Source: Craspedostauros australis (Eukaryota). From it: a stretch of 34,534 bases of DNA. Positions 1 to 34,534 of the stretch are shown one piece after another (position 1 is the stretch's first letter; each line of letters starts with the position of its first letter). Location of the stretch: contig JALAGF010005445.1 of NCBI GenBank assembly GCA_030167865.1, positions 1 to 34,534 on the forward strand, in the 5' to 3' direction. The translations under genes were made by a program, and so were the position numbers. The notes under the pieces were generated by a model. The model had not been told where the DNA came from. It made no database searches and saw nothing but the letters and a program-made list of their open reading frames with translations.

Positions 1-10
1 TGCCTCTCAC

Positions 11-1850
11 ATGCAGATGGAGTGTGATGACCCAATGCACTCAGCTCAATTTGCGCTCACGCCCAACCAGAAGAAGAAGACAACAACGAAACAATCCCAA
101 TCAACCAGAACGCGTACCAACAAGCACAAGCTCAGGAAGAAGATCACTCAAACAAATGACATCGCTTCTGCCACCAACNACACTCCAANCATCACAATTG
201 ATATNCCTGACATCACTNGTGTGACACATGCTGCTGCCAATGACACCACCNCTGNCNATAATGAACAGCCTTGCNCCACCACAGACAAACAACACACTGG
301 AGTATGTAACCNTTGTGCAGGGGTGATGCNTTTTGTGGACGACCGATATGTCCCTTTCGTGACATCGCTTATGGAAGATCACCTTGCGGAACACGCGACA
401 GAATTGGAGTCGATGCTCAGTGCCGCACCGGGGTTCAACAACGAAATACTGTGGTACATGGCACACAAAGTGCGCAGCAAGCTTCAATTTGGACAAATTG
501 AGCAGTACCTCAAAAATATCAACAACCAAGAGAATCGCGCACATGTGGTGCTGGACCACAAACAGAAAATTCTTCCGACTGGCCAAGGCGAAGCNNNNNN
601 NNNNNNNNNNNNNNNNNNNNNNNNNNNNNNNNNNNNNNNNNNNNNNNNNNNNNNNNNNNNNNNNNNNNNNNNNNNNNNNNNNNNNNATATCATTGTGAAG
701 GGGAGGCCAACTCAAGACACCCTCCAAGTTGGCGGGCTTCTCGAAATTGTGCAACAACAGGTGAGAAAAATTCTTCCATCAGTCACCGAAATTGTCATCC
801 AATCCAATAACGCGTCTTGTTTCGCGAGCCACGAGCACATCCTGCTGATCACATCAGTGCTGAACAAGAACCTTGGAACGCAAAATGTCCCCAAGATTGC
901 GGCCTGGATCTACACCGAAGCCCAAACCGGAAAAGGCCGCCTCGACACGCACTTTGCATACATCACTGTTGTATTGCGAGCGTATGTTCTGGAGGACAAT
1001 GACATCAAAACAGAACACCAACTTTTCAATGCACTGGAAGCTGGCAACATCGCAGGAACGACCACGGTTTTGGCGGATGCAGAATGCCTTGAGGGGCGTG
1101 TCCTGAGTTTCCCCGGCATGCCAAAGAAGCGTTTCTGCGCGAAAGGGCAAAAGGTACGCCAAACGCACGAGGTCAAGTTTGGAGACGATGAGGCCAATTT
1201 GGTGGCGGCATCTGGCGTCACAGATGATGTACTTGTCCCGTGTGTGGAGTGGGAGGGATGGGAAATCAACCAACTGGGTGTCCGCACGATCGCAACGCAC
1301 ATGTCAGGAAAGGAACCGTTCACCGCCGAATCACCAAAGAAGAAGAAGAAGACGCGAAAGTGGGGTGCTACCGCAGTGGAGAGCAAGGCGCTCGTGTTTC
1401 GCGATGCATTGGAGATGGGGCAAGGAGAGCTACCACACAACCACACCGCAAAATTGAAAGACCAGACCGCGGAAGCCGAAATCCCCCGACTTGCGGTGAA
1501 GGGCTGGGCAGTGAAAACAACGCGCAGCAACGCGGAGTTACCACGGTACGTACTGCAGAAATTGGATGAAATGAGCACGGCTGCCAAAAACAACCCGAAA
1601 AATCGACCAACAGAACACGAAGCGCACCGTAGACTGATGGAGCTGGAGGGAACAGAGACTGATTGGTTCACGCAATTGCACGGAAGTCCAATGCGCGTGA
1701 AATCGCACCTGACCGCGGCGTACTACAGCTCACAACGAGACGCGAAGAAAACAGCCACGGCAGCAGGTACGACCAACAACAACAACAAAACGGCATCAGG
1801 ATCATCACCATCACCATCACCATCACCATCACCATCACCATCACCATCAC

Positions 1851-1938
<88 letters not shown>

Positions 1939-2092
1939 TGCTAGGGAACCAACAGGTACGAAACCATCAGACAAGCAGAAGAGCCAAGAAGAGGAAGAGA
2001 TGGAAGAAGAGGAAGGGAGAATAGGATGTGGTGTGAGGCCAACACCACCAGGAGGCACGCGGAGAACGAAGAGATGGTCCCGCAAGAAGTGA
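11..2092 (+). mobile_element. Sola3-like DDD DNA transposase ORF, probably 5'-truncated by the window edge and probably inactive
   Basis: Ordered motifs HxxxCxxC, VVLDHKQKILP, QSNNASCF, YTEAQTGKGRLDTHFA, RAYVLEDNDI and KGWAVK parallel the DWAMKFLP / SDNAGCY / SxxQxGKGxCD / GWALK pattern I associate with Sola3 transposases. The second catalytic Asp reads Asn. Many n bases and a gap at 595-686. No TIR identified. Confidence 0.65.
1803..1938 (+). repeat. Compound hexanucleotide microsatellite (TCACCA)n then (ACAGCA)n, encoding (SP)n and (TA)n in the transposase frame
   Basis: Read directly from the sequence. Confidence 0.95.
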
Positions 2093-2871
2093 GGGATGCG
2101 ATTCGNNNNNNNNNNNNNNNNNNNNNNNNNNNNNNNNNNNNNNNNNNNNNNNNNNNNNNNNNNNNNNNNNNNNNNNNNNNNNNNNNNNNNNNNNNNNNNN
2201 NNNNNNNNNNNNNNNNNNNNNNNNNNNNNNNNNNNNNNNNNNNNAGTTTAGGAGTAGTCCAAAAATGTGCACATTGACAGGTCCATAAAACCTAAACTAC
2301 GGACTTCAAGGCTCTGGGTAATTTTCCTGTTGCTATAGAGACTATAATGAGTTGGTTTATATGCTTGGTTGTGTTGAAATCGAAGAAAAAGTGCCACTCT
2401 ACTTTACCAAAGGTTGGTCCANNNNNNNNNNNNNNNNNNNNNNNNNNNNNNNNNNNNNNNNNNNNNNNNNNTAGGATGTGGTGTGAGGCCAACACCACCA
2501 GGAGGCACGCGGAGAACGAAGAGATGGTCCCGCAAGAAGTGAGGGATGCGATTCGGACGAGGATGAGACGGAGACTGACGGCGAAAATGGAGGAACAAAA
2601 TAAGGACTAATTAATTCAAAATGTGAACAAATTCGCCAAAACCAAGAACACAAACACGTTATTTTGGATCGAACTTGTCGGATGTCTATCGCTCAGTTTA
2701 GGAGTAGTCCAAAAATGTGCACATTGACAGGTCCATAAAACCTAAACTACGGACTTCAAGGCTCTGGGTAATTTTCCTGTTGCTATAGAGACTATAATGA
2801 GTTGGTTTATATGCTTGGTTGTGTTGAAATCGAAGAAAAAGTGCCACTCTACTTTACCAAAGGTTGGTCCA
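2022..2871. repeat. Direct duplication with a 450-bp offset across N gaps (2022-2421 vs 2472-2871), probably an assembly artefact
   Basis: 2022-2105 matches 2472-2555 and 2245-2421 matches 2695-2871. The copies look identical and are separated by a 50-N gap. Confidence 0.85.
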
Positions 2872-3219
2872 CTCGCTCACCTGGGTCATATAAGACCAAC
2901 ATCGTAGTTACAACAAACCAACATCATCTACTGTGGATTCTGAGTTAGTTCTAATAGGAAAGTGGAATTGAAACCTGCCCTGTAACCTGCAAGGCTACAT
3001 TTTGCTAGGCTTCGTGTGGTGTTCTTGTGGGGGGCAGGACGTAGACACAGACTCCACACCTGCACATACGTTGATACTTGCGCTTTCGGACAGTAGTGGT
3101 TGGTTGACCTTCCGAGTGCCAATTGGTAATATATTCGATGTATTTACTCTGCAATTGTAATATCTTGCTCTTCAGAAATGCGGGCGACGATGAACATCGA
3201 CATCAAATGTGGAGATTGT

Positions 3220-5937
3220 TCATGGCACCACAGCGCACGCTTGTACACCGATGCATTCTCCATCGGGGATGACGTAAGAGTTGTTGAAACACGAGGAATC
3301 GCCAATGCAGGCTCCGTCCCCTACCATTCCGGTGTTGTAGTAGCATGCTGCGGTTTCGTAGCACGACCCGATGCCAATGTCGGCCTTGTTGCCATAGCAG
3401 GCGTATGGGCCTTGGCAGGAGTCCTGGCCGATGGCGCCATAGTTGTCGCGACAAGTTGAGTTGCCACTGCAGGCTCCGTCCCCTACCATTCCGGTGTTGT
3501 AGAGGCATGCCCCGTTTTCGTAGCACGACCCGATGCCCACGTCGGCCTCGTTGCCATAGCAGGCGAATGGGCCTTGGCAGGAGTCCTGGCCGATGGCGCC
3601 ATAGTTCGTGGCACAAGCTGACTTGCCATGGCAGGCTCCGTCCCCTACCATTGCGGCGTTGAGGTAGCATGCGGTGATTTCGTAGCACGACCCGATGCCC
3701 ACGTTGGCTCCGTTGCCGATGCAGGCGTATGGGCCCCGGCAGGAGTCCTGGCCGATGTCGCCAGCGTTCGTGGCACAAGTGAAGTTGCCGAGGCAGGAGT
3801 ATGCAGCGATCATGCCTATGTTGCCGAGGCACGCAGAAGGTCCAACACAGGATCCCATGTCCACATCGGCCTCGTTGCCGATGCAGGCGTATGGGCCTTG
3901 GCAGGAGTCCTGGGCGATGGCGCCAGCGTTCGTGAGACAAGTTGAGTTGCCACAGCAGGCTCCGTCTCCTACCATTCCGGTGTTGTTGTAGCATGCTCTG
4001 GTTTCGTGGCACGACCGCATGCCCACGTCGCCCTGGTTGTCATAGCACGCATCTTCACCTTCGCAGGAGTCCTGCCCGATGTCGCCAGCGTTCCTGAAAC
4101 AAGTTGAGTCGCCACAGCAGGCTCCGTCTCCTACCATTCCGGTGTTGAGGTAGCATGCTCTGGTTTCGTAGCACGACCCCATGCCCACGTCGCCCTGGTT
4201 GTAATAGCACGCCTCTTCACCTTCGCAGGAGTCCTGCCCGATGTCGCCAGCGTTCCTGAAACAAGTTGAGTTGCCACGGCAGGAGTTTGTAGCGATCATG
4301 CCAGTGTTGAATGCACACGTAGTGGGTCCAATGCAAGATCCCATGCTGATGGGAACAATGTTTCGGAAGCACGCATCTTCACCGTCGCAGGACCCCGCGG
4401 CGACGCTACCAGTCTGCTGGCTGCATGCACGCGGTCCAATACAGGATCCCATGCTGATGGAGCCAGTGTTTTGGACGCACGGACCTTGACCGACACAACT
4501 TCCGCTTGCGATATCTCCTGTGTTGGAATAACAAGCAACATATCCCACGCACGCGTTCGTACTGACTGTGCCTTCGTTGGAGTCGCAAGCGAGTTTGCCA
4601 ATGCAGGATCCGGCGTCGACGTTTCCCGCGTTGAAGAAGCAAGCGTCCTCTCCAATGCAGGATCTGGCGTCGACGTTTCCCGCGTTGGAGAGACAAGCGC
4701 CCTCTCCAATGCAGGACCTGTCACTGATGTTGGCGTCGTTCACGAAGCAAGCACCCTCGCCGAGGCAAGCGCCAGTTCCGATTGCTCCTTCGCTGTAAGT
4801 GCATGCAGCTCTGCCTACGCAAGAGTTTTCCTTGACGTCGCCTCGGTTGCGGAGACATGCTCTGTCTGTGGTGCAAGAATTTTCGCTAATGTCTCCCCTA
4901 TTCTGGAAACACGAAGCCTCCCCGAAGCATGAGAATGAGGAGATATCGCCTGAGTTTTCGAGGCAACTACCAACGCCGTTGCAAGATTGCTCATTGACTT
5001 TACCGGTGTTGGCTGCGCAACTGAGGTTGCCATTGCAAGCGTAAGAAGGAATTGATATCTCTATGCCATCGCAGGCTTCCACACCGTTGCAAGCATAGGG
5101 AGCAATCGTGATGGCCGTTGTCTCGTTGGGACTGAATGCGCAAGAGTAATTGCCATTGCAGGAGTTGGGGCACACCGTCACGCGTCGGTCGTTGCCCCAC
5201 ACACACGCGGGAGCTATCTCAATGTCTGGTGCTTGACAGCAATTAGCCTCCTCGTCTGCGCACTTCGCGGTGACGTCTTCGGCCGTTCCAGTGAAGCAAG
5301 ACTTGAATGCTTTGTTGGACTTGGCAGACTTCTCAGCCTTGGCTCCCTTTGATGACGATTTCTCAGGCTTGGTGGACTTGAGCTGGCGGATGCGAACATT
5401 GAGGGTTTCGACCGTCCCCTCATGACGAAGTTCTGCGATGGACGCAGGCGACGCGCCCTTCTCGGCATCATCAGTGGTGCCTTGAAGACGGCCAAGATCG
5501 GTGAACTTGTGCTCAAGCTTTTGTTCAAGTTTGTTCTTGGTGTTGGTGGAAGAGGTGGCACGTCGATGATGGAAGTTGCTTGCCTTGGCCTTGGTGTTGG
5601 CCTCTGTCTTGGTGCTGGCGTCCTTGAAGTTGGAAACAAGATGGTCGATGTTGGGCATGGAGGAAGTGTCAGAGAGGAGCATGTTCACCTTGTCTTTGGT
5701 GTCTTGTGCTGTGATCTTGTTGTTGTCACCGTGTGCGGAGTTGAACGCCAAGATCTTGGCCTTATGCTCAGCTGCCAGCTTGCCGAACTTCGCTTGAAGA
5801 GCGTTGATGTCGACATCGATGTTGAGATCGGAAGTGACCTTGGTACGACCGCTCTTGTCGAGCACGGCATCGACGCCGTTGCAAATGATGCTCTGTGCGA
5901 TGACGAGAGCGAGGATGTCTTTCTTCATGGGAGGCAT
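3220..5937 (-). CDS. Secreted cysteine-rich repeat protein (~905 aa): signal peptide, Lys-rich N-terminal region, 36 x ~18-aa (S/A)CxGxxACxxNxGx(I/V)xxx repeats
   Basis: Uninterrupted ORF. First ATG at 5937 (MPPMKKDILALVIAQSIICNGVDA, signal-peptide-like). C-x5-C repeats run from 5163 to the C-terminus. Stop TGA at 3220-3222. No TM or GPI-like hydrophobic tail seen. Confidence 0.9.
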   Translation of the reverse strand: MPPMKKDILALVIAQSIICNGVDAVLDKSGRTKVTSDLNIDVDINALQAKFGKLAAEHKAKILAFNSAHGDNNKITAQDTKDKVNMLLSDTSSMPNIDHLVSNFKDASTKTEANTKAKASNFHHRRATSSTNTKNKLEQKLEHKFTDLGRLQGTTDDAEKGASPASIAELRHEGTVETLNVRIRQLKSTKPEKSSSKGAKAEKSAKSNKAFKSCFTGTAEDVTAKCADEEANCCQAPDIEIAPACVWGNDRRVTVCPNSCNGNYSCAFSPNETTAITIAPYACNGVEACDGIEISIPSYACNGNLSCAANTGKVNEQSCNGVGSCLENSGDISSFSCFGEASCFQNRGDISENSCTTDRACLRNRGDVKENSCVGRAACTYSEGAIGTGACLGEGACFVNDANISDRSCIGEGACLSNAGNVDARSCIGEDACFFNAGNVDAGSCIGKLACDSNEGTVSTNACVGYVACYSNTGDIASGSCVGQGPCVQNTGSISMGSCIGPRACSQQTGSVAAGSCDGEDACFRNIVPISMGSCIGPTTCAFNTGMIATNSCRGNSTCFRNAGDIGQDSCEGEEACYYNQGDVGMGSCYETRACYLNTGMVGDGACCGDSTCFRNAGDIGQDSCEGEDACYDNQGDVGMRSCHETRACYNNTGMVGDGACCGNSTCLTNAGAIAQDSCQGPYACIGNEADVDMGSCVGPSACLGNIGMIAAYSCLGNFTCATNAGDIGQDSCRGPYACIGNGANVGIGSCYEITACYLNAAMVGDGACHGKSACATNYGAIGQDSCQGPFACYGNEADVGIGSCYENGACLYNTGMVGDGACSGNSTCRDNYGAIGQDSCQGPYACYGNKADIGIGSCYETAACYYNTGMVGDGACIGDSSCFNNSYVIPDGECIGVQACAVVP
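3223..4284 (-). repeat. Coding higher-order tandem repeat, 162-bp (54-aa, 3 x 18 aa) period, about 6.5 copies
   Basis: CAGGCTCCGTC(C/T)CCTACCATT recurs at 3308, 3470, 3632, 3956 and 4118, all multiples of 162 apart. Confidence 0.95.
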
Positions 5938-6094
5938 GGTTACGTGTTGTTGTTGTTGTTGTTGTTGTTGTTTCTGCTTGTTGTTACTTGTTGTGTGTGC
6001 GCTTTGGCCTTGAGTCAATTTGGGTTGAATTGAGTTGGTCTGTTCTCGATTTTGTGGGTGATGGCAAGGAGTCCCTCGAAGGGTGGAACTCTCC

Positions 6095-6230
6095 TCATGT
6101 TATGTTGATCATGTTATGTTGATCATGTTATGTTGATCATGTTCTGCGTTGTTTGCGTTGTTTGCGTTGTTTGCGTTGTTTGCGTTGTTTGCGTTGTTTG
6201 CGTTGTTTGCGTTGTTTGCGTTGTTTGCGT
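6095..6230. repeat. Adjacent tandem repeats: 14-mer (TCATGTTATGTTGA) x3.5, then 9-mer (TGCGTTGTT) x9.5
   Basis: Read directly; lies about 160-290 bp upstream of the Cys-rich gene start codon. Confidence 0.95.
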
Positions 6231-6450
6231 GCTCTTCCTTCTTGTGGATGTTGAGCATGAGTTTGGATCCAACAACTTCGGACAACTTTCAACTTCGTGG
6301 AGGTGGCAACAACAGCGAAGTCACAGTCAGGCACCGGATATTGTGGCGCTAATTTGGTTTCGCCCTCGCCATTATTGCTCAGAGTTTGGTGAACGACAGG
6401 AGAATACTTCAGCCCCGCTGTCGCAGCAGACGTCGCGAGATCCTCCACAA

Positions 6451-6520
6451 ACATGACCCGGTGGCAATGAATGTTTGGGGTCGTGACACGACCCGGTGAC
6501 AATGAATGTTTGAGGTCGTG
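6451..6520. repeat. 35-bp tandem duplication with internal inverted repeats
   Basis: ACATGACCCGGTGGCAATGAATGTTTGGGGTCGTG / ACACGACCCGGTGACAATGAATGTTTGAGGTCGTG, 3 mismatches. Confidence 0.9.
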
Positions 6521-7897
6521 GAAGTGTTTTTGGTGATGTCTGTTGCGAACAGGACTCGGTCTCCGTGCCCATCTTCACTTGATGGTGTCCAGTGGATGCA
6601 AGGTCATGCCCAAAATGACCATGTTCATGCAAGTCACCGTGCACGTTCTGCATCCCCAGGGTGTTATGCGCTTTCAGTGAGAGGTGTAATTTTCATTGCC
6701 TTGAGTTGAAGTTCATCTAAAGAACAGACTACTTTCCACAGTGTATCCCATGTCACACCATGAAATTGTTTTTGGCGCGTAAATTCTGGCGCGAAACCTT
6801 CCGCCTACAAACACGGAAAACTTCTCTTTTCCCTCCTTCCCCCACTCTCACTCATGAACCACTGCTGACTCAAAACTCAATTGAGTCACCGAGGTCAATG
6901 TACTCCGGGAATCATATGCTCCTCTGAACCCTTGTGTTGCAGCTAATATTGGTTCCATTGTCAGCCATGCTGGCTAACAACTCTACACCACAACAACAAG
7001 GAGATCCTCCCTGCTTCAACATGAGCAGGGAATACAACTGCAATTCCTGTAGCTTGACAACCTGCGTTCTCAACCATGACTTCAATCAAGATGTCAAGAC
7101 TTTGTACTCGAACATAGAACAACTACCACAGATAGTCGAGAGAGAGAGAGAGAGAGAAAGAGATCGTCCGTCCTCAGCACTGAACCTCTGATGGTCGGTG
7201 CAGAGCCGCACTATGCAACTGGACATCGTTTCTTCATCTTACATCTCAATCTGATTAACTCACAATGCAGACTATTCAAAAATAACAATAGCATAACTCA
7301 AGATCAGCACAACACCACTAATCTACTCATTGTCACCTACTACAATCTTCCCAGACAGTCATCCCTCGCCAACTGCATCCTCAGTTTCATCCAAACTGGC
7401 AGTCGGCTAGGCTTTCCTTCCGGATCATGTCACAACGTTACATGGAAATCCAACTGGTAGCTGCGATCAGTTACATCAAGTCCACCAACTCCTCTGAGCA
7501 ACTTCCTCTGCCAACCGCTCGCACGTTCTCTCAGAGACCAAAGCCTCAAGGCATAGCTCGCAAACTGAGCAACTTACCAGGAGCATCAGGTCCTCATTGG
7601 GTTGTTGGAAGGCTCCGCGCACGGAGAATCGGTAGTAGTCACACTCTTTGGCTGTAATTGTTTCTGTTACTGTTACTGATACTGTTATCGATTGTTGATG
7701 AGCGTGCGTGCGGAATGAGATGATCAAAATGCTCTCTTGATCCATCTCTTCCTCACTGTTGTTACTTGGTGCAATCCTCTTGCACCTCCATGCACATTGC
7801 TCTCCTTGTTGCTCTCCTTGTTGCTCGTTGATGTTGTCTTGGTTGTTGTTGATGTTGTTCTCTCTCGTTGTTTCGTCGTTGTTCCGTTCTCGGGTTT

Positions 7898-8167
7898 TGT
7901 TGAATCTGGTGATTGATCGAATCTGATGGAATGTATAAAACATATTTCATTTCTGTAGACCTAGTAGGTAAGGCCTTGAGGTGACGTCACATGTGGTGGA
8001 TACTGTGGTACCAGCTGGTATCGCGGTATCCTGACATTGTAGTATCGTAGTATCGTGGTGGTATCATGTGACGTCATGAGTTTTGGGTCGTGATTCCGCC
8101 ACCAAATATTCTTGATGGCACGCAAGTGTGACTGATGCATACACATCCGAGTACACACATTCCGACA
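7898..8167 (-). mobile_element. Putative 3' LTR (~270 bp) of the minus-strand copia element
   Basis: On the minus strand, the RNase H stop (8187) is followed by a purine tract AGGAAGGG, then TGTCGGAA (8167). Candidate end TTCAACA at 7898. No partner LTR in the window to confirm the end. Confidence 0.6.
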
Positions 8168-8186
8168 CCCTTCCTGTAGGCGTCAG

Positions 8187-10305
8187 TCACTTGCTGCTGT
8201 CGCCAGTGTGTAGGTATGACTTCTTGTGCTCGCGCTGTAGCTCTGACTTGATGTTCTTTGTGAAGCCATCACTCTGATTGTTCTCTGACTTGACGAATGT
8301 TGGAAATCCGGGGTATAGATATAGTCTAATGCTTATTAAACTGTACCGTTTTAGAACTGTGAGAACAACACATTCATTTCTCAAATCGTCGACTCGTTTG
8401 CCCATGATGATGTTGATGGCCTCCTGTAGTTGCCCCTCACAATCATCATTACAATCTCTCTCTGTCATGCCCATTTCATTGCTCATGACAAGTGCATTTC
8501 ACCATGCTCGTCTGCTGAGATATCGGTCTATACTCCTGAGGTGCATGCATGCTGATGCTTGATTCACTCTCTTCTCATCAGGCATCCATCACTCATTCAG
8601 TACACTCTTCCGTGTTGTTCACTCACTCTTCTCACATGTTCACTGGTGGTCACACTTGGTCAGAACATGGAGTTCTGGCATGATTAGTCCAGTTCTTCGA
8701 TGTTGTTCCAGTCCGTGCTTTGTTCTCCTTTGCTGGTTCTCTGTCAGTCACGTAATTATGTTCTGGGTTCCGAGCGACTCAACTGTGTTAGCGTATTCGC
8801 ATAGATGTTTCAGGTTAACCGGTCAACTCTCATGCTTGGAACACTTTGGTGTTCCAGTCTCCCTTTCACATCCATCGTTCGCCATGTCAGTTTGTCAGTC
8901 TCCTCAAAACATGTCACATCATTAGTCTGTCCGTCGTCCGTCATACTCTTGACACACAGAGGAGGAAGGTCTACAATCGACTTGGGAGTGTGTCCGACTT
9001 TGATAGATTGGTCAGTCTATTTTTGGTATTATGGGAGGTGCGGCAATCTAGGATAACACGACATAGTCGTACCCTCGATTCCTGACAGACGAAGATGATT
9101 TCGATGAGCTTGTCATTCACCATGTTGCGGAGGTAATGATGGTGTACGTCAATATGGCGAGAGCGTTGCGATGTTGAAGGATTCTTTGCGATGAAGATGG
9201 CTCCAACATTGTCAACTCTCACGGTGATTGGAGTCTTCACTGGCACTCCCACACTCTCCAGGAGTGGCATCACAAAGAAGATCTCCTTCGCCGCTTCGGA
9301 TAGCACGATGTACTCTGCCTCTGATGAACTGAGCGTCACTGCCTTCTGCGCCTTGGATCGCCAGAGGACAGAGACTTGACAGAGGTAGAGAATGAATCCG
9401 CCGACACTGATGCGAGTGTCCTTGTCTCTGGCGTATTCACTGTCGCAGAACATCTCCATGTTCCATGCGCTGCTGTCTGCCATGACGGGATGAATCTTCA
9501 GACCGTAGTGCTTCGTGTCGATGACGTATTTAATGATACGGTGCATCTCCTTGGTTGCAGCCTCGGTTGGTCCGTCGAGTACCTTTGTCAGCTCTCTGAC
9601 AGGATTGACGATGTCGGGACACGAATGCTTGATCAGGAAAAGGAGCATTCCCACTCCCTTGCGATAGTCAGCATGCTCTGCTGCATCGACCTTCTGCAAT
9701 CCGTTCTCTTCGGATGGGCGGATGATGCTCTGGCTCGGTGTTCCTGGGGTCGCGTAGCACTGCATCTTCTCCACCTCTGCAACAAACTCGGTGATCAGGT
9801 TTCGGATCAGATGTGGCTGGCGTAGGACGGCTGTCGTCTTGTCTGCGTTGAGCTGGATGTTGCAGCTGAGGTAGTCACCCAAACCCTTCTCGATGGTGAC
9901 CTTGAACTTGCTCTTCTGGATGTCGTTGATGAATTGCTCGAGTGCCTTCTGGTGTCCGCAACAGAAGCAGTCGTCAACGTAGATCGCCACGATGACTGTT
10001 CCATTCTTTGTCTTGCGATGGAAAAGGCACGGATCTGCCGCGCTCTGATCGAATCGCATTCCCTTCAGTGTTGATACGAGCATCTTGTACCATTGGCGTG
10101 CGCTCTGGACCAGCCTGTAGATTGGCTTGTGTAGCAGCAGCGCTTCATCTGGTGTGCTGTCCATTCCGCTTGGACAGTTCATGTACACCTCTTCTTCGAG
10201 ATCGCCGTACAAGAATGCCGTGACGACGTCCACGAGTGCGCAGTCCATCTTCTGCAGTAGCATGATCACCATCATCACACGGTGCGTGACATCGTGGATG
10301 ACAGG
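8187..10305 (-). mobile_element. Ty1/copia pol remnant (reverse transcriptase + RNase H), 5'-truncated and interrupted at 8298-9087
   Basis: Motifs DVVTAFLYGDLEEEVYM, LVQSARQW, ADPCLF, YVDD, CDSEYARD, SSSEAEY, VDNVGAI, RSRHID. Removing the insert rejoins IIFV to KSENNQSDGFTKN, the typical RNase H end. Confidence 0.95.
8298..9087. mobile_element. 790-bp non-coding insert (solo LTR or non-autonomous TIR element) with 6-bp TSD GACGAA
   Basis: Begins TGTTGGAAATCCGGGGTA and ends GTACCCTCGATTCCTGACA. GACGAA flanks both sides (8292-8297 and 9088-9093). It splits the copia RNase H coding sequence. Confidence 0.9.
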
Positions 10306-12675
10306 TGTTGGCAAGTTCCGTGATTGGAAGTGATAATCAGCAATTACACACAGGACAAGAGGGGAGCACCAAACACTGCACTTACTACACCGCCTGGGTG
10401 ATCAATCCAATAGGTGAAGTTGGAGATGTTTGGTGTATTTGGTTGTTGCTAAGTTAGTGTGTCAATTGATGATTGAGTGTGGTTTATGAGATGATGATCT
10501 CCTATTTCTAATGATGGTGCCTATTGCACGGTTGCTAACGTGCTGCTTGATTACCTCGTGGTTTCTCTCGCAGTCTTTCCTAAAACATTGCCCAAGATGG
10601 CATGTTGATCTACACGATACTCCGTGTTATTCTCGCCTTTGGGTCTTTCTTCATCTCTGTCTGATCTTGTCTGGTCTTGATCTCTGTTTGATCACATATG
10701 GATTGATCCGTCTACGTCGGCGGGGNNNNNNNNNNNNNNNNNNNNNNNNNNNNNNNNNNNNNNNNNNNNNNNNNNTTTGATCACATATGGATTGATCCGT
10801 CTACGTCGGCGGGGTGCATGCATCACCCCTGACGATGTTGTTCTGGATCCTAAATGTTGCTGCCACGTGCTCGATGATGCACTCGGCTAGGCTAGACAGG
10901 TCAGCATACCATGACTAAAATATAATCTCGATTCCGAGGATCACAATGACCGATCCTCTGACGTCATACGATGATGTCAGTGCCTACGTCATGTTCGATG
11001 ACAGTAGTGACTGAATATCAATCGTGTATCAAGACTCACTCGACTATACTCTCAAATCGAGTCGAATCAAAAATAATGAATCACGTTTCAGTCATGGGAG
11101 ATGGGTACCTAATTTCGATCTAGATGTTGATAGGAAGCCTACGATCATGGAAGATGGTATTGGTTGATAGTTGGTTCTGTTTGCTATTTCATTACGTTGG
11201 CACTCCGATCCTCTCGGTGTACACCAGTTGTCTTGCCCAATGCTCTCGGTGCTTCAATCTGTTTTGTAGATTCAGTCTCCGACTATGAGTCGGTACGTGA
11301 GATGCTCTCTCGCTCCTCTCTGTATTCTCTCTCTTTCTCTCTCTCTCAACATCGTGTGTTCGTGCTACACGACATTCTGTGTTCGATGCGTACTCCGCAT
11401 TCGATACTCCGTTCGTTCAGTACTGGTTCCTACTCCATGAGTACTTACCATTTGAAGTTCGCCTTCTGTATCCATGATCTTGATGCCCTTTGGTCATTGG
11501 ATCTTTGCCTCCTGCTCTGACTTGGAGACAGATGTCGACATGGTGACATGATGACATCCTGTCGACGTCAGTAGGCGTCCTTCTGCTCTCCAGATGTCAC
11601 GTTCCATTGGTGATGCAGNAGTCTGTCAGATGATATCGTCATCTGAGGTTTAGTTGGGAAGTACCTCGAGATTCTCTTGGTACCATTGATGGATGGATGG
11701 ACGATCTTCCAATTCTCTCAGAAATCGTTATTTGCAAATTTCCTCCAGAAATCTTGCCCCTTTTCGTGTGTTCCATTTCCGTTGTAATTCTGACGAATCA
11801 CAACATACTATCAACACGAGTCTAGTTATACCGTCCAAGTGCGTATGAGAGAATAGCGGGTGAACGATGCACATATACACGTACATCTTGACATATACTC
11901 ACATGTACATCTCGACATACAAAGCAGGCATTTAGGCTCACATGTTGGCATCTGTTGATGTCACTAGTCATGTTCCTGGTTCTGTTTTGCTATCCTTGCC
12001 CACCAAGATTAGGATAACAGAAAGCAACGGCAGATGGGGCGATGTACAATTGCGATGGGGTGTAGCTGTTCCCTCCAAAGAGGCCACATCCTGCCGCTAC
12101 AGTTGTCGTTCCTAATTATTGTTGCCCATTCTGGTGCTTCTCTTCTTGACCCGGCCAGCTGCAAACACGCATGCGCAACTATTACACATACAACCTACTC
12201 TGCACCAATGTACAGCAAGGGGTATCACAAGGGGCACCCAACAAAGACTTCAAGGCAAGTACCAATCCGAAAGTCGATCATGCAAATGCAGTAAAACAAC
12301 CTGATCGCAATGCGAGATGGGCAAAACATGTTCCAGACCGTCTGTCAGGCTGTCCACGCTGACAATCGTGACACACAAAAACGAAATCGAACTTGGGAGA
12401 CCAAGAAGGATGAAGCTCGATTGAAGAAGCACAGGAAACAATTGGAGATGAACAAAAAGCAGAGAAGGGAAAGAAAAACGAGGAAGGAAACTCAAATCTC
12501 GGAGGGGTTCGCATCCCCTCCCGTGACTTTGGCCCGCACACATGCGTTTCGATGAATTCGGAGTGCGATGAGAAAAGGGCCCATGCCTCAGAACGCACAG
12601 ACCCACTTTTTCCTCATACCCACCACGTAGGCCAACTCATTAGGGATATCAAATACCATCGTCTACGCATTAACC

Positions 12676-14409
12676 ATGATACCATTGCTGATCGCAACAC
12701 TGCAGCTCTCGGGCTTGGTTGGTGCGACGGCGCTGGCTGCGCTGATCCTCAACAAGCTGCTGAAACAATTCGTGTACAGCGAGCCACGGGATGCCCACCT
12801 TGCACCGCTCGCACCCGACGTGAGTTTGATTGAGGCAGTGGCCGGGATCTCCGGCCTGGATGGGCCACATTTCCTCTACGAGATCTTCCAGAAGCTGGGG
12901 CGCTCATCTGATGATGAAAAGGCAGCGGCAGATACGCCATGGGTCATGCGCATGCCGCTCCCCATGTTTGCCCCGCTCGCATACCACAGGCTGACCTACG
13001 ACCTCACTGTCATTGGGGATGCCAACTTCGCGCTCGATGTCATGATCGATCCCACCACGCTCAAGGCGCCCGGCTACCGCGATTTCGATCAACTCTGCCA
13101 TGGCCAGAAGTCCATGTTCTCGACCGAATCTACGGAATGGAAGAACCGGCGCAAGGCCGTCGCAGGATGCTTCTCGCAATCGCATCTGGATCGCATCCAA
13201 TCCATCTGCCAAACGCAGTTGAATCAATGGATTGACGATGTGCTGGAACCCTGTGCTGAAGACGGCAAAGCCTTCAACATCGGCGAGGAAATGATATACC
13301 TCACCCTGCGCATTGTTTGTGAATCTGTTCTCGATGATGAGGACCACATCATCGACGATGAAGATCTCAAGCTCTTCAAGCATCATCTGCAGATCGCGGC
13401 AACGGAGTTCATCTTCATGGACCAATTCCATCAGTTCATGCCATGGTTGTTCCCCGCGGTCTGGAAAGCCAAGCGATCGAGCAAGTATTTGCAACAGTTT
13501 TCATTGCGCTTGATCGATAACTATCGCGCCAAGCACAAGGCGTACTACGACGAGATGAATAGCATCGGCGGATTGTCATCCTCGCACAGATCAGTATCGA
13601 CAGCAACAAAAGTCAATGTGCCCAAGGACACCATCATTCGACGTATAATGGAAAATGCGACGTATGCCGATGATCTGGGACGGGCAGCGGACATTACTCT
13701 ATTGTTGATTGCTGCACACGATACCACTGCATACTCGATCTCTCACACGCTCATGCACACCACACGCAGCAACCCCAAGGAGTTACAGACCTTCCGCGAC
13801 AAAGCGAAGCAGATTGTGGCCAACACCACATCGCCGTCGCCGTCGCCACAATCGACAGACAAGAGCAAACTGAGACAGCTGCATTCGATCGACGAACTGC
13901 AATGGATGATCCAGGAAGGCATGCGACTTTCGCCTGTCATCGCGATGGGTGTCCCCAGATGGATCGGGAAGGATTGGATGTACACGATCGGCGAAGACAC
14001 CGACAAGGACAAGAGCAGCAACGACAGCAGCACGGGCAACAACGTCAGCCGTCCGATCAAGCAACGCACATTTTTCCTACGCAAGGGTTCCATCGCTCTC
14101 CTTCCCTTCTTTCCCTCCTTCCGCAATCCCAAGTACTTTGAGGATCCCGACGAGTACATTCCATCTCGATGGGATTCCAACAACAACAAAAAGAACAAAT
14201 CAACTACGGTGCCCACACAGCTTTCCTCCTTTGCCAATGGACCTCGTGGCTGCTTGGGCAAGTACATGGCCAAGGTGGAGATGGAGACAGTCCTTGCAAC
14301 CTTGCTGTCCAAGTATGATTTTGAAATTGAGAACGAAGGGCATCTGCAATTCTCGTTGACATTGCAACCGATTGGTGCGCAGTTGATTCCGAGGAAGATC
14401 GGAGCATAG
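12676..14409 (+). CDS. Cytochrome P450 (577 aa, intronless, N-terminal membrane anchor)
   Basis: Hydrophobic N-terminus, C-helix WKNRR, I-helix AAHDTT, K-helix EGMR, PSRW, and heme motif FANGPRGCLG. Confidence 0.95.
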   Translation: MIPLLIATLQLSGLVGATALAALILNKLLKQFVYSEPRDAHLAPLAPDVSLIEAVAGISGLDGPHFLYEIFQKLGRSSDDEKAAADTPWVMRMPLPMFAPLAYHRLTYDLTVIGDANFALDVMIDPTTLKAPGYRDFDQLCHGQKSMFSTESTEWKNRRKAVAGCFSQSHLDRIQSICQTQLNQWIDDVLEPCAEDGKAFNIGEEMIYLTLRIVCESVLDDEDHIIDDEDLKLFKHHLQIAATEFIFMDQFHQFMPWLFPAVWKAKRSSKYLQQFSLRLIDNYRAKHKAYYDEMNSIGGLSSSHRSVSTATKVNVPKDTIIRRIMENATYADDLGRAADITLLLIAAHDTTAYSISHTLMHTTRSNPKELQTFRDKAKQIVANTTSPSPSPQSTDKSKLRQLHSIDELQWMIQEGMRLSPVIAMGVPRWIGKDWMYTIGEDTDKDKSSNDSSTGNNVSRPIKQRTFFLRKGSIALLPFFPSFRNPKYFEDPDEYIPSRWDSNNNKKNKSTTVPTQLSSFANGPRGCLGKYMAKVEMETVLATLLSKYDFEIENEGHLQFSLTLQPIGAQLIPRKIGA

Positions 14410-15016
14410 AGACTACGAGTACACAGAGTCAGGCGAGTGTGTCATTACTTGGGTCAACACAGATCTTTGTAGGCCCACAGCTGCTGCCAATGGAAGCTCA
14501 GAATTAATAGGCCGAGGCGAAGACAACCTCAATGCGATGATGAGATTGTGATTTTCCCTTGGGCTTTGGTTAGTTGGCTGCTTGGTCTGGATGTTCCAGT
14601 GACGTCGTTGCTGTGTGTGGTTTCTGTGGATGCTGAGGCAGGTGGAGCTGTCGTTGCTGATGATGCGGATCATCCCTCCGGAGGAATGATTGGCGTCCAT
14701 GCAGTCCGCAACAACAAAAAACACAGCACAAGCTGCCAAAATGAATGGTTCCAAGCACTGTACTAATACTACTGTAAAGTAAATCGGGATCGCAACTAGG
14801 AACAGCGTTGTGATTGCTTCATCCTAGTGTCTCCTGGCTAATTTCCTTTTTTTGGCACTTTTTGGTAACCATTGGCATATCGCCGACGGCACAAGCTGCC
14901 ATTCGATGAGTTGATGACCGTTGACCGACATCTTCACATCATTGGAAAGAGGAGAGTGAGAGATATCTGTTGATGTGTTCATTGTCTGCAAACGGTCTCC
15001 GCTTCCTGTTCATCTT

Positions 15017-15699
15017 TGTTGGAAATCCGGGGTAACCCAGCTTTATTAGTTATATCTGATTACCTATTCCTGTTGTTGCATTCTCAGAACTGTGAGCATA
15101 TCATCTTCAGCTCTTCCAATTCCATTTGCCATAGCATGTATAATCCACAGTAACATCATGTCATACTGTTGCCTTCATGCTGTCTTCATGCATTCTCGCT
15201 TGTATTCATCGATCCTTTCATCAGGCATCTCCATCATGCATCTCATCATGCATATCATCATCTACATTCATGCGGTACGATTCCACAGTCATGCGTTTCT
15301 CTCTTGATCTCCTGACACCAAACTTTACGATTGGTGTCATGATTGATGTCATGGTTGATGCCCTTTCTGAATTGTTCTAGTCCGTGAGTGGCACGTGTTT
15401 CGGTTCTCCTGATGGGGTGATCACAGACCTGCTGGTCATCGATGTNNNNNNNNNNNNNNNNNNNNNNNNNNNNNNNNNNNNNNNNNNNNNNNNNNGTCGT
15501 CATGGTTTTTCTTGTTAGAGGAGGACAGGCTTGTTTTCTTGTCAAGACTGAGATCAGTCACGTTTGTCTTGAGTCACGGGTGTGGTCAACAAGACTCAAA
15601 GGTGTGATCAACAGGAGTTGATTTCAGTCGTGATTGATAATTTTGGGAGGTGCGGCAATCATGGGTATCTTGACAAAGTCGTACCCCCGATTCCTAACA
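15017..15699. mobile_element. Second member of the same insert family (~680 bp including a 50-N gap), TSD CATCTT/TATCTT
   Basis: Same first 18 nt as the 8298 insert; shared AGAACTGTGAG and GGGAGGTGCGGCAATC blocks; ends GTACCCCCGATTCCTAACA. The 6-bp flanks differ by one C/T transition. Confidence 0.85.
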
Positions 15700-15873
15700 T
15701 ATCTTGATGCCTCTTTTAACCCTTTATCGGCCTTTTCATACGGACGACGTACGGACGTGATTTCGGAATTTTCTCGTTGGTAACCATTGGTAACCGCGTA
15801 GAGTCTACGACGTTCTGGTACAGAAATTTGTTGCTTCTTCGTCCAATCTCGACCGACTGCCTTCCAAAGACCA

Positions 15874-16492
15874 TTGCCAACAATCAGTCACAAACTCTTC
15901 CGATGGATGCTGCAATTCATCCACGCAGATGATACATCTTTCGTTGGCGACAACACAAGCAAATTCGAGCTTTCAAGACATCCTGGCTGCTGCCACTCGC
16001 TTCGGTTGCTGGAAGCTGAAGCTGTACTTCGAGACACAACTCGCCGTGAAGCATCTCGATGTGGATTCATGCGCCAAGCTTCTACTATTCTCAGATGCGA
16101 GCAGTTGCTTCTTGTTGAAGGATGAATGTATCAAGGTTGTGGGAAAGAACATGACCGAACAGTTTAGGCAGAGCTGCACTGCCACATTGTTGCAGTCTGG
16201 TGAGCTGATGAATGAGATATGCCAGTACATCAACAGAGAAGCAGTCAGGGGGGCCTCTACCGCTGATCATAAGTTGAAACGAGCCAGGAGTGAGAAGCTG
16301 GACGAGTCGTTGGAGCAACGGGATGACGTGGTGCTAGAGGAGGACATGAATTGGTCGTCGCTTTTGAAGAAGATTTGTTTGCTGGAAGAGCAACAGATCA
16401 TAAAAATACCCATGCACTTGTTCGCTGTGTGGTCTGCTCCACTCCACTCCACTCCGCTCCACCCTCTGGAGAGTTTATTGTTTGGAGTCTAG
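15874..16492 (+). pseudogene. BTB/POZ-domain gene fragment (C-terminal BTB helices plus BACK-like region), frameshifted
   Basis: ISHKLFRWMLQFIHAD lies in one frame. QDILAAATRFGCWKLKLYFETQL...LDVDSCAKLLLFSDASSCFLLKDECI lies in another. Both are typical BTB/BACK helices. No intact N-terminus. Confidence 0.65.
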
Positions 16493-16779
16493 GCCGTTCT
16501 TGGTTCGCAGTCTTGACACGATTGAGTCACGTTCGTGGGCATACACGACTCGGTCAGCAGACACACACATTCGCCGTTCTCGTCGCTTCTCCTTGTCATG
16601 CAGCAGGGCGAGCAAGAAAACCACAACACGGTGCACACATCCACCAACTGAGCAGGCCTCCATGCGACACTTCCCCATTGCCCTTCGAGCGACCACACCA
16701 TCGTCCTTCCCCACACCTCCAGCAACTCGCGACCGACATTCCCGATGCGGGTGACCATCCTGCAACGCAGCCAAAGCAC

Positions 16780-19563
16780 ATGACTTCGTCTGCCGGGCAT
16801 CCACGACGCAGCACGGATCCACAACCTTCGCACCAACATGCATGGCACAAGCGGCCAAGGCGAAGGAGCGTGTACAAGTGCAGCCTCGGGGTCATCGTTG
16901 CGCTCATCATTCTGCTCCAAACGTATTCGTGGATCCAGATCAGTCACACTCAAACGAGAGATGACGTCTCGCTGTTCTCTCAATGGAGGAGTCAACTGGA
17001 TGTGTCAGCAGATCGCCAGATCCAGTCGCACTCGCGGTCGTCTGACCGTTCACGAAGGATACACGGCAACAGCAATGCAAGGAGTCACAGTATTGCCGAT
17101 GGCGAGATTGCGCACAGCATCCCTCAATCCCAGATTGGGGATGACATCATCCGTGACATCTGCGCTGTCCCACCTGGCGAAGGTCCCGAATTGAGATGGG
17201 GGTTTCAAGCCATCATCAAAGTGGACAATATCAACCTGGAGGCTCAGCTGCGATCGTTGCGAGAAACATTGCAAGCAGACCAGCCAGAACGGACCGACGC
17301 ATACGACATCCCCAAGGTGCTGTGCGTGGTCATGACAGACTCCACGAGGCACAGCGATGTCATTCCTGCCATACTGGCCACGTACGCACAGCAGTGCGAT
17401 GGATTCGTGGCCGTTTCCAACAAAACGGATGCCACGATAAATGCAGTCAACATGTATGCACGCGATTCGATCATACGAGTAGACCGCAGCAACGATTCTA
17501 CCACAGGCGTCGACCATCGGCTGTATCCTGCGATGCAATACATTCAAAAGGAATTTGGCGATTCCCAGCAATTTGACTTCTTCCACATCGCAAGCGATCA
17601 GGCATACATCTATCCAAACAACTTGCGGTATCACCTCGCACGCATTGCGTGGAATGTGACTGGTGCGGATGGAAATTTCTTAATGTACATGGGGGATGGG
17701 ATGATTCCCAACCGGCGTTCCGACCAGATGTTTTGCACCAGCGGATCGGGAATCACCTTCAATTCAGAATCGCTGAAGGTAGCGACAGCCTCCGAGATGA
17801 CGAAATGCATGGCGACAGCATCGCCGCAGGAGCAGGACACTGAAGAAGGCGACATCGGATCGCATCGGTACGACACGCGGTTAGGACACTGCCTGTCTGC
17901 GCATGCTGGAATTCAGAAATGTCAGATGGGATTGGATGCTACCGATGAGGCGAGCTTGTACCATGAGCACGGTCCCAACTTCTCCGCGCTCTGGGTGATG
18001 GCCAATCATGGACCGCCCATCTACGGCCAGGAGATCATGAGACAGTTTGGGATCCGCATTCGCAATAAGTTGATGCGCACTTCCAGGACCACCGTTTCAT
18101 TTCATTTGGTCGACGGACTGGAATCCATGGAAGGGACCACGGCCAGCCATCTGTACCGTATCCATGCCATTCACCAGAATCTCTGTGATCATGTTTGGAA
18201 GGTCTCGAAGGGTGCATTGGATGCAGCGGGTCACCCTGGATACGTTCACGACGCCACGTACATCAAGGAGCATCCGTTGCCATTCACGGAGAGGATTCCG
18301 TACTACAAACGAAGCTACCCATTTCCGCAGACGAGGGGGATCTGCGAGGTGCCGTACGGATCGGGATCGGAGGAGCCGTTGGGGAATACGGCATTGCAGA
18401 AAATACGGAACTTCCTCGTACACGAGCTGCCTGCGGCTGAGGAACCAGGCGGGGCGGGAAAGAAGTTGAGGATTTTGTGCATGGTGTACACGCACTCCAA
18501 TAGCCATGACCGGGTCCGAGCGATTGCAGAAACGTACGGCCCGCGCTGTGATGGATTCATGGCAGCATCCAACGTGACGGATGTGGAGATTGGTGCAGTC
18601 AATATCCTTCATGACGGTCCTGAATCATGTAAGTGGGAGACTAGGACAGTTCCTTCTCTGCGCGGGGCATGGTTGAGGCAGAGGAGAGCGTTGCGAAATG
18701 TGTCTGCGTATGCAGGTATGCCTGTGGCTAGCTCTGCGGCTGTCCCTCCGAATGCGCCATTCATCTCACATGCTCTGCACCGAATCTGCGATTCCGTTTG
18801 GCTTGTTTCGATACTATGATCCCCGTCGTCGTCGTCGTCGTCGTCGTCGTTGTTGTTGTTGTTGTTGTTGTTGTTATCAATTGGGATGCTGTTACCAGAT
18901 GACAACATGTGGAGCAAGGTGCGGTCCATCTGGCGTTACGTGTACGAACACTATCTGGACGAGTACGACTTCTTCCATCTTGGCGGTGATGATCACTACG
19001 TCATTGTTGAGAACTTGCGCCACGTTGTATCCACAGGGTCATGGCGCGGGCCATGGAATCAGTCGGCGCCGCTGTATCTAGGCGGCCCGATGGTGGCATT
19101 CCCGAACAAATTCAAGCGGCTTTGTGGTGGAGGGGCTGGGTACACGTTGAATAGACCCGCGCTGAAACTGCTCGTGGAGGGCTTGTTCTACAAGCAGGAT
19201 TGCTGGCCGTATTGGCAGACGCCGAAGGAGGATTACAACATCGCAAGTTGCTTCCGCTATGCCGATGTGCTTTGCGAAGATACCAACGATGACAGGAACG
19301 AAACGCGATATCACCAATCCAACGCCTACGAGCACGCGAGGTGGAAAACCAGCGGGCGCAGCGTGTGGCGCGCTGGCGACCTGGAGCTGTACCACGGCAT
19401 CACCTCCAAGGGTGAGCTCGGTCAGATCTCGGAGACAAGCGTGTCATTCCACCTCAAAGTCGACGCAACGAAGAGAAACCCGATGCCAGGGCATTGGGTT
19501 GACAATGGTGTGCGGCGGTATGACGCGATCCTCCATGATCGTTGCTCGGACAAGTCGCCCTGA
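16780..19563 (+). CDS. Type II membrane GT31 (core-1 beta-1,3-galactosyltransferase/C1GALT1-like) protein with two tandem GT-like domains; exons 16780-18628 and 18899-19563 (~837 aa)
   Basis: TM segment SLGVIVALIILLQTYSWI. Motifs RILCMVYT, TYGPRCDGF, FFHLGGDDHYVIVENLR, PLYLG, CGGGAGY, ED, SVSFH. A GTAAGT...CCAG intron restores GPESY-DNMWSKVRSIW in frame. Start codon is inferred. Confidence 0.88.
18824..18875. repeat. Intronic compound microsatellite (GTC)n(GTT)n
   Basis: Read directly, just upstream of the splice acceptor at 18898. Confidence 0.95.
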
Positions 19564-21951
19564 TTTGATGGCGTGAGCACGAGTTGGTACGAGCATTGTG
19601 GAGCTGGCGACGAGCAGCAGCCGCGAACTTTCTTGCTCCGCAGAGGATGGCCAGCATCGTATGCAAATTCTGGTGTCATGGCGCGAACGCGCAGAGAACT
19701 TGAATCTTTATCATTGCACGATCACAAATCGCAAATCGAGCGCTGTGCCTCCCCGCTACACCCATTGGACCACCATGGTGAACTACCAGCTTTCTAATCC
19801 AGACTGCCCTGAATGGTGTGATGGTCAGGCAGTGTGAGACGTGGACTATCGCAATCCTCTGACACATACTCGTAGCCGGCACGCAAGGCAGACGAAGAGT
19901 GCCATTGATTCCCCGCTTCGGTCCCTGGTATTGCGTTGCCAAGAAGGGCTTGGATCAATGTGAGCGATCGCATGTCCTTATTTCTTAGCACAGCGAGTCG
20001 TCGTGCCATTGGTTCCTCCGCTTTTGTTCTGCGATCGTCCGCAGTACTTGCACTCGGCGCTGTTCCGTTCCGCTCTGCCGGCACTATCTTTTGGATCCAT
20101 CAATGCATTCCATTGTGGTGGATAGATGGATGGATGGACCAACAAGAAGACAGCTCCCGATGCCATAGTTCGTTCCATGCATGCTCCTATCTCCTCGGAT
20201 GTTGCTGTGAAGGCGGCTTTTGCAACAACGCGGACCTAAAATGTGAGGGCGGAAAAGACAGTGGTTCTGCGCGGAAAGGACCAGCTGGGAGTTATCATAC
20301 ATTTAACCGACAAAGGGATTGTTTGCAGCTTTGGCAAAATGACGCCGTGAGCGATCACGAATCGGTTCTGGGTCGGTTTCAACACAAGCATGAGTAACGA
20401 TGGCTCCCGTTTGATCGCGCAACAGTTCGCCCAGCGCGTTCCATTTTCGGACGAGCTTTTCACGTTGGGCGGTACCCTCCAACCACTCTTTGTGACACAT
20501 GGTGGAGTGGCTGTTGCCCAGAAGTTATCGACGGCAAAGGGAGAGAGAGAGAGAGCGGCGTTGATGTCGATCATGGGGAGGAACGCATGAGCTGATGCCT
20601 CCGAGCGCCGAAGCTCAGAACACAGAAACGCTCCTTCATCCATGGGTTTGTTTATAAAGCGCGATCTTCCCTCTGTGAAGAGTTGAAGTGTGACGAAGCT
20701 CGGCAACGCAGGCGGTGGCTACACTCACGCAATGGCAGCCACTGCGGTGACCACAATGACAACGGGATGCTTGCCGAAGGGAAGCCAGGCTTGGGCCTGC
20801 TGGGTCATGGCGTCCTGATTGTTGACTGCTATGGGCTAGGCCGAATATCTCGTGGCCATAGCTGCCTGACTCAAGCAAGAGCACAAGAAACGCGCATGTG
20901 CCCGCCCAAAATCTAAACATTCGGGCGGAAGGGTGGAAGATTCAAATCAGGTCAGATCAGATCTCTGGGGACTCCCAAGGTGGACGAGACTGGCAGTCTT
21001 TGTGCTTCTCTTGCTCTTTCTTACTCGCTTGCATGTTACTCGCTTGCTTGCTTGATGGATGTGGGCGGTGGTGGGCACAGTTGGTGCGCAAAAGGTGTCA
21101 GCTGATCGTCCATGTCCAAGTCCACACATACACTTTGCCTCTCTGTATTCGAGAGGTTGGATGTTTCTCTCCGAACCGCTACCAGCTCAGCACAAAAGTG
21201 CCCGGCAGTTGACAGATGGTGATCACTCTCCATTCCGCCAAAACTCCCCGTAGCCCGGATGAGTGCGACCTGTGGCGCAGCATTCCTGCATCCCCTCCCT
21301 GTGTTGATAGCACACATCGGATTCTCAGGTGATGTCAAACATGCAGAGACAGCATTGGGAGGACCAAAGATGGTTATACGCAGCCTCTTCCATGTGCGCC
21401 TAGTCGTATGCGTACAATGCACGCACGCTTCACTCGTTGACCGAATGAGAACCGTCTTGTCGTCCGCAACAGCCCACACACCGGTTGGAGTAAGAGCAAA
21501 GTACGCGAAGAGCACCATTCTCGCTATCATGATACTGCACATTGATATTCTTCAAACCACCCATGATCTGTGCTTGACATGATGTAAGCGCTGATATTTC
21601 CATTGGGCCCGCCACATGTGACAGGCAAACAGAAGCAGTCTTGTCGCTCATTCTTGGATGCTCTTCGGTTTCTGTTCGCCAGCAACATGATGGACCAAGA
21701 TCAAATCTTCCCGCGCGACCTTCTTCGTTCTTGGGGTCGATCGATACAGTTGCTTCTCATAAATTCTCCCCTTTGCTTTCGCAAACATCCACAGAGCATC
21801 GCATCTGCATTCAACGGAGGCCAAGCAAACAAACAAGCAAGCAAGCAAACAAGTAAAGGAAACAAGCGAAACATCGCCTGATCCAGACGGCGACCCTCCA
21901 CTGTCAAAGACGCCACCACCATCACTGATACCAACACCATTCTGAACGACC

Positions 21952-24194
21952 ATGGCACGGTCTCTCGCTGAGCAAAAGGCGTTGGCCTTCGGACCCAAGT
22001 TCTCCGCGTCCCTGTCGATATTGGGTTCGGCGGCAATCGTCTGGGAGGTGCTGCGGGACAAGAAGAAGCAGGGCATGGTGTACCATCGCATCTTGCTTGG
22101 CATGAGCATCTTCGACCTTCTCATCTCCTCGGCCTGGTTCATGAGCACCTGGCCAGTCCCAAGCGATACCCAGAGTACGTACAAGTAGAGTGCGGATGGT
22201 ACCAGCGATCATCCTTGTTGCGTTCGGCCCACTTTCTCATCGTCATTGTTGGTGCAGCGCAGGGAGCTGCACCGACACCTCATCAACCTCGTCCCATGCC
22301 AAGCAGAAAGCTCACTTCTGACACCACAACCTCTGCATTCCCTGCATACTCATACCCTTTCCCTTCTCAATGTGGCTGCTACTGCCGCTGCTGCTGCTGC
22401 TGCTGCTGGTGTTGCCGCTGCTGCTGGTGTTGCCGCTGCTGATGTTTCTCCACCCTCCTTCTCTTCCATCACGCATCTGTTCCTCGTACCACACCAGACA
22501 TCTGGGGGGCTGTAGGAAACCAAGCCTCATGCAACGCCCAAGGCTTCTTCATCCAGCTCAAGATCGCAAATCCCATGTACAACTCCGCCCTCGCATTGTA
22601 CTATGTGCTGGTGGTGCGGTACGGTTGGAAGGAAGAACGTCTCAAGAGGGTGGTCGAGCCTTTCTTCCACACCATCCCGGTCGTGCTGGCCGTCTCCACA
22701 TCGACTGCTGCCTTGGCGCTCGGGTTGTTCAACAACGCCAACCTATGGTGCTGGCTGGCGGCCTTTCCCTCCAACTGCTACCAGGGCAACAACGATCACG
22801 ACATATCAGAGATGGATGACCTGCCGCAGTGCGAGCGCGGGAAGCACGCATGGATCTACAGACTCGCCTTCTTCTACACCTGGTACTGGGCGAGCTTTGT
22901 TTGGGTCACCATCGCCATGTTCCTCGTGTACTGGACAGTCCGACAGGCAGAACAAGCCACCCAGAAGTACGCCGCGAGCACGAGAACTGCATCAGGGACT
23001 CCCTCATCGTCAAGATCCTCGAAGAACACGCGGCGAGTTGCAACGCAGGCGGTCCTCTACATCGTGGCGTACGGCCTGACGGCTCTGTTTGCCACCCTGA
23101 CTCGAGTCCTTCAAGCATTCGCCGACAAGGTGCCGTTCATTTTCGTGTTGGGTATGACCATCTTCTACCCCATGCAGGGATTGTTCAATTACCTGATCTA
23201 CATCCGTCCCAGATACCTGCGAAACCGTGAGAAGGGCCTCAAGGGCATTCAGGCAGCGACATCTCCTCACAAAGCCAAGAAGCGCCGACGAAATCACCGC
23301 AGCAAGCAGAGCAAAAAGAACACGAGCTCGAATCCCACCGTTAGCGATGACAACGTCAACGACGATGCAGCGGCGGCCGCGGGCAACAGCAATGGTGATG
23401 AGAAGCACCCCGGTGCGTTCTCGGGGCACAACCGAGTCATCAACATTTCCCTGGAATCCGGGGCGACAGCGATCTCGGGCGGCCACTCGATGGATCTCTC
23501 CAGCCCCAACGTGGGTTCATCCGCCAATCGCCCGTCGCAAGTCACCGACGACGAAGGAGACTACTTCGGTGATGACTACAAGCTTGGTTGTATGCTGGCA
23601 CGTGACAGTGACATGTTCGATTCCACAATCTCATCACAGCTCTTCCGGGATAGCGCCCTCTTCCAATCGCCCACAGCCAGATTCTCGAGATATTCCACTA
23701 CAAGCGCCACCGGCGAAGTCGTCACTATAGCGTCGCCGCACAGGGCGGGGCTGTCCATTCCATCGATGTCACCCACCCCAAAATCGCACTTCCAGCAACA
23801 GAAGACATCCACTCTGATGACAGATGACCACGACGAAAGCGAAGGCAACGGAGAGAAGAGCTTGCACACCGCCAGTTCATCATTGTCGCCTCGATTGCCC
23901 CAAGAGGCTCCTGCCGAACAAGCACAGCCACAGTCACAACCACGCTCACAGCAGCAATTGAGTCCTTCATCAATGATGAGCAACGGCAACCGGGTACGCG
24001 AGGCCATACGCCAAGTGTTGGCTGGTGAAGAATGTTCGCCCGAGGTTCCAACATCGCCGTTTCCAGCTCGAACGAGTTTGAGAAACTTGGATGTGCAACG
24101 CATCGCGAAGCTATACGACAGCAGCGATGAGAGCAGCAGTGACGACAACAGCGCTGTACGAGATGATGTTGGCAGAGGCGATGATGGCGTTTGA
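21952..24194 (+). CDS. 7-TM GPCR-like receptor (cAMP-receptor/Git3-like) with long Ser-rich C-tail; exons 21952-22174 and 22498-24194 (~639 aa)
   Basis: Seven hydrophobic segments. Motifs SLSILGS, YHRILLGMSIFD, CNAQGFFIQ, YNSALALYY, WCW, PMQGLFNYLIYIRPR. A GTACGT...CCAG intron joins SDTQ-N-IWGAVGN in frame. Confidence 0.88.
22375..22441. repeat. Intronic imperfect (GCT)n microsatellite
   Basis: Read directly; explains the spurious poly-L, poly-A and poly-C ORFs here. Confidence 0.9.
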
Positions 24195-24915
24195 CCTCGC
24201 AACTCAATACCAGGTCGGGGAGGTACGAGTTCGAGTAAATCCACATCGAATAACATACAATAGTACATAGAGCAGAGAGGTCACCGCAGCTTTTGTCTTC
24301 TTCAGCCAAGCGACAACCAACCAGTAGCAGTTCCATACGAGCTAGGCCGCAGGCTTGCCAGTTGCGTAGACACCCTGTTGCACGTTTACATGGCTCGAGT
24401 GTGATGGGATAGATTTGGAAAGTGTTGTAATTAGCTGTAAATTGGTTGTCCCACGCGACGCGAGGTCTTCTATCCATCAGGTTTTCTTCACTGTCCCACG
24501 AGGATCGTTTTGCTTGTGCGGTTTGGATTCAATCTTTCGGCCTGTGCTTCTGTGAAGTAGTAGTATGGTGCGTGTATGGTTTGACTGTGTGTGCCTGTGC
24601 ATTGGTGCATTAGTCACGACGTCGCGAGAGATGTCGGAATGCTCAGGATGAAGGCAGGCACAACATGCGCGTGCGCGAATATCACAATTGGACTTCACGC
24701 ACGAATGAAGCTGCGTGCATGATGGTTGTTGCCTGCCGACGTTATCACGGCACTTCATGAATCTGAAATATCATTCGTGGTCAAGCACGATGCGACCTTG
24801 CAGATTGTATTGAGCGTGCGAGTATGCATCTGCTCTGTTCCCTCCATTCACTGGTTGCTGTTCGTCTTTCGGACTGCCCCGCGCTGTCACATATCAGTTC
24901 TACATCTACCATGCT

Positions 24916-26215
24916 CTACGATGGTCCGCATCCAACAGACATGCGTGTGTCGGCTCCAGTCTTTGGGTTTTCTCCCTTGAGGGTTGGGTTTTTGCATAGG
25001 GCCTTGATGTCGAAGTTGCCAATGTAGGCCTCCGAGAAGTCCGCACCTTCGACGTTGGCATTCTCAAAACTGGTTCCGGTCAGCAGGGCGTTGTTGAAGA
25101 TCGCATTCTTCAACGAACTGTGGGATGGTGCATTTTTCATTGTTGGTCGTCGTCGATGACGTTTTCGTTTTGCGATTGGATTTGATGGAACAGAAGAGCG
25201 CGATCGCGGATGGGTGAGAAGGAGGACATGCAGAATGTATCGTAGAGCGGACGTTCCACTAGTCGAATGTGTGCGGATCGTGCCTCATCGAGAGTCAGAA
25301 TACACCTAATGCGAATCTGAAAGCGAAGCTTGAATCGTCTGCGCGTTGCCACTCACCTTCCCTTGAAAGATGCACGATCGACGATGGCGTTTGTGAAATC
25401 AGCGCCATCGAAATTCGAGTCTGCGCAGATTCATGATGGACGTAGGTGCGCATTTGTGATGGTGCGTGGTGGATTGATTGTAGCATGATTGCAGTAATCC
25501 ATCATCGATTGAGGATTTGGATTTTGGCATGGATTGACGAACAGGAAAGAATTGGATGAGTCATGAAGTCAGCAAGTGCACACTTTGGTACCACGCCATC
25601 GAATCTCGGTGCAAATCGTGACATGCACACAGCCGAACAACATCCGTACACGTTGCTTCCACCGCATGCTCATTCATATTATACATTCATTCATTCATTC
25701 ATGCATCCATTAAGCCAGTCAGTCAGTCAGCCATCTACAAACATTCCGTTTCACCCACCATGCAAGTACCCCTTGCTGAAGTATGCATCCTGGAAGTTGG
25801 CGTTCGACACATCGGTGCCAGTCATGAGAACACCGGACAGATCGAAGCCAGCCGCCTTGGCACCGGACAACGAGCACTTGCGCAGATCGTACAGCTTGTC
25901 GCGTGCGGCGTTGGCCTGCCCGATGCTGCTGCTGCTGAAAGTGCAACGGTTCTTGTCGGAAATGTCGATGGGGGGCAGCTTGAACTTCTCCGTTTGTCCG
26001 TCCGCGTGGACAGCGAGGGGGCTGCCCAGCAGCGACAAGCCGACGACGGATGTCAGCGCCACGTTGCGGGCGAGCTTCACGATGGCATCTCTGGCATCAT
26101 CGGCGGAGCTCGATGCCTGCAGTTGCGTTGGGTTGGCAGTCGCTGGGCTTGGGGCAACGAAGGCAGCGACAGGGGAGGCTGCGGCGCAGACGACGAGGGC
26201 AATGGAGAGCTTCAT
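24916..26215 (-). CDS. Thylakoid-lumen pentapeptide-repeat protein, TL17-like (240 aa); exons 26215-25759, 25420-25357, 25117-24916
   Basis: Signal peptide MKLSIALVVCAAASPVAAF|VAP, transit peptide, and lumen signal ending VHA. Mature region LPP...NRC...IGQAN...DLRKC, then pentapeptides (ANFQD, ADFTN, ASFKG, AIFNN, ADFSE) and C-terminal LCKN...VGC, resembling plant TL17. Two GT-AG introns with consistent phases. Confidence 0.92.
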
Positions 26216-27280
26216 GTTTCTATTCTGTTCTGTTCTGGCAATGGTTGTGTGGTTTGCTATGGTTGTGGTTGTGGCTACACTGATATGGGTTGTTCCAAAT
26301 GATGTCACGTGCGTTGTTGTGGAGCGGAACGGAGCAGAGTTGCCCCAACACTTGACGGGGTACGAGCTGCTCGTGTATTGCGTGACGTTGGGTTTCGTCA
26401 AGATCTTGCAGTGTCGTTGTTTTCGTGGTGTGTGTTGCCGCTGTGTGTGTCGGTTGATGAGTGACGCAGATGCGCTGACGGTTGTTCGTTTTGCACATCG
26501 TGGTGGTATCTTCGACACATTCGACTCTTTATTGGGAAACTTGGACAACGTCAGACGTGACTGTTGTACAATTCGTGACTGGATGCGGCTCTGTTTGGCA
26601 AATCTGGCACTCGTGTTCTCTTGTGTGGTGATGTGATGCAAGGATATCTGAGGCACAAAGATACGGCAATCTTGTTGATGCCATCCAGGAGTGGCACCTC
26701 CATTCCAGAGCCTCCTACAATGCCATACCTTGCACACCCATCATCATCCCAACACATGTTGCTGCTCCCTTGGGGAGATACAGCTTCAGGCCTGCATATG
26801 GGACCAAGGTGAAACCGCTTGTGTGTCTTCTCCAACAATGCCACTTGATTCTGGAATGTGACACATATCTGGGTTCCGTACAACCCTGGGAGGTCACAGT
26901 TGCGCAAAAATGACTGCACTCACATGTTTTTGTTTGTGCAGAACTTTCACGATCAAATGTTCCAAACAAGAACATGGAATATTCACAAAAAATAATCTTT
27001 GAATACCACAACACATATGTTCTCCTGATCGTTTAGGAATCTAACTTCTCCAAGCATATGCGGAATGTGTTTTGTGTGTCATCAGTCAATCATTGGAGAT
27101 ATATTGTCCCTCAGCCAAGATACATGAACCTGAGGAATTCATTAGACAAGACATCTGTGTTTGTTGCTGACACATTCATGTTCTGGCATCTCTGTCTGAA
27201 TGAGTTCACCTCAGACAAGATTGCAGCATGGAAAACCACATGAGAACTGAAATGGATTGTGCATCCATGACACAGTGAGT

Positions 27281-27502
27281 TGTTAGGAAAGCAGCAACAG
27301 ACAGATCCAATAGGGATTAAAACTGTACAAGTTTGCAGCAGGACAACAAGAGGTTGAGTGTGAGCTGATCTGAGACAAACAGATCAAGCTCACAAAACGA
27401 AGGAATGCCAAACTACAAGATAACTTAGAAACCAGATGGCCAAATCATTTGCAGCATTCTCCCTGGTCTGCATGATAAAGAGGTTGAGGATATGTTTCAA
27501 CA
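27281..27502 (+). mobile_element. Putative 5' LTR (222 bp) of the plus-strand copia element
   Basis: TGTTAGGAAA...TTTCAACA termini, ending 71 bp upstream of the gag ATG. No 3' partner in the window. Confidence 0.65.
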
Positions 27503-27573
27503 CGTTTTAAAACGTGTCCTGAGAAAGATAGACACAAGCAGTTGGGTCACCAAGGCTGAAGAACAATGGCAAG

Positions 27574-29809
27574 ATGGATGAAGACAGGGTCAAGTTGGTG
27601 AAGGTCGAAAAGTTCGATGGCAAGGACTTTGACGAGTGGTTGGACATCTTCATGGCTCTCGTTGCGTGCAAGGGATACAATGAGGTGTTGGACGAGACGG
27701 TCGCGGTACCAAGGCATGACCAGGCAGTCAAGAGTGAAGTGGAAAAGAAAGCAGAGCGGATGAACAAGGATGCGTATAGCACACTGATGCTCAGCACTGA
27801 GGGACTGGCAAGAAGCATCATGAGGGAGTGCAAGACAGATCGCCAACCCAAGGGTGATGCTGTGGCAGTGTGGAAGGAACATCAAGACAGGTGTGCACCA
27901 AGGGACAAGGCAGACAAGGTGACCAAACTCAACGAATTCACCAGGTGCACTCTACAGACACTGTAAGAAGACCCAAGCCAGTGGATGTTGTGGATCAACA
28001 AGATAGTCAAGGAACTGAAGGAATCCAGCATGAAGAAGATTGATGACAACTGCATTGCTCATGTGATGGTAAACCAACCCAAGGAGATCTACAGTGAGGC
28101 GAAGACGACACTGGACAGAGAGTTGAATGACGGAGATCCCAAGTGGGAGTCGCTGAAGAAGCCCCTGATCCAATTCTGGAAGAGGAAGGTGAGGACAAGT
28201 GAGGATGGGAGCACTGCCTCGACTTCAACCAACAAGGCCTTCAACACCATGGTGAAGGGATATCAGAGCGGGTTCAAGGGCACGTGTCGCAAGCATGGAG
28301 AATATGGACACAAGGCAGCAAAGTGCACCAAGTCACCAACCAACAACAATGACTACCTCCAACAATCAAGTGCTACAGATGCAAGAAGCAAGGGCACAAG
28401 GCCAAGGATAGTCTGGATATGAGCGGAAAGGATGGACAAGCAGGAGGAACCAGGAATGCACATGCAGGAATGTTTGCTGGCATGGCAGCCATATCCCATG
28501 CAACAGGGACAGATGACAGGCAGGCAGACAGGCAGACAGGCAGACAGGAGACAAGAACAAGTGGCTGGCTGATACTGGAGCCACATGCCATGTAACATGG
28601 TCAACCGAAGAGATCACAGATCTGGTGGCGGTCACCGATGACAGACAGGTTCAGGTGGGAGACTGCAACATGGTGACACCAACCCATGTGGGGGAATTCC
28701 ATGGAGAGTGCCTGGACGGCACCGAGTTCATCTTGAAGTCAGTCTTCGTGGTCCCAGGATTCACACACAGCATCATCAGTATTCCCCAATTCCTGGAGAA
28801 GGGATGCACACTCAGTGGAGGCAAGGATGATTTCACTTTGAAGCATCCAAGCACTGACATCAGTTTGAAGTTCCAACATGACGAGGACAATGGAGAAGGC
28901 AACCTGTACTTCCTCAAATGCAAGTCAAAGGGGAAGCCAATGGAATCCATCATGGCAATGGGAACTGTGGAGAGGAAGATCACCAAGGATGTCAATCGAG
29001 CTCATCGCATCCTGGGGCATCCAAACGAGCGCTACACCAAGCTGACAGCCGCAAAGGCAGGTTGGTCACTCATTGGAACTTGGAGAGCATGTGAGGCAAA
29101 AGCGAAGGGAGTGCAGAAGAAGGCCTTTGAGAAGGCTACCAACATCGCTCAATGCCTATACTTTGACATATCGGGTCCATACAAGAAGATGGCCAAAGGA
29201 AGCAACTACTGGCTGTTGATCGTGGATGAGGTTTTGCAGAAGAAGTCGAGTTACTTCCTGAAGAACAAGAGCCAACTCGCAGGACAGGTGGAGACTCTGC
29301 TCACCACACTCAAAGGTGCAGATCTGAAGGTGGAGGCCATTCGGTGTGACGACGCTGGTGAGAACCAAAGGAAGCTGGAGAAGGTCTGTGACGAGCATGG
29401 AATCCAACTGGAGTACACTGCCCCCAACACACCGATGATGAATGGTGTTGTCCAGAGAGGATTCGTGACGATTGGAGATTCGGCACTCCCGCTTATGTTG
29501 AATACTGATCTCACGGACGAGGCACAAGGACGGCTTTGGGCGGAGGCAATCCACACAGCAACCTGGCTCCATAACCTGACAGTCACGACAAGCAGGGACA
29601 AGAGTCCAGATGAAATCTTCTATGGCCAGAATCCCAAGCTCTACCTGCATCTGATGGAATGGGGACGTGTCGGATACGTGACAGATCGCGCCAAGAAGCC
29701 AAAGCTGACACCGAAAGCATTCAAAACGGTGATGCTGGGCTATGCTGACAACCATGCAGGCGATACATACCGGATGCCGAAGGTCGACACCAACAAGGTG
29801 GCGATATCC
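27574..29809 (+). mobile_element. Ty1/copia gag-protease-integrase remnant, degenerate, truncated before RT
   Basis: Gag start FDGKDFDEW; in-frame TAA at 27964; two decayed zinc knuckles (CRKHGEYGHKAAKC, and CYRCKKQGHKAKDS in a shifted frame); protease WLADTGATCH at 28562; HRILGH; integrase FDISGP, IRCDDAGE, NGVVQR (E to Q); LGYADNH. Protease-then-integrase order is copia-type. Confidence 0.93.
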
Positions 29810-31350
29810 TCCCATTCTCGACCACCGATTGTCAAGAGCACAGCTGTGGACACAGTTGATGACAGCAATGACTCCGATGTGGAAGACGATTGGATTGTGG
29901 ATCCATCCAGCGACTGTAACAGTTATGATGACGAGGATGCTCCCACCAAAACGGTTTCTGTCATTGCCAACAACATCAACACAGATGTCTACAATCAAGC
30001 AGACACCCAGGTCGCAGCTGGGACAACTCCAGCTGAACTCATACCAGATTTGGTTTGTCCTCTTCAGTCAACAACCAACAACGCAAACACTCCAAATACA
30101 AATGAACAGGATCAGCCATCGCCTGTGGCCACAGAGGGAGAATCCATGACGAAAACAGAGCGATTGGCAACCATGGATCTTGAAAAGAAGCTCCTCGATC
30201 CAATAAAGGAGCAATTCAAGGTCACAGTCGGCTGTGCATGCACATCAGCCTACAATCTCTTGAAAGAAGAGGTTCAACAACTTTGCATGAACACTGTGGA
30301 TCTGTGCGGGATGCTGCAACCAGATGTTGCAAGACTGATTGATCTCTTCTTTGATGAGAAATCTGAGATCTACCATGATGCCTTTGCTTTGACTCCAGTC
30401 ATATTCATGCCCAAGGAGTATTATCAATTCATGTGGGCATTTGCTTACCAGGTCAAGCGTGTTTGCACCGTCAAGGAACTGTTCAATATCGAGTCAGTTG
30501 ATGGCATCCCTGGTTTCCCCACCAACTAGGAGTACCGCAACCTTTGGAAGCGGATCAACAAAGGGGCACGATCTGGTAATAAGCAGAGGAGGCACTTCTG
30601 AAGTCACCTACAGAAGGCTTCCAATAAACTTCTTGACAAGGTGGCTCTGAGAGACATGGAAACGGAATGTGTGGTGACCTTGGATGATGATAAGGTCCAT
30701 TCATACAGCAATGGAAATACTGGTGGACTGTCTATCAAATGCCATGTCCAAAGCAACAGACCAGAGTTAGTTTTCACAGGTCATCAGGAGTGCTCTCCTG
30801 TTTGTCTGTACCTTCATCGATCATACCTATCCATTTCACTATGCCTCTCATCCACTGTTCAACAATTTGTCACAGTCCGGTTGCAATTTCTGGAGTCCGC
30901 ACTGCATCAGCCATGCCATGTGGAATCGGCTTCATCTGTGAACGACATGATGACAACTTCGAAGCAACGATGAAATCGGTCAACCAACAGTTTCTCAACC
31001 ATGGCACACTTCTAGATGACATGACCCTAATGATTAATCGTGGGTTCATCGATATCAAGTTCAGGAAGCAGTTGCTTGAACTTGGCATTGGCATACAGGG
31101 GATGCACAAGCGAACTGGGTCTGTTCCGTTTGGTTATGGAGCCCATGGAACCACCAATGGGAAGCAAATCTTGATCCAACAGGGGGGACCCAAACCTATG
31201 TGTGTGGTAGTTTCCAGCAAGCTGAACAGAAAGAAGTCTGAATGTGTGGCCTACTGTGACAACAGGAAAGTTGTGTGGACCATGTCTTCACAGCCACAGC
31301 ATTTCTCCTGGGACCTGAAACTTCGCAACCCTGCTGACGAAAAGTGATAC
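29810..31350 (+). pseudogene. Degenerate DDD-type DNA transposase, piggyBac-like (tentative)
   Basis: The frame continues through stops at 30527 and 30599 to VVTLDDDKVH...GL...HV.SNR. After a frameshift come LMINRGF (DRGY-like) and GMHKRTGSVPFGYG (GTxKR...PF-like). Boundaries are approximate. Confidence 0.5.
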
Positions 31351-32683
31351 AACGAGATGCTTCAGTGTGAGACTGGTGTCAACCATCAGAGTGACTCACT
31401 GCCACAGTTCTTCCATCTCTTATACAACTGTCCACGCAAATCAGTGGCAATGTCGAGAGCCTACACTGCAGCTAACCTGATGGACAACAGCACATTGAAG
31501 AGACTCAACGAGAACTTTTCTGGTGATTCCAAGTCTGCAAAGGCTAGAGAGGCTGCTTCTGAAGCGAAGCAAAAGGAACTGTTGGTGTTCGTGGCGATCA
31601 TGGTCCACGTGGCGGAGCAGAGGAGCAACACAATGACCAAAATGACCAGGCAGAGGCAAAGAAACGCAGCCGTGGAGCACAACACGACAAAGCACGAAGT
31701 GTGGCACCAGCAAGAAACAACAAAACAACCCCATAAAATCAAACAAACAGTATCCGACAACACAAAACACAAGTGAACTCACACAGCGCATGCTCTGGTT
31801 TCCATCTTCAGCTCACAGCTGGGTAAGGAACTGTGCATAGCACTGTTGTATCAACAGGAACAAGAGGCCGTGAAAACTGGAAGGACTGCATTCACTCTCT
31901 CCAAGTGAAAGAGTTCACCTGCTGTCAAGAAGATACACTTTGGTTCTTCCTTTGTAATAGAGCTAAACTAGTACCTACCTTAGAGAGCGAGGCTACGAAC
32001 CGTCTGACCCGTCAGCATTCCAGTAGATCGAATGCATACCTCACCGGCCCCCACGTTTGGGGATCGATCCAGAACATTGAAGCAGATCTTTGGAACCCGC
32101 GTCAAGGAACCAGAAGGGTTCCGATAACCAGGTCACTGAAACCCATCATCGCCAAAACGCTGACACATGGAAACAGTACCCCAGCAACGCACATCATTGC
32201 CCCTTGTCTCTCACGGAACTCAGCCAAGGGATCTCGGCCCACGGTACTTGGGCTACGTGACTCATACTCACTGTCACTCAGGACACCACAAGAGACCCTC
32301 CCTGCAGGGAAGAGCCATAGCACTAATCTCACAATCCGCACATTTCTTCACCGTCTACCAGTATTCTCAATTGACTACTTGTGGAACAGAAGACTCATGT
32401 TCAGACCGCTTGCCAATCAAGCCTCTGCCCACAGCTATCAACAGCCATTACGTTTGGGCTCTATTAACAACACAACAATGGGTCAATAAATCTCTTGGTT
32501 GCATTCCTCCAAATCAATTTATCAGCATTGCAAGTGCTTTCGATCCTGATCCAGCCACTGCATACTTCTGCTCGCCATCAAACCATGCGTATCCCGTCAT
32601 GGACGAGAATTGTTGCAGGTTGTGTGGTGCCAATGTGGACCCTGCAAGGCAGTGAATGAGAGAAACATGACAATAAGAACAAT

Positions 32684-32887
32684 TGTTAGTTCCTTGAATG
32701 GTAGTGATCATTGTATCCGTGATCAAGATGGGGGAGATGACGAGATGAGAAACCTCTGTCAGTATCTGTACGGGAGGGTGTGTGTGTGTGTGTGTGCTAA
32801 TGATGGATTTATGGGAGGAGACTGTCTCCGTTGTCACTCTTCAGAGGCGGAGGCTGCGGACGTCTGTCCTGCGTACGTATGCCAACA
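32684..32887 (-). mobile_element. Putative 3' LTR (~204 bp) of the terminal copia element
   Basis: On the minus strand, a poly-G PPT is directly followed by TGTTGGCATAC (32887). Candidate end CTAACA at 32684. Confidence 0.65.
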
Positions 32888-34534
32888 CCCCCCCCCCCCA
32901 CGCTGGAAGATNTCCAGCGGGAAAAATTGCTCTGACAGAGCGACGCCCATCATGGTCTTGAGCGTAAGACGGGCGGAAGCGACCCATGATCAAGTCAGTA
33001 TGGCGGAAGAAGAGAACCGAAGGCGTTTGCTTGGTACACGCATCTGCAGCGTTGAGATCGGATGCGACGTCCTCGATAAGAATAAGATCCCGATCCACCC
33101 AGTCACTGACTGCGAAGGTTCGGATATCAATANNNNNNNNNNNNNNNNNNNNNNNNNNNNNNNNNNNNNNNNNNNNNNNNNNGATATCAATATGTCTCGA
33201 ATTCCGTGTAGGCTGACTTGCATTGGCCATCATGCGTGCTCCTCGGTTGTCCTCGAAGATGAGAGTCGCGTGCTGCTGAGGCACCCCGACCTCATCGAGG
33301 ATGGAGCGAAGCCACAGAGCCATGCGGCCAGCATCGCTGGCAGCAACAAACTCGGCTTCGGAGCTGCTGAGGGACACGGTTGGCTGGACTCTGGTCTTCC
33401 ATGCGACGGCAGCGCCGCCGAACATGAACACGATGCCAGTGACAGAGCGCCGATGTCGAATATCGGATCCCCAGTCAGCATCCACNTANCCATAGACTGT
33501 GGAGAAACGGACCGTCGTGTGACCACCCACGTCATGTGAAACGTCCTCAGGCGGTGAAAGAGGTACGGGCACCGGGACATCAGGAAGGTCAAGTAGTGGC
33601 GACGGTCGCCAGTAGGTGATCCCAAGCTCCCGCGTGGCAGCGATGTAGCGGAAGAGGTACTTGACTGCCTCATAATGGAGCTTGGCCGGGTTGATAGAGA
33701 ACTGGCTGAGCTTCACCACTGGGAACGAAATGTCGGGACGGCAAGACACCATGGCCCAAATCAGCTCGCCGATGGCCTGTCGATAATTGAAAAACGTCGA
33801 CTGCAGTTGCCGTCTCTCACCGTCAGTAGCCGGGACCTCAGCATTGTCCAGCTGCTTGATGTAACCATTGTCAGCGCGCATGGGAAGTCGCTGTGACGAC
33901 CGTAGGTCTTTCCAACCATGCTTCTGCAGTACCTTGTTCAAATACGTAGTACAGTGTACCGTCACATGCGACCTTCCTTGCGTGAGATCAAGCCCATTGT
34001 AGTGCGAGAAGAGCCCATGTCGAGTGATCGGTTGGTTGAGCTGCTTGTCGAGCAAATCGCAGAACGCGACGTAGGTGCTCTGTCGGGCGGTGGCCACTGC
34101 GAAATCGTCGACCTGCCGCAAAATGTAGACGCGCTCGCTCTGAACGACCCCAGTGTAGAGACATGGAGCGTGGGTGGTTGACGTCAGGCCCATGCGGCGC
34201 ATGATTCCATTGACATGAATGCTCCACTGCCAAGGCGCCTCAGGGTGACCTTGGAGGTTCTTGAGGACAGGCACAACATGGCCACGCGGAATGGTAGCAT
34301 CATGTTTGTGTTCCCACCACGAACGGAACTGATCGTCCACCTTCATGTAGTATCGCTGGGCGCTGGCTGGAGCTTCAGCAAATGCATTGGCAACATCAGC
34401 TCCAAAGATGAGTAGGCGCTGGACAGCGGCGATGGCCACAAGAATGCGGAATTCGGTGAGATCGGGCGTGGCAGCATACGTGTGACCAAATACACGGACG
34501 TTGCCTCCTCGGGTGGAACCATCACACACCGCGC
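32888..34534 (-). mobile_element. Ty1/copia pol (RT + RNase H) of the RQVDD (diatom CoDi-like) type, running off the window end
   Basis: CDGSTRGG, GADVANAFAEA, LQGHPE, RQVDDF, CRPDISF, VDADWGSD, SSSEAEF, EDNRGA, RHIDI, NAADACTK. Long open frame with one N gap. Confidence 0.95.

Follow-up and report, generated by a model that had tools for sequence, protein, structure and literature searches.

The protein P0001, encoded in a window of DNA of 34,534 nucleotides, is a good candidate for a shell protein of the silaffin-like class. It combines a signal-peptide-like segment, a pro-region ending in an RXL motif, a basic Lys/Ser-rich tag and a long Cys-rich rod of the DUF7640 family (Table 1). By analogy with described biosilica proteins, it may be a secreted diatom cell-wall protein that the tag steers to the frustule, a reading to which a rough probability of 0.4 is assigned.

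Table 1. Features of the P0001 gene and its predicted product, with positions counted in the window.
Feature	Positions	Strand	Remarks
Whole gene, protein P0001	3220..5937	minus	Intact single-exon ORF, 905 aa; stop codon 3220-3222
Signal-peptide-like segment, residues 1-24	5866..5937	minus	Hydrophobic core 8-19, V-D-A at 22-24
Pro-region ('RXL domain'), residues 25-186	5380..5865	minus	Ends R184-Q185-L186
RQL, residues 184-186	5380..5388	minus	Candidate diatom RXL endoprotease site, Lys at P1'
Lys/Ser-rich tag, residues 187-213	5299..5379	minus	9 K, 7 S, net charge +7
Conserved Cys cap, residues 214-282	5092..5298	minus	Starts solenoid; pLDDT 57-79
DUF7640 beta-solenoid rod (predicted), residues 283-905	3223..5091	minus	35 consecutive C-x5-C units
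Tandem array in the DNA with a 162-bp period (54 aa, three coils)	3307..4283	minus	6 copies, 81% match

The gene is of probable diatom origin and, judged from its sequence, encodes a secreted, Cys-rich, rod-shaped protein. All named close relatives of P0001 are diatoms, as are all relatives that have its type of signal segment and cap, and the host lineage is probably that of the raphid pennate diatoms. P0001 aligns at its N-terminus as well as at its C-terminal end (…GECIG….) with the complete transcript-derived relative P0004, and the start and stop positions match. No second gene copy was identified in the window by tblastn, internal repeats aside, and neither the other frames nor the opposite strand of the gene gave a family match at E <= 0.001; the gene region had no Rfam match. 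The window also encodes a P450 in the neighbourhood of the P0001 gene, which the ESM Atlas places no more closely than Eukaryota, and retroelement fragments and microsatellites are abundant in the region.

Secretion, as proposed in the initial annotation, appears likely from the position of the sole hydrophobic segment of P0001 at its N-terminus (best 12-mer Kyte-Doolittle value 2.63 at residue 8). Residues 1-24 form a helix in both structure models, and A10, A14 and V22-D23-A24 are invariant across a subfamily of four members. The V-D-A triplet sits at positions -3 to -1 of a plausible signal-peptide cleavage site, and cleavage would be expected after A24. The pro-region that follows is helical in part (residues 44-120) and of low confidence from about residue 121 onward in the models. 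Its sequence is variable among relatives, with a length of 114-162 aa and a net charge of -13 to +4 within the subfamily. A secreted pro-like region of about 190 aa had been described; such a region is present, but its size is 162 aa, following a signal-like segment of about 24 aa. Residues 25-213 contain 27 Lys, and the whole N-terminal third of the protein is Lys-rich.

The succession of RQL, a Lys cluster and the Cys domain had been described exactly, with positions 5302-5388 of the minus strand corresponding to residues 184-212. Nine Lys residues lie in the 26-mer after RQL, and seven Ser residues in the 27 residues that lead to the first Cys, with Cys214 directly adjacent. Seven overlapping KxxK motifs occur within these 27 residues, with Ser, Thr, Pro, Glu, Gly, Ala, Asn and Phe at the X positions, and the only KxxK outside the tag is at residue 50. 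Both models give the tag a pLDDT of 26-38 and thus predict it to be disordered. P0001 has no RXL besides RQL, which is not significant alone, because 0.83 occurrences are expected from composition. Permutation of residues 25-213 (20000 rounds) produced at least nine Lys per 26 residues in 2491 shuffles, so that Lys density by itself is weak evidence. A penta-lysine regular expression was matched in 285 of the 20000 shuffles, and at least seven KxxK per 29 residues were reached in only one (1/20000), which makes the i,i+3 periodicity of the Lys residues clearly non-random.

How far the cluster resembles that of silaffins depends on the definition. The penta-lysine expression (K..K..K.{1,2}K..K) matches the tag twice, in overlap, at residues 197 and 200; in the part of the source available it is reported for 29% of silica-associated proteins versus 1.5% of background proteomes (bioRxiv 10.1101/2021.09.18.460806). 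The tag also falls under the definition of a lysine-enriched region (LER), for which the accessible text of PMC9650480 asks for two or more KxxK motifs separated by four residues at most. A silaffin-like screen described in the available part of another source looks for recurrent KXXK motifs in which X is Ser or Gly (PMC5501833), and this strict form, K[SG][SG]K, has no match in P0001. The earlier description of the cluster as silaffin-like thus holds for the first two definitions and fails for the third.

The three closest relatives of P0001 are one protein from Craspedostauros australis (A0A7R9ZT78; P0153, which clusters with P0004), with 44% identity over the matched stretches, and two from Stauroneis constricta (P0009 and P0065), each with 34%. 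They have in common with P0001 the signal segment, pro-region, RX(L/A)-K junction, Lys/Ser tag, cap and 18-residue coils, P0001 being about twice as long with its 35 coils. Their junctions at the RQL position read RDL-K, RRL-K and RRA-K; one relative thus has RRA and no RXL. In all four subfamily members R-x-L/A is followed by Lys, the tag and then, directly adjoining, the invariant cap. The tags comprise 20-43 aa with 5-10 Lys, 6-13 Ser and a net charge of +5 to +7; their length and sequence vary and only the composition is kept. Over this region the subfamily members are only 28-36% identical, and the charge and the R-x-L/A-K junction are still kept. The initial annotation had named loss of this segment from homologues as grounds against its proposal, which comes through the comparison: the junction and a Lys/Ser tag precede the cap in 3/3 of the closest relatives. 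A kexin/furin site as the common feature was considered and rejected because only Arg at P3 is common to the four members, P0001 and P0004 having no dibasic site.

The wider family was represented by 152 DUF7640 proteins (P0001 plus 151 hits). The strict penta-lysine expression is matched by P0001 alone within the subfamily and by two of the 152 (P0001 and P0032), and a more permissive rule, which asks for two KxxK inside 10 residues, is matched by 11 of the 152, all four subfamily members included. An element made up of R-x-[L/A] and, within the next 6 residues, the start of a 20-residue stretch with 5 or more Lys is present in 7/152, each time upstream of the repeats. Shuffled proteins (200 rounds) gave 0.485 such cases on average and never more than 3. 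Its carriers include three more DUF7640 proteins whose N-termini otherwise differ. The element is absent from the remaining 145 of the 152, including the cap-bearing proteins P0031, P0036 and P0129.

The Cys-rich part had been taken to be a solenoid, and regular 18-residue coils are indeed predicted for it at high confidence. It opens with the cap, of pattern CFTG[TS]…V…C…CC…C.W…VC..SCNG..AC, in which C214, F215, G217, C226, C233, C234, C245, C256, C260, G262 and C266 are invariant in 9/9 cap-bearing proteins. Behind it, 35/35 C-x5-C units keep an exact 18-residue spacing and both Cys residues, and residues 214-905 together carry 80 Cys and a net charge of -50. Pfam DUF7640 (PF24646) matches P0001 in seven stretches (E 2.4e-81, 270.3 bits versus a cut-off of 28.1) and matches 19/19 relatives scanned. 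The pLDDT of the rod exceeds 90 at about residues 420-680 in one model and is 87-94 at residues 283-380 in the other. A triangular 18-residue beta-solenoid is predicted, and this description is all that is supported because the two models disagree on handedness. The coil rise of a beta-helix is usually 4.8 Å, so that 35 coils would give a rod of about 17 nm. The 162-bp tandem array is a recent internal expansion of the rod and accounts for the length of P0001.

Searches outside the family added little. A PDB sequence search with P0001 returned no relatives, Foldseek against the PDB gave nothing at E <= 0.001 (best GlmU, E 0.076), and Pfam Hexapep did not match P0001 at E up to 1. The ESM Atlas contained no usable match to residues 1-260, and a metagenome scan with the N-terminal alignment yielded 240 pattern matches, none of which was confirmed. 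Word-indexed protein searches with residues 1-230 (near lengths) and 1-270 (shorter lengths) produced no matches, a result that reflects the index, because the full HMMER search recovered relatives. The architecture had not been recognized among described proteins, and the literature agrees: no publication on DUF7640, PF24646 or CCRYP_008459, the DUF7640 protein of Cyclotella cryptica, was found in the searched library.

The putative targeting signals have precedents in the portions of the literature available. RXL is described as a processing motif in diatom proteins (PMC4557024, PMC5525289, PMC5501833), and biosilica-associated proteins are said typically to carry an RXL domain after the signal peptide, folded proteins with Cys among them (Sin1, PMC5525289; SiMat7-like, PMC5501833). 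According to the accessible text of PMC9650480, a screen selected proteins that have a signal peptide and an LER-like region but lack a TM helix, and 2/2 of those tested in Thalassiosira pseudonana were located in the frustule; one, Tp5357, has a tag like that of P0001 together with RXL motifs. The same text reports that CinW2 with LER1/2 deleted or mutated was not mislocalized and that LER3 and LER4 alone were mostly intracellular, from which it follows that LERs are neither necessary nor always sufficient.

Under the frustule reading, an N-terminal signal peptide would lead the protein into the ER, and a diatom RXL-specific endoprotease may cut after Leu186, as conservation of the motif suggests, and remove the 162-aa pro-region. 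The mature protein would then begin at Lys187 with the 27-residue disordered basic tag foremost, and this tag could direct it to, or hold it at, forming silica, in analogy to the Lys clusters of silaffins, cingulins and Tp5357. Joined to the tag would be the disulfide-rich, strongly acidic 35-coil rod of predicted triangular fold, which might act as a stiff strut or as part of a coat, either within the frustule or at its surface. The predicted disorder of the tag and the confidently ordered rod both count in favor of this reading. Counted against it are the chance-level occurrence of a single RXL, the RRA in one relative, a pro-region of 162 aa versus 30 in Sin1, the absence of K[SG][SG]K, the 145/152 proteins without the element and the bacterial and adhesion-type domain contexts of the family.

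These contexts lead to the main rival. DUF7640 is also found in bacteria (Chloroflexi and Myxococcota) and adjoins VWD, FG-GAP, PT-repeat and Ig-like domains in some proteins; together with the 145 proteins that do without the element, these occurrences indicate that the solenoid is not silica-specific, and they make a protein of the extracellular matrix, of mucilage or of adhesion a serious alternative. The DUF7640 rod would then serve quite generally as a secreted module for structure or adhesion, and the tag would bind anionic (sulfated or carboxylated) exopolysaccharide or neighbouring acidic rods, while RXL cleavage might still occur. The species with the closest relatives (C. australis and S. 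constricta) are raphid diatoms that live on the bottom and glide, and Cys-rich repeat proteins are described, in the available text, from the adhesive trails of C. australis (bioRxiv 10.1101/2023.03.06.531300). Specific domain combinations point the same way, with DUF7640 in a VWD-named protein of Seminavis robusta, alongside FG-GAP and PT repeats, alongside PT repeats only and next to bacterial Ig-like and P-domains, and bacterial adhesins are among the structural neighbours at lower Z. With a strongly acidic rod (net charge -13 to -50) and a basic tag (+5 to +7), tag-to-rod self-association is conceivable. However, the accessible trail text gives no link to DUF7640 (bioRxiv 10.1101/2023.03.06.531300), the RXL motif with a KxxK-periodic tag is a described biosilica-protein signature, and the non-gliding centric diatoms Skeletonema and Cyclotella have DUF7640 proteins as well. 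A matrix or adhesion role is regarded as possible, short of being probable. If it were true, DUF7640 would join the inventory of poorly known diatom adhesion and matrix proteins.

Alternatively, the Lys/Ser stretch could be a mere flexible low-complexity linker at the propeptide junction, with function residing wholly in the solenoid, for example in Ca2+ binding or as a protective coat. The variation among tags, of which composition alone is kept over 20-43 aa, would fit this explanation, as would the Lys-rich N-terminal third with its 2491/20000 shuffles, the other cap-bearing relatives that do without any tag and the LERs reported, in the part of PMC9650480 available, to lack a targeting effect. 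It accounts poorly for a KxxK periodicity far above composition (1/20000 shuffles), for the retention of a net charge of +5 to +7 and the R-x-L/A-K junction at 28-36% identity, and for the recurrence of the element in three more DUF7640 proteins with otherwise different N-termini, and it is considered unlikely. Least probable by far is that the ORF, rich in repeats, is in decay or that it belongs to a eukaryote other than a diatom, with coincidental motif likeness: the exact P0001 is absent from a 15-billion-protein collection and the surroundings are rich in retroelement fragments and microsatellites, but 905 codons are open, 35/35 units stand in exact 18-residue register with both Cys, start and stop coincide with those of the transcribed P0004, diatom proteins share the signal segment, and the other frames and opposite strand have no family (E <= 0.001) or Rfam match.

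A more specific version of the frustule reading is put forward tentatively, as possible but short of probable: P0001 might represent an unrecognized class of frustule protein in which a silaffin-type, RXL-released and probably Lys-modified penta-lysine tag is attached to an acidic, disulfide-stapled rod of about 17 nm, built of the DUF7640 domain that bacteria also have. The rod would sit inside biosilica or be fastened to it and work as a strut or spacer at the nanometre scale. Contacts between the basic tag of one molecule and its neighbour's acidic rod might in addition lead to self-assembly, giving a lattice that acts as a template. Known biosilica-associated proteins are, in the accessible text, mostly disordered, repetitive polypeptides (PMC5525289). 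A rigid folded rod with processing and targeting signals would, if the reading is true, be a different building block from these and could be used to put structures of defined shape into diatom silica. The uncharacterized DUF7640 gains its first testable functional hypothesis, and the small subfamily is suited to a clean comparison of tag-present and tag-deleted forms; one member is in C. australis, cells of which were plated on selective nourseothricin agar according to the available part of bioRxiv 10.1101/2023.03.06.531300.

Among the closest known systems are the hexapeptide-repeat acyltransferases LpxD, GlmU and LpxA (left-handed) and bactofilin (right-handed), which like P0001 have 18 residues per coil. 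Model 1 superimposes on LpxD 2iu8_A with Z 16.0 and an rmsd of 2.9 Å over 186 aa, whereas model 2 superimposes on bactofilin 2n3d (Z 9.3, rmsd 2.6 Å, 99 aa) and on LbH proteins only with an rmsd of about 11 Å. The pattern [LIV][GAED]xx[STAV]x has 41 matches in the rod, and NCBIfam LpxD matches P0001 faintly (E 0.007, 15.5 bits versus a cut-off of 207). P0001 differs from all of these in appearing to be extracellular, in its two Cys per coil and in having no catalytic context. An antifreeze-type Cys beta-helix was rejected, as the unit consensus has no Thr ladder; the named relatives are temperate species, which also counts against it.

Frustulins, which are diatom wall glycoproteins, are acidic, Cys-rich and secreted with a presequence, as P0001 appears to be, with RXL motifs reported, and they coat the wall after silica formation. 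Their hallmarks are ACR hexapeptides of the CQGDCD/CEGDCD type with VPGCSG, polyglycine/proline linkers and a Trp-rich domain (PMC4712521). P0001 contains none of these hexapeptides in strict or relaxed form, no runs of G5+ or P3+ and one Trp in 905 aa, and a frustulin-ACR-like nature of its repeats was rejected on the absence of the published motifs. CaTrailin3 and Ca5255 of the C. australis adhesive trails are secreted diatom Cys-rich repeat proteins, as P0001 appears to be. Ca5255 belongs to DUF4215, to which P0001 has no match, and CaTrailin3, compared by description only, has repeats with six conserved Cys and no known domain; the available trail text makes no mention of a Lys tag or RXL (bioRxiv 10.1101/2023.03.06.531300).

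Sin1 and the SiMat7-like proteins have a signal peptide and then, in an order that P0001 would share, an RXL domain that ends in R-x-L and a folded Cys-containing luminal domain, so that RXL processing extends beyond the disordered silaffins. They differ from P0001 by a TM anchor at the C-terminus, by an NQ-rich or eight-Cys domain and by the lack of both a Lys cluster and DUF7640, and the RXL domain of Sin1 is 30 aa long versus 162 aa. Cingulins alternate K-regions with W/Y-rich regions (alternating KXXK and Trp-/Tyr-rich regions in the accessible text of PMC4557024), an alternation that P0001, with its one K region (187-213) and one Trp, does not show. The T. pseudonana proteins with LERs or penta-lysine clusters have a signal peptide and no TM helix, to which P0001 is comparable with its signal-like segment; they are largely disordered or repetitive, have no DUF7640 solenoid and no sequence homology to P0001, and contain S/G-rich clusters (K[SG][SG]K), unlike the P0001 tag. 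Tp5357, Tp12162, the silaffin tpSil3 and the cingulins CinY2/CinW2 combine, as P0001 does, one or more RXL motifs with a short Ser-rich KxxK cluster, and the 24-aa LER of Tp5357 is very similar in make-up to the P0001 tag.

Window positions 5302–5388 (minus strand) encode residues 184–212 of P0001, a 905-residue protein read as a single exon at 3220–5937 (minus strand), and translation of this frame gave exactly the sequence and coordinates assigned in the initial annotation, which had proposed a frustule-targeted protein. The observation behind that proposal is confirmed and the proposal itself is partly supported. In the mechanism preferred here, with a probability of roughly 0.4, P0001 would be secreted, its pro-region would be cut off at RQL, and the silica wall would hold the acidic solenoid rod, rich in disulfides, by the Lys/Ser-rich tag at the new N-terminus. 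The final coil of P0001 stops where that of P0004 does, a 457-residue relative from Craspedostauros australis whose transcript is marked complete. The exact protein has no match in a collection of 15 billion proteins, and the remaining frames and opposite strand of the gene gave no family at E ≤ 0.001 and no Rfam family.

Features of P0001 (residue numbers) and of the surrounding window (nucleotide positions)
Feature	Position	Strand	Remarks
Signal-like helix	P0001 1–24		Hydrophobicity and models
Pro-region	P0001 25–186
RQL	P0001 184–186
Lys/Ser tag	P0001 187–213
Cys cap	P0001 214–282
35 successive C-x5-C units	P0001 283–905		Exact 18-residue spacing
(TGT)n microsatellite	5945–5994		5' flank of P0001 gene
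14-bp unit x3.5	6095–6143		5' flank of P0001 gene; 100% match
9-bp unit TGTTTGCGT x10	6140–6230		5' flank of P0001 gene
Ty1/copia-type retroelement piece	8971–10401	-	Pfam
Ty1/copia-type retroelement piece	28517–30529	+	Pfam
Ty1/copia-type retroelement piece	32841–34532	-	Pfam; broken by run of N
Long open frame, cytochrome P450	12631–14409	+	PF00067, E 2.1e-36
Three long open frames, 830, 247, 583 aa	16327–19563 and 22443–24194	+
Open frame, 696 aa	2–2092	+	Runs off window start

The 5' flank of the gene (5945–6230) is dense in microsatellites. Two of the three Ty1/copia pieces carry an RVT_2 reverse transcriptase and one a Pol beta-barrel and SH3-like integrase region. The PF00067 match of the P450 frame spans the C-terminal part of the model only; its closest Atlas clusters are fungal P450s, a placement no finer than eukaryotic and of little taxonomic weight. 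The 830- and 247-residue frames are neighbours in different frames with similar-looking sequence stretches in common and may represent a single intron-containing gene or two tandem genes; neither they nor the 583-residue frame matched Pfam at E ≤ 0.001. The 696-residue frame contains many N and, near its end, long Ser-Pro and Thr-Ala dipeptide runs, with no Pfam match in the part scanned.

The only Pfam match of P0001 is the Cys-rich repeat family DUF7640 (PF24646; E 2.4e-81, 270 bits, cut-off 28.1). Its units follow the consensus G-S-C-[IVY]-G-x-x-A-C-[YFL]-x-N-x-G-x-[IV]-G-x, with both Cys and the I/V retained in 34 of 34 tabulated units and the Asn in 31; the part of the protein that begins with the cap contains 80 Cys and carries a net charge of -50. 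At the DNA level the rod contains a 162-bp tandem array (three coils; six copies, 81% match), showing that it was extended recently. Two AlphaFold2 models (m61d39bd6f326 and mdc459b70f685), model 1 (whole protein, 60-sequence alignment; pLDDT above 90 at about 420–680) and model 2 (residues 1–380, nine-sequence alignment; pLDDT 87–94 at 283–380), both predict a regular solenoid in which each coil takes up 18 residues. The rigid Cys-solenoid named in the initial annotation is supported as a prediction. Left-handed helices of the hexapeptide-repeat type give the best superpositions for model 1 (LpxD 2iu8_A, Z 16.0, rmsd 2.9 Å, 186 residues; 4e75_A, Z 15.8; GlmU 1hm0_A, Z 14.6; LpxD/GlmU fits at rmsd 2.8–2.9 Å). 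Model 2 fits best to the right-handed bactofilin 2n3d (Z 9.3, rmsd 2.6 Å, 99 residues) and matches left-handed helices only at rmsd ~11 Å. The two models of this one repeat family (window 3223–5091) have opposite handedness. The 41 matches in the rod to the hexapeptide pattern [LIV][GAED]xx[STAV]x and a faint NCBIfam LpxD match (E 0.007, far below cut-off) lean weakly toward a left-handed rod. Foldseek alone found nothing at E ≤ 0.001, and a PDB sequence search found no relative.

A search of the literature library for DUF7640 and PF24646 turned up no paper. The family occurs in pennate (C. australis, Stauroneis constricta, Seminavis robusta, Fragilariopsis cylindrus) and centric (Skeletonema menzelii, Cyclotella cryptica) diatoms and, among bacteria, in Myxococcota and in Thermoflexales/Anaerolineae, there with proprotein-convertase P-domains. 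Its presence in both diatoms and bacteria (P0005, P0016, P0057 and cluster members) could reflect gene transfer between them. Neighbouring regions are PT repeats, FG-GAP repeats, DUF7633 or a VWD-named region in eukaryote-like members and Ig-like domains in bacterial ones. Such a profile is that of an extracellular module with broad structural or adhesive use, and not of one dedicated to silica. A matrix or adhesion role, with the tag binding polyanions, is compatible with this profile and with the Cys-rich repeat proteins in C. australis adhesive trails (bioRxiv 10.1101/2023.03.06.531300); it is a serious, though somewhat less probable, alternative to attachment to silica.

The sole hydrophobic segment of P0001 (residues 8–19; Kyte–Doolittle 2.63) directly follows the first ATG, and no 19-mer elsewhere exceeds 1.6. 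The pro-region is predicted to form helices at 44–120, with very low AlphaFold2 confidence from ~121. Nine Lys fall in the 26 residues right after RQL, and the 27-residue stretch that separates Leu186 from Cys214 contains 9 Lys, 7 Ser and seven overlapping KxxK (net charge +7). The lone RXL in 905 residues is at chance expectation (0.83 from composition). When residues 25–213 were shuffled 20000 times, at least 9 Lys in 26 residues recurred in 2491 shuffles; since Lys is abundant throughout the N-terminal third, its density alone is weak evidence. The penta-lysine expression recurred in 285 shuffles and at least seven KxxK in 29 residues in one, so that the Lys spacing is beyond chance. That the tag, which has a pLDDT of 26–38 in both models, is simply a linker is improbable beside this spacing.

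Comparison with relatives is a stronger argument than these statistics. HMMER, run in full against 1.84 billion representatives, found 382 proteins with E ≤ 0.001; the best 150 of these, P0001 and one earlier match formed a set of 152. Three of these also have the signal segment: P0004 and, from S. constricta, P0009 and P0065. With P0001 they form a four-member subfamily in which A10, A14 and V22-D23-A24 are invariant. At the RQL position the three have RDL-K, RRA-K or RRL-K; their tags (43, 20 or 26 residues; 5–10 Lys, 6–13 Ser, net +5 to +7) directly adjoin the invariant cap, and their rods are acidic (net -13 to -20). Identity of P0001 to diatom relatives with common signal segment, cap and tag is 34–44%, and these common features point to a diatom, probably a raphid pennate, as host. 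The pro-region varies across relatives (114–162 residues, net charge -13 to +4). C214, F215, G217, C226, C233, C234, C245, C256, C260, G262 and C266 of the cap are invariant in all nine cap-bearing proteins, among them the tag-less P0031 (S. robusta), P0129 and P0036; in P0031 and P0129 the cap directly follows the signal peptide. R-x-[L/A] followed within six residues by a stretch with 5 or more Lys in 20 is present in seven of the 152, always upstream of the repeats, and absent from 145; over 200 rounds of shuffling, the mean count was 0.485 and the highest 3. Metagenome proteins P0025, P0030 and P0032 have RXL, a basic cluster, PT/Ser-rich linkers and then repeats. The strict penta-lysine expression matches P0001 twice and one other protein of the set, P0032 (1266 residues; matches at 197 and 205), in which a Lys cluster, PT-rich linkers, FG-GAP repeats and C-terminal DUF7640 form a second, independent pairing of Lys cluster and DUF7640. 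The weaker rule of two KxxK within ten residues holds for 11 of the 152, including all four subfamily members.

According to PMC4557024, an unidentified diatom endoprotease recognises RXL and strips pro-regions or splits repeats in proteins such as silaffins, cingulins, silacidins and frustulins. An 'RXL domain' that follows the signal peptide is described as typical of proteins associated with biosilica, among them Sin1, which is folded and contains Cys (PMC5525289), and SiMat7-like proteins (PMC5501833). Penta-lysine clusters (K..K..K.{1,2}K..K) occur in 29% of silica-associated proteins and in 1.5% of background proteomes; targeting is weaker with two KxxK within ten residues (bioRxiv 10.1101/2021.09.18.460806). 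The tag fits the lysine-enriched region (LER) definition of PMC9650480, where two tested proteins came out of a screen for a signal peptide, the absence of a TM helix and either an LER-like region or a second motif (UM); both were in the frustule. Against frustule targeting, CinW2 location was unchanged after two LERs were deleted or mutated, and two LERs on their own stayed largely intracellular (PMC9650480); the stricter KXXK with X = S or G (PMC5501833) is also absent from P0001. P0001 is not a frustulin (no ACR hexapeptides, glycine/proline linkers or Trp-rich domain) and not of cingulin type (no alternation with W/Y-rich regions), and it does not match DUF4215, the type of Cys repeat in Ca5255, a protein of adhesive trails. 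The proposed attachment is open to direct testing in C. australis. The RXL pro-region of Sin1 is 30 residues, whereas that of P0001 is far longer, which counts against the silica reading; Tp5357, one of the two frustule proteins of PMC9650480, has a 24-residue tag of comparable composition together with two RXL motifs. The architecture of P0001 falls among the predicted silaffin-like proteins, a class that is already large, and is notable because its cargo is a folded rod.
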